Of a stretch of 64,000 bases of DNA, positions 1-64,000 are shown one piece after another. Both the position numbers and the translations under genes were made by a program. Location: assembly GCA_030295235.1 (NCBI GenBank), contig AP026127.1:868001-932000 (forward strand), given 5' to 3'. This DNA is from Fistulifera solaris (taxonomy: Eukaryota). How positions within the stretch are numbered: position 1 is the stretch's first letter; every line of letters starts with the position of its first letter. The notes beneath the pieces are model-generated. The model searched no databases. It was not told the DNA's origin and worked only from the letters and a program-made list of their open reading frames with translations.

Positions 1-476
1 TGTGTAAGATGGTTCCTCAGCAAGTCGATTCTTCGCTATTTCATGTCTTTGATAAGGACGGCGCGGACATTGCGGTGACGGTGTGTATACTGGTGGGCTT
101 GGTGGTTCTAATCAACGTGCTGGGATACCGGTTTTGGAATCGGGTCTATTGGTTGCGGTTTGATGGCGTTCTAGCCGTCATGTTGGGCTACTATAGAGGA
201 ATTCTGGGAGGTCGACCACCGGACTATTCCCTGCGGTGGCTACAGACATTGTTGCGCACTACGGCAATACCATCCTCTGTTTCCGTCCATGCCGTGACAT
301 GGACATTCGTCCTCGTTCAAGGCTTAGACTCGTTTCCCAAATCGATCTTTACCATTATTGCCAACATTGCGGGCGCCTCTTTGGGGCAGTATCAATATAA
401 GTATATCGGACAAAATGGCGCCTTTCAGAAAGTGATGGACGATTTCCTGAAGCTATTTGGTGCATCGAACCGGTGA
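1..476 (+). CDS. 3' part of a hypothetical membrane protein (gene probably starts before the window)
   Basis: Open frame from the window edge to TGA at 476 with several hydrophobic segments; no family recognised. Confidence 0.45.
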   Translation, partial: CKMVPQQVDSSLFHVFDKDGADIAVTVCILVGLVVLINVLGYRFWNRVYWLRFDGVLAVMLGYYRGILGGRPPDYSLRWLQTLLRTTAIPSSVSVHAVTWTFVLVQGLDSFPKSIFTIIANIAGASLGQYQYKYIGQNGAFQKVMDDFLKLFGASNR

Positions 477-1469
477 AGGGGAAAAGGTAGGTTTGCTGTG
501 TTGCTTGTAAATGCACGCCCAGCTAGAGCCCGCCAGTTCCCTATTTTCCAGGAGCTTTTGTGGGTATATGAAATGCGGGCAAGAGAGAAGGGGTGTCCTA
601 TTTTTCGCTTGGTCTATAGAAATGCGATTTCCATGATAGATTGAGTAGCCAATGGGCACGACATTTAGTTTCATAAAGCTAACTCACCTTCGCTTTGTTG
701 CCGGTTCAGGTAAATGGTAAGAGACAGACTGTGATGTGGTGTTGGAATATAAGCATGTGCGAAAAGGATGCAGGGCAGAAGATGAACCCTGGATCTGTTA
801 CAACAATGCGAGATCGAAAGACGTACACACCGAATGCTTGAGAGATGCTGGCGTCGCGGAGTGACTTGGATGGGAGATTCTACAAACAGAAGATACTAGC
901 GCCTTCTTGGTCAGTTTGACTGGGAATGGGTACGGCTCTCGGGAGCCGAGATCGAAGCCACATCTCTCATCGATGTCACTTTGTGTGCGCTAGCATTCCA
1001 GCCTCTCTTGACTTCATCGTGTCGTCGTTTCATGGCCTGTTCAGTATCATTCTGAATAGTGAATGCTGCACATCCAGACCATGGAACAGTTTGTTGCCGC
1101 TTGTTCGATCAACGGTCGATTTATCCTTATACTGACATGCCGCGTATCCTCCTTAAGGTCTTCCCTTCAATCATTGCAATGTGCCTCCCATGCGTGTAGC
1201 ACTCTCTTGCGAATGAACAGTAAAATAAAAATAACGTAGACTGGATACATTTAGCCCAGTCACGAGGCGACGATGATGTCACTGTTGTCGCACCGACTGA
1301 ACACGTCACACGAACGGATCTTCGGCGAGCACAATCGCGAACAAGAACGATGATGATCGGCCGCTTCTTTTCGGATGACCCATTGCGCGGTAACACATTC
1401 CGAATGTTTAACCATTTTAGTTGATTGATTGTTAACAAACCAAAAGATACGTTAGCTTTACAAATAAAA

Positions 1470-3188
1470 ATGAAGGCACTCACTAGCGCAATCGCACTCT
1501 CGTGGGGATTGCTGGCAACGAGCGTTCTGTCGGCCCCATTGGAAGATCTCGTCGAGACTCTACCGCTCTTCGGCCGTCCTCCTACAACCATGTTTTCCGG
1601 TTATCTGGATGCATCCGAGGGCTGTGACCTCGAAGCAAACGGCCCCGTTTGTAAAATACATTACTGGCTTGCCATGGCCGAGACAGAAGACCCCACTAAC
1701 GCGCCCGTCGTTCTCTGGCTCAACGGCGGCCCCGGTTCGACGTCCATCATTGGCTTTTTGCAAGAGAATGGACCTCTGCTTATGAATGCGACCGGAGGAC
1801 TCATGGAGAATCCGTGGAGTTGGACGAAATTGGCCAATTTCCTCGTAATAGAGGCCCCCATCGGGGTCGGATACTCGTATTGCTCACGACAGATGGAAGG
1901 CCAACCCTGTCAAAACACGGACAAGTTCACGGCTTCCGCATCGCGTGCCGCTCTCGTGGATTTCTTTACGCACAAATTTCCGGAATTGGCCGACAACGAC
2001 TTTTTCATCACGGGAGAATCGTATGCGGGTGTTTACATTCCCACTTTGACGAAAGAAATCTTGGATCACGCTCCCGAGATCAACATGGTCGGCATCGCCG
2101 TTGGTGATCCTTGCACAGATAATACAGCTCAAGCCGACTCGATGGATTCGTTATGGTATGGACACAAATACGGATTGGTGGATGATGCTACGTTTGACAA
2201 GTTATGGAATCAATGCGATTTACGCTTCCCTACGGTGATGGCGCAAGGTGGCGCTCATGCTGCGGCCGCGTTCTGGAACCAGCACCTACTCAAACTGCCT
2301 CTTGATCGTCGCCATAAAGCCATTCAAGAGCGTTTCCTCAAGACAGGTCATGAAAATCCTGAGTGTCTCATGGCGTATCGCAAATACATGATCTCGAGTA
2401 GTCACGGTCTTTCACAGGGATGGAGGAACTTGTACATTGATGACTACAGTCTCTTTGCTCCAGTGACTAACCAAGAAGACGAAGATATGCAGGCCTACAT
2501 GAGACGTCGTGATGTGCGTAAAGCGTTGCATGTAGAGGAAGCTCCCACGACAGAATGGCCAGAATCTGGTGTCGGCTTTGATTACACAAAGGAATACGAT
2601 GCGTGCAATTGGGATGGTGATGCCATTGTCGGCCCGAGTATGATCGAATTTTATCGGAACATTGCTCCGCGTCTTCAAACCACATTGGTGTACAATGGTG
2701 ATACAGATCCGTGTGTTTCGTACGAAGGCACACGGACCGCCATTCTCCGCGTGGGCTTTGCCGAACTCGACGGAGGCAGTTACCGTCCCTGGTTCTACAA
2801 TCAGAGTGCGACAACTCTGCAAGTACTCGCCGAAAAGGCCCCATTGTTTGGTCCTGACCTCATGGCTCAGTCGGTGGGAGCCCAATTCGGAGGAGAAGTA
2901 GTCAACTACGAACACGGTCTCTCCTTTCTGACGGTACACGGCTCGGGTCACATGGTGCCCCAGTTCCGTCCACAGGCGGCCTTGCACATGCTGCAAAAGC
3001 TCTTGACGGGAGACGATTTGGCGCCGCTGATGCCTACGAATGCCACTCTGCAACAAATGAGTGCCGCCGAATTCTCGGAATCAATGAATGCGTGGACCGA
3101 GTTGGCCATGTCGGCTCCGTATATTTACGATTCTTCAGCTCTGTATCGTCCGGTTCGGAGTCAAGAGGCTATGGTGCAAGTACAGTAA
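1470..3188 (+). CDS. Serine carboxypeptidase, family S10, secreted
   Basis: Signal peptide MKALTSAIALSWGLLATSVLSA; motifs WLNGGPGSTS, GESYAGVYIP (catalytic Ser), NGDTDPCV (Asp), GSGHMVP (His). Confidence 0.93.
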   Translation: MKALTSAIALSWGLLATSVLSAPLEDLVETLPLFGRPPTTMFSGYLDASEGCDLEANGPVCKIHYWLAMAETEDPTNAPVVLWLNGGPGSTSIIGFLQENGPLLMNATGGLMENPWSWTKLANFLVIEAPIGVGYSYCSRQMEGQPCQNTDKFTASASRAALVDFFTHKFPELADNDFFITGESYAGVYIPTLTKEILDHAPEINMVGIAVGDPCTDNTAQADSMDSLWYGHKYGLVDDATFDKLWNQCDLRFPTVMAQGGAHAAAAFWNQHLLKLPLDRRHKAIQERFLKTGHENPECLMAYRKYMISSSHGLSQGWRNLYIDDYSLFAPVTNQEDEDMQAYMRRRDVRKALHVEEAPTTEWPESGVGFDYTKEYDACNWDGDAIVGPSMIEFYRNIAPRLQTTLVYNGDTDPCVSYEGTRTAILRVGFAELDGGSYRPWFYNQSATTLQVLAEKAPLFGPDLMAQSVGAQFGGEVVNYEHGLSFLTVHGSGHMVPQFRPQAALHMLQKLLTGDDLAPLMPTNATLQQMSAAEFSESMNAWTELAMSAPYIYDSSALYRPVRSQEAMVQVQ

Positions 3189-3287
3189 CGAAATAAGATT
3201 TATTAACGGTCACCGCAAGCGTAGGTTTCTGTAAAGAATTTGCTGCGGAAAAGCTTCGTTTCTATAGGTTACTATGAACAGTTGTGT

Positions 3288-3572
3288 TTACTTGGCGAGA
3301 AGGAAAAACAGAGGAAGAAGGAGAGCAATGGCAATAGAACCCAAGTAAGCCGCATTCCGGAATACCGCCGGATTCAATTTTTCTTCTTTCAAGTCCTCCT
3401 CCTTGACTTTCACTTTGAGATGAAGCATCGTAGTCGAAGAAAAAGGCGACGAACTTGTTTTCGTCATGGGTGACGACGAGGTCGAAAGAGCAGCATATTT
3501 GGGCGCAACGACGAATGCTTGAGCGTTCGAAGCAATCAAAGCGAGAAGCACTAAAGCGAGGAAACGATTCAT
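3288..3572 (-). CDS. Small plastid-targeted single-TM protein
   Basis: Signal peptide ending NAQA-FVV (ASAFAP-type cleavage), Ser/Thr-rich transit peptide, short charged stretch and a C-terminal hydrophobic helix. Confidence 0.7.
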   Translation of the reverse strand: MNRFLALVLLALIASNAQAFVVAPKYAALSTSSSPMTKTSSSPFSSTTMLHLKVKVKEEDLKEEKLNPAVFRNAAYLGSIAIALLLPLFFLLAK

Positions 3573-4468
3573 GATAGACTGAGGTTGACGATTGCTAATT
3601 ATCAACAAGAATGGAGAAGGATAGAAATGGGGCGCTTGTGTCTTTTTCGGAGGGAATTTGTGCGGTGCGAAAAAGGGTGAGTCAGTTCCGTTCGGATCAC
3701 GTCATCTTTTATTATACTCCGTTAATAAATTTAGACAGACCGCTAAGACGAAAGACCAGAATTTACTTAATCTATCTGGTACCGGTATCAGATATGGTAA
3801 GTGATACAATACTTGTACTGTACTCCGTGAAGATTTTGAGTAGTGACTGTTGCATTTTAGTCATGAGTCGTCCTCATGAGTAGAGGTCGTTTCAGCCGAG
3901 TTGCAACCAACGCATTGTTTGTTCTTCATAGTAGGAAAACAAAACTTGCGTTTAATTCAAAGATTTATCCCTAAGCAATATTTGCACTGCATGTCTTCAC
4001 GATTTATGTGAATTCCTGTGCGATCGTTGTCGTCGGGTTTACTATAGGCCTGAGTGTTGGTTTAGGCAAAGCACGACTGCATTATTTCAGTCATGACACC
4101 GCTTACGTCGACTATAGCTTCAATGTGTTGTCCGTTTTTTATACGACTGCATTTCAGTCATGAGTCACATTTCGAATGTGACTTCAGACTCCTTACCTAT
4201 CATAACGTTTTGAACGATCAATAGTAATCCATGATACGATTATCTTTTCGTACCAATTAAATTGCCGCTTGGTTTTTTACGGCGAAAAGCGGTGCGGGTT
4301 GTGCTCATCCACAGTTACTACATAGACCCAAATCGCATGACACGGACGACTGACAGTACCTTTTGGGTCGAAAACAACAGCGCAACACGGTGACGATGAT
4401 GCTCTAGCCATAAGTTGCTATCATGCGTTGTACTTGATTTCTCTGTTGCTCCTTATTCTATTGAAAAA

Positions 4469-6735
4469 ATGAACGACTCGAGCAATCTTTTGTTGTCAAG
4501 TTTGTCCGAAAATGCAATCAGCCATTCCGGAAATGCCCGGCAAGTGAGCGATGGAGACGATGGTCAAGAACAGCTGTCGCACGATCTTTCCATGTTTTTG
4601 GCCAATCCTTCGTTGCGTGCTGCTCTTGCGGATGGATCTCTTGATTTAACGAGTTATTCGGATCAAGTAGAAAAGGAGATGCACGAATTAGAAACCAAGT
4701 GCATTGAAGCGTATCGTAGTAAAGCCGACGAAATTTCATCGATGCGCGCCGATCTGGACACTTGTCAATCCGTTCTGAGCCAACTTCAAGAAATGTTATT
4801 AGGTTTCAAAGCAGATTTGGGTGGGTTATCTGGTGAAATTCGACAATTACAAGAAAAGAGCAGAACGTTGGATGTGCAGCTCAAAAATAGAAAGTTAGCG
4901 GAACACGGGTTGCGAGAGTTTTTAGAACACATTGTCATTGCCCCGTCCGTGGCTCACACGATTACCACAGGACGGGTGAACCCTACATTCGTTCAGTGCG
5001 TACAAGAACTCAATCAGATCTACCGTGATACGCACAACAACTCAAAACCTCAGCCGTGGTCCGCGAATCGCGCCCCGGGTGAGACCACCGCCGGTAAAGA
5101 AATGCAAGAACAAGTTCGCACGTTGCGTTTGTTGGCGGCGGCCCGCACACGAGAGTATTTTCTGGAACAAATGGCGCTGTTGCGTCGTCCTCAGACTAAC
5201 GTCCGTATGATTCAAGTGCACGGTTTGGTGAAATATGCCGCACTGCAGGATTTTCTGGAAGAAGCCAGTCCCCCGTTCGCCACGGAAGTGTTCAATGTGT
5301 ACGTCGAGTCGATGAGCAAAACGTTGCAGCAGCTATTTCGAACGTATCAAGCACAACTTCTCCAGCTCGATTCTACCAAAACTTCAGCGACTCGTCAAGA
5401 CGTCATTGCGATTGACGATCAACTCTTGAGAGACTCTCTTACAACGCGCGCCAAGAAACGAGTCGATGTCTTTTGTTTGGGAAAACGAGCGTCGGACTGC
5501 CTGGGCGATATGGACTCTCATCAACCCATCTTGGCGCATGTAGCACTCGCGGAGAATATCAAATATCCTTATGAGCGCTTGTTCCGCTCCTTGTTGGGTC
5601 ATCTCGTGGATGCTGTGACAAACGAACATGTTTTTTGTCGTCAGTTTTTCAAGCGCGACGCCTTTCAACTTCTGTTTAACGGAACATTCTCGCTTTTACT
5701 GGAACAATTGGAGAACTATTTGTTTGGATGTCATGATGCATTGTGCTTGCTTTTGATGATCAAGGTCACGCATTCCTACAAACGACTGGCGAGAAGCCGC
5801 ACCATTCATTCGCTCGATTCGTTCTTTGATCAGTGCACCAAATTGCTCTGGCCTCGTCTCAAAATCATCATGGAGGCGAATTTGAGAAGTTTGAAACAAG
5901 CGACCGCGGCAAAGCTTGGCGGTGTTGAATTGCATGCCCACTACATGTCTCGACGATTCGCCGAGTTTACCTGCAGCATTCTTCTTATTTTGCAGAATAC
6001 CAAGCAAGCACCGCGCCCTGGCTCTGGAAGCGGCACGACGGACGTTTTAACTCCTAGTAAAGCAATGAGGTCGACATCTTCCGTCTCGGGAAGCTCTTTT
6101 ACACCTGGCGCTACCGATGAGTTGGCCTCGATGAGTGCTGGTGAGAAACTATTGGAAGACTTGTCGGAAATGATTGATGAGTTTATCGCTTTGTTGGATC
6201 GTCTATCCGACGAACACGCATCGCAAACGAAGAAAACGGTTTTTGTCATCAATAACCTGGATCAAGTCGTATCCGTATTCCAGGAGCGTCGCGTTGTAGG
6301 AAAAGAATTTAACAAATTCGTTGAGCATCTCATGACCCAACGAGAAAACTTCGTCGATACTGAGCTTCTCGCAACGGGATTTTCCAACATGATAGCATTT
6401 GTTCAGCAGACAGAGGCTGATTTTGCGAGTAAGAGTGGCACAGGCGTAGAATGTGAGGTAAATGCGCAGGAAGTAGAGGCGCTTGTGTTGAGTTTTGCTT
6501 CTAGCTGGAAGAGCAACATAGAACTTATTAATCGGGACGTGCTATCCTACTTTTCTAACTTCCGCAATGGCATGGAGATTCTGAAACAAGTGTTGACCCA
6601 GCTCCTTCTGTACTATACTCGGTTTCAAGATTTGATTCGCAAAGTTTGGAAAAATAAACTTCCTCCTTTTGCAAGGATTTGGTAGCAACGTCTGTGATCT
6701 TGGCGGAAATCAAGAAGTATGCGCTTGCTATTTGA
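4469..6735 (+). CDS. VPS52: Vacuolar protein sorting 52 (GARP/EARP subunit); apparent 1-nt frameshift near 6667-6670
   Basis: N-terminal coiled coil (LLGFKADLGGLSGEIRQLQEKS), HYMSRRFAEF, FVINNLDQV, FSNFRNGMEILKQVLTQLLLYYTRF. Adding one T to the TTTT run restores the C-terminus CKDLVATSVILAEIKKYALAI*. Confidence 0.9.
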
Positions 6736-7132
6736 TACGATGGTAGACTGTTTCCATACATGATATTTCCGTAAGAGTGTAGCTTTTTGAAAACCTACAT
6801 TGCTAGTCGATGCCAATCTAATGATATCACTAATAGGGCCAGGCGCATCTCCATCACAATCATTCTTCCAGGTGGGAGTAGTAAGCCTCGTTTCTTGTGC
6901 TGCATGTACGTTCTCTCTTTAGCACGCTATGATGATTCGATCCGTCGTCAGTTTCTTTCGTAGTCAATGGGAGAGAACCAGAACTTTTGCAATCGGATCT
7001 TTGGCAACCACGAATGTCAGCCATCTCGCTTACGTAGGGATCAATTCCATTGATAGAGCAGATATATTTTTGCAACACTAAGATACCTCAGTTGCGCACA
7101 TAACATCAAGAGTTGCAGAATATACGAGTAAC

Positions 7133-7785
7133 TTATAAGCAGGGTCTAGAAGGCGGCGGTGACGCATTGAGCGAATCCAAATGATCCACAAACAAAGCGT
7201 AAACTTCATTGAACTGATCCGCGACATCCGCATCTTTGATAATCATTGGTAATTCGCTTTCGACCTCATACCCGCTCGGTAACCAGGCAGTCGGCGAAAC
7301 GTTTCCGACCTTGAAAGGAGCATCATCTTCCTTATCAAAAGGACCCCTCGATGTGATAAATGCAAGGCAGCCCATTTACGACCGCCCGACAACCACACAG
7401 GTGTTTCCGAAGTGCACAGCACATGTAAATAAAGCTCAATCGCTCAACGCGGCCCGACAGAAGTCCGCCGTTTGGGAAGTCGAGAGACTAGATACCCGTA
7501 CGGAAACATACTTTTTAATCATTCATCGCTTTCGAAGGTCGATTTTCTGCTGGTCCTAAACAACAATATCTCGAAATCCAGCTTTGATAATCTTGAGACA
7601 GATCAGCCCGAAACGGTATGCTCCCACCCCGCCAAATAAGAAGGTCCATCCTCGAACCGTACTTTACGTGATGACCTTTGCTTCACCACCCCGAAGTGTA
7701 GCAGTAAATTTGGAGACACCGACGAGGCATTGCGCATGTAGTACGTAGTACCATCTGCGCACGAAGGGTGTAGAAGATATTCCAT
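7133..7785 (-). pseudogene. Decayed coding remnant of unknown family
   Basis: One frame reads protein-like for ~160 codons (YRFGLICLKIIKAGFRDIVV*...GPFDKEDDAPFKVGN...) but has four in-frame stops (TAG, TGA, TGA, TAA). Confidence 0.3.
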
Positions 7786-7896
7786 GCAACAAGTAATTGA
7801 GTTTTTTTTTACCGGCGACGAGGAGCCTTGCTTAGAAGTGCTTTATTATTTATAGAAAAGTGTTGCGGCCATGGTCGTGTGCTTTGATCTGTGCAG

Positions 7897-8090
7897 GTGA
7901 AAATACAACGCTCCCACATTTTCTGGACGGGAGAAAGCACACGCCCACATTTTCTGGACACGTCAAAAAGTACCCCCACAATTTCTGGAGACGTGAGAAA
8001 GCACACCCCCACATTTTCTGGACACGTGAAAAAGCACAGGCCCACATTTTTTGGACACGTAAAAAAAGCACTCGCCCACATTTTCTGGAC
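7897..8090 (+). repeat. Tandem array of six 31-34 bp units (CCCACATTTTCTGGACACGTGAAAAAGCACACG-like)
   Basis: Unit starts at about 7913, 7944, 7975, 8008, 8041 and 8075; related to the arrays at 18.5 and 35.9 kb. Confidence 0.92.
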
Positions 8091-8397
8091 TGCACAATGC
8101 ACACCGTTTCTATACGGCGCCGCGTTCGACTTTTTCTTGGTGCGTTTCGCGTTTCATAGTCTAGTTTATTATTGCTGCTTCAGCGCATTTAAGAATCGCA
8201 AGGATACTAACTTCATACTGCGAAGAAAGAAAGGAAGAGGCGTAGAAGCGGAGGAGTGAAGGTACTTGTTGATGCTATCGTGAGCGCCGCCCGCTGTAAG
8301 GGCTCATTTTGAGATAGTGGAGTGGCCTTGAGGATCACTCCTTATCCTGGTTTCTGCTCCTTTGCATGTTGGGCACCGAAAGACTTCACAGGACAAG

Positions 8398-9889
8398 ATG
8401 ACTGAGACCCCAAGCAGAAAACGACAAAAAGTAGTTTCCGCGTCGGAAGATCAGAGTGTTTTTGCGAAACTTATCGAGTGGATGAGATCCAGAGACAGCG
8501 AAATTTGTGATGCGCTACGCTTTAACGAAACGACAAGAGATCTATACGTTGATTCATTCATCAAAGAAGGCTTTACTCTGATGAGACTTTCCAAACAAGT
8601 TATCATTAGCCGTCATTATTTGATTCCAAATTGTTTTATAGAAATCGCGCAACAAGCAAGTAAGGAAAGTACGGCTTCGCAGCAGCGAGCGGAACACGAA
8701 GAGGACATTGCTCTGGCACTTTATTTAGCCAACAGAGAGGATGCAATAAAACCTTATCTTGATATATTACCGTCATGCATGGACCAGAATCTCCCGGTCA
8801 CATGGACTCCGGAAGAACGAGCGCTGCGTCTTCGTGGATCGCCCGTCTTGAAGGAAATCGAAATTCGCGTGCGAAAAGACTTTGAAGACTACAACAACAT
8901 TGCCGACTTTCTGGCTTGTAACCAACACCTTTTAAAGTGCCCTAGCAAAGAGGTTTTCAGTAATGCCTTGGCGTGGGTCCGGAGCCGTGCTTTCGGTATG
9001 GATGGCGAGCTTCGGACTGACTCTGGTGACGCTGTACCGGCAATGATGCCTCTTCTGGATTTGTGCAACCATGCCCGAGGAAGTACTGTTTCAAAAAATG
9101 TTTCATACAGCTATGAGGGAGGGGTGTGTCGTTGTGAAAGCAGTTAGAGACATTTCCCCAGGTGAAATACTGCGGATTACGTACGGAGCCCTTCCAAATT
9201 CTCTGCTGTTAATGAACTACGGGTTTTGTCTGGAAGAAAACTATGAGCCAGATGGATCGTCGAATGACATATTGGCGTTTGAACCGATTGCTGGAGGAGC
9301 ACTGGTTATCGATTTGCGGACTGGTCCGAAGAGTTACACATACTCGAAGCTGGTGCAGGCTGTAGAATGTTATATTGCTGGTGATGAAGAAGATCATAGC
9401 GAAAACGCGATTGGAGAGGATAGCGAGTCCAATTCATATCACCTTCTTGAAGACGATGAGAAGGATATTGATGGAGCTATGCTTTATTCAGCCTGTGGTG
9501 ACGATGAACGTTGTTCATCTCCCTGCGACAATGACCTCTCTTTGGAATGCGAAGCATTGAAAAATCTCGAAACTAGATTGCTGTCCCTTTTACGTAATTA
9601 CAAGCTTGAGAAAGTTGAACGGGTTACTGCTTTTGATTCTCAGTTGGCCGAAAATACTCAGAATAGATTTTCATCTATATTGACACGATCAGAAATGCGA
9701 ACCATCAGCTTCTTTCTTCAGGCTGCACGGCGTATTATATCAATGCTTGGGTTCAAAGCAGACGATTTGCATTACAATTCTTACGGGTTGAGTAGCAACC
9801 TAGACTGCCCAAACCTCAATAAGCAAATGGAGGAGCTGGTTGATGTTTACATGCGTATCCGGCATCCGGATATAATTTTGCTGCGATAA
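8398..9889 (+). CDS. SET-domain protein lysine methyltransferase (Rubisco-LSMT/SETD3-like class); frameshift near 9121
   Basis: WVRSRAF, MMPLLDLCNH, and in the shifted frame VKAVRDISPGEILRITYGALPNSLLLMNYGF; the break falls in a G run. Confidence 0.85.
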
Positions 9890-10413
9890 CGGTGCCCTTC
9901 GAGGTAATACGCATTGATGTGTATCGACGAAGCCAATGTTGATTTCAAAAACACTACGACAATGATAGCCAGCTCATCTATTCGCTATCCCGTGTTACGT
10001 AAGCCTTTTCACTTCGCAGTCAATCGTTGAAATCTGTGTACAGTTGTGGCTGGACGCCAAATTTCTGACTGGTGAACGATGTGCTGACTTGGGGTAAGGT
10101 GGTTGAAAATGGTTTGGCATCGAGGCATGTAGCGTACGCATAGGCTGCAATAACACCAAGAAGGCCCGTGACTTCTACTACGCTAGAGCCAATAGGCTAC
10201 GAAACCGATGTTGGTTCATGTTGTACGCCATTGTTTTGGCAATGACGAGTGAGCTCTTGTCGTATTTGCCGGTGAAATAAATGAGCAACTAATATGGAAG
10301 ACTGGACGAACACTCATTCTCTGCTTTCGTTGGCACAGAAACAAGGTAAAGTAAAGAACCTATTCACAAGTCGCATACACCGTTCTATTAGAACCATTAG
10401 TAGATCCGATCAT

Positions 10414-13400
10414 CTACACCACCAAATACTTCGTAGCCTCAAGAAAGAAGGAACTCTTTTTCCGCAAAACGCTTTGACAAAAGAATAGGGCAAAGATCGT
10501 CTGTCGAGAAATCGTTCCGGGCAATGTCCCATCACAGCGCAAATGCAACCGCTGAATAATGTTCGAAAACTGAGCGCAATCTTCACTTGTTGCAAAGAAG
10601 GATAGGTTCCTCGGGAATTCAATCACTACATCCTTGAACAAATTTTCCTGCTCAAGCGATGTCAGTATACCAATCGGTTGGTTATTCAACTTCAACAAAA
10701 CCCCCACGATGTCCGAGCAGTCTTCGAGATCATGGCACCACGTTGATAGAAGCATGCCGATGAGCTCGAGACTAGCTGACACAGTCCACACCGAAGCTAA
10801 GAGCATGGTGTCCATTATGGAAAGCAAAGTGTCACGTTTCGACTCGGCGCTCTGTAGTGACGTCAATGTCGCAAACATTTGATGGAGAAGCCTCAAGTTG
10901 CCTATCTCCACAGAGTGGAAAGAGTTAAGAGATGCCAAACGCTGAATTAGCCAAGACTGATAATGCTTTACAAGAGCTTGTCTCTTTGTTGCACAAAAGC
11001 GGCCATCGACGCTTATTAGTTGTAAGAACACAAATGCGCGAAAACTTTCTTCGGCCAGTGAAGATTTCGTATCTCTTACGGACAGAGACAAGATCGTTGA
11101 GCCCTCCAACGTTGCTAGTGGTATCGATTGAACGCAACGGACAAAAGAAGTTGACAAAGCAATGCAGCCGTCTGTGGCAATTGAACCGTCGCTGAAATGT
11201 TCAGCGATGATACTCTCATAGCATTCCCTACAAAGATAATCACATACAATTTGTTTGCCTTTTGATGATAACCCTGCTTCAGCAAGCAAGCGGCACATGG
11301 TATCAAGAAACAGAATTGCCATGGCTCGCGAACCTGTTGCAGGATGAATGCAGAGCTGCCAAATGTTTCTGGTTGCACTTCCTAATGCTGAGATAGAGAT
11401 CCTTGGTAATATTTTGTCAAGCTCTTTGATGTACGAATTGCGAGCAGATTCATCAGCGATAATGTGATGCCATGTATCCGGCGATGAAGCGGAAATGCGA
11501 GTAGCGAGATCAACAAATTCGCGACCATCCTGCAGTACACTCCGCCGGCCATGTATCTGGGAACGTAGCAAAGTGATCCCCGCTTCTCCACTCCACCTTC
11601 CATCTTGTAATATTTTCTGTACAGTGCCTTTCGCAAATTCTCCAGGAAGTGAAATACTACCAAGCGCAATTAAGGATAGATTGAGTCTTGTGCTGTCATG
11701 AGTAATTGAGTAGCTGCGCTCCAAAAGGGTAAAAATACCCTCTGAAAGTGTGCCCAGCTGCGGCCGAGATGAGATTGTAATGTCTTTTGCGCGTTGGTCA
11801 ATTAAGTTTTTATCGGAGGGCTTTGAGGTTATGTTGATCTTCGACAAGGATTCATTACCGAATATTTCTGGCTGGACCGACGCTAGCATACCCAACAAAA
11901 TCATGCCCATGCTAGAGTAAATACTTCCGTCGCCTACTTTTGAAGCAGTTACCAGAGTTTCAGTTACACTCTGGACATCGGCCTCCGTGTTTCTCGTGTG
12001 GATACGAGGAATGTCGGAAAATGGGGTCACTCCGAGAGCAGGCATCGAACAGATAGACAGGACGCATGCGAGCAGCGATGTTGCGCGCCCATGGTCATCG
12101 AACGAATCGGTATTTTCAACGATTCTGTTGCCAGAGGATTTAGAAGTGATGAGTGCCTCAGGTTTCGCATAAAAAATGTAAATAATGTCTCCTAAACCGT
12201 CCGATTTGACAGGTGACTCATCAACTCGGCCTTTTAAAATACTGGCATACTCGTTGTACATGAGATCGAATTCAGCATTGCCGATAAGCTGATGTTTATC
12301 ACAGTGCCACAAAATAGATCCCAATGCAATACCCTTACCACTCATCCATTCAAAAGAATCAAAGAGGTGAAACAAAGCAACGAGCAAGTTTCCGTCAAAG
12401 ACCCCAAGAGATGGCAGACCATTGGACGAACTGACGAATAGAGAGCGAGCGATGCCACGCTTAGCTTCTAATACCGATAAAGAACTCGATCCAAGGCGCT
12501 GCAACGATACCAATAGATCTGGCGTTGCATGTCCTGCCTTGATGCAAGCGAGTAAACTTGTCGTTACGTATCCACCATCCTCAAAACATGAAAGCAGTTC
12601 TTCTACTATGAATGCTGCTGCTTTCGAGGTTAACGTTGTCATTTCATCAATGGACAATCTGGGACATTCGCCTTTTGAAACCAATTCCACTGTCTGGGAA
12701 ATAATAGAAACACCAAAGTATGCACCGAAATCTTGTTGTCCACTGAAACCACGGACAGAGTGTTCTAAAATGTCAAGCAATTCGACAGCTTTACGGAACT
12801 CGCCGAGGTGTATGTATACTGCCCCGCACAACCCCAAGCAAATCTTGCCGATTGATTCGTTCTGAAATTCATTTGCCTGGAATGAGGCGAGAGTTTCATC
12901 TGCGACAGCTTCAAGTTCCGATCTTAGTCCCTCGTATGATGGCCCGCTTTCAGAAACAGAGACTGCTAACGATGTCAAGGAAACAAACATTGCATCAGGG
13001 CTAACAAATATTTCATTCCAACCTCTAATTTCACTCAAGAGCGACGATGGAGTTTCAGTTGCGAGACGTAGGCAGAGTCCTGAAATTCGCAAAAAGCCCT
13101 TCACAGCAAAAACCAGAATCAAAGGATCAGAATTTTCTATGCATGCATCAGCGTTGTCTCGCAATATCGTCAACTGTGTTCCATCGGAAGCCCAAAGTAG
13201 CGCAATTGCGTATTCACTAGAACCTTGAGTCGGTCGAAGACTCGTTAACAAAGAAAACGATGGGAGCGCATCTCGGAGCTTCCGTTCGCGGCCAAGTTCG
13301 TCCTTGAATGCTCCACCACCTCTCCGCGGAGAGCTTCGTTTCTGCCAAAAACTAGCACCTAGTACATCTTCCTCAAATGACATTATTTTGCTCGCTAGCT

Positions 13401-15800
13401 CGGTAAGTGGATGGGCTGTGTGACTGTCTCTTCTTTCTAATGGCAGACATTCCATGCCTTCCATTACAAGCTCTTGAAGTTGAAGGTATCTATTAGCACC
13501 AGTACTTTTTATGTTTTCTTCCGTTTCGTCAATTACTTCGGTGTTTCGCTTCACATCGTCTTCCTCAACTTCCAATGAATATAGTGAGTAGCGATTTAGC
13601 GATTCAAAAATATGAAACAAGCAAGTATCCATGCCACTCATTCGCATTTCCATGGCCTTTTTTACAAGTACACCCCCAAGGTACAGAAGAGTATCAATTG
13701 ATTGTCTGACCTGAATTCCTACGTTACCCTTGTCATCCCCCTCACTCTCGTCGTCATCGGTCTCGCCATCGCCCAAAAGCAAACACAGGGCCTCCAAGAT
13801 TGGCATAGGCAGTCCAATTAACTTATCACGATCGGCAATGTGGCATAGCTTTTTATTCAAAACCTTGATAACCAGCGGGAACTCGAGTTCTCGGTTGAGA
13901 GTTAAATAGTGAAGGCTCATAATGGCATAATGCCTCAGTAGAACAAAAATGGGTGAATTTTCGTCTTCCGTCAAAAGATGCTGAACCCACCCAATAACAT
14001 CAGCGACATCTCTTATGCAATCATCCTTGGCAAGATCGCAAATACTGGCAGCGACGGCCAGTCGAATCTCAGGATCTTTGTCGTAAATGAACAAGCCCAA
14101 AGAATCAATTACACGCCGATACATTTTCTTGTTTGTCCGGCAAATACTGGGATACAAGCGCAAGACCGCTATTCGTAACTCTATGGAGCCACCATCTTGT
14201 ACCCACTGCGAGCCAAAGAATGACCAAATTTGCTGCGCACAGTGTGGGTCTATGACAAGTGGACCCGCCATGAACTCTAAGAGATGCAGAAGCTGTAGGC
14301 CATCACACGCCTGTGCAGCATTCTGCACTAACTGTAAGTGTACGGGAAGAAAGGTGATTCCCAAATGAGGGTAAGCCTGAATCAGTCGTTCAAGGAAGCG
14401 GTACCACTTGCGTTGCTCGGAGAGAACCGACAAATGCGAAATCGCCACAAGAAGTAGCGCTAGCTGCATCTCCGAAGATAGATTCGTCACACTTGTCAAA
14501 TCCGCGGAAAAAACAAGTTTTCCTAGCACAGATTGATCGCCCTCCAGAAGACGTGCTCTGATACTGGATGAATCGGTGATATCTTCGGTAGACGTGTCGA
14601 CTGGAATCGCTTGTAGAGCACTTAAGTGGCAAGCTGGATCATGCAAATATATGCATGCCATTCCCTCTAAAAGCGACCTGACCATAGGTATGGACGCATT
14701 CAATCGTGGGACCGTCCAGTGCACCAACAAGTCCAGAAGTGATTTTCGTTCCTCTGCCAAATGCGTTTTATGCAGAACAGTGCACCACTGTAATACAGCC
14801 AAGGGATCCAAAGGAACCAACGCATTGCCTGGCGAATTTCTCAAAAGTGCTACCCAATCGACAAGTACATCATAGACAGGCTTCCATGTAAAGGGACACC
14901 AACTTGACCGTTCGTGGCTTTGCTTGACTTTGTCTCTCAGAAGCGGTACAATTTCACATAAAAGTACATCGCTCCATTGAACTAATGCAAGTGTATCTTT
15001 CTCGTCCATGCCGTCGTAATCGTTATCATCGTCGAAAGCAATGGCGGCTTGTGCTAACAGGACCGTTTCGATGAACCAAGATTGCATCAACAACACTTGG
15101 CGATGATTGTCTTTCACCATGAGAATCACCCGCAATACCCGAATCAACCATTCAAGCAATTTGATTTGGTGGTTCAAAGACTCATTGACCCACACAGACC
15201 ACAGTGTTCTCCACAATTGCTGCAATACCATAGACTGCTCCTCAAATGTATGTTCCGACTGCGACAAGAATGTGACCGCGAGCAGTGGCGACAATAGAGC
15301 TGGCATGCGAATAGCGTTTTCCCGTACCAGAGGCATCATTTCACGAACCAGTACGGCCCGCGATGACGGCAGTTCGAGACGTCGGTAGGTTTCCAAAAGC
15401 ACCAGCGCCGTCTCTTGTATGGCCGGAAGATGATGAACGATGTTTTTCGCATAAGCGCGTGCACACGCCGCAAAACAGGCCGATTCTTCCAACACTGTCA
15501 TTCCCGTTGTCAGCAATGAAAGGCACTCTTTTGTATTCATGTTCTCGAAAAGGCATAGGCAATGGAAGGATGCAAGTCCGGTCGCGAGAGTGTCTCCAAA
15601 ATGGTAGCTTCCGGTAGATTATCGTTCGAGCTAGTGAATTCACAGCATGCTTGTGCCAAGGAGCGTCCGAGAGAAGCCGCTACCGCGTGCGGCATTCGTT
15701 GTTGTTGCGGTTGTGTGAATTGTCGTTGACATTGCTGCAGCAAAGATTGTATGCGTTGCTCTTTCTTCTTGGCGTCACTGGTTTGAGACGAAACAGGCAT
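10414..15800 (-). CDS. Large ARM/HEAT-like protein, focadhesin/RST1-like (DUF3730); frameshift near 15548-15551
   Basis: 1708-aa helical ORF plus an upstream ORF joined by one base in a homopolymer. The segment LRLYPSICRTN...EIRLAVAASICDLAK...AIMSLHYL...LEFPLVIKVLNKKL resembles the DUF3730 region. Confidence 0.6.
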
Positions 15801-15897
15801 AGTGCGATTATTCGACTGTTGTTTCTGTCGAATCTTGTACAATGACACGAGTGATTCATGTCGAAGAAAGAAAGAAAGAATGGCAATGATCGATGCA

Positions 15898-16455
15898 GAA
15901 GAGACGCAAAACATTTTTGACGTGTGCGGTGTGATCGAACTAACACAATATCCGGGTGCCCCCTCTGTCGATAAATTTCCCTACGAGAGCTACGTATAAT
16001 TACGTAGAGATTCGACGCATTGTATCATGCGTTCCGTCAACCTTTATTTTTTATAAAATTGAACGCGTTTATTGCTCCCTGATACGAATAAAATACGGTG
16101 GACAAGGAAACGTTGACATCTGATTGCTGTGGATTGAATAAATGGATGATGTCAAATTGTTCCATAATCCGGGTACCCCTACAGAGATAAATTTCCTACG
16201 GCGGCTACGTAAAATACACGTAGACACTAGAAGCGTCGTATCTTTCTACTCTTTCATGTTTTAATGTCAAATATTGACATCGATTATTGCTTCACGGCTC
16301 GCACAAGCGATATTGGACAAAAAGTTGACAATGGTGTGCAAGAGACGCGAATAATGGTGTGAGCGAAATTACACAATATCCGGGTACCCCTCTGTCGATA
16401 AATTTCCTTACGAGAGCTACGTGAAATCTACGTAGACATTAAAAGCGTTGTGTAT
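15898..16455 (+). repeat. Three ~210-215 bp degenerate units sharing a ~75-bp core (TCCGGGTACCCC..TGTCGATAAATTTCCCTACG..GCTACGT-N-ACGTAGAC)
   Basis: Cores at about 15951, 16168 and 16379; the same family recurs at 35521-35822. Confidence 0.88.
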
Positions 16456-16814
16456 TGAATAGCAGGTGGATGGCGTTTGTTGTCTATTGCCACGAAATGT
16501 TATGGATGTGATGATGGTATTGGAGAAAGTGACGGGATCGAAACCGTAGTACCTTGTATCTCTAGTTCCAAGTCAGGTTACGACTACGACAACCGGTCAC
16601 GAGTGTCGTCGCCACGAGACAAGAACGACGTACGTACAAAGTGCCTTGCAAGAGGGTCATTACTTGTATCCCGCCCGCCCTTACTTTCTGATTGTTCTCT
16701 CAAGAACATCACCATACCTACAACCCATAAACTTTCAACTCGTTTCGAACTCGTTTCGTTGACGCTATCATCGTCGCCATTGAGCATCAAAAACATGCCA
16801 CTCGGCCGCTGATC

Positions 16815-18092
16815 ATGCCGGGCCATCTTCGTTGTCAGTTTCGCGGAGTTTACCTGTTGCTTTTTCTCTTGATAGAACAACAATGGCGTGCCATCTTGAA
16901 GCACTCGTCGACAACAGAAGTCTCAAACACCCCACAAGCGACACTTCATTCGAAGCGTACTGTAGCGACAACGACACGATTCGCATACGCCTTTTTGGTT
17001 GCCGGCTGTGATCCGGCTCGTCCAGCGTATCGTCCGTTTCTTTCCAATATCGCCGTCGCCACACGTCTCTTAGCCCAGCACGGCAGCCAAGCCGAAGTCA
17101 TTGTATTGGTGCAAATGGATTTTCGATCACCATACGAGACATTGCCCGAAAATGACCTATTCTTGCTGCTATCATCGTCCTCCTTACGGGTCCATATACA
17201 CTACATTCCGAAAACCCCCTTCCAAAGTTATTATCGAACGCAGTTCGACAAATTCCGTATCCTCAACTTTACACAATACGACCAAGGTATCTTGTTCATG
17301 GACGCCGATGTCATGCCTTTGACCAATCTGGATTATTTGTTTTCCTTGTCGACTACGGATGATCGAATAAAAGACAATTGGGTCGTCGCTGGACCCATCG
17401 CACCGGCCAATGGTGGATTCTTCTTGTTGCGACCAACGCCCGGTGCCTTTGAACGAGTTGCCGCCCTATTACGTGAACAAACAACTTCGCACAATCGTAC
17501 GAGGTTATTTGATTCCATCCAAGGATGGGGACACGCCGTGGGACCGTCGGATTATTGGGAAACGCGTACGGGGAAACGCGGCCGTGAATGGACGTTTTAT
17601 GCGGCCCACGCGGACCAAGGGTTTTTGTATCATTGGGTCAAATACGAACAGAAGAATGTCACCATTGTAGTCGGAGCAACGGTTCAGAACTGGGGATGTT
17701 GCGATGAACATGGTCAAGTGCAACTGGAAAGCACATTTCCTTTACGAGACTTTGACCTTCATTCGACGAATCATACTGTTTCATGGCAGCGCAAACCTCC
17801 TCCGACATGTTGGTCCGTACCCAGAAAAGAATGTCTGCCCATATATGGCGATTTCATCCATTTTGGTGGTAAACGTAAACCGTGGATGAAACCTCCACCC
17901 TCCAACCTTACTCGAGCCACGCAATGGGACTCTCCCAATCATTTATGGTACCGGACCTTCTGGGAAATCAATTCGGAACTAGGACTCAACTTGACAGCCA
18001 GTGAGTGGTTAACTCCAGAAGATCCTCCTCTGGGATTGAAGCCGGGCAAGCGACAGGCTTTTCAGGGTCCACCAATTGAGTTGTCAAGATAA
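16815..18092 (+). CDS. Glycosyltransferase family 8-like (glycogenin/xylosyltransferase-like) type II membrane protein
   Basis: N-terminal hydrophobic anchor; FDKFRIL, DxD motif FMDADVMPLTNLDYLF, NGGFFLLRP, DQGFL, HFGGKRKPW. Confidence 0.8.
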   Translation: MPGHLRCQFRGVYLLLFLLIEQQWRAILKHSSTTEVSNTPQATLHSKRTVATTTRFAYAFLVAGCDPARPAYRPFLSNIAVATRLLAQHGSQAEVIVLVQMDFRSPYETLPENDLFLLLSSSSLRVHIHYIPKTPFQSYYRTQFDKFRILNFTQYDQGILFMDADVMPLTNLDYLFSLSTTDDRIKDNWVVAGPIAPANGGFFLLRPTPGAFERVAALLREQTTSHNRTRLFDSIQGWGHAVGPSDYWETRTGKRGREWTFYAAHADQGFLYHWVKYEQKNVTIVVGATVQNWGCCDEHGQVQLESTFPLRDFDLHSTNHTVSWQRKPPPTCWSVPRKECLPIYGDFIHFGGKRKPWMKPPPSNLTRATQWDSPNHLWYRTFWEINSELGLNLTASEWLTPEDPPLGLKPGKRQAFQGPPIELSR

Positions 18093-18367
18093 CGGATTCC
18101 GGAGAAAGACCGTCTGAAGCTAAGTTTGGGTCCTTCTTGCGTTCATTTCAATGCTACATCAGCGCCAATATCGAGCAAAGAGATACATGGACAATAGTGA
18201 AGCATAGTTTAGGCAATTCTTACTTTGAAAGGGCATAGATACTACCCTTGTAATTCATCTTTAGTTGTTCGGGACTGAAATGAATATGAGTCACAGAAAA
18301 AGTAATCTACACTTCACGGTATAGTAATTTTTGACGCGCTTTTTCAGAATGCAATCGACGCTAGTTC

Positions 18368-18464
18368 ATTGCTAAGGCCTCCGTCAAAATCGATAAGGCT
18401 CATACAATTCACAAATTGCTAAGGCCTCCATCAAAATTGATAAGGCTCAGCATACAATTCACAA
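18368..18464 (+). repeat. Direct tandem duplication of ~47-50 bp
   Basis: ATTGCTAAGGCCTCC(G/A)TCAAAAT(C/T)GATAAGGCTCA..TACAATTCACAA occurs twice, just before the 68-bp array. Confidence 0.85.
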
Positions 18465-18500
18465 AAGATCTTTGTGATTGGAAGCGCGCTCATTGCTTGA

Positions 18501-18735
18501 CGTGTAAATTCCCCTGACCCAGATTTCCTGGGAACGTGAACATACAACCGGTCCAGATTTTCTGGACCTGTGTAAATACCACAGACCCAGATTTCCTGGG
18601 AACGTGAAGATAAAGCAGGTCCAGATTTTCTGGAGCAGAGTAAGTACCACACGCCCAGATTTCTTGGGAACGTGAAAATACAACTGGTCCAGATTTTCTG
18701 GACCAGGCAAATACCACACCCCAAAGATTTCCTGG
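18501..18735 (+). repeat. 68-bp higher-order tandem array of alternating palindromes
   Basis: CCCAGATTTC(C/T)TGGG at 18518, 18586 and 18654 (period 68) alternates with GGTCCAGATTTTCTGGA(C/G)C; linkers are 17 bp. Confidence 0.93.
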
Positions 18736-19000
18736 AGGAGACCACTCGCCCGCTGATTTCAACGCGTCAAAACAACTTTTTCATTCCTTCGTAAGATATT
18801 CGATGATCAGTTTTCAAATTTATTACGATCTTATTACGCAATCATAACCTTACACCACGTAAGGTGGGAAGCGCCGTAAACGAAATTCGTAGCGACTGGG
18901 ATCAACGAGACAGAAAAGAAGAAGCGCGCAAAAGTCTTGCTATTTCGAGAGCCGTCCGATCTGAGGCGCCTCTGTATTATACTACCAGGTACTCCGTACA

Positions 19001-20221
19001 ATGCATTCTTACGACGGAGATAGCAGCAATGAGCACGGGCAGCAAAAATACCGCTGTTGGCACCATTTGAAAAGCAACTGGGGCATTTTAATTTTCGGGC
19101 AAGCTGTCTGTTTGCTGGGCTCTGTGACGGGCGCCACACAATCGCAGTTGTCGCTGCAATGCCACTGGTCGGCGCCCGGTTTTTCCGTATTTTTGTTCTA
19201 TTCGTGTTTGACATTCTTCTTAATTCCGCTGTATTACCAACAGAAGAAGCAACATGTGCGATTGGAAACACACGACAGTAATGACAACGATGATGACGAC
19301 GCGAACGAGGATCCGACGATCGAAGCAGCCCAAGACACCATATCACCAGAGAATGCTCCAGCCGTCGGTGTTTATTTGTTCTTGAACACCATTTGGCTAC
19401 AAGCTCCACCGTGGTTCTATCTGATTATGGGAAGTTTGGATGTATCCGCCAGCTTTTGTATTGTTTCCGCTTTTTCGTTGACGAACATTACCTCAGTGTC
19501 GTTACTGACGGCTTTATCGATACCGACCACGATGGTTTTGTCGTGCTTCTTCTTGAAACGGCGGTACCAATTGTGGCATTATGTCGGTGTAGCTCTGTGT
19601 CTGTTTGGTATTGTCTGTCGTGTCGGGCAAGATTGGAAACAAGATCATCAGCAAATTGAAGAAGAGGCAGCCACCACCTATCCCCACAAATTCTGGGGAG
19701 ATGTCATGGCATGTATGGGCGGTGTGTTCTTTGGCATTAACAATGTGCTAGGCGAAGTGGCAGTCCAACGACTGGGAGGGCCGTTGGAGTTTCTGGGCAT
19801 GATGGGGTTCTTTGCTGCAATATTGGCGTTTATTTACTCTATGGTGATGGAACGCGACGAGATCCGGGCATTCTTTGTAGAGAGCAGGGATATTTGTCCG
19901 GCTCAAACATCGACTCTTCTTCTCTTGGCGTACGTAGCGACCAATGTGTTGGGATATTATGGAGGAGCTCATTTCTTGCGAATATCCGAAGCTACCTTCT
20001 TCAACCTCAGCTTTCAAACGGGCAGTTTGTGGTCGGTTGTGTTTTCGATTGTCGGGCAACACATTTATCCCGACCCATTGTTTTATGTATCGCTCGTGAT
20101 TACAGTCTCGGGGGTTGTTGTCTACGAGATGGCGAATAAATCTCGTCGAGAATCTCACAGTATTGCTGGACCATCATCCCCAGAAGCGACATCTAGTATT
20201 CATCTTCGGGAACTATCTTGA
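19001..20221 (+). CDS. Solute carrier family 35 F1/F2-like (DUF914, DMT superfamily) transporter
   Basis: About 10 TM helices; LIFGQAVCLL, TNITSVSLL, LSCFFLKRRY, WGDVMA..NNVLGE, SEATFFNLS. Confidence 0.88.
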   Translation: MHSYDGDSSNEHGQQKYRCWHHLKSNWGILIFGQAVCLLGSVTGATQSQLSLQCHWSAPGFSVFLFYSCLTFFLIPLYYQQKKQHVRLETHDSNDNDDDDANEDPTIEAAQDTISPENAPAVGVYLFLNTIWLQAPPWFYLIMGSLDVSASFCIVSAFSLTNITSVSLLTALSIPTTMVLSCFFLKRRYQLWHYVGVALCLFGIVCRVGQDWKQDHQQIEEEAATTYPHKFWGDVMACMGGVFFGINNVLGEVAVQRLGGPLEFLGMMGFFAAILAFIYSMVMERDEIRAFFVESRDICPAQTSTLLLLAYVATNVLGYYGGAHFLRISEATFFNLSFQTGSLWSVVFSIVGQHIYPDPLFYVSLVITVSGVVVYEMANKSRRESHSIAGPSSPEATSSIHLRELS

Positions 20222-20317
20222 AATCATTAATAGATTACGCACCTGACGCATATATAGAGTACATATTAATAACTAACATGGAGTAGAGTAGTTTACATTA
20301 GCAAGAGACGCGTCTTC

Positions 20318-22253
20318 TTACTGCTGCTCCCAAACAACATGGGAAATGCAGCATGCGCCGTCTTTCCGATTGACATTAGCCCTGACGTTTAAGTCCACCA
20401 CTAGTCCAACAGGGTTATCCTTCTGAGCAGAAGGATTCGCTACTAGTCTATCTTTATCATCGGAAGAAAGAGAACTGCCATCGGTTTTTTGGACTTGCGA
20501 CAGTCGAGTGATTTGTGCACCAGGTGGAATACCGACATGCACACAGGTTTGGCGTTTGAGATATTCAGCGGCACCTTGGACCATCACCGGCGCAGTCACT
20601 TTCACTCCGCCAACTGTGTACTCAACGTCCTTGTCTAAACGACAAGCATGCTCGCTGCGCTTTTCGTTGGCTTCGCACAAAATAAGTTCGCTAAACCAGT
20701 GCTGAGCGTCGGTATCATCAGCGGTATGTCCATGGTCATCGTGAAGCAACGATGAAGCTTCTGATATCGGCAACCAAAAGCGCAGTGTCCCTGACTCGGG
20801 AATTCCATAAAGTGCTGTTTTCAAATCCACATAGCCTAAGCCGCCACATTGTTCGACTTTAATTTTCGTTTCGCGTTCGACACTGGATAAATCCATGACC
20901 CAACCCGCTTGATAGGCTTCATCGCTTCGTTGCTGCATGATATTGTCCGCTGTAATGCCAGGAGACAGACCGGATACAACAATGGAAGGTAATACTTTAT
21001 CGTGATCGGTTGCTGGCAAAAGTTGGTCCGACATGAGAGTTCTTTCATGACGTAGTGGTTCGAGTCGGTTTCCGATGGGTGACCAAATAGTAAGTGATTC
21101 ACGGCATCGCTGTTGTTAAGTAGTTTTGACATGGGTTTGGGAAAGGAAGTTGTAGCGACAGCACTGGTCATCGACTTCGTACTTTGGTAATTCGTCCTCC
21201 AGTTGACATCGGTGGCCATTATGCGTTGTGCTTCTTCCACAGCTTGAGCGAAATACATGGCCATCATCCACCCCAGCCACTCATGTTCCATCTTTTTGGG
21301 ATGCCAGTTGCCGCGACCGGGGCATTTGCTCGGTGCCCCGAATTCTTGCCAGTTTCGAAATCCGGGTGGTTTCTGTGAGTCGTCCTTCGTAGCATCGAGT
21401 AAGGTTGCATCTTGTACCGCATGTTTGGCCATTCCGACGCACATGGCGTCGGAAATCAGCCCTGCTCGGCATATGCTTGAACTAACGAGCACCGTTTGGG
21501 ATCCGTGTCTAACAATATCACCATAGGTTTTTGTTGTTTCAGTTGATGCTGACTTTGTCGTAAATAGCTTTCAAGGACAGCTGCACCACGACCTTCATTC
21601 ATACTAAAATCCCAGCTGATGACATGTGGGTCACTGCCTAGAAAATGCTCGAAACAAAATCCGTACGGGAAGGACGGAATCCCTCCAATGGCGGAGTTTC
21701 GTACCGTCACCTTGGTCTGAAAGAGCTTCTGCAAGATAGGTTCAAGTAAATTTCCCAAAATAAACGGATACGACTGATGATAATAATTGCCCCGTCCGAC
21801 TGTGACGGAATATCCCGCAAAGGACAAGACAAACGGCGTTTGTTGGGCGGCCGCGGTCAATATTCTTCGCGCAGTGGCTTGTACAGACCCGTAGGCTTGT
21901 ACACCTCGTCGAAACATATCTTCTGAATCCTCGCGGCCTCCGTAGCGACGATAAAATTCGTTGCGTAAAGCTTGTACGGTCTCCCATGACGACGCCGTCG
22001 GGTGTTCTTGTTGTGTGCTTTGTGACACTATTTCTTGATGCAATTCTTCCAGTTGAGTCATTGCGGAGGTTTTACCTCCAGGACGTATTATTACTGCTTC
22101 ATCGTGGTCTATTAGAGTCCAGAAGAGACCGACACAGCCCAGCAAGCCGAGGGTTATAATGACGGAATGAAAAATTGGTCTCCGTTTTGTAGCTGTCAAT
22201 GACCTCCGTGTACCGCCAGACAAGGGGGCGCGAATCGTCTTCTTCCGCATCAT
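20318..22253 (-). CDS. Membrane-anchored SGNH-hydrolase-like protein; frameshifts near 21460 and 21017
   Basis: N-terminal TM; block-I-like GYSVTVGRGN, RNSAIGG, WDFSMNE and late NWHP. Three ORFs are joined by single-base homopolymer fixes. Confidence 0.65.
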
Positions 22254-22571
22254 TTTTTCTCGCTTTAGAAGCTCTTTGTCTTGCACTTCATGAACACACA
22301 ACAACGGTAACAGACACTCAAATAAAACAAATGCGACGAGGAAAAATGAAATGACTGTTTGTCGTCTCGCATCTCGCATCTTAACAGGTATCATTCGCGA
22401 CGCCGAATCAAATACCGCTTTACTACGTTAACCTTGATACTACGATACTTACTATAGGCCGAACTATTGGTTCAACTTAACCACGACTGTAATTTAGTCA
22501 CAAATACGCAAGTTTCGTACGTCAAAAATGTACGAAGCCCTACGCTACGAAACCGCGGTTAGGAACGGTCC

Positions 22572-23805
22572 TGACGGTGATGCTATGCAATATTATCATC
22601 ATTCAAAATAACGCAATGTATCGTTTCTTGGATACGAAAAGCTTTCGCATCGATGATGGGCAAATTCACTATAGGATCAAAGTGATGGTTTACCCTATCC
22701 TTGACTGAACTTGAGTCACGATCGAAATACGAAAATAAATACGGAGTAATGAAACGGCAACAATGAAGTCCACAAATGCTAGCATTAAGTGTATGATCAA
22801 TTGTATTGGTATTGACGGTGATGTTACAAAATATAATCATCATTCAAAACGTAATGTATCGTTTCTTGGATCCGAAAAGCTTTCGCATCGATTACCGGCA
22901 AATTCACTACAAGTATAGGATCAAAGTGATGGTTTACGCTATCCTTGACTGAACTTGAGTCACGATCGAAATACGAAAATAGATGAAACGGCAACAATGA
23001 ACTCCACAAATGCTAGCATTAAATGAATGATCAATTGTATTGGTATTGACGGTGATGTTACGAAATATCATCATCATCATTCAAAACGCAATGTATCGTT
23101 CCTTGGATCCGAAAAGCTTTCGCATCGATTACCGGCAAATTCACTACAAGTATAGGATCAAAGTGATGGTTTACGCTATCCTTGACTGAACTTGAGTCAC
23201 GATCGAAATACGAAAATAAATGAAACGGCAACAATGAACTCCACAAATGCTGTTGAAAATACTACTCGGAGTAACGTACTGTGGAATCGAACCACAGAGC
23301 CAACCCAATCACGTCGTATTTCTACCCCGATCCATGATATATAAGCCACTCTGATTGACGTCCAGACCCTCAATCTGACATCCTCCCTGGCCTTATACTA
23401 CTATCATGATCGTACTGTTTTTGCCCTTCAGCCTCCTCACTTGAGACCGCTTCAAGCCCTATTCTTTTATCCTCCCGGCTTCACAGGAGTCGGCAACAAA
23501 CTCACTCCGCCAGGGTTCGAACCCTGTGCGTTACCATGTTGAAAATACTAACGTACTGTGGAATCGAACCACAGAGCCAACCCAATCACGTCGTATTTCT
23601 ACCCCGATCCATGATATATAAGCCACTCTGATTGACGTCCAGACCCTCAATCTGACAAAATGCTAGCATTAATTAAGTGTATGATCAATTGTATTGGTAT
23701 TGACGGTGATGTTACGAAATATCATCATTATCATTCAAAACGTAATGTATCGTTTCTTGGATTCGAAAAGCTTTCGCATCGATGATGGGCAAATTCACTA
23801 CAGGA
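22572..23805. repeat. ~235-241 bp tandem satellite (about 3.5 units), interrupted by a TRIM
   Basis: TGACGGTGATG unit starts at 22572, 22813, 23047 and 23701; units are highly similar and AT-rich. Confidence 0.95.
23251..23657 (-). mobile_element. TRIM-type non-autonomous LTR retrotransposon (407 bp)
   Basis: Direct repeats 23251-23380 and 23537-23657 with TGT...ACA ends, identical except a 9-bp insertion. Target duplication AAATGC (23245-23250 / 23658-23663). On the minus strand a PBS-like TGGTAACGCAC follows the 5' LTR and a purine-rich GGCCAGGGAGGA precedes the 3' LTR. Confidence 0.92.
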
Positions 23806-24019
23806 CAAAAGTGTGTTTCGGTGCTGCTAAACCCAGAACGAAATTTCTCCTAAAAAACTAAGCGGCGAATTAAAGATGAAAAAGGTTAAAAACTTAGTAG
23901 ACTGAAGAGTATTAGGAATTGAAAAGACCAATGTCAGCAAAATCCTACTACCAAACCAGCCAGAAAAAAGAAAATGTATGCGTGCGTGAGAATAGCATCA
24001 GAACTCTTGTCACCAAATC

Positions 24020-24926
24020 TTAATCATTCCAGCACTTTCCCGTGGGATAGATGACATTGAGACTGGATTGAGCGGCCATGAAGCCAAGAGATGTGGAAGT
24101 ACCGGCAATCGCACACCCAACGAGATCGGGTGTTCCGTCTTGAATGCCGACGACATCCAACAAGAAATTCTGTTCCGGTAGGTAAGCTGCGTCCGTTCCG
24201 ACAAAGAAACCTGTAGCTCCTCCAATGGCGACCGACAGACTGGCATCATTCTTGCTGTTCGCATACGTGGGCTCTTCAATGCCCTCCAACGCCCCCGAAA
24301 GGAGCGTTCGGGCGACACGCAATCCACCGTAGAATGCTACACCACAGCCAATCCAGGTCCCCAAGAAGACTTGTTGAAAAGGCAAGTTGGCTCCTTGCAA
24401 CGCATTGACAATGGGTTGCCATGCCGTCCCCGGAACAAAAGGCCGCCGAACCGAGCAAGATTCCCGTATGCAGTTCGTTGGTGAGATTCAAGCCCGAATC
24501 TTTCGTCAGAGCTTTTTTGGCCGAATAGTACGTCATATGACCCAAGCAGACACCGACGGCATCGCCCAGACCCGTCGATAGGGCGAAATTCAACGAATCT
24601 CCCGCAAATCCTTGTTGCGCCGCAACGATGCTCGCCGTTTGCCAGCCAAAGCCGGCGGGAAAGATTTTACTGACGGTTACTTCGGCCGTGACAATGAAGC
24701 GATCGACGAGGGAACTTCGAGTGACCGTTACGGGAGCAGCGGAAGAATCAATGACTTGCGATGCTTTCGGAACACTGCTGTGGACTTGGCGGCGGGAGAG
24801 TTTGTTCGCCTTACTATCGGCTTCCTCCTTTTTCGAAGGACGAATCGCACACGACGAAACGGGACGAATCGCCAGGAAGCGAGGAGGCACTGTCAAAGTG
24901 CGACGTGTAATCGATGAGACGAGCAT
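24020..24926 (-). CDS. Hypothetical multi-pass membrane protein with mitochondrial-type presequence; frameshift near 24430
   Basis: Arg/Ser-rich N-terminus MLVSSITRRT...; Gly/Ala-rich helices (SKIFPAGFGWQ, GGATGFFVGTD); two overlapping ORFs. Confidence 0.7.
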
Positions 24927-25430
24927 GTTATTAGCGTGTTTAGTAATGAAAGAGATTCGATGAGTGATGTTTGCAACAGACAAGAGAGGGGTCTTTTTCT
25001 CCTTGCTTTCAAGTCACATTTTTTGCGGGCAAACGAAAAAAGAATTGTTTCGTCTTGATGACGACGGAAGTTGCAGTCTTGCTTCCTTTCTCATTCCAAG
25101 AAGTTTGAAAAGAACTGTGCGCTTAAAGTGTACACAAGAAAATGACACACGCCACGTCGATCTCGTGATTCAGCAGTCATGAGTAGCCTGCGAATTCTCA
25201 ATTCCGATCCATTCAGTACCAGTGAAAACACGTTTGGACGTCATGTTAACACCTAGGTACACTTTGAGACAGTGTACGCACATCCACAAGACTTACGTCA
25301 TCGGATCAACATCGGATCGGAACAAAAAAATGAAGCCGTCAAGCACCACTGGCCACTGGCTGCGTTTTCTGTTTTCTCATTATTCTCTATTTCTTACATC
25401 ATCCACGAAATACCCTTCATCAGCATCACA

Positions 25431-25931
25431 ATGCTTTCCTTCACGGCTCGAAAGCACACTCGCCGTGTCTTGGCTCGTTCGGCACGCTTTCTTTCGTCGG
25501 GCGCGACCAATGCCGAACAGCCCAGTCTTCTGCAACACGTTTATGTCCATCACGTCAGCCAAACCGTCCTCCAGCATATGCAAGACAAACAATCGGCTTG
25601 GCTTTGTCGTCATGGACTGGATCGCGGACTGCAATTGGCTTCGAATGGGACGTTTTGTTTGTCCTTCCCTTCGCGACCGGGTTATGACGCCGATCGAGTG
25701 TGGACATGGTACGATCCGGTGCAGAAGCAGCACTGGCTGTCGGTGTATCGGCATCACAAAATCATCGGTCGTTTTCTTCTGTTCGACAGTCGTAATACTC
25801 TGCAAACAAATCAACCTCTTGTTATCATGGATGAAATGCGACGACAAATTGGTGATACGGTCGATCACATGATTACTTACATCGATGAGCATGACCGTAA
25901 AAGGGACAATGGTGGACAGGAAAACAAATGA
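25431..25931 (+). CDS. Hypothetical protein with mitochondrial-type presequence
   Basis: MLSFTARKHTRRVLARSARFLSS presequence followed by ~140 aa of globular-looking sequence. Confidence 0.6.
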   Translation: MLSFTARKHTRRVLARSARFLSSGATNAEQPSLLQHVYVHHVSQTVLQHMQDKQSAWLCRHGLDRGLQLASNGTFCLSFPSRPGYDADRVWTWYDPVQKQHWLSVYRHHKIIGRFLLFDSRNTLQTNQPLVIMDEMRRQIGDTVDHMITYIDEHDRKRDNGGQENK

Positions 25932-26483
25932 AGAAGTTAGACAAGCAAATGAATTCTACTTTCCCAAGGCCCTCTTCGATCGACGATCAATCACTAAAGG
26001 GCAGAACTTACGCTGCAATTTTTGCGTCTCACAATCGTCGACAAGATCGGAAACTGGTTCGTTCAACCGCCATTCTATATTTACTTGGCCGAAGAGCGAG
26101 CGTAAATGACGAGTTTTAGAAGCGGCGTATCTCAAAGTGATCGAAGAAAGGGGAGAGGAAAGAGGTTTACTTGGCTGTTGCTTCTATCTGATCACTTGGT
26201 AGCACCCAACTCGTACTTACCACAATCTCCGTTTTGACGAAAACAACGCAGAAGAACGCATACAGTTCTCGTTGGAGAGTAGACTTTGCCGACCCGCCAG
26301 TTACGTGTACAAAAACACAACAATGCGCTTCAAAAGTTATCTTTTCCAGGTGTTGGTGAAGGGCGCAGCTGATGGTTATATAAACAAGTGCGACGTTGCA
26401 GAAATATCGCTTCTACAGCTCTATCACGTTCCGTCGAATAGAGTAAAATTTGTTTCAGCTATGGTTATACGTATATTTGAACA

Positions 26484-29400
26484 TTACAACTTTTCTTTCG
26501 AAGCCCCACGTGTCAAGCGACTGGAAGCTCGAGCCACAAGATCTTCCTGACTCTTCTCGCTCAAATCGCCGTCCTCGTCATCGATCTGCTTTTCGACTTC
26601 CGCAAGAAAACCCTCATCATCGGACAAGGTGTCGCTGCGGAACATGCGTGAACGTAACGGGACATTGTCGGCATCTTGGATGTCATCCAAGCGTACCTGG
26701 TGATTGGCGTACTCCGCCGTGTACTTTTCAACCAGCTTCTCGACAACTTGGTGACCTTGAGCTTCCCACTCGGCGCGGTTCTTCTGGGCGTAGTTTAAGT
26801 ACTCGTCACTGGAAACACCAAAGACGCCGCATTCCTTCAACTTTTTGGCCAAGGGGATGATGTAGAAATCGAAGAAGCCGATCTCGCCATTGTACCAGAA
26901 CTCGGACGGGTCCTTCTCGGAACGTCCGTTGCGCCACGCATCGTACATTTCATGGAATAGACGTTCGTTCCACTTGCGGTAGATGTGCCAATGCTGCATG
27001 GTATGCGCGATATCGGAAGCTTGAATCAAGTGCTCGATGACGATCGTAGCCTTGCGGTTGTTGTTCTCGCGAGAATCGACCTGATTCTCTTCCGCAAAAG
27101 CTTTCTCCCAGCGTGCATTACGAAGCGCCTTGAGCTCCTTATCGACAATGTCGGTTGCCATAACGGAATTGACCACGAGCTCACGGAAGTGACGCATCTC
27201 TTCATCGGTCTCGCAAATCAAGTGACGGAGGTCTGTGTAATTCTTGTGCATCAGCAAGTCCCATGCAATGTCGACAGAGTTCTGCTCCGCAACCGACTTT
27301 CCGTCATATATTTTGGCGACTTCCGCGCCCTCCTTGACCAGTTGAGCATTGGGAACACCCGAATGGTCCGTATCGTGGATAAGCGCGGCAAATACACAAG
27401 CAAACTGGGTCAATGGGTCCGACGTAATGCCATAAGTGTGATCGTGAAGAGTAGCCGCATGGTCATGGTTGTTCGCGTTCTTCGAGTTCACATCAGGAGC
27501 GATGATTCGGCTGAGGAGTTTCACCACAGACATGGTAACGTGCGATGCATGCTCAAAGTTGTGGAATGGGTTGTCGCGATAGAAAGTTGCAACCAGCATC
27601 ACGTAGTCACGGAGTTGCTTCTGTGCCGCTTCTCCGAGATCGATACTTTGAGGATCCTCCTGGTACTGGGCAGCCAGCGGGTCGTATTCCGGGAGTTCGA
27701 TGATCTCTTTGACTTCGTCAATTACAGTGCCACCAGACTTTATTTCGAGTTTAGCTGGCGTACTACTCGACACTGTTCCTTTCAGCCTCTTGGTGGCATT
27801 GCGATGCGCAACAATCTGGCGAAGGAGACGAGCAAGCACGTCCGAGTTCCAGTCCACCAAGCGTCGCAGCTTGTCCTCGTCCATATCAGCTTTACTTTTG
27901 GCCTTCTCTTCTTTCTTGGCCGCCTTCTCTTGCTCCATTCTCTTGGCTTCTGTCGGACTGATGCTTTCTTCGGTTTGGCCATCCGATGCACTTGAACCAG
28001 TGGGGGCGATGGACGGAGCCTTAACTTCGAGCCAGTATGTTTGCATATCCCCCTTGACTTTTGTCCTGATAACATCTTCTCTTTTCTTGAGCCAGTGTCC
28101 CTTCCCAGCAGCTTCAAGAAGACTGGCGGTTTCGGTAGAAAGGTGAATGCGATTTCTTGAGCCAGAACTTTCGATCTTCGATGCTGTATTGACCGTGTCA
28201 CCGAACAGCTGGAACCGAGACTTGTCACCACGCAATACACCCGCGGTAACAGGTCCACTATGCAGTCCGATCCGCATAGAAAGATCACCTGTATCAGGTC
28301 CAAGTGTCAGCTCGAGTTTCTTGGTTAGATCATTCATCCTGTGGAGACAGTCACGAGCAAAGCGAGCCATGACCACAGCATGGTCCTTACGAGCCTCGGG
28401 AAGGCCAGCAACTGCGACGTAACAATCACCAACTGTTTCGACCTTGAAGACCCGTCGGCTGCGCGCAATCTCGTCGAATGCATGGTACACAGTCTCAAGG
28501 AGTGAGAAGACTTGCGTTGGTTCTCGCACACTGGACCATGCAGTGAAGCCTGTAAAAATGAAATGTCAAAAATGAGTCGATTGCTAGGTTTGCGGATATT
28601 CTGGTCCAAATTGCAGCAGTGTACGCACCAACGATATCTGCAAACTGCGCACGCGAGAAATCAGTAATGGTTATTCAAGGGTGAGTCGACTGTGTTGTAA
28701 GTTGATGAGTCTGCTTCGAAGGTTATACAAGCAACGTACCATGACTGTCGCGTCGGGGAAGAGATCGGCAATGGGCTTGCTGTCGAACGCAGAGTTTCCG
28801 TTTTCGAGGACGTTGTCATCTTGAACAAAATCTTTGAGCTGGGCCTTAGCGCCAAATCCGAAACCCCTCTTGTGTTGTCTATCACCTTCATCTTGCTCTT
28901 CGGCGTCCTTCAAGATCCTGTCACGGACATTCGCCGGAAAGAGGGCTGTGACAATTTTATTTGTGCGGCGAGCAGCTTCCATTACCTTTCGTTGACGGAG
29001 AAGCACGAAGTAGTCATACAGAAGAAAGACTAGAGCCGTGAAAACGAAAACAGACACAACGACGACTGTGTAAACGACGGGTTTGTTTGAGTGATATTCC
29101 TCCTCGAAGATCGAAGTTGGGTATACATGAATCATGTAGTTGCAGCTTTCTTCAGTATGCGCCGATATTGAATGATCACCAAATTCAACCGCAAAGCCCA
29201 TGTAATCATAGTCGGGGTCATGGTGGTCTCCGTACCCAACAAAAGTAGCGACTGGTCCGTTGATACTGTAAGTGAAATGCTGATTACATGTGTTCTCCAT
29301 CACAATGTCGATGCCATTCACTCCCTCCGGAATCATGTCCAAGAGGAGCTGATCAAATGGTAAGACAGTGATTAGGGAAGCAACAATGTCCTCCGACTTG

Positions 29401-30378
29401 TAGCTTCCGTTGTTGTCAACAAACGATCCGAACACCGGGTGAAGGACGTAAGTGTGAGGGTGCTCAGAGTCATCTTCAATAGCACCCTCGTAAATGAACG
29501 ACAAATCAGTGGCTTCGGAAAAGACGGGCTGAACACTGTTCCACATGGTACTGAACAAGCGCTGAAGAATTGGGTGCGACAGAATGTCGTAGTTCACAAT
29601 TTGTGTGTCATGAGGGGCAGGGCTTTGCTGCCATATGGGAGCAAAGTAGTTCACACCACCGAGATTGGTGCCTTCACTGTTTTGAACAACACTAGTTCCT
29701 GAGTCACCTTCGGCGAAACGCCAAAGGAAATCTTCGATTGAATCGCTTTTCTCTTCAGTGTTATCGGTGAGCTCGCGCTCCATGGCAACAGCTAGGCCCT
29801 CGTCGATCCATTCTTCATTCTGCTGAGCGTAAATCTCCCATTCCTGCTTCTGATCCGCACGAACCAGAGGAGCAAGGGAGACTTGCAAAGACTTTGACAA
29901 GATATTGTTATGGAATCCTCGAAGTTCAAAATCTGGAACGGTTACATCAGGCCACACAGCTGATGAGCTAAGCGCAAAGGTGGTGATAGCAACTGAGAGA
30001 CTATTTGCAGCTGCGAGCGCGCTATTGGCTTCTTGGTTTATAATATCGACAATTTCAACTGCGTATTCTCCAAACTGAAAAGCGACGATAGTGTTAGCGA
30101 CACCATAATGGAATGTTTTCTCATAGTTAGAAATACTGAAGACTTACCTGTGTCTCGAAGTCGTCTTCCTCCTGGTTTCTTGCAAATACGAAAGTAAGGC
30201 TTCCAACAAGTACGGCTGCAACAAAGATGACACCAGCCACAATATATTTGGACCGGGTTACGCGTCGCGTCTCAGACCTTGCAAATGACGACGACCCTGT
30301 ACTGGCATGTGAGACGGAAAGCTCACCAGTTTCCATGCTTTTGGTATTCATATCATCATCTTCATCGTGAAAAGTCAT
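26484..30378 (-). CDS. Receptor-type nucleotide cyclase-phosphodiesterase fusion (TM, CHASE-like sensor, TM, class III cyclase, HD-type PDE); 4 exons: 30378-30148, 30074-28740, 28644-28629, 28549-26484
   Basis: GT-AG introns. Splicing gives TVM-FADIVG-FTAWSS; also FKVETVGDCY, RIGLHSGPVTAGV, FQLFGDTVNTAS and PDE motifs NPFHNFEHASHV, IHDTDH, MATDI, QASDIAH. Confidence 0.92.
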
Positions 30379-31396
30379 GGTTGATCAAAGATGCAAAGCT
30401 TTGTTTATTCTTTCCGATGCAGTGGTCTAATGAAAAGGAAGGGAAAAAACAAAAATGTGTGAGAAGAAGTTGCCAACCGTTTGTCGGGGATGCAAAACGA
30501 AGAGACGATGCATTACCAGTACCAGGTATTTTCGTGACCTTTGTGCCAGCGAAAGAAGACCCAAGGAACCTTCAAAGAAGCTTACTTTAGAGTTCATTGT
30601 AGTTTATGACCAAATAGTGTCTCATGTTTTAGATGATGGAAATAAGAGTTGCCACAACGAAAAATCGAAGGGTAAGTTGCTATATTCACTTATAGTACAA
30701 AAAATAGAAATTCTGTTGAAGTACGGAGTCGCGAAGGCCGAGACTACTAAAGTTCCAAGTTTTTCCAACTTCCAATTTCTAAGAAAGAAGGATGAAGAAC
30801 GAGCACGATCGTAAACTGAGAACTGAGACTTCCCCCAAACTCATTTTATTAGTCGCAACGTGGTCTCACACTTAAATAGAAAACAAGAATACGACTTTAC
30901 GACGTTTGATCCATAGAATCCGCAAATGAATTCGCATTTTGACCCTCGAATTTTTGGTCCTGTTTCCTGTTGCTCGTGTCTCGTGTCTCGTCTCTGATTT
31001 GTGATTTTCCCATTTCCGACTAACAAAAATACCTCTTTCTGTACGTAGAGTCTGGAGTAAAAGAAGGGGAAGGAAGCATCTCCTTCTCCGTTCTCCGGCT
31101 ATTGTTGGTCGTTGGCCAATGGCACACATGGAAGAGGACAGAGGACTCGTCGCGACAAAAGACTAGAGACATCGAACAGAACTAGAGTGAAGGTAAACTT
31201 AAATCTGTTCTCCATCTTCACTAAAAAACAACTATGGAGTATCAGGAATTAGGTGCGAAAAAGACATTCTAAGCAGCAGAGCTTCACTTTTTAGTCGTCT
31301 GCCAAGTTCCAAGCATAATGCCTCAAAGACGAATAAGCGCTTTGTAGCCACTGCAGGTCATTCCTAGCATTTAGCCGACTTTTGATTGACTCGACT

Positions 31397-32278
31397 TCAC
31401 TCAAACAAATAACCGGATATAGCAAAGTCTCCATTTCCAGCCTGTCGGTCGTATATGATTTGAGGCGATCCTCCAGCGGCGGCCGTAACCAACAATGGCA
31501 TAAGATGCTCTTCTCGTGGATGCGCGAAACGAGCCGATGGAGCATTCTTCCAATCACGTAACTTTTCCACTGGGTTTGCCATTACAGCGTCTTTCAGCCA
31601 GTTGTTGAAGTCGTTGGATTTCTTATACGACGCTTCGTCTGGATTGCGCATCGCATCGAAATTGTGGAATGCAAAACCGGAGCCTAGCAGTAGTACGCCT
31701 AACAAATAACGACAGGGTGAGTTTCTTGAAATCGACGCACTTGCTTTTTGCCGTTTATATCATGACGTACCTTGGTCTTGTAATGGAGCCAATGCATTGC
31801 CGAGTGCGAGATGAATATCGGGAGATAACGAGCTGTGCAAGGATACACAAACCACGGGAATATCGGCATCCGGATACATGAGCATGAGAGGAACGAAAGC
31901 GCCGTGATCAAGTCCACGTTTCGCATCCAGTTGGCTTTCAATACCTTTTTCCGAAAGGAGATTTTGAATTTGTCGAGCGAGCTCTGGATTTCCGGGTGCT
32001 GGGTATTTGAATTCATACGTTTCGGGCGGGAACCCATAGTAATCAAAGTACATGCTCGGCTTGGCGGAGGACGTGATCGCAATCGGGTTGGCTTCGTGGT
32101 GTGCGGAAATCACCACGATCGCACGCGGCTTTTCGGTGATGTATTTTGTGACACTTTCCTGCAAGTGATGGGCGATCATGGGCTGTCGCCCCATCAGAGG
32201 CATGGGGCCACCGCCGTGATTTACAAATAGAGCAGGCATTCTCATCATTGGTTCATTTAATGAGCAGACTTCTGACAT
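31397..32278 (-). CDS. 4,5-DOPA dioxygenase-like extradiol ring-cleavage dioxygenase (LigB family); intron 31699-31770
   Basis: FVNHGGGPMP, VISAH, YFDYYGFPPETYEFKYPAPG, RGLDHGAFVPLMLMYPDADIPVV, GSGFAFHN, AHPREEHLMPL. Confidence 0.92.
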
Positions 32279-32746
32279 GGTAACTGCGATATCGACAATA
32301 GATGAAATGACAAGCAGCTTTTTCGTTTTGTTTTCCTCTTGTTTCGAACGTGTCGCAGGTTTTTCCGGCCTCACTTCCAATTGCATCCAAGATGTTCTAC
32401 GTAGTAGCATTCGTTATTCGATGTCATAGTATGAGTGCCGGTAAGGCACAATGTCTGTTTCGTGGATAGGGATAGCCGTTACTTCACACGCTACAGTATG
32501 AACAAAATCTCCTCCGAAATGATTATTCTTTGCCCGCGCCTGATGCTTTCCCTTTTTGCACAAGAAGATCACACTTGCTGTTGACACATTCCTATTGCCG
32601 TTGTGAATGGTAAATGAATGATTCACACATCCACCAAATAATGACTGCTTCCAACAAAAGATCTGTTACAGGTCACTGAGCTGATGGCTTATAAAATTAT
32701 GCTGCTCGTTGCAATCACTCATCGCTGCAATCAAAAGACTACGACA

Positions 32747-34368
32747 ATGAACGGTCCTCTACTCGAACTCATTTCCAAGGAAAACATGACGCCGCGACAA
32801 AAGGCGCTCCTCCCGGCTATCTACAGAGGCAGACTGCCAATGTACAGGTTGTTGCGGGAGCCGACACATCTGGATGAATTCGATTGGGAGAACAATCAAA
32901 ACGCGATGCTGTGGTTCGAAAACGGATCGCTTCTTTGTTGGTACCGGGCCGCTTCGTTCTTCGAAGAGCACGATTACTGTTTTATGATCTCTGATGCGGA
33001 CGAATCATCGCATAAGTTCTTTCTCGAGTGCGCTGTTCATGGCGAATCGGAAGCCAAGATTCTAGAAACCGTCACGTTCCTGTGGTCACTCCAACAACTG
33101 GAAGGAAGTCGGACACGGTTGACCGTTTCGCAGTCATCGGTGGACGACGCGGATTACGAGTTTAATTTTGCTACACTTCAACCCGAACAACTCGCCCGTA
33201 TCCTTGACGCGAATCCGTCGCGCCGATTCTTTTTAGTCAGGGACTTTGGAGCCCGGAGCAAGCCGTCGTTCTCACATCGCGCCCGAACACTACAGATCTG
33301 TGCATTATTGACGGCTGCTTTGAAAATGTCGCATTTGCATTCGAAGACGATGGAACGGCCTTTGTACGCGAGTTGGAAAAGCGGAAGTCATCTTTCGGTA
33401 CTCTCTGCATCGACGTGGACGAAGGCAAGATTCCCTTTAGCCGGACGAACTTTCGACGTCTGTTTGAACTCGATGTAATTGACAAGCTCGAAATCGGTAT
33501 TCTTGTCAAGGAATTAGTACTACTTCCCTTCTCCGCAAAGGCCAAAGCTGTATCTTACAAGATTCGCTCCGACTCTATGCAGCCAACAGAGTTCGAAGCA
33601 CTTGAAATTGTACCCAAAGATCTTCACATCAAATTCTACGTGGATGCCGCGGATAAGGAATGGGATGCGCTTCCGATTGCATTCCTGAATCGAGTGACTG
33701 CACTTGGCGACTTCGAGAAACTGTCCTTTCTAATCTTTCGACGGGGTCAGGGTCGGCAGCGGTTCCATGCCAAGAAAGTGGAACAAGTCGCGAAAGCGTT
33801 GCTTCGTGCCATCAATGCCAATCCGAACTTGCAGTATCTGAATGTGGGTTCCACCCTCTATGAAGACCCGAAGAGCTGCCTTCATTGGGACGTGCAGCCT
33901 CTTTTCAATGCCGTTGCAGCACACCCGGGCATCAAAACGCTGGTCGTGGGAGACTATCCGTCGGGCAATGATCCAGCAAACTATTCCTTGCTCGAAGCAT
34001 TGCTCTCGCGCAACCGGAACCTTGTTGTTCTGGATCGTAAATGCAATAGGATCTCGAATGGAACAAGCGTCGACAAGCTGTACGCACTGAACGCCTTTTA
34101 CAATGGATCGGCTGCATTTGGGAAAGAGGCGGCAACCCTGCGTCAATCGCTGGTAGGGACGACAATGGTTGAAAGCGCATCGCGCAACTTCCAGTACACT
34201 TCTTTGTTGCTGTCAAAGAATACAGATGTCCTCTATGATTTGATGCAATGTTTGAATTTAGAGGATCTCGTTGCTTTGTCGGAGCAGACTGAGGTGCTTG
34301 CTGCTATTTCTCGCGAACCGACCGAACGCAAAACCAAAAAGACGCGGACAGGAAAGGAGAGTGCATAA
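32747..34368 (+). CDS. Lineage-expanded hypothetical protein (RNI/LRR-like C-terminus); frameshift near 33230-33243
   Basis: YRLLREPTHLD near the N-terminus and LYALNAFYNGSA...SASRNFQYTSLLLS near the C-terminus; clear paralogue of 36531-37976. Confidence 0.7.
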
Positions 34369-34728
34369 ATAATAAAATACTTTTTCTGTTTTTCAGACAT
34401 TCGAAGGTTTGTATAAAATATAAATCCTTGCCATTAGCCGTCGGATAGACAAACTACGAATATTTCCAGTTCGTCGAGGCGGTGCTGTCATAATACCCCC
34501 TCCCTGCTTGAATTTGTTGATTCCGAGACTCCTGCCATTTCCCTCTGTAGTAACAACCAGTTTCGTATATTGCACGAAGCGCTTTCGGGTATCAGCAGCA
34601 TCCTTTCAAACTATTATGAAGGCTTTGTGCTTCTGCGGCGTGCTAGTAATCTCTCCAATGCGTAGCGATTTACATCCTGCACTCCTTTTTCAGCTTATCT
34701 CTTTAGCTTGGTACAATTTTATTCGGAA

Positions 34729-35487
34729 TCACAAGTCATTACTCTCAATCCGTTCTTCGCAGACCACAAGCTCCGACTCGCCATCATTTGTAAGCATTTC
34801 ATAAACAGCGGAAACGATTATTGTGCCGTCAAGTCTATCATTAGGAATTCGGAGAGTATCAGCGATCAAATCCCCCGCGGCAGCTGCAGCAATGATCTCT
34901 ATCCCTCCATTTTGCGATAACCTCTCTATAAACACCAGCACCAAATCTGTTTGCGAAAAGGAAACATGCGAACCTTCGCTACTTTTAGTAATCACAGGAC
35001 GTTTGTCGAGTGGAAAAGAATCGCGTCGTGCAGAGGCTAAGTCCGAGTAGATAATTTGATGCCAAGCATCCGGCAGTTGTGGAAGCTCCCCTACATTAGT
35101 ATCAGGTAACGGAGTCTCGTCATTTGAAGTTGATTCACTTGGTTGACTATCTAAACAGACTCGAAAGGCATCAAACAATTTCGCACAGTCTTCGGTAATC
35201 TCGTCTTCCGATCGGCCGCTACCGGCAGCTTCCTCGGTACGATTATACCATGCGTAGAATGTTTCTTTACACGGACCTTGACCGAACTGCTGACATAACG
35301 GACAGTCGTTGTGTTGAGAACCTGAATCATCATCGCTTCGCGATCGACGCTGTTGCATGGACTGGTGAGCTAACCAGGAACTTGCAACAGCAAAGCGTGC
35401 CGCAACAAGCTGATTGCGATTCTGCGTCTTAAAAGTGACCCCGGATATTGACCTCGTTAATCTTACTAAACTTTGCCTTCTTGCCAT
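34729..35487 (-). CDS. GCK/CHCH-like (CX9C) domain protein, probably mitochondrial
   Basis: Basic presequence; CPLCQQFGQGPCKETFYAW and CAKLFDAFRVC. Confidence 0.7.
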   Translation of the reverse strand: MARRQSLVRLTRSISGVTFKTQNRNQLVAARFAVASSWLAHQSMQQRRSRSDDDSGSQHNDCPLCQQFGQGPCKETFYAWYNRTEEAAGSGRSEDEITEDCAKLFDAFRVCLDSQPSESTSNDETPLPDTNVGELPQLPDAWHQIIYSDLASARRDSFPLDKRPVITKSSEGSHVSFSQTDLVLVFIERLSQNGGIEIIAAAAAGDLIADTLRIPNDRLDGTIIVSAVYEMLTNDGESELVVCEERIESNDL

Positions 35488-35520
35488 CTTCTAAAAGTTT
35501 TGTCGAGGATAATAATGCGA

Positions 35521-35822
35521 TGAGACGCAAAACAAAAATAATAATTCGACTCAATATCCGGGTACCCCCTCTGTCGATAAATTTCCCTACGGGGCTACGT
35601 GAAATTCACGTAGACGCTCGAAGCACAGTAATTCTCCTCTTTTCTATAGTTTCATTTCAAGTATCGCTTTCTCATTGCTTTCGATACGAATAAGCTATCT
35701 TTTTTTATAGAACGAGCGAAGATTGGAACAAAAGAAACCCCAAAATCGGTATGGTAATCTTAGAACCTTCGTCGGTGAATTTCCCTACGGGCGGCTACGT
35801 GCAAACCACGTAGACTTTCGAA
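35521..35822 (+). repeat. Two further copies of the ~210-bp family core seen at 15.9-16.45 kb
   Basis: TATCCGGGTACCCCC..TGTCGATAAATTTCCCTACGGGGCTACGTGAAATTCACGTAGAC (~35556-35615) and AATTTCCCTACGGGCGGCTACGTGCAAACCACGTAGAC (~35778-35815). Confidence 0.85.
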
Positions 35823-35891
35823 TTTCAAATAGATTGAAGATACCCTGGTAACAATCCGCGTGGATTTTCGAGTGCTGCTGAAGGACCTTAG

Positions 35892-36269
35892 CAAACCACA
35901 CCCCCAGATTCCCTGGGAACTTGAAAATACAACGTGTAAACCCATCCCCCAGATTTTCTGGCAACGTGAAATTGCGACAGGTCCAGAATTTCTGGACCAA
36001 CAGTAATACCACCTCACCAGATTTCCTGGGAACGTGAGAATACAACTGGTCCAGATTTTCTGGACCAGTGTAAATACCACATCCCCAGATTTCCTGGGAA
36101 CGTTTTTAAAAAAAAATAGAACTGGTCCACATTTTCTGGACCAATGCAAATACCACAACCGCCCAGATTTCCTGGGAACGTGAAAATACAGCAGGTCCAG
36201 ATTTTCTGGACCACGTGTAAACCCATTCGCCCAGATTTCCTGGGAACGTGAAGATACGCAACTGGTCCA
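35892..36269 (+). repeat. 68-bp hairpin array (about 5.5 units), same family as 18501-18735
   Basis: CCCAGATTTCCTGGGAACGTGAAAATACA alternates with GGTCCAGATTTTCTGGACC..TAAATACCAC. Confidence 0.93.
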
Positions 36270-36294
36270 TTTGTCATCTATATTGCCGTGCCAT

Positions 36295-36315
36295 TCTATT
36301 TATAATAGCGCGCTG

Positions 36316-36346
<31 letters not shown>

Positions 36347-36467
36347 CACGTCGGTCCCGGTTGTTCAGTCCCGGGTGTGACGCTATCCCCGGGGATCGAG
36401 CCTCCCGCTTGCGGGAAGGGCGAGAACGAAAAAAGCCCTGCAGGGGCTAGACGCCGAAGGCGGCTAG
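36295..36467 (+). mobile_element. Miniature non-autonomous Helitron-like element
   Basis: 5' TCTATTTATAATAG (alternative A|TC start at 36277), internal (GT)14 at 36319-36346, 3' GC-rich hairpins AGCCCTGCAGGGGCT and CGCCGAAGGCG, then CTAG|T at 36464-36468; no TSD. Confidence 0.72.
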
Positions 36468-36530
36468 TAATAATAAGGTTACGGAGTATAGCAACTATCG
36501 CTTACTTTCCATTTCGTTAAAGTTCTTGAC

Positions 36531-37976
36531 ATGACAAAGGATAGCGACTTTGACTCTTTATTTGAAGAGGTGTCATTGTCCTGCTTCAATCTCGGACAAG
36601 ATGTTGCACTTGATGATGCGTCGTCACCGACCTACAAATTATTGCGTGAACCAAGCAGTCTCGACAGATTCTCAAGCATAAGCGTCAAATGGTTATTTGG
36701 AGGGATAACGGTACGCGTACGTATGTATCAACGCGAGCGCTCAATAATTTTCGTCCTGACAGTGAGCAACGATACGTGTCACTGACACTGGATGACGAAG
36801 GCTTCGATTTGACCATTGTCGGAAGCACGGACGATGTCATATCACAAACGGCTGCATTCTTCATCAGCTTGATGCGACCACCGACAAACATTTCCGGCCT
36901 TTCAATCAGCAATGAGTTCTATGACCACCACCCTTTCAATTTTGGTGCTGCTGGTTGTCGGTGCTTGGTGGATTTGTTCGAGACACTCCCATCTCTTCAA
37001 GTGACGTTTCAAAATCTTACACTAAGCGCAGCGCAATCTAATGTTTTGGCAACCAGATTGCGTCCCATAGACATGACCATTTGGGACAGCAACTTTGCAG
37101 ATGGAGGGAATGCATTTGTCAGCGCGCTCCAGGGCCGCGGATCGCCATTCGGTTCGCTAACCTTTCAGTGTGACGGACGGGACTTCATAGACATAGATGA
37201 TGACATCTTCAAGCGTTTGCTAGAAGTCGACACGATACAGCATTTACATCTGCCCTACCAGTATGTCGACCGAAATCATGAACTCATTCTTGCTCCTTTT
37301 TCGGCAAAGGTGGAATCTCTCAATTACTACATTTGGTCTGATGACATCACCGCAGCCGATTTGGAATCCTTGGTGATTCATACTTCAAAGCTTTCTCTGC
37401 CTATATGTTGCAATTTTTCCGACTGATTTTATCCTCACGTTTTGGCGACGGATCGCATCCTTGGGCCATTTTGTGGAGCTGGAAATTGAAATGTTGAATA
37501 AAATTGATATACCTGATTGTGTTGTGTTAGAAATCATCAATGCTGCACTTGCAAACAAAAAGTTGAGGTTTCTTAGTTTGTGGGATTCTGACGTGGATTG
37601 GGCTCCACATTTGAGATCGCTTCTTCACGGTCTGAAAGATCACCAAGAACTTCGTACCCTCCGAATAAGTGTGGATGACGAAAGAGCTTTCGGTCACCAA
37701 TTTACCTACTTGATTGACTTTCTATCGCATCATAGGAACATCACAGTGGTCGACCTACGTGGGGATCCTTATTCAGACGGTCTTCTTGTGGAGAAGATCT
37801 ATTCTTTGAACCGCTTTTACAGGGGCTCGGCAAGTCTTGCTGTGAAGCCACCATTGGAGCGTCCAATGCTAGTGGCAGCAGCTTTGACGGAAAGCGCATC
37901 AAACGATTTTCAGCGCTCTGCTCTCTTGCTCTCAAACCACCTCGACGCCTTGAACTACTCCACATTGCTCGATTAG
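36531..37976 (+). CDS. Second member of the lineage-expanded RNI/LRR-like family; several frameshifts (errors or pseudogene)
   Basis: YKLLREPSSLD, SLGHFVEL and IYSLNRFYRGSASL...ESASNDFQRSALLLSNH parallel the 32747-34368 protein; breaks near 36687, 37412 and possibly 37950. Confidence 0.65.
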
Positions 37977-38163
37977 ATGAGATGGATGACAGCGTTTCTT
38001 CAAACTTCAAACAAATGGAGAAGGATTCAGCCGATTCGCACCGCGAAGGGGAATTTAAATATACCATCGTGAGAGATGTGCATACTCTAGGTCAAGCTGA
38101 CTTTCTTCCTTATTTGACCTAACAACACAAACTTTTTACAAGACGTCCTCTCATTTTTATAAA

Positions 38164-39852
38164 TTAACATTGTGTTTTGAATTGCTCCGTTACTTCGCTT
38201 TGATTCCAGCCAAAAATTGTATCGACAAGTTCCGTCGCTAACGAGTTCACCACCGGTCTTCCTGCCTTATTCAAATAAGTGCTGACAGGATCTCGGCTAA
38301 ACGCTACGATCATGTTATGCCCTCGAGGCCAGCGTAATATTTCCTCTCCGAATAAAGGATGTGTCGACAAGGCGGCGGCAAGGTCACTCGATGAGACCAC
38401 ATTTCCCTTTTGTTTTAGCAAATTGACGGGATCGCTCTGTCTCTCACTGCCCGAAGTAACATTTTCCTTGTCTTCCTGCTCTACAGTTTCCAACGTATCA
38501 GATTCATCTGTACTGGCTGTTCTATTTTTCGGATCAAAACGGTCGGAAGCGATATCTTCGGGACGGAAGGCAAGGAAATGCTTGGAATCATATTCCGCAC
38601 ATCGATGAACACCTTTTTCCACCCAAGAGAATCCAAAGATCGCGACATTTCAACGAGGTCGTCATTTTCGTCGTCGCTCACCGAGTGATTGAAGTCTTTA
38701 TCGACCAAGTGCTGAGCAGGTGTATGTAAAGTTGCAATGACAAGCCCGTTGTCATCGACTACCAGTTTGTCGGCATCATCACCTTCTTCTACGAAATGAT
38801 GCGGGTAAGAGGATGATTCCGATAGAAAAGCCGCCGTTCTTACTGGCACTGGAAAATCGGTGGCGTAGGCATTTGCGTAGGCAATTCGTTTGCGAAACGC
38901 TCGGAGTGGTCGCAAGAATTCGTCGGTTGTGGCCATGCGCTTCAACAAGTCGTTCACCCGAAATAGATCTCTGCCTGTCTCACCCAACGCATGAGCAACA
39001 CCGATTTCTGCCGTGCGAGGAATGGGTAGAAATGTATGACCGGCAATACCTAGATGAGGCGTTGCGGTGGTGCAGAACACGTTAAAATGCAAAGCATATT
39101 TGCCGTCGAGAATGAGTACGGAGGACGTGTTATTCTTTGGGTTACACCATGCGCTTAACTTGGCGATGGCATAACGAGAATATATTCCTCCAAGACTGTT
39201 GCCTATTATTGATATTGTAACGTTCTGTAGATTGTCGGGTGAAGCGAAAGGACGCCTCTTGCTCATTTCTTCGCGTATTGTTGTAATCATCTCTTCGACG
39301 AGTCGCTCTCCACCGTTCGCAACGCCGTCATCTGTTTTCCGCTCATTGCAGACTACCGCATGAACCACGAGTTCGTGTACGGCACTCTCGACTTCCGCGG
39401 CCCGTTCCCCTGCCGTCAAATTACTCATGCGTTTGATCCTTTCTCGTTTTCGTTTCCTTTTGACTTCTTTGGCCACGCGTTCCATTTTATGCTGCAAATA
39501 ACTCAAATCACGCGAATACCCCCCGATGCCCGTGTACGAGAAAGCAAAAATGTGTGACCGTCGGTCTCTGTTCGGGAGAAGAAAACTCACTACTTTCGGA
39601 AAAATCACTATCCTCTTCGTCATCTTCGCCCGTAGAAGCATATACATCATCCTCGTCGTTCTCGTCTTCTTCGTCTACCAACGAAAATGGCGGAGCCAGA
39701 TCTTTCCACCAATCCTCACTACTCAATGTAGAGCTTCGTAATATGGAGACACGTTGTTGTGATTTCGTCAGAACGAATTGGGAAAACCAAGTCATGCCCG
39801 TGACGCTGTGACTGGTCCCCATATACAAACCCAACAGCAATAGAAACACCAT
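38164..39852 (-). CDS. DUF676 putative serine esterase/lipase (alpha/beta hydrolase); frameshifts near 39520 and 38575
   Basis: HFCFLVHGHRG, ISIIGNSLGGIYSRYAI (GxSxG), TTATPHLG, FRKRIAYANAYATDFPVP, PRGHNMIVA. Confidence 0.85.
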
Positions 39853-40501
39853 GATGGCGATATTGTTGGAACACACGGCGTTGATAGAGTCGGTTTGGTA
39901 CCAACTCAAAAGAAACGTGTCCATAAATAATATGCAGATCGAAGAGACCGTGTGCTCAAAGTCGTTATTAGTGCCTGTTTGTCTTTTTCTTTCGTAAAAG
40001 CAAGTCCTTCGACGATGTGCTGTAAGTAAGGGGCCGAATACGATGAATAGAAGTGTACGGAAACGAAACAAAGTAAACACAAGAGAAGAAGAATGACACC
40101 TTCGAACGATTGCTTATTGCAGCGTGTTATTATTCGATCGTTTGGGACCGTTGAGCGCAAGCGCCATGTTGATTGCGAGCGAGAAAAATCGACAGAAATG
40201 GAACTCGGCGAAAAAATAATTCGACACCACGGGACAACAGTAATACTGGTAAGTTCTATAGACTAGTCGGCACCAAAGAACACTATCATCAGACCCGTTC
40301 CGACAAAATTCTGACACGTTCCACGTATGTGAGTCATGTCACGGGACGAAGGACAGACCGCGCACATCACTCGCGTTATTTTTTCGCATCACCAAAATGA
40401 AAATCATCACAACCAATCGGCTCATTGTTCGCTTCTTTTTGGATTCATAATTACCCTTTTATCAACAAAATAAAGCTTTGATAGAACAGAACTTCACCAA
40501 A

Positions 40502-41961
40502 ATGGGATCCGGATTGTCGAAACACGAAGACGAAATCAAAACGCCTGCGACAAAGAAAGGAACGGTGGAAGATGCCGATCGTACTACCACGAATCCATCC
40601 GACAACGAGGAAAGCAAATGCCCTATGAAATTAAGTGACGGTTCTTACCGTTATGATTGGGGAGCCCTGTTTCGCAAAGATTTTCCTCATGGTCCGAATG
40701 GGAGTCGTCCGATTGCACCGTCCGATCCAGCCACACAAACGTCGACGCCAGAAAATACGACATCGGGCTGTCCGGTTAAACATCAAGAATACAATGTATA
40801 CTCTCAACCTCTTGATCCTACCAACAACATGCCCAAAGTTGCAAATCAATTACCTGCTCCGAATCAGACGAGACCGATCTCTACCGAGCGTGTGGCTAGT
40901 TCCATTCTCAAGGTACGTGAAAAGACTTTTGAACTATTGTGATAGATTGTAAGACGACATTTACTCACCGATTCTTTTTATCAGGGAGGAGCCAAAGAAG
41001 GGACGACATGGACGTACCCGTCTCCACAAATGTTCTACAATGCTCTAGCACGAAAGGGAAAATTAAGTGAAGAGAACGAAGAGGAGGAAATGATGGAAGT
41101 TGTGGTGGCTTTGCACAATGATATGAACGAAAAGTCGTGGAAAAAGGTATTGCAATGGGAAGCTGTAGTTGCCGACAAAGACGAGGATGCGGTTGCCAAA
41201 GAAACCAAGCTACTTAAATTTCAGGGACGACCGTCCGATTTGAGTCCTAAAGCATGGTTCAAACATTATCTGCTGGGACATCCTTTACCGTTTGATCGAC
41301 ACGATTGGGTTGTATTGCGTCCCGATGGTAGTACCGCGAGATATATTTTGGACTATTACTACAACGAACTAGATGAGTCAGTAAGCAACGCCTCCAGCTC
41401 CAGCCCATCGTCTTCGCAGACATTGTTGGTCGATGTTCGTCCCGCTTTGGATGGCATTGCTCCGCTATGGCACCGCTGTGCCTTTATGCCATGGGCTCGT
41501 CATATTTCACAATCTACTTCATTTACTCCGTTACCCATGTTGCCGACAAGTGGTCTGAAATCGCAAGTCAGTGAATCTGTACAGGTATGGCAAAGCATTC
41601 AGGCTTCGGTAGCGCAATCAAAGTCGGGTCAGCCCTCTGGGAATGCGATTTCGTCCATTAGCGAACAAGAAGCACGAAGGCTGGTCGAAGAGTTTTCCGC
41701 AGCCACGCAAAATGCCAGAAACAGCGCACTGCGCTGAATCAGTGTACTTCCGAAGAAGAATGCACTCGCGCTACTATGGATTTGACCATTGGAATGGGCC
41801 AGATTCTTTGTCCGCTGCAGCATCAAACATTACTCCAGGTGTTGCAGCAGAACGACGACTTTACCATCGAAGCAGCTTTAGAACGGGTTAGTGAATGCGT
41901 CACTTTGAAGAGCCAGCAGCATGCGGTGGCGAAACAACAGCATCCGAAGCTATTTTCGTAG
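40502..41961 (+). CDS. HCCS: Holocytochrome c synthase (cytochrome c heme lyase); intron 40913-40984, frameshift near 41710
   Basis: MGSGLS myristoylation-type start; CPM and CPV heme-regulatory motifs; WTYPSPQMFYNAL, HNDMNE, PFDRHDWVV, RYILDYY, VDVRPALD. Confidence 0.93.
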
Positions 41962-42360
41962 GATGTGAAAGTAACAAAGTTCTAGACACTTGCTGAAGCA
42001 GATATCAAGATCCGTTCCTCCTATTGTGTCCATCCTGGTTCCTGTCGCTTCTTCACATTTCATTCATTTGCAAGTATCGGATACCTTCCTGCTTCCTGTA
42101 TCTCTTCATCCATCCCAATTTTCCCTTAGCTTTGCGAAGTATCTTACCGGTATTCAATCAATTCAAAAACTAAACAAAAATTCGCAGAGTGCGGTACAGA
42201 GTACAGAACAACCGGACAATTTCAAGATGTTCCAGGAACTCGTCTTGGATGTTCCTGGCTCGGAGGATTTTGCTCACCTTTTTACAACACAACAATCCTT
42301 TCTTTATTCTCACAAAAGACAAACCAGTCAAGCGAAACGTAAAGACAAAAGCGACTTAAC

Positions 42361-43805
42361 ATGACATTAACCGTGGTCGTCGGGAGTTCTGGGTCCGGAA
42401 AGACAACCTTCTTGAATGATGTTCACAAGTCGCACAAGTGCATCTACATTCGCCAGTATCACAACATCCGACCGTATGTAACGGTTAGCAAGATCCCAAA
42501 CTTTGATCCGACTCGTCTACCCTTCTGGGATATCTATGAACGCGAAGGAACTGCCGCAACGATCAAAGCTGGTGGAACAATGGCAGGAGAGTTTACGGCC
42601 GGTCTTTCTGGAGGACAACGAAAACTACTACTCTTTGAATTGGTGGCTCAGCGCGTTGCTTCTCAAAGCAATCTTTTGATTGTACTGGATGAACCGTTCG
42701 CAGGTGTCACCGACGACTTTGTGCCTTTCATTGTTAAGCGCTTAAACGAGATGAGACAGAACCACGAAATTCTGTTGGTCACAAACGATCATGTCGACAC
42801 ACTCAAAGAAATGGCCGACAACACCATCACCGTCAGCGCGATCGACCGCACCAAAGTTCAAGTGAACAAAATCGAGGGCGTTAGTCGGGAGAAAACCATT
42901 CTTGCCCTAGCGATTGGAGACGCTTATGAGTACAAGGGCTCTTGGGACGATCTCCGATTCTTTTTGGACGTTGAAGTGTTCAACAACGGTGCATTACTCG
43001 GTGTGGCGATGTTCACACTTTTGTCTTCGGTCTCTTCCTTGCTACGTTCTGGGATTCGAAAGAAGAAAACGCCCCGCTAGTTCTGGTGGCTGGTGGTATA
43101 GTTGCGTACTTCTGTTTGAATCCTTACTTGTTGTCGCTTGCTGACTGGCGCAATTTTATGGGCGAAGAAGCTGAGGCTCTTTTACACGCCTCGAAGGACA
43201 TGAACAACTTCTTAAAGTCTTCGTTGACCATGCTCTTGATCTTGATTGTCTCAGTGGTACAATTTGGAATTACAAATGCAGTGATCAATGGACTTGAGAG
43301 CTCTTCCTTCTGGGTCGCCATGTTGATGGATAGCGCTAGCATGACATTTCCCTTCATTTGCTTCGGTCTTTATACAAAGCTTCCATTCCAGGCCGTTGAG
43401 ATCATTGCGAGCATGCCCTTCTTATTCATGATCTTCTTTTCTACGACATTCTCACCCGGGTCTGGTGTCGCTATCTTGAAGGAGTTGCGTTACTTGTTTG
43501 CAAGGTTCTACTTTTGGTGCATGATCCCGGGAATTCGCGATGACATGGAGAATTGTCCCAGCACCGACGAAAAGAACTTGCTGTACATGATTTTATCGGC
43601 TTTGATTGGTGTGGTGCTATTCTTGGCCGTCATGGGCATCAGCTCTTTGATGCGCAGCAAGAAAAACAAGAAAATGAGCTCGAAGAAAAATGCTTTGAAG
43701 GACGACGAGTTCCGTGATTTGCAGATTGAACTCTACGGTGAAAAGGCCATGGATATTCAGAGCACGAACCATTCTACGAGCTCGAAGAAAACCGAGGGTG
43801 TCTAA
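42361..43805 (+). CDS. ABC transporter, NBD-TMD (ABCG-like half transporter) with a very compact NBD; frameshift near 43020
   Basis: Walker A GSSGSGKTT, signature LSGGQRK, Walker B LIVLDEP, followed by about six hydrophobic helices. Confidence 0.8.
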
Positions 43806-44408
43806 GACGAAGAGGAACTGTAGAAACACCACATTGCATGTTTCAAAAGGAGGTTTATATCACGTGGTCGGACATATGTTTACAAATTTTCAACACTCCT
43901 AGTAATATATAAAATTCAACAAAAATTAATCTCTGTTGCTGTTATTTATCTACCTTAGGTTGCCTGTGTTGGCGTATACAATCATACTCTAGTAAAGCCA
44001 ACTCATGACTCCTCGCTTGCAAACGCGACCTACACGTCCGTCAACCGTTGTAGATGTTGCCGCCTCTTTTGCCATACTAATTACTCCAGAGTATTTAGTA
44101 CCGGTACCTGGTAGTCTGGTAAGAAGAGAGGCGTTGGATCTTCGTGGAGTTCCGATTCTGGAGAACACAAAGATCGTCCGCAACTGCACCAAATAAATAA
44201 TTCGAACAATCGGATCGCAATCGTATTGGCTGCGGCCTCCAGTTTCTCATTGAGGGCTGTTTGTGTTCATTTTGCATGAACTTTGTTCTCCGTTCGTTAA
44301 AACGAAACAAGAATAGACATTCAGGGAACGGAGGCAAATAAGTTTGAATTCTGTGTAAAACGAGCGTGATAATTGGACGAGAAATTACGCTCATCAATTT
44401 TAAACACA

Positions 44409-45326
44409 ATGAAGCGCTTGTCATGCTTACTATTGTCGTTCATTGGGATTATTGATGGCTTTATAATTTTGCCTGACCAATCTTCTGCTTTTTCGAGCCT
44501 CTCCGGAGTGTCGCGGCAGCCTTTTGCGACCAATTCGCGCTCCCTTCGGTCACAACTCAGGGCGACGGCAGACTTCGATGCACCCGAATCTCGCAATAAT
44601 GACTCTCTCGACAACACTGAAAAGATCGAAATGGCACGCGGTCTCCCCGATCAAAAGCCGAAAAAAGGAGGAGGAGGGCTCGGTGGCTACGATCCTTACG
44701 AAGATCTGCGAGGCAGCGAAATTGACGTCGGAGATCCGCAAATTAAGTTGAAAGAGAAAGAACGTAGCGTGACGTCGATTTTGGCTGAACTAGCCGCGAT
44801 TCAACAACAAGGACCTCAGAAATACTGCATTTTGGGAACTCGACATTGCAGCTATCTCCACCAACAGATTATTGAATTGCTGTAAGTGACTGCAAAGTGA
44901 CCGATCTGTATTCACTGTGTTGCTATTCTTTCGATACCTCACATGATTTTCATTACTAGGGCGTATGCACTTGTTTTGTCTGGCAATCACGTGTATACAT
45001 CCGGCGCGGGAGGGACAAACGCTGCTACAATTAAGGGTGCTTTACGGGCGGAGCGACCGGACTTGTTGACGGTAGTTATTCCCCAATCTATGAGTCGGCA
45101 AACAAAAGAATCACAGGAGTTGCTGAAAGAAGTAGAAGATGTGATCGCCATGCCACAAAACGATGATTTGTCGCTGGATGTGGCTAGTAAAATCTGCAAC
45201 TCGTATTTGTTGAGTTTGACAGACCAGTTAATCAGCTTTGCATTTCATGAAAGTAACACGGTCATTGAAGCGACGAAAGAGGCGAAGAAGCTCAACAAAT
45301 TGGTCACGGTACTGTTTCTTGACTGA
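44409..45326 (+). CDS. Plastid-targeted SLOG/DprA-like (Smf/LOG fold) protein of cyanobacterial type; intron 44882-44959
   Basis: Signal peptide ending IDG-FII plus transit peptide; LAELAAIQQQG...ILGTRH...YALVLSGNHVYTSGAGGTNAATIKGALRA...LTVVIPQS...FAFHES. Confidence 0.78.
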
Positions 45327-46116
45327 CCTGGTCATCTTCGCCCTCGCGCTCTCATTTAATTGGAAGGCCTCTCATCGCTTTTGTCAACACCGTGACATTT
45401 CTCGAAACCTCTGACCATTTTACAGGAAAGGTACATCCATAAACTAGAACTTTTGGCTAAATTTAATTTGTAATCGTCTTCGTCAAACTAGTTTGTCGTC
45501 GTTACAATCGTAGCCTAGATTTTGAAGAAGAAATAAGGCGATGGAACGACACGCTCACTCACAACGCAAAGAGATCAAGAGCCTTTCTCCGCGAACTATG
45601 AATCCAATTTCGTATCCTCCTTGAAAAATTGATCTAGGAGATAAAATAATTCTACTGAAACCTTGATTTCGTTCTAATTATAACTAGGTGTAATAAAGGA
45701 TAAGGGCAAGGAAGGGTATTAGACTAGTCTGAGGTACGGAGTAATAGCGAAAAATAGCAACCTTAGACGAGAAAACGTCGTATGGGTACCTAGAATCTCT
45801 TTATAACGTATACTGAATATTCTTTCTATATTTTTTATATTGTTCACTTGTTTTTTACTTATTACACACCCACATGTTCTGTACTTTCCCACGCCGGCAG
45901 AGTTTCACTTCTGTTTTGAATTTTGTGGCGATCGCGAATAATAATCGCGATCGTCGATGCGATCCTTTCCATTTTGCGCATTGAATTGTTCTTGCATTGA
46001 TGTTCTTTTGAACGATCATCCTCTCCATTTCCTTTCGCAATTCTTACTAAACCTCACCGTGAAAAGATTATTTGATCCCTAACGCCGTACACGAAAGGCA
46101 ACGAATCGAAGAAACC

Positions 46117-47014
46117 ATGTTTTCTAGTCGTCCCATGACCATGCTGCACTCGAGCCAAATCGTCAACGATGAAAACGCGACAGCGCTCAACAAGGCAACG
46201 TCTGCTGCTACTAAAGATTCATCGTTGACAGTACACAAGACTCCGGCAGGAGCGAAATCGCGACGCGCTTTTGGTGATATTTCCAACAAACGTCCCCAAA
46301 AACATCTTGAAAAGAAGGAGATGACGTCGTGTGGAAATCAGCAGCAGCAGTTCCACGAACACCCGCAGCTGCAGTGACGAAGAAATCCAGCAAAAAGTCT
46401 ACCAAAAAGACGTCAGTGCGCTTATTTTCCAATCCAGACACGAAACGAGGGGTGACATTTGCGGAAGATAAAGTGGAGAGTATCAAAGTCCCTTCTACCC
46501 TGCCCGCTGCCGTCTCCGGAGAGAATGAAACACTAGAGAAGCGTGCTTATGAAGACGACGACACTTACGATGAGCCGGAGAAGCCTTTGGGTCGCACCTA
46601 TCAGCAGCAGTGGGAGAATGGCGACCATGATGACGACGAAACCGTGTTGTCACTGGAAGGCGTCTACGACATTGCCAAGAGGTGGAAGGAATTCGACGAG
46701 AAAATCAATTCACTACAGCCATCGTACGAAGACGAGTTTCAAAAACATATAGCCGACTTCGATCGAGAACTAGAAGAGTTCGCAAAACAAGAAGGTACGT
46801 TGAATTTCTTTCGTTATAACGTGCAATTGCCCGGATATCAATGTATCTGAATCAAAAACTCAACCACTTTCCTGACAGCATCTTGCTTCGATGTTCTTCC
46901 ATCCCCTGATGAGTCCGCCCTTTGTCGTTTCTCAATGAGTTGGAAGATGACTTAGACATATTCGGTGCTGCCGACACCTCGGCTCCGACAAATTTAGAGA
47001 TCTCATTTGACTGA
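46117..47014 (+). CDS. Disordered protein with APC/C-degron-like motifs (securin/PATRONUS-like candidate); intron ~46795-46878, frameshifts near 46310 and 46922
   Basis: DEN motif, D-box-like RRAFGDISN, TP sites, basic N-half and acidic C-half. Confidence 0.55.
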
Positions 47015-48773
47015 ACATAAAGCGAAGAGGACGGAGTTGGCTGACGTGCACAATATTTGCTTTCCAGATCATTTTGTTGTTACTAGAAACCTTTTTAGAT
47101 CTTTGTAGACGACACTTGACGACTTTGAGTGGTTATTTATTTTCATTCGATGTTGCATCACTACACCTTCCGACTTAATTTTAGGGAAGAAGCGTTGCAG
47201 GAAATAGGAATTAGAGAACACAGCATTATCTATCCCATAAAGTTATGGTATTACCCTCGGCCCTAAGCAGCTGCCTTATCTTTGCGCGAATACGGTGCGA
47301 TATGTAGCACTTGAGATGGTGATAATCATGGAGGACATTCTGCCGATGTATTTCAAAATGACAGATACCAGGTAAAAAACCTACATGCGGGAAAGATCAT
47401 TGCTGTGTCTCGTCGAGCGCGAATTGCCACTGACACTTAGTGCACCGGATGCAAATTCATCTTTCCGAGCGCCACCTAAGCGGTTGAAGACGAAGAAGTA
47501 TCAGAACTTGGATTCAACAATGCAGCTGACTAACTTGAATCGCCCTATTTCACAGCACGAGAAACATCTGCAGCTTGATGTTGAAGACAGGACGAGCAGA
47601 AAAAGGAGTTTGTGTCTGCGAGCTTTAAAATCCCAAAAGATCAGCCCTGAATATCTTCCTGTCTCGTAAACCCCTGCCGTCGAAAATCTCGGGAAGAAAT
47701 CTTTGCTGCTGATTCTCTCTGACCCGTAAAACAATTTTTGGTGTCCGAGAATCAGAGGATTTGATGTTTAACGTTGTGAAGTATCCACAATATTCGTAGT
47801 CAAACCCGGATTGCATCGAACAAAGACGCTAATGACTAAAGCGTTTCACAGCCGGTGGTGATTTATGACGGGATTGGCAGACGATTTCCGAGAAGCTGCG
47901 TCGTCACCAAACGCGAAGGTCATGCCCTTTTGTGGGCTAACAAATCGTAAATTCAAAAGTAGGAATTGACCGATACCTTGGCGAATTGAAAGCGTCGATT
48001 AGGCAGGTGACGATCTAATCATCAACAGCCGCAGCCTGATACTCAAAGGTTTGCATTTACTTAGACCATCAAGATCTAAGTCCAGTAAAGCACCGGTCAG
48101 CACCGCGTGAGAGTTCAGATCAAAAACGCCTTACCGATAAATCTCCCCGAAACTAGCTCTTTACATTCGGCTACCTCTCCGCAGCTAAGACACTAGCCTC
48201 TTTGATCCTAGAAACAAACCTCTAAGCCGTGAAGCTCCATTCGTAGCACGTACTGCAAAGCTGACGACCGCGATCAAGCGAAGCCAATCGCCATCACGGT
48301 CGAAAAGGATCAATGGTATTTTTGATCGAACACTGTCCGTTCTGTGGTTCCCAGCCTATCTCAATTCAGCTAGCGTATTGGTTTCATCGTGCTGTAATTG
48401 ATGTTCGTCCTTCTAAAGTCGTGGCTTTAGCTGTATGAGGTACATGTTCGATCGCCGACCGCGCAAGTAAGTTCGTGCATTTTCTGTGGCATTTATTTCA
48501 TGAAGCAGCGCGTTTGAGCAGCCTCTGATCCGCCGAAGAACATCAATCAGTTCTATTTAGTCGGTAGTATTGAAGAATAGCGTTGACATTTCAAGAATGA
48601 AAAGTGAATGCACCGAATGAACAATAATGATCACATCAACCGCCGAACCGATCCTTGGGGCGGATAACACAGCTGGGGCCACATCTCCCGGCTTCCGGTC
48701 CCTTCCTCAAGACATTGTCTTATTCAATCAGATTTTGTTTCATTACGGTAGCTATTATTATTCAATGTGGAGT

Positions 48774-49296
48774 CAGGGCATTTCCTATAAGAAGCAAGAT
48801 GATTATTTAAGCTGCAGAGTTGCGCGATAAAGCAAAGTGAAGCCTTTCGGCCGATTTTGCCTTACAATCCCCTTGCAAAAGTTACGGATTTCACTTAGTA
48901 GTAAGACATTCCTCAGATGGATTATATTTAGCTTTCGAAAACCATTATCGTACTATCGTCGATTGTGTATGCGGAAAACCATAAAGTGACGCCGGTTCCC
49001 TCCAAGTCATTAAGGTTATTCAACTTTTAAATCAGATAACCTTAATAAATTGATCAAAAACATATCCCTTTATGGTTTTCTGTCTACACATTCGACGATA
49101 GCAAGAAATTGGTTTTCGAAAGCTAAATATAATCCATCTGAGGAATGTCTTACTTACTAAGTGAAATCCGTAACTTTTGCAAGGGGATTGTATTGTAAGG
49201 CAAAATCGGCCGAAAGGCTTCATTTCGCTTTATCGCGCAACTCTGTAGCTTCAATCATTTTGTTTCTTACCAGTATACTCCGTAGGAAATGCCCTG
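48774..49296. repeat. ~520-bp foldback (long inverted repeat), arms ~245-260 bp, loop ~16 bp
   Basis: CAGGGCATTTCCTA...GAAGCCTTTCGGCCGATTTTGCCTTACAAT...ATTAAGGTTAT (to 49019) mirrors ATAACCTTAAT (from 49036)...TAGGAAATGCCCTG. Confidence 0.95.
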
Positions 49297-49439
49297 GCTT
49301 TACGCTTGCTTTTTTTTTAAAAACAAAATTTAAAAAGATCTGGTCTCGCGCCTCTATCGCAGCAATCACTTTTCCGCAGCAAATCGAGACTGCTCTTAAC
49401 ATTCGCTACATAAATCACGCGCACACGCATGATCCGAAT

Positions 49440-50521
49440 ATGACGTCTTCTTCCAAGAACGCCATACTCTACGGACAAGTCGTGGTGGGTCCTCCTGGTG
49501 CAGGAAAAACGACCTATTGCAATGGTATGCAACAATATTTACGTCTGCTGCAACGCAATGCGTGGGTGATGAATATGGATCCGGCGAATGATCCGGGTGA
49601 TTTGTACGAAACGATATTTGATGTACGACACGACATGGTAGATTTATCGGTTGTGATGGACGAAATGGAACTAGGACCGAACGGTGGGTTGATGTATTGC
49701 ATGGAATATATGGAGCAACATGTCACAGATATTGTGAATTATGTACGGAAACGACAGCAGCAAGAGCAAGAGAGCGAATCGAAAACGAAGGATAATCCTC
49801 TTTACTTGCTTTTGGATTTTCCGGGACAAGTTGAATTGTATACGCATTCGACATGTGTCCAGAAATTGTTATCGCAGTTGCAAAAACAGTTGAATTTACG
49901 ATTAACGTTGGTGCAACTCATCGATTCGCAATTTTGTTATCAGGCGTCGTCCTTCCTATCGGCGGCATTACTCGGGACAACGGCAATGTTGCGGATGGAG
50001 TTGCCTACAGTGAGCGTATGGACGAAATGGATTTGTTGCGAGGCAATGATTTGCCTATGCCGTGGGAATTCTTCACAGAGTGTTTTGATTTGGAACGATT
50101 GATTCCATTTCTCGATCACACGAACATGAACAAGAATGGACACGAAGAAGATTATGATAACATTGAAGACGACGAGAGACATAACGCCGTTTGGGAAGAT
50201 CCCGACTATCAAGCAGCACGGCGACGTCGGAAGGAATCCAAACTCAATCGCAAATATACCAAATTGCACGAAGTCATGGCAGAAGTTGTTGAGGATTTCG
50301 GATTACTGAACTTTACACCTTTGGATATACAGGATGCTACACTTGTGGGGCGGGTCCTGGCCAAAGTTGATCAGTGCAATGGCTACGTATATACACAACA
50401 ATCGATCCCAGAAGATATGTTCCAGTGCGCGGCGGCGTCATCGAACTATACAGGGGAAGCACAACTGCAAATACGGGAACGCATTCATTCGTCGCCGCCA
50501 TCTTCAAATCAGCAGCCCTAA
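49440..50521 (+). CDS. GPN2: GPN-loop GTPase 2; frameshift near 50025
   Basis: GQVVVGPPGAGKTTYCNGM, NMDPAND, LGPNGGLMYCMEY, DFPGQVELYTH, EVVEDFGLLNF..VDQCNGY. Confidence 0.85.
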
Positions 50522-50609
50522 TGCACACACACGCGTAGCAAAAACATTGTTCAATTAATAGGTTTCATGTATACATAGGATAAGACACATGTTTTCCAGT
50601 TCTAAAATG

Positions 50610-52341
50610 TTATTCCTTCTTGGGAGAGTTCTCCTTTTGAGTCGTGACAGCAGGTGCCGCTGCTGCTGGTGGCGCCTTTGGGGCAACACTTGTTGACACA
50701 GACGAGGTCTCCTTTGTAGTACCTGGTTTTGCTTTCTTTTTGGGTTTAGTGTTTATGGTGGAAGCAACATCACCTGATGATGGAGCCGCGTTAGGAAGAG
50801 CAGGCGGTGCATCTTCTGACTTTCGTTTGCGTTTCGCAGCAGGTTTCTTTGTCTTGGCGTCGATACTCGATGTTGCCGTCGATGCTGTTGGTGCGCCCGT
50901 AGACGCTGCTGTCGTACTGGAGGAGGATGCTGTCGCAGCCGGCTTTTGGCCGCCGGCTTGGATCCGGTAGCAGTTTTGCTGACTGGTGCTTTCGCTTTGC
51001 CCGGTGCTGCCGCGGCCGCAGTAGCAGCTGGAGCCGCCGGTGCTTTCGTCACTGGCTTGGGTCGTGGTGCCGGAGGAGGGGCAATACCCAACAGAGTCTC
51101 TTCGTCCACCACGCGAATATTACCGCCCATTTTGGCCAGTTTGAGTCGCCGAGCACGCAGCACACCTTCTCTTTGGATCACTTGTTTCTCCAATAACAGC
51201 CACGTCAGTGCGTCTCGACGGACCGTATCCATCAAATCACACGCCCGTTTCGTTGCAATCACAGTAGATGGCACATTCATTTCCGCCAAGAGAGCCTCCA
51301 TACGAGCCACCAGCGCTTTGGAAATGCCTGTTTCACCACCAGTAGCGGGTAATACCAGTCGAGCTGATTGCAAATAAGGAACACCGGGCACTGGTGTCGG
51401 AGCCGTGGTCGCCATAGCTTGATCCACCTGTTGCACGGCCACTTCGGGAGCCGGAATAGGCGTTGCTGCCCGTGAAGCTGCCGTCCCATTCGCTGCCACG
51501 ACATGCGCGCCACGCTTCTTTAGTTTGCGCAATTGTGTCTCTACCTGCTTAAGTTCATTCCGTAACGCCAATTCTTCCGCTTCTTCTTCCTTGGTTCGAT
51601 TCCACAATGCCTCCCAATGCGCGCGTCGTTCTTTTCGTACGCCAAATCAAAGACTTTATTACTCGTTCCGGTCCCTAAATGCTGCATGAGCGGCTGGTGT
51701 TGCGGATCCGAAGACGCCAAAGAACGAGCCGCCGCTGTTTCCAGCAATAATTTCGGATCTTCGGCATTACTATCGGCTGCAACGGCTTCCAAGGCTTTCG
51801 TTTCCAGCGCCGCTTCGTGCGACACGCGGCGCTGTAACAATTTTGCCGCAACGGTATAAAAGCGATGTTGCAAGTCTTCGACGGGCCGCGGAGGACACAC
51901 GGCACACCAACGATCATGAATGACGGGCCATCGCAATTCAAATATGCGAGCGTATTCCATCAAAGTGTCAGTTTCACTTTGCGACCAGTCTTCTGATGTC
52001 AACCACGCTTTGTATTCCTCTATTGTGTATTGTACTGGATCTAAATGAATATCAAAACGAGCGTATGGATAATCCGGGTATTCGACATTCGCCCGGACCC
52101 AGTGGTTCAAAAGAAGCCCGTCCGGGCGACTCGACGATGAAAACGGCGCCCAGGTCCATTTTCGCGCCGGCTTGTGTGGATTGATTTGTCTATTACCTAT
52201 TCTAACAAATGTTGGGACTGTTGTTGGGAGTTCGGTGGCAGATCCGGTGAGATCCGAGTGAGGCTTGGGTAGAAGAGGTTTGTTGTTGCCGATTGGTTGC
52301 GGGGCACTTTTCACGCCCAATATTTCCGCTATGTCGGTCAT
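50610..52341 (-). CDS. SWC4: SWR1/NuA4 subunit SWC4/EAF2 (DMAP1-like); frameshifts near 51632 and 50945
   Basis: RKWTWAPFSSSSRPDGLLLNHWVR, YPYARF, SANT-like WSQSETDTLM..FELRWPVIHDRW..RPVEDLQHRFY, FDLAYEK; Ala/Lys/Pro-rich tail. Confidence 0.88.
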
Positions 52342-53214
52342 TGCGAAAAATAGTTTTGCTTAAAACTCTCTCCGTCTATGTATAGATAAAAAGATTAGAG
52401 AGCATTGACGTTCTTCGATGCTTTATTGTTGTTGTGCAATAAAGCAACAGGTGCAAAAATAAGCACCGCCGCCGTCGAGATCGCGCCGCGTGATTTTCTT
52501 AGTTGGACCGTCCGCCATCCGTATGACATCATCATCAATCTAATTTTCTTTCAATCCATAGCCATTTTAGCATCGATTTGAGTGCTACAGAAAGACATTT
52601 GTATTCTAATGAGAGTTTTTACCAATTTAAACAGAGTCGATGAAATTTATAGAGGAGTTTGGCTCGGCAAAACGCACGTGTTAATAATGGTTCATGACTG
52701 AAATGCAGTCTTGGTAGAGTTGATACTTTAGACTCCGTAGTAGTTGTTGGAGATAATGATCGGCAAGGCTTTTCGACATCATGATTCGATTCATTCATTT
52801 CAAAATGCTTCTGAAGACTATGGTTGCAGTGGGGCTGCATGGGAAGATAATTGATTCCGGACTGCAATTTAGCCGTGGCCAAATACGGACAACACTTTGA
52901 GCCTATAGTAATTTCGGACGACAATCATCCGCAAGGATTTCCGACATCATGAATCGCTTCTTGCATTGCAAAATGATGCTGATGATAAGGATTACTAAAA
53001 TATCGACAAACAACTTCATTTTAAAGAAGAAAAATGTCTTACCAAGCTAGCAGAACGAACAAATACATTTACCAGGTAGCGGGTAGTCGGGCTCGGAAGA
53101 ATATCTCTTACAAATCCGGGATCATGCTGATGTTAACGTATTGATAAGCAATTAAATTATCGGGCTTTGAATCATTTCTGTTTTAGCTTCGCTATCAGTA
53201 GCTAACAATCGTCT

Positions 53215-53691
53215 TTATATGCCATATTTCAATTTCATAGTCAACAATCCTTGTTGTCCCAGCAATATTTCATTCACAAACGTAAAGAATCCCAACCACA
53301 CAATCGGCGTAATGTCCACTCCAAAGGCCGGAGGTACCACCCCTTTATAGCCCGCAACAAGGGCTCGGTCGGTACTGCCACGATAATCCAGGGAAACTCA
53401 CTCACTTTGGTGTTCGGATACCACGACAAGACCACCCGAGCCAACATGGCAAACGATAAAAAAATTCAAAAAGGGTCCGAGAAAATCGGCGGTAGGCTGT
53501 ACCCAGGCTTCGGTAGCTGCCGTCAAGAGCGACGACGAGGAAGAAAACAAGAGATCGGTCGTGGCGGAATCGGGGAGTGCCTGTCGGGTCGTCGTTGTGG
53601 CGAAGGAGCACGGGGGCAACGTGAAGGCCGTGGCACACGAAAGCCATGTAAGCAGGCAGAAACCGATCTTCTTGATTGAAGGTGAGTTCAT
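53215..53691 (-). CDS. CCB3: YGGT-family plastid protein, CCB3-like (heme ci attachment to cytochrome b6); frameshift in A run 53458-53464
   Basis: Signal ending ATA-FTL. The corrected frame reads LGPFLNFLSFAMLARVVLSWYP...PTEPLL...VVPPAFGVDITPIVWLG...EILLGQQGLL. Confidence 0.8.
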
Positions 53692-54176
53692 GTTTGTGAA
53701 TAAATCAGTGATGATTCAATGTTTGCCGTATTTCATTACACTTCGTCATGTTTGATGATTGATGATGATTTTGCAAGGCAACGTTTGTTTTTGCGTTGAC
53801 GCTTCAGCATCGTCGGCCGAAGTTTTGCAAACGTGGAAGATTCCGGATTCCGTTTCGGTTTCATTGACAATCCGACCACGTAAGTCTACTTCGCATTGTA
53901 TAGTCACACACGTTTTCACACTTTTCGTATGCCCTTCGGACTTCGGAAGCGGGATTTCCTACTTTATACGGTACACATTCAGATGATCTAATCCGTGTTC
54001 TACGTGGCTTAGCCACGGTGGCTTGTGGCGGAGAACATTCGCTACAAAATAATTGCGCAGAGCTCGCACCTTCGCAAAAGAGGCACAATTGCTGTTTTGG
54101 TTTTTTAGCTCGTCCCCATTGTAGTTCTTGCAAACTCCATGTTAATACCTTTCCGAGTATTTCGACTTGCAGCACA

Positions 54177-56238
54177 ATGAACTCGTTTCTCTATTGCAGC
54201 CGATTTAAACTGCTTTGGCTGATGATGGCTATTGCAATCACGCGGAGCTATGGTCAACAAACGGCGGACTCGAATGTCTCTGCATCAACACAACAATCAT
54301 CGAAACCCCTCAAGTTCGGTATGATCAGTGGAGGATCCTCTTTCTTTATACCCATTGGAGAGGGATGGTTGGCTGCTTGCGAGAAATTGGGGGTCGAATG
54401 CTACTATGAGGCTCACAACGCTACATTGTGGCCGGAACAGGAAGGCGAATGTGATTTCCGTAGCTATCTAGCCGACCAATGGATTGCCGAAAAGTTTGAC
54501 GGTATCGCCTTTAAAGGATGCGGAAATTGGACAATCATGACCGATGTCGTGAACAAAATCATTGATAACGGGATTCCCGTTGTTACATTTGATCATGACG
54601 TCGAAAACACTACCCGCACGGCTTACATCGGCACCGATCAAGTATTTATGGGACAAACGCAAGCGCGCTTGTTGCGTCAACTGCGTCCCGATGGAGGCAA
54701 GTACGTTGTTATCTGCCGCAAAGATGGTCGTTACGAAGGATTCATACAAGAGATATCTCGGTACAATAACAACAAAGACAAGGCAAGCTGGTACCAAGCG
54801 TTCGAATTTGACCGGGACGATCAGAACTATACGCTCGAGTACGAGATAGGCCTCGAATATGGAGCGGATGTCTTCATCTTTCAGTGCCAAACCCCCATGA
54901 AAGACGAAAATTGGACTTACTTTGCTGCCGACATGCGTGCCAGAAATGTCACTTTAATCGGAGTAGATGGAAGTGATTGGCAAATTGATTACTTGAACAA
55001 GCGAAGCGTTGACGGTTTGATCGGTCAACTTCCGTTTGAAATTGGATCGAAATCTATTCAAGTACTCTATGATACTGTTATGCAACGAAAAGCGCAACAA
55101 GAAATCCTGTCTACAAATCTTGTTTCCTACAATCTCATTCCAGCGGACTTGCCCCCGTTGAATGTCGACAACAATTTGATTGGAAATCTCGTCTACATTG
55201 GTTACACATGCTTTGCTTTGATTGCCTTCTCGGTCTTTGTGTGCGTAGCATGGACAATCCAACACCGCAAAGATCTCGTCGTCCGAGCGGCTCAGCCTTT
55301 TTTTCTCTTCATGGTGGCTGGAGGTGTGCTCATCTTGGCTAGCGCCTTGATCCCTTTGACATTCGACGATAATGGCGAAGCGGACTCATTAACTTCAAGA
55401 CAAGCAGCCACCATTTGTATGAGTGTACCGTGGCTGGTTTTTACCGGTTTCACGGTTGCCTTTTCGGCGCTCTTTTCCAAGACGTGGCGGATCAACCGCC
55501 TATTTTTCTCCAAAGTACGAATGGCACGCATGCAAGTTACGGAAAAGGATGTTCTTGCGCCATTTGTGGTGTTGCTCTCCAGTAACATGATTGTCCTTGT
55601 CTGCTGGACGGCCATTGATCCTCTTACTTATACACGACACGAAAACGAAGGGCTGGACTACTGGAATCGTGTCATCTCTACGTATGGCGTGTGCAAGTCC
55701 GACACTGCCTTGGCCTTCTTGTCTCCACTGGCAGCGATAAATCTTGGAGTCGTGGCGATTGCTTGCTGGCAAGCTTATCAAGCCCGAGCCATCAAGTCAG
55801 AGTTCGCCGAGGCCAAGTATATTGCTCTTGCGGTATTTTCTCTCTTTCAAGCTTTCTTTACTGGTGTTCCTGTTTTGATTGTTGTAAGGAACATGCCGGA
55901 AGCTTATTACATTCTCCCTGACCATGATGGTTTTCATTCTTTGCATGGCTATATTGCTCTTGATCTTTCTGCCTAAAATCTTTATCCAAAGAAAGTACGC
56001 AGGCTTAAGCGAGGAAGAGCAGAGAAAGATGTTGCACGATACCATTCGAAAACACGGTAGTTCTGACTTTGGCTATCAGCCCCAGCGGGGCCATGCGCAG
56101 CAATCGAGCTCCGTCCGAAGCCCCCAACCCTCCGACGAAACCAAAGAGACGATCGCGGGTGAAACAGGGTCGGATCGATATGATGAGAAGGACAAGTTCG
56201 TTCATAACTCTCCCATCAAACGCCGCAACTCGTTGTAA
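54177..56238 (+). CDS. Class C (GABA-B-like 7TM) GPCR with an N-terminal periplasmic sugar-binding-protein-like domain; frameshift near 55916
   Basis: Signal peptide; FDGIAF, GIPVVTFDHD, YIGTDQVFMG, LIGVDG, GLIGQLPFEIG (RbsB/LacI-type fold); then VVRAAQPFFL, SALFSKTWRINRLF, SEFAEAKYI, LLIFLPK. Confidence 0.88.
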
Positions 56239-56646
56239 GGTTGGTTAGATCATTCGATCTATAACGCCGAGAAGGACAGTCAGCTCAGGCACAACTCTTG
56301 AATAGTGGGCGGGCATCGTTTACTGCCCGCTGTTGCGGCGACACAAAACGGACTATCTGCTGCGTATCGATAGTTCGATATGTTAGGGTCTCGAGTCGTT
56401 GCTGCGCCGCGATCGCATCTTGTGAATGTGAGAACTGAACTCAAGTCTTTAACGCTTCCTGGCGAAGCTTTCCTAATTGCACCTGCTTGATCAACAACAA
56501 AGATCTTCTACCAAAAAAACTGCTTATATATATCAAATTGTGGTATTATCATTATAAACAAGATTAGTAAACAAAAGTACTTGCAAAGTCATGCAGTTCT
56601 ATGTAATATACAAAATAGGGAATCACCAAGAAAAGGTAGACCCTAT

Positions 56647-57099
56647 TCAGCAACACCGTGCCATATTTACAGGTGATACAATGGGGGCAAACGGTGGCTG
56701 ATGTCTGGAGTGTAACGGAAGCTTGTGTTCCGCGAGAAGAGACAATTTGTTCAAAGGGAGAGTTGTGGTGGTGGCAGAAGCGTCGAGAGCTGACAAGTCA
56801 CCCGAAAAGGCTTTCGATCGCTTGAGACCAGAGTGAATGTCCGATCGGATTCGTTTTCGTGACATCATTTGAGGAGGAAGAATGGAAATTTCGTTTTCCT
56901 CGTCTACCGGCCATGCGAGAGAAGGGAAAGACTCGCTTTTCTCATCATCGATGGAGTCGAACACGCTCCCAAAATCAAAAACAGCGTCCAACGCGAGATC
57001 AGAAAAGCGATCTGGTGTTCGACGTCTTTTCAAACTGCTTTCCAATGCCTCTGTAGCAGGCCCGGAGCATTCAAAGAAGCTGCTAGAAGGATGATTCAT
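56647..57099 (-). CDS. Small low-complexity hypothetical protein
   Basis: 150-aa Ser-rich ORF with basic patches (LKRRR, RKRIR, LKRSKAF); no family recognised. Confidence 0.5.
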   Translation of the reverse strand: MNHPSSSFFECSGPATEALESSLKRRRTPDRFSDLALDAVFDFGSVFDSIDDEKSESFPSLAWPVDEENEISILPPQMMSRKRIRSDIHSGLKRSKAFSGDLSALDASATTTTLPLNKLSLLAEHKLPLHSRHQPPFAPIVSPVNMARCC

Positions 57100-57581
57100 C
57101 GCGTTGCAAGGCAAAGATATGATTATCCGGTTTGATTATTATGAACTCTGTGATCGTTCGTTTCGGATCCAAAAGGAAGGCAAAATGGCCCTTCGACCAG
57201 ATCAGTCGTCGTTCGCTGCGCCACGCCACCTCTCATTCATTCAAGGAACAGAACGATTGTCCGTATCCGGTACTCACGTTCGCGATGACGCTACTTCGAG
57301 TAACCTCGAAGTGTACTGCGGAACCCCGACTTCATTCATTCCTCAACGCATCTGTTAGCTGTTCGGAACAGGGAATGCGAAGAAGCATTCATTGGTGGCA
57401 ACGTGGCAACATTTTACGAAAGCGAACGTTGTGGCAAGGATAGAGCGAGTACGTTGCCACAAGTTGAGTGCGCACGAGTGTTGTGCTCATTGTACATTGT
57501 ATACGAGGTCTTCGACGTTCGACGCGCCCTTCAACCATAAAGTTGAACTTTATGGGGGAGGAAGAAAGGGAATAAAGAATG

Positions 57582-58055
57582 TCAGTATCTACTCCGGAGT
57601 AAGACGCTGCGGTGAGCGGCGATGACGACGCCAACTCTAGAGAGGAAATACAACGGGGCTAAAAGCTTGTACCTGGTACGATACCCTTCAGGGCAAATAA
57701 CACGGCCAGCGTCGTCGTATGGATGGCCGCAGCCAAATTCGCTGTTGTGTAATTGAAAGCCACACTTTACGCACTTGTATCGGTTGCGAAGTTCAAATTT
57801 GTTTTGACATCGCGGATGTCCGAGATCACAATAACCTTTTTTTACGTTGCCCGCTTGGTCATCAGTGGGCGCTTCCTCGGATGTAGGCGCTTCAAACATC
57901 ACTTCCTTTGACGGGGCTGCCTTCTTCGGCTTTCCCTTTGCGGTCGGAGCTTTGGTTTTCACCGTTGCGGCCGTCTTTGTCTTGTTATTCACCGACTTCG
58001 CATTCCCTTTCGTGGGATGGCCTGTCACAGGATGTTTCCCAACTCTTTCCGACAT
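57582..58055 (-). pseudogene. Lys-rich, Cys/His zinc-finger-like ORF, possibly a transposon-gene remnant
   Basis: CDLGHPRC..CVKCGFQLH..C..C pattern after a Lys/Thr/Ala-rich linker. The sequence loses coding character after TA-flanked micro-insertions at 57670 and 57590. Confidence 0.35.
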
Positions 58056-58727
58056 TTTCTTGACCGGCGGGGCTTTAAATGCAGCACCACAAACAATTTG
58101 CTGTTGTTATCCGAGCAAAGGCTGGTTGGAAGAACGAGCGGGGGTGGCAATTAAGAGAGCAAGCCAACATGGAAATAGGGACGAAAAATTTTGCGTTGTT
58201 TTTTTGTTAGGATGCATTCGTGAACGATCGAAAATCGTCCGTGTGCAAGACTCCCAACGATGTGCAACGATGTGCATAATTCTAAATAATTGATGAGTTT
58301 TGCTATTTTCATCGAGCCGGTGCACACCAAAAATGACCGACAGGCGCGCATTTTCCGGGTTAGTTCGAAAAATATGTGCAAATGTGCTGCACATGTGCAG
58401 TGATAAGAACAACCCTTAATTTGAGGCGCAGCGATCGGGCGATTTTTTAAAAAAAAAAAAAAAAAGAAAAAATAAAACGAATGATCAATGATTAATGTGT
58501 GCATTCTTTGTTCTTTGTGCAGCTTTTCCGATTAAACTGCTCATGACTCGAACATCTCAGTCGTGGACGAACTGATATACACTTTGGACTTATAGCCGTA
58601 TCGACGCCATCGACGAAAAAAGAGATCGCAAAGAGCAAAAGGAAAAGATGCGACGAGATGCGGCAGAAAACATGAGTTGAGAAAACAACAAAATGAATCA
58701 TCTTTACTTTGAAAATGCGTGAGAAGC

Positions 58728-60532
58728 ATGGAAGCGCCATATCCGACAAGCGAGCCTACTTTGGTTAATGATACTCGAACGACAGCGCTTGATATCGCGG
58801 AAGAGGAACACGAATATGACGCCGTGACGGCTGTATTGATCAATGTGACGTTAATTAGTTGCTTGTTGCTAGCTTATTATGTGAAACGATTCCGAATATA
58901 CTCGCTTCCGGAATCGGCGGGAGCACTACTGATAGGCGTACTTGTTGGTGGAATAGCGAGGCTTTGTACCAACAAGCTTGTTCTTTTCGAATTTGTAAGT
59001 ATCAACCGAAAAAATGTGTGCCTTGTATTGACTGCGCCTCCTCGTGTCTCAGTTTTCTTTGCCTGCAGTCATCGGAGGTATTCTTCTTTGTACTTTTACC
59101 GCCAATAATCTTTGAAGCGGGATACTCGTTAAAGCGCAAAGATTTCTTTGAAAACATTGGTGCAATCACCTTGTACGCCATGCTCGGGACGATGATTTCC
59201 ACATTCGTCGTCGGCGGACTCTGTTATTACTCAGCTATCCTGGGGATCATACCAGATATCGATAAAGAAAACCCAATGGAAGCTTTGTTGTTCGGAGCGC
59301 TCATTAGCGCGGTCGACCCCGTTGCAACTCTCTCGATTATGGGAAATACCCATTTGAAATGTGATCCGCTGCTTTATAGTCTGGTATTTGGTGAATCTGT
59401 CCTCAATGACGCTGTCGCCATTTCACTGTTCAAGGTGTTTGCGAAATACTACAAACCGACAGGACCGGACCTGTCACAATCCGAAATTCCTGCCGCTTTG
59501 GGGTCGTTCCTTTCTGTCTCTCTCTTCTCCGTTTTCGTGGGTGTCGGGCTTGGGCTTGTTGCGAGCTATCTGTACAAGCACACCGATTTGTCAGACTATC
59601 CTCATTTGGAGACCTCGTTGCTATTTTGCTTTTGCTACCTGTGTTACGCCACGTCGGAGGCGGTGGGGTTGTCGGGAATCATGAGCTTATTCTTTCAAGG
59701 GATGGTTTTGTCGCATTACAACTCTTACAATCTATCGCCGACCGCACACGTTGCATCCGAGCACATTTTTTCGACCTTGGCAACTGTTGCTGAAACTGTC
59801 GTTTTCCTTTACATGGGGATGTCACTTTTTACTGCACGTTTCAGCAAGTACAACGTGCTCTTTTCGCTATTAGCGCTGGTCTTTTGCCTCATTGGCCGCG
59901 CCTTGAACATATTTCCACTTTCTTGGCTGGCCAATCTATGCCGTCAAAATCCCTTGAATCCTGGTGAGAGTAGTGGCGGTCGTCATATCTCATTTTCAAT
60001 GCAATGTGTGCTTTGCTTCGCGGGGTTGAGAGGTGCCATTGCTTTCGCGCTAGCTTCAGGTATGCCTGGTCCAAATAGAGAAGTTTACGCAACAGCCACA
60101 CTATTCATTTGCATATTCACGACGGTCGTTTGCGGAGGCCTTACCGACACAGTTCTAACCTATTTCGACATGAAGCAGTCTAGCTCTATGTCCTCTGATG
60201 ATGATGACAATGACAGCAATGACGCTATCAGCACAAACCGTTTGACTTACAGTCCACATAATGGCAACTCTACAAACAACCTTGTTCATCATCTACCTCT
60301 GGCTCGTCGGACTAGCATCAAAGTGTACAATGGTGCAAAGAAGGCGTGGAAGCAATTCGAAAACGATTTTCTAAAACCCAATTTTGGAGGACGCTCGCAT
60401 GTAGAATCCGGGACGCATCCTTATCGAGAAGGCGGTGCCAACGGCCGTGGGAATTATGAGCTGGGCTTCTTGAATACTAGTGACGGTGACGACGAGGAAG
60501 AATCTGATCGACAGTATGATGATTCTGAGTGA
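58728..60532 (+). CDS. Na+/H+ exchanger, CPA1 family, intracellular NHE8-like; intron 58995-59068
   Basis: LPESAGALLIG, FFFVLLPPIIFEAGY, FGALISAVDPVATL, LVFGESVLNDAVAI, SGIMSLFF, AGLRGAIAFALA. Confidence 0.93.
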
Positions 60533-60606
60533 AGGAGAAAGCCGTAACAGGTACAGGGTCCACAATACAAATTTTTTATAACTATTCGGAGTTTCTTTAA
60601 GCTTTT

Positions 60607-62537
60607 TCATTGCTCAGTTTGAATTACGTTTCGCCAAGCTTGTGGAAACATCTCATCAGGTATTCGAATATCATGACGAAAGGCATTCGTGAGAAAAATA
60701 TCAGAAGTATAAGGCTTGTCTACAAATCGAATCGCTTGTCGTGGCAAATGTTCCTCGAGGTGATTGATAAGGAGGCTGTCGTCATCAGGGTCTGGTTCTT
60801 TCATGACAACAGTATATCTTAGCTGACCTTCAATTCGTTCAACACGCATGATTTCACAAGGAAGCAATTCGTCTCGATGGGAGCGAAGATAGTCATCGAT
60901 TGTGTTGTTTGCCGCAAACACTTCCCAATCGTCATTATCGAGAAACACTTTTTCACATTTAACTTCCACGTTCGCAGGGTATCTGGGGGACTCGATCTGA
61001 TCAAACTCGGTGTAAAGTCGGCTTCGCTTGTCTGCATTCAGTTGTCTAGCCGATGTATAATTGGCAAAATCATCGCGATGATCCTCAACGTGTTGTTGCC
61101 ATTTCACCAAATGTTCTTGCCATGCTTGCTCCCATTCTTCTCCATAGTCAAGATATATCTCTTCTCCTGATTGAATGTCTCGCAACGCCACTAGCTCGAA
61201 AGCCAGCTTGGCTGTCGCATTCGTGTCGAGCTCTTCAATGGAACGCTCCAATAGTTCCGGCATGTGGTTGCCGCGTTGTGGATCCGCCCAACGCAATTTG
61301 ACATTAGCTTTCGTTGCATTGTGGTTGATGTAGTTGACCATGGGACCGTATGGACAAAGTAACAATGTGCTTTCGCCATGTCCATAACAATAGTTCATTA
61401 GTATCTGTTGACCCAAAAGACCCTTCGATCGACTAGGCCTGCGCTGCTTGGATCGTGTTTCTAGTTGGTACATGTTGAGTCGACCGCGATCCGATATGTG
61501 AATAAGGGGCACGTGCGCGACGACAGTGTCCGCGGGAAGAAAGCGAGAGGCAAAGGCCCCGCGACCCGCTTGTGCCAATTCAGATGGACCTGCCTTCAGA
61601 TGGTCACCGCACGTTCCGTGTTCTTCGATCCATTCCAATGATCGGGTACTTTGAAGCCTTCGTAAGCTCTGTAGACTCATCTTTTCAGCGTTTCCAGTTC
61701 ATCCGGGTCGTCGTGGTGGAACGCTCCCAGGATCCTTGAACCGTCGAATTTATTGTTGCGAATGAATACATCCCAGAGCTCCTTTGCCACATCTTCGGGT
61801 AAAACTTGTTGTTTGTCAACCTGGATTAGTTTTCGGAAGCTTCGAAACAGTTGATTCGCTTTTTTAAGATCTTTGAAGAGAGGAACAGTTTTCATCTGAG
61901 GCCGAGTTTCAAACCAATTTTCTCCATAACTAACAAAGAACTCTTGACCAGCCGAAATGTCCCGTTTTGCCACCGAGAGACGATTCCCATACATCGAAAA
62001 GCCACCTAAGCCGGGATCTTTTGAACGATGCAGGGAAGCTGTTTCGTCGTACGGCACTGGCGAGTATTCTTCGACATTGAAAATGCCCAAGAAGGAGTTG
62101 GCGGCCGCTCCAAAGCCCGGAGACGCCACATTGACGTGTCCGTAACCCTCATGATCCATTTGCAATGATTCTGCGTCCCAGGTGTATTCATCCCATAAGA
62201 AATTCCATTTCTCTGGACTGTATTCTCGCGCGTGACTTTCAATGTCAATGATGGGGATGACGACATCACCATACTCTTGCAACAGGTCACCCTTTCGGAA
62301 ATCTCTACCAGCGTACATACCCAAACCAGCGCCGGGGATGGTCGACGGGGCTAACCAGATGCCGCACTCGGAATTTGGGTTTGAAGGAAGAGGCACTGTT
62401 TCTTCCGAGATGCCTGCTTCGATAAGTGCATCTTGAGCCAGGGATCGAGTCGATGCGGCGTATTCAATCGATGATGCGTGAACGATGGCGAAGGCTCCCG
62501 CAACAAGAGTGAGCCACATTTTTAAGCTTGGCATCAT
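60607..62537 (-). CDS. Secretory-pathway dual SET-domain protein (diatom BacSET-like); frameshift near 61682
   Basis: Signal peptide; first SET CGIWLAPSTIPGAGLGMYAG...RDISAGQEFFVSYG; second SET GPSELAQAGRGAFA...YINHN...VALRDIQSGEEIYLDYG. Confidence 0.82.
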
Positions 62538-63286
62538 TCACTGATAATTCGAGAGATAACGAATTACAGTGCAACAGTTGTATTCTTTGACTTTGCTTTC
62601 GAAATTATTCGGTGGCAATTCCGAACAACAACTTTTGGAACGGATCAATCATCTACACAAATGTATCGAGACTATAATTTTCAACGGTTACTACCGGTAC
62701 CCAGCATAGTTTCTACTTAGTCACATCTTGTCCCAGTGTCGTTCCGCTTTAGCAGGGCTTCGATTATTCAGTCATGAGGAGGAGTCATGAATCATTATGT
62801 ACTCGTTGAGCCAATAGACCCATTCAACTACAAGGAAGGAGATCAAAACGTAACTTTTTTTAAAGATCGATAGAAATGCTATTCATGTTGGATTCATGAG
62901 CTTTAGACATACCCTTACTTAATTCTTTGAATACTGGTAGCCCAACGCGTCGAACACACCACGTACCCGGTAGCACTTGCCCGCAAGTATACAAGAAGGT
63001 GACGGTGAATGCTTTTGATTCCTTTGCGGCTTCATTTACTTCTCACTTTGTGAATTAACGTATCCTGTGCTGGAAACAAGTCCGTTTTCCGTTCAAAATG
63101 GTGGCTTTTTTCTCTGATGCAAAATAGAAATATTACAGAATAGTAAGTATTGACTCATAATAGATTAATTTCTTAGGCTTCTCTATTCACAACAACTGCA
63201 TATCCAAACAAATAATAGGAGTAGCAGTCAAGGCACATGATGCCAGATTGCCAAACAGGATCGCAGTACGAGCGATTTTAGCGAGT

Positions 63287-63907
63287 TTATGAGGAGGCAA
63301 GAGGTGCAACAATTGCGGCTCTCTCTTCGGAAGATTGCGACCACGATTGTAACAGTGATGAATCTACGTCGAAGTCATTGGACTTCGTAGGTAAATTCAG
63401 CATATCCATGTATTTTGTGTTCGCTTGTTCAACCTCCACCAAGACCTCATTCACCTCTTCAGAGGATCGTGCTCCCCACGAGCGCAAAAGTGCGTTTGGT
63501 TTTGGTTCAGTAGCCGTTTCATCCACGAAATTTACCACCGAGGATGCTATTGTAGTGGATGGAGATGATTGCGGCGGGGAAGATTGCGCTCCTGCTAGCA
63601 AGTTCGTGTCCCGGCATGCAGATTGGTCATTGATAAGCGCAGAGCTCGCTTTCCACGAACGCAGCAATGCGTGCTGTCGTGATGCAGGCGTCTCCGTCTC
63701 TAATGATTCCGGCGCTGACGATACGGGGGAGGATTCAGAGGACGCTGATAGCGAAGATTCAACCGCTACGTAGGAAGCCGCATCCGAGTCCGTTTCGCGT
63801 GACACCTCGGATAGTTGCTTCAACCGCTCTTCTTCCTTTTCCTCTCGTCGTCGTTTCTCCCAAACCTTGTATCCGACAACAGCAACAGGTATCAAGAATA
63901 AAACCAT
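63287..63907 (-). CDS. N-terminally anchored Ser-rich hypothetical protein
   Basis: Hydrophobic N-terminus, short charged coil and a disordered tail with three LL(R/Q)SW motifs. Confidence 0.6.
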   Translation of the reverse strand: MVLFLIPVAVVGYKVWEKRRREEKEEERLKQLSEVSRETDSDAASYVAVESSLSASSESSPVSSAPESLETETPASRQHALLRSWKASSALINDQSACRDTNLLAGAQSSPPQSSPSTTIASSVVNFVDETATEPKPNALLRSWGARSSEEVNEVLVEVEQANTKYMDMLNLPTKSNDFDVDSSLLQSWSQSSEERAAIVAPLASS

Positions 63908-64000
63908 ATTGTTTATATTCTTTGTTCAATGAAGACTTCGCAGCACAGAAGAAAAAAAGGCACTTTGTCGTTGAGATGATGGAAAAGACCGTGTCGTTCG

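What the first reader, a model, noticed from the sequence alone, without database searches (positions are those of the whole stretch)
23279..23574. tRNA T-arm/B-box-like hairpins inside the TRIM LTRs and at its primer site
Seen: each LTR contains, on the element strand, CTGTGG-TTCGATT-CCACAG (23279-23297, 23556-23574), a 6-bp stem with a 7-nt loop matching the Pol III B-box GGTTCGANTCC. The PBS region on + reads CAGGGTTCGAACCCTGTGCGTTACCA (23511-23536), like a tRNA 3' end with T-loop and CCA, longer than a usual PBS and containing a perfect 16-bp palindrome. Established: plant Cassandra TRIMs carry 5S-derived Pol III promoters in their LTRs. Inference: this may be a tRNA-derived analogue using Pol III/TFIIIC or tRNA mimicry for transcription or priming. 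No convincing A-box was found, and a TATA-like TTATATAT is also present.
Basis: partly seen in the sequence, partly recalled or inferred. Interest (0 to 1): 0.7.

Follow-up and report, generated by a model that had tools for sequence, protein, structure and literature searches.

The report
Tiny retrotransposon with tRNA-like LTR end
A 407-base miniature LTR retrotransposon carries at the end of each terminal repeat a look-alike of the last third of a tRNA gene that matches the tRNA it appears to use as primer, which fits a device for starting reverse transcription better than a Pol III promoter.

Summary
They sit in a 407-bp minus-strand TRIM, 23251-23657, with LTRs of 121 and 130 nt, TG..CA ends, the TSD AAATGC, a PBS starting TGG and a purine tract. 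It is inserted in a 237-bp satellite and is multicopy in public runs.

On the element strand the LTR ends with:
- a canonical T arm, the only such hairpin in 64 kb (0.13 expected);
- then GTACGTTA in the exact register of acceptor 3' strand plus discriminator;
- then GTATTTT.

Those 8 nt match 7 of 8 the tRNA end implied by the PBS, and the match stops at CCA. So U5 holds a gene-type sense copy of the 3' end of the putative primer tRNA.

Nothing more is tRNA-like. ARAGORN (default) and Rfam find no tRNA, and the low-threshold cloverleaf and the A box are at chance level. The PBS palindrome is 2 nt out of tRNA register.

The LTR end and the PBS with its palindrome fold into one long hairpin (z -3.6). 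It is tighter with the majority PBS variant.

Best reading: a tRNA-mimicking cis-element for priming. Pol III use is unsupported but not excluded. Host tRNAs, other copies and RNA data could not be obtained.

The parts
23251..23657 (-). Whole TRIM-like element, 407 bp, with no ORF over 36 aa
   Evidence: single copy in the window
23537..23657 (-). 5' LTR, 121 nt, TGTCAG...TTCAACA
   Evidence: (D4, D7); identical to the 3' LTR except for a 9-nt indel (93% over 130 columns)
23251..23380 (-). 3' LTR, 130 nt, with 9 extra nt at about 23265-23273. They lie directly after the acceptor-like GTACGTTA on the element strand
23245..23250 (.). Target-site duplication AAATGC, left copy. The right copy is 23658-23663. 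Uninterrupted satellite units carry it once
   Evidence: D6
23658..23663 (.). Target-site duplication AAATGC, right copy
23556..23574 (-). T-arm-like hairpin in the 5' LTR (LTR positions 84-102): CTGTGG TTCGATT CCACAG. It contains GGTTCGATTCC, a full match to the B-box consensus
23279..23297 (-). The same T-arm-like hairpin in the 3' LTR
23549..23556 (-). GTACGTTA (LTR positions 102-109), in the register of tRNA positions 66-73. It matches 7 of 8 the PBS-implied GTGCGTTA. The same 8 nt lie at 23272-23279 in the 3' LTR
23542..23545 (-). TTTT run, which starts 4 nt after the discriminator-like A (GTATTTTCAACA ends the LTR). In the 3' LTR it is 23256-23259
23526..23536 (-). PBS core TGGTAACGCAC, directly after the 5' LTR. 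Every laid contig that covers the site has 23527 C and 23528 A instead
23511..23526 (.). Perfect 16-nt palindrome CAGGGTTCGAACCCTG abutting the PBS core. It is T-arm-like but has a 6-nt loop. It is a candidate partner of the LTR hairpin and a candidate dimerisation palindrome
23500..23580 (-). U5-PBS-leader hairpin of 81 nt, -30.3 kcal/mol, z -3.56
23381..23394 (-). Purine-rich tract AAGGCCAGGGAGGA (12 of 14 purines) directly before the 3' LTR
23613..23620 (-). TATA-like TTATATAT (LTR positions 38-45)
   Evidence: LTR printed

Best explanation
This is a young, multicopy, non-coding miniature LTR retrotransposon (TRIM) on the minus strand. The last 38 nt of its LTR (U5 end) are a sense, gene-type look-alike of the 3' third of a tRNA: T arm, acceptor 3' strand, discriminator A, short trailer and TTTT, with no CCA. 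That tRNA is the same as, or very close to, the one whose CCA end is complementary to the PBS. In the RNA, this tRNA-like piece and the PBS with its adjoining palindrome form an inverted repeat. They fold into one hairpin of about 75 nt that holds the PBS.

I propose that this module works in cis at the start of reverse transcription.
- It masks and presents the PBS.
- Because it duplicates the primer's 3' strands, it could pair with the primer's freed 5' acceptor and T-stem strands once the tRNA 3' end has annealed to the PBS. This would act like U5-IR/U5-leader stems, the primer activation signal and the tRNA-like element of retroviruses.
- The self-complementary TTCGAA palindrome next to the PBS may also serve RNA dimerisation or packaging.
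- Genomic RNA is most likely made by Pol II from the TATA-like box.

Shown: the anatomy, the in-register match, the fold and the multicopy status. Inferred: the tRNA origin, every functional step and the polymerase.
For: TRIM anatomy.
- LTRs of 121 and 130 nt are identical apart from one 9-nt indel. They have TG..CA ends and a 6-bp TSD. TGG follows the 5' LTR directly, and a tract with 12 of 14 purines precedes the 3' LTR.
- No ORF exceeds 36 aa.
- Mobility: summed contig depth over the LTR is 383-2245, over the internal part 81-162, and over unique flank about 21-95. Several different flanks abut 23657/23658 and 23542 in runs X1 and X2.

tRNA-like end.
- The only canonical T-arm hairpins in 64 kb are the two LTR copies, against 0.13 expected. 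The B-box match is complete, against 0.11 expected.
- The next 8 nt, GTACGTTA, equal 7 of 8 the PBS-implied GTGCGTTA in the exact register of tRNA positions 66-73. The window-wide frequency of such a match is 30 of 127,986 positions.
- The match stops where CCA begins, as expected for a gene copy set against a mature tRNA.
- TTTT starts 4 nt after the discriminator-like A.

Fold.
- The 81 nt fold into a single hairpin of -30.3 kcal/mol, z -3.56, with 1 of 200 shuffles as good.
- With the variant 23527C/23528A, carried by every laid contig covering the site (3, 2, 1 and 1 in X1-X4), the energy is -35.0 and the central helix becomes continuous.

Precedent: PAS pairing with the T-psi-C arm of the primer tRNA, and a tRNA-mimicking element in the HIV-1 PBS segment (PMC11181671, passages read).
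Against: - No host tRNA set was available, so the primer tRNA is only inferred from the PBS. Whether any host tRNA ends like the LTR piece is unknown.
- Rfam finds only the 17-nt T arm, as weak pieces of tmRNA models (13.5 and 7.7 bits, E 0.16 and 0.87). No tRNA-clan match reaches significance.
- The family is so uniform in the reads that covariation could not be tested. High-depth LTR contigs show 0-1 differences.
- A second full B-box match lies by chance in an ORF at 51593, and 16-nt palindromes are at chance frequency.
- Both known PBS variants differ from the LTR 8-mer at one position.
- The predicted hairpin destroys the individual T-arm fold. Folds with the T arm enforced are 5.6 kcal/mol (window copy) and 9.2 kcal/mol (majority variant) worse. 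So a tRNA-shaped RNA is not the favoured state.
- No transcript data exist, so R/U5 limits and the polymerase are unknown.
Confidence: 0.48

Rival explanations
1. Pol III/TFIIIC module. The LTR B box recruits TFIIIC. Either a short LTR-internal Pol III transcript is made, ending at the TTTT as in Cassandra's 5S domain, or the site acts as a TFIIIC-bound chromatin or targeting element.
For: - The B-box match is complete, inside a canonical T-arm hairpin.
- A T4 run lies 12 nt downstream of the hairpin, and an A-box-like AATCAGAGTGG (2 mismatches) starts 63 nt upstream of the B-box start.
- Cassandra LTRs also hold a Pol III promoter plus a terminator (PMC12486564, passages read).
Against: - A-box-like sites with up to 2 mismatches occur at chance rate: 226 against 204 expected.
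- There is no cloverleaf beyond what the T arm alone gives: 1302 of 2000 shuffles. ARAGORN at default finds 0.
- A Pol III transcript that stopped at the T4 would lack PBS and PPT, so it could not be the retrotransposition template.
- A TATA-like box lies upstream.
- No RNA or TFIIIC data exist.
Confidence: 0.12
2. Ordinary U5-PBS-leader inverted repeat whose tRNA look is coincidental. GGTTCGA/TCGAACC is self-complementary, so two arms selected only to pair with each other can look like T arms.
For: - The minimum-energy fold pairs the two motifs with each other rather than forming T arms.
- Rfam gives no significant tRNA match.
- The palindrome has a non-tRNA 6-nt loop.
- A chance B box occurs at 51593, and palindromes are at chance rate.
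Against: - The LTR arm has exact tRNA geometry: a 5-bp stem closed by G-C and the 7-nt loop TTCGATT. The 8-nt match to the PBS complement then follows in exact register and ends at CCA, and TTTT follows.
- In-register chance is about 2e-4 per position, on top of 0.13 per window for the hairpin.
Confidence: 0.25
3. Self-supplied primer. The U5 copy of the acceptor strand, already paired to the PBS and stacked on the T-arm hairpin, is cut by RNase H as in Tf1, or by a tRNA 3'-processing enzyme after the discriminator-like A. It then primes minus-strand synthesis without a host tRNA.
For: - An 8-bp U5-PBS helix sits directly beside the T-arm hairpin. It is continuous in the majority variant.
- The only LTR-LTR difference, a 9-nt insertion, lies exactly after that A.
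- Self-priming is predicted for 12% of plant LTR elements (PMC6317226, passages read).
Against: - The PBS starts with TGG directly after the LTR, the hallmark of a CCA-ended tRNA primer. The U5 copy lacks CCA.
- The strong-stop product would be only about 15 nt.
- Nothing was tested.
Confidence: 0.05
4. Not a retroelement: a 277-bp unit duplicated 1.5 times in tandem.
For: The repeat spacing is 277 bp. One contig per run reads internal-LTR-internal.
Against: - TG..CA ends, a 6-bp duplication of satellite sequence, TGG after one repeat and a purine tract before the other.
- Many different flanks abut the repeat ends in the reads.
- The internal-LTR-internal contig can arise from collapse of the two LTRs in the assembly graph.
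Confidence: 0.02

Closest known systems
TRIM (terminal-repeat retrotransposon in miniature)
   Same: Total size under 1 kb, terminal direct repeats of 100-250 bp, a PBS after the 5' repeat, a PPT before the 3' repeat, a TSD and no coding capacity. The definition is as given in PMC6934838 (passages read).
   Different: I found no TRIM description with a T arm plus acceptor-strand copy of a tRNA in U5. The host here is an unnamed gene-dense eukaryote.
Cassandra TRIMs (5S-derived domain in the LTR)
   Same: A TRIM whose LTR carries a piece of a Pol III gene with a terminator (PMC12486564).
   Different: Cassandra has a whole 5S-like domain with A box, IE and C box. Here only about 25-38 nt of a tRNA 3' part are present, with a B box, no credible A box and no 5S match in Rfam.
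Retroviral primer-handling elements: HIV-1 PAS and tRNA-like element; U5-IR and U5-leader stems and the U5-T-psi-C contact of avian retroviruses (the avian items are recalled, not read here)
   Same: Sequences in U5 or the PBS segment that pair with, or mimic, parts of the primer tRNA and enclose the PBS in a stem (PMC11181671).
   Different: PAS is an 8-nt motif, and the tRNA-like element mimics the anticodon arm. Here the mimic is the T arm plus acceptor 3' strand, in a non-coding miniature element. Function is untested.
Tf1-type self-priming elements
   Same: LTR-derived RNA complementary to the PBS, folded back on it (PMC6317226 and PMC6934838).
   Different: Tf1 uses the first 11 nt of the transcript and has no tRNA-type PBS (recalled). 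Here the PBS begins TGG, and the complement lies 15 nt upstream of it.
Retrozymes (TRIM-like elements with hammerhead ribozymes in the LTRs; recalled)
   Same: A small structured RNA motif repeated in both LTRs of a tiny non-autonomous LTR element.
   Different: No hammerhead match at E up to 10.

Membership tests
TRIM | Two terminal direct repeats of about 100-250 bp; element under 1 kb | tested here: met
   LTRs of 121 and 130 nt, 407 bp in total
TRIM | PBS complementary to a tRNA 3' end directly after the 5' LTR | tested here: inconclusive
   TGGTAACGCAC starts right after the LTR. No host tRNA set was available to match it
TRIM | Polypurine tract before the 3' LTR; TG..CA ends; target-site duplication | tested here: met
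   AAGGCCAGGGAGGA (12 of 14 purines); TGTCAG..TTCAACA; AAATGC on both sides
TRIM | No coding capacity; dispersed copies | tested here: met
   ORFs of 36 aa or less. Several distinct flanks and raised depth in runs X1 and X2. The tool warns that depth is not a copy number
Cassandra | 5S rRNA-derived domain in the LTR | tested here: not met
   No 5S match at the gathering threshold or at E up to 10
Retrozyme | Hammerhead ribozyme in each LTR | tested here: not met
   No hammerhead match at E up to 10
tRNA gene or tRNA-derived SINE head | Full cloverleaf with A and B boxes | tested here: not met
   ARAGORN at default finds 0. The -ps85 'tRNA-His' call is reproduced by 1302 of 2000 shuffled upstream sequences. 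Rfam matches only the T arm
Pol III type 2 promoter | B box | tested here: met
   GGTTCGATTCC, a full match to the consensus
Pol III type 2 promoter | A box 30-60 nt upstream of the B box | tested here: inconclusive
   AATCAGAGTGG has 2 mismatches and starts 63 nt before the B-box start. Such sites occur at chance rate, 226 against 204 expected
Pol III type 2 promoter | Pol III transcription and TFIIIC occupancy | not testable with these tools
   No RNA holder was listed
Tf1-type self-priming element | PBS complementary to the 5' end of the element's own transcript | not testable with these tools
   An 8-nt complement lies in U5, but the transcript start is unknown

The most novel reading that the evidence does not exclude
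The LTR carries a functional tRNA minihelix module: T arm, acceptor strand, discriminator and oligo-U. The cell's tRNA machinery would read it. One route is TFIIIC/Pol III making a small LTR RNA. Another is a tRNA end-processing enzyme or RNase H cutting after the discriminator-like A while that strand is paired to the PBS. The element would then supply or shape its own primer instead of borrowing a host tRNA. This would be a tRNA-based counterpart of Cassandra's 5S module combined with Tf1-like self-priming.
Probability: 0.1. Interest if true: 0.8.

Novelty: new variant of a known kind. Interest (0 to 1): 0.45.

Why it matters
How miniature LTR elements with no genes get primed, packaged and transcribed is poorly known. 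The only well-described LTR-borne Pol III-gene module is Cassandra's 5S domain. If real, a U5 segment that copies the 3' third of the primer tRNA, in register and without CCA, would be a compact natural case of tRNA mimicry at a retrotransposon PBS, outside retroviruses. It would also give a simple system, 407 bp in all, for testing how U5-PBS structure and primer-tRNA unfolding control initiation. If instead it is a TFIIIC/Pol III site, it would be a second, independent capture of a Pol III promoter by a TRIM.

Tried and rejected
- Whole-genome search: no genome is held for this window, so the host tRNA set and other copies could not be searched.
- Earlier notes of this scan: nothing by place, sequence or words.
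- Public runs: 7 runs in 3 studies. No RNA holder was listed.
- Reads laid on 23381-24280: all are contigs, so no transcript starts, ends or strand could be read.
- The joint '23657 goes back to 23381', one contig in each of the 4 runs, is no evidence for circles or tandem arrays. It can come from collapse of the two LTRs in the assembly graph, and I had left the other LTR out of the laid stretch.
- Metagenome contig scan with a 20-mer from the LTR: 4 loci. All are bare 20-23-nt chance matches by blastn. That spent the cap.
- Genome contigs and viral-contig scans with the LTR-end-plus-PBS 20-mer: 0 and 0.
- ARAGORN 'tRNA-His' in both LTRs at -ps85 was rejected by the shuffle control.
- The 'tRNA-SeC' cloverleaf across U5-PBS-leader is the only ARAGORN hit in the window at -ps90. 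It is just the four-way alternative of the long hairpin. In the majority variant the fold with the T arm enforced is that four-way form, at -25.8 against -35.0, so about 9 kcal/mol worse.
- A tRNA-like reading of the plus strand near the PBS gave no hit.
- Protein atlas look-up for host taxonomy was uninformative.
- Paper searches for the PBS or hairpin letters gave nothing relevant.
- One search failed on a term that was too short and on a strand argument. Both were redone.

Full report
**What is there**

The two hairpins and the 'primer site' belong to one 407-bp element at 23251-23657 that reads on the minus strand.
- The 5' LTR is 23657..23537 (121 nt) and the 3' LTR is 23380..23251 (130 nt).
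- The LTRs are identical over 109 + 14 nt and differ only by 9 extra nt at about 23265-23273.
- They begin TGTCAG and end TTCAACA.
- The satellite hexamer AAATGC is duplicated on both sides (23245-23250 and 23658-23663). Uninterrupted satellite units carry it once.
- TGGTAACGCAC follows the 5' LTR directly.
- AAGGCCAGGGAGGA (12 of 14 purines) precedes the 3' LTR.
- No ORF exceeds 36 aa.
- The element sits in a 237-bp satellite (22572-23251, resuming after the element to about 23800) between two genes of a gene-dense eukaryote.

This is a TRIM by anatomy.

**Is it mobile and multicopy?**

Only one copy lies in the window, and no genome is held. Seven public runs from 3 studies hold parts of the surrounding 4.5 kb. 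I laid four of them on 23381-24280. The records laid were 57 for X1, 77 for X2, 3 for X3 and 6 for X4, and all are contigs.

| Region | X1 summed depth | X2 summed depth |
|---|---|---|
| LTR bins (23531-23650) | 466-1274 | 383-2245 |
| Internal bins (23381-23530) | 81-162 | 105-139 |
| Unique flank (23951-24280) | 32-95 | 21-22 |

- The tool warns that these sums are not copy numbers, so I take them only as 'repeated'.
- Loose ends with low agreement (0.52-0.63) abut 23657/23658 (2 + 2 records in X1, 3 + 2 in X2) and 23542 (4 in X2). So the LTR has several different neighbours.
- High-depth LTR contigs differ from the window at 0-1 positions. The family is therefore uniform, and stem covariation cannot be tested.
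- Every laid contig that covers the PBS (3, 2, 1 and 1 in X1-X4) has 23527 C and 23528 A where the window has T and G.

**Check of the observation**

Coordinates and letters are right.
- The B-box consensus occurs 3 times in the window against 0.11 expected. Two are the LTR copies, and one lies inside an ORF at 51593 by chance.
- I defined a canonical T arm as 5 Watson-Crick pairs closed by G53-C61 with loop TTCRANN. By that definition the two LTR copies are the only ones in 128 kb of both strands, against 0.13 expected from 300 first-order Markov shuffles.
- The 16-nt palindrome is real. But such palindromes occur 2 times against 1.29 expected. Only its place beside the PBS is notable.

**How tRNA-like is it?**

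ARAGORN at default finds no tRNA in the window, and Rfam finds nothing at gathering scores.
- At E up to 10, only the 17-nt T arm is picked up, as pieces of tmRNA models (13.5 and 7.7 bits, E 0.16 and 0.87).
- Nothing of the tRNA clan matches the PBS palindrome.
- At 85% of its threshold ARAGORN draws a 'tRNA-His' in each LTR. With the T arm kept and the 83 nt upstream shuffled, 1302 of 2000 sequences still get such a call. The cloverleaf is therefore worthless as evidence.
- A-box-like sites with up to 2 mismatches number 226 against 204 expected. The AATCAGAGTGG that starts 63 nt before the B box is not beyond chance.

So the LTR holds a T arm, not a tRNA.

- On the element strand the T arm (LTR positions 85-101) is followed at once by GTACGTTA (102-109) and then GTATTTTCAACA.
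- In a tRNA, the 8 nt after the T stem are the acceptor 3' strand plus the discriminator. In a tRNA gene a short trailer and an oligo-T terminator follow.
- The PBS implies a primer ending GTGCGTTA-CCA. With the two changes seen in the other copies, it reads GCACGTTA-CCA.
- The LTR 8-mer matches the window's PBS-implied 8-mer at 7 of 8, in exactly that register.
- Across the window, 7-of-8 matches to that 8-mer occur at 30 of 127,986 positions. In the LTR this is the only one.
- The likeness ends where CCA begins. This is expected if the LTR piece copies a tRNA gene while the PBS complements the mature tRNA.

By contrast, counting back from CCA, the PBS-side palindrome is 2 nt short of canonical tRNA geometry. 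It has a 6-nt loop and 12 instead of 13 nt between loop and CCA. The PBS proper is therefore about 11-15 nt, not 26.

**Fold**

- The 81 nt from 23580 to 23500 (minus strand) fold into one imperfect hairpin of -30.3 kcal/mol, z -3.56, with 1 of 200 shuffles as good.
- The LTR T-arm region pairs with the palindrome (GGTTCGA with TCGAACC). GTACGTTA pairs with the PBS core. The loop is the U run.
- The same hairpin appears in the fold of the 277-nt LTR plus internal region.
- With the majority variant the central helix is continuous and the energy is -35.0.
- Folds with the T arm enforced are -24.7 (window copy) and -25.8 (majority variant). That is 5.6 and 9.2 kcal/mol worse than the respective hairpins.

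**Reading**

The best-supported account is a cis-acting priming module. U5 carries a sense copy of the 3' end of the tRNA that primes the element.
- It encloses the PBS in a stem.
- Because it duplicates the primer's 3' strands, it could hold the primer's released 5' strands after annealing.
- Retroviruses use comparable devices: PAS pairing with the T-psi-C arm of the primer, and a tRNA-mimicking element in the PBS segment (PMC11181671, passages read).
- The self-complementary TTCGAA palindrome beside the PBS also has the look of a dimerisation site. This is inference only.

The Pol III reading keeps only the perfect B box and the analogy with Cassandra, whose LTRs also hold a promoter and a terminator (PMC12486564, passages read). 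A Pol III transcript that stopped at the T4 would lack the PBS.

A pure-chance reading is weakened by the register match but not excluded. A self-priming variant is the boldest reading left open. Self-priming is predicted for 12% of plant LTR elements (PMC6317226), and odd hairpins replace a canonical PBS in bivalve TRIMs (PMC6934838).

**Limits**

- I could not obtain host tRNAs, further copies, related families or any RNA data.
- The metagenome scan returned only chance 20-mers.
- The genome and viral scans returned nothing.
- I found no paper describing a tRNA T-arm or acceptor copy in a TRIM LTR. Only listings and the passages named above were read.
- The function, the polymerase and the tRNA origin are inferences.

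Noticed in passing
window 23265-23273: The only difference between the two LTRs is a 9-nt insertion in the 3' LTR. On the element strand it lies exactly after the discriminator-like A of GTACGTTA, at the acceptor/trailer junction. The inserted stretch with its flank is nearly palindromic (TACTC C GAGTA).
   Followed up: partly
window 23527-23528, 23439, 23461, 23396: Most public contigs laid over the internal region differ from the window copy. At 23527 T>C, 23528 G>A and 23461 A>G, every contig in all four runs differs. At 23439 A>G the X2 and X3 contigs and part of X1 differ, and X4 does not. A 3-nt deletion at 23396 is in X1, X2 and X4 and in half of the X3 depth. The LTRs match the majority. 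TG and CA at 23527-23528 could both derive from CG by deamination.
   Followed up: partly
window 22572-23250 and 23658-23800: A 237-bp satellite of about 3-4 units at 90% identity lies between two genes and is the insertion target of the TRIM. Its units are also at raised depth in the public runs.
   Followed up: no
window 7913-8090, 18502-18735, 35947-36269: Three intergenic arrays of 33/34/68-bp units share a motif like CCAGATTTCCTGGGAACGTGAAAATAC, with short palindromes (TTCCTGGGAA, TCCAGATTTTCTGGA). This may be a dispersed minisatellite or an array of factor-binding sites upstream of genes.
   Followed up: no
window 26484-28565 (-): One open frame joins a guanylate/adenylate cyclase catalytic domain (E 7.7e-41) to a 3'5'-cyclic nucleotide phosphodiesterase domain (E 1.8e-30). 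This is a cyclase-PDE fusion.
   Followed up: no
window 53904-55976 (+): An ORF combines a periplasmic-binding-protein domain with a class C (7tm_3) GPCR domain.
   Followed up: no
window 51593-51603 (+): A third full match to the B-box consensus lies inside a long ORF region, with no hairpin or tRNA context. It serves as a reminder of the chance rate.
   Followed up: yes
window 23922-24280: Runs X1 and X2 each hold two contig versions of the unique flank. In X1, one matches the window exactly and the other differs by 18-20 letters in about 180-200 nt. In X2, both differ from the window, by 22 and 33 letters in about 360 nt. This suggests divergent alleles or strains.
   Followed up: no
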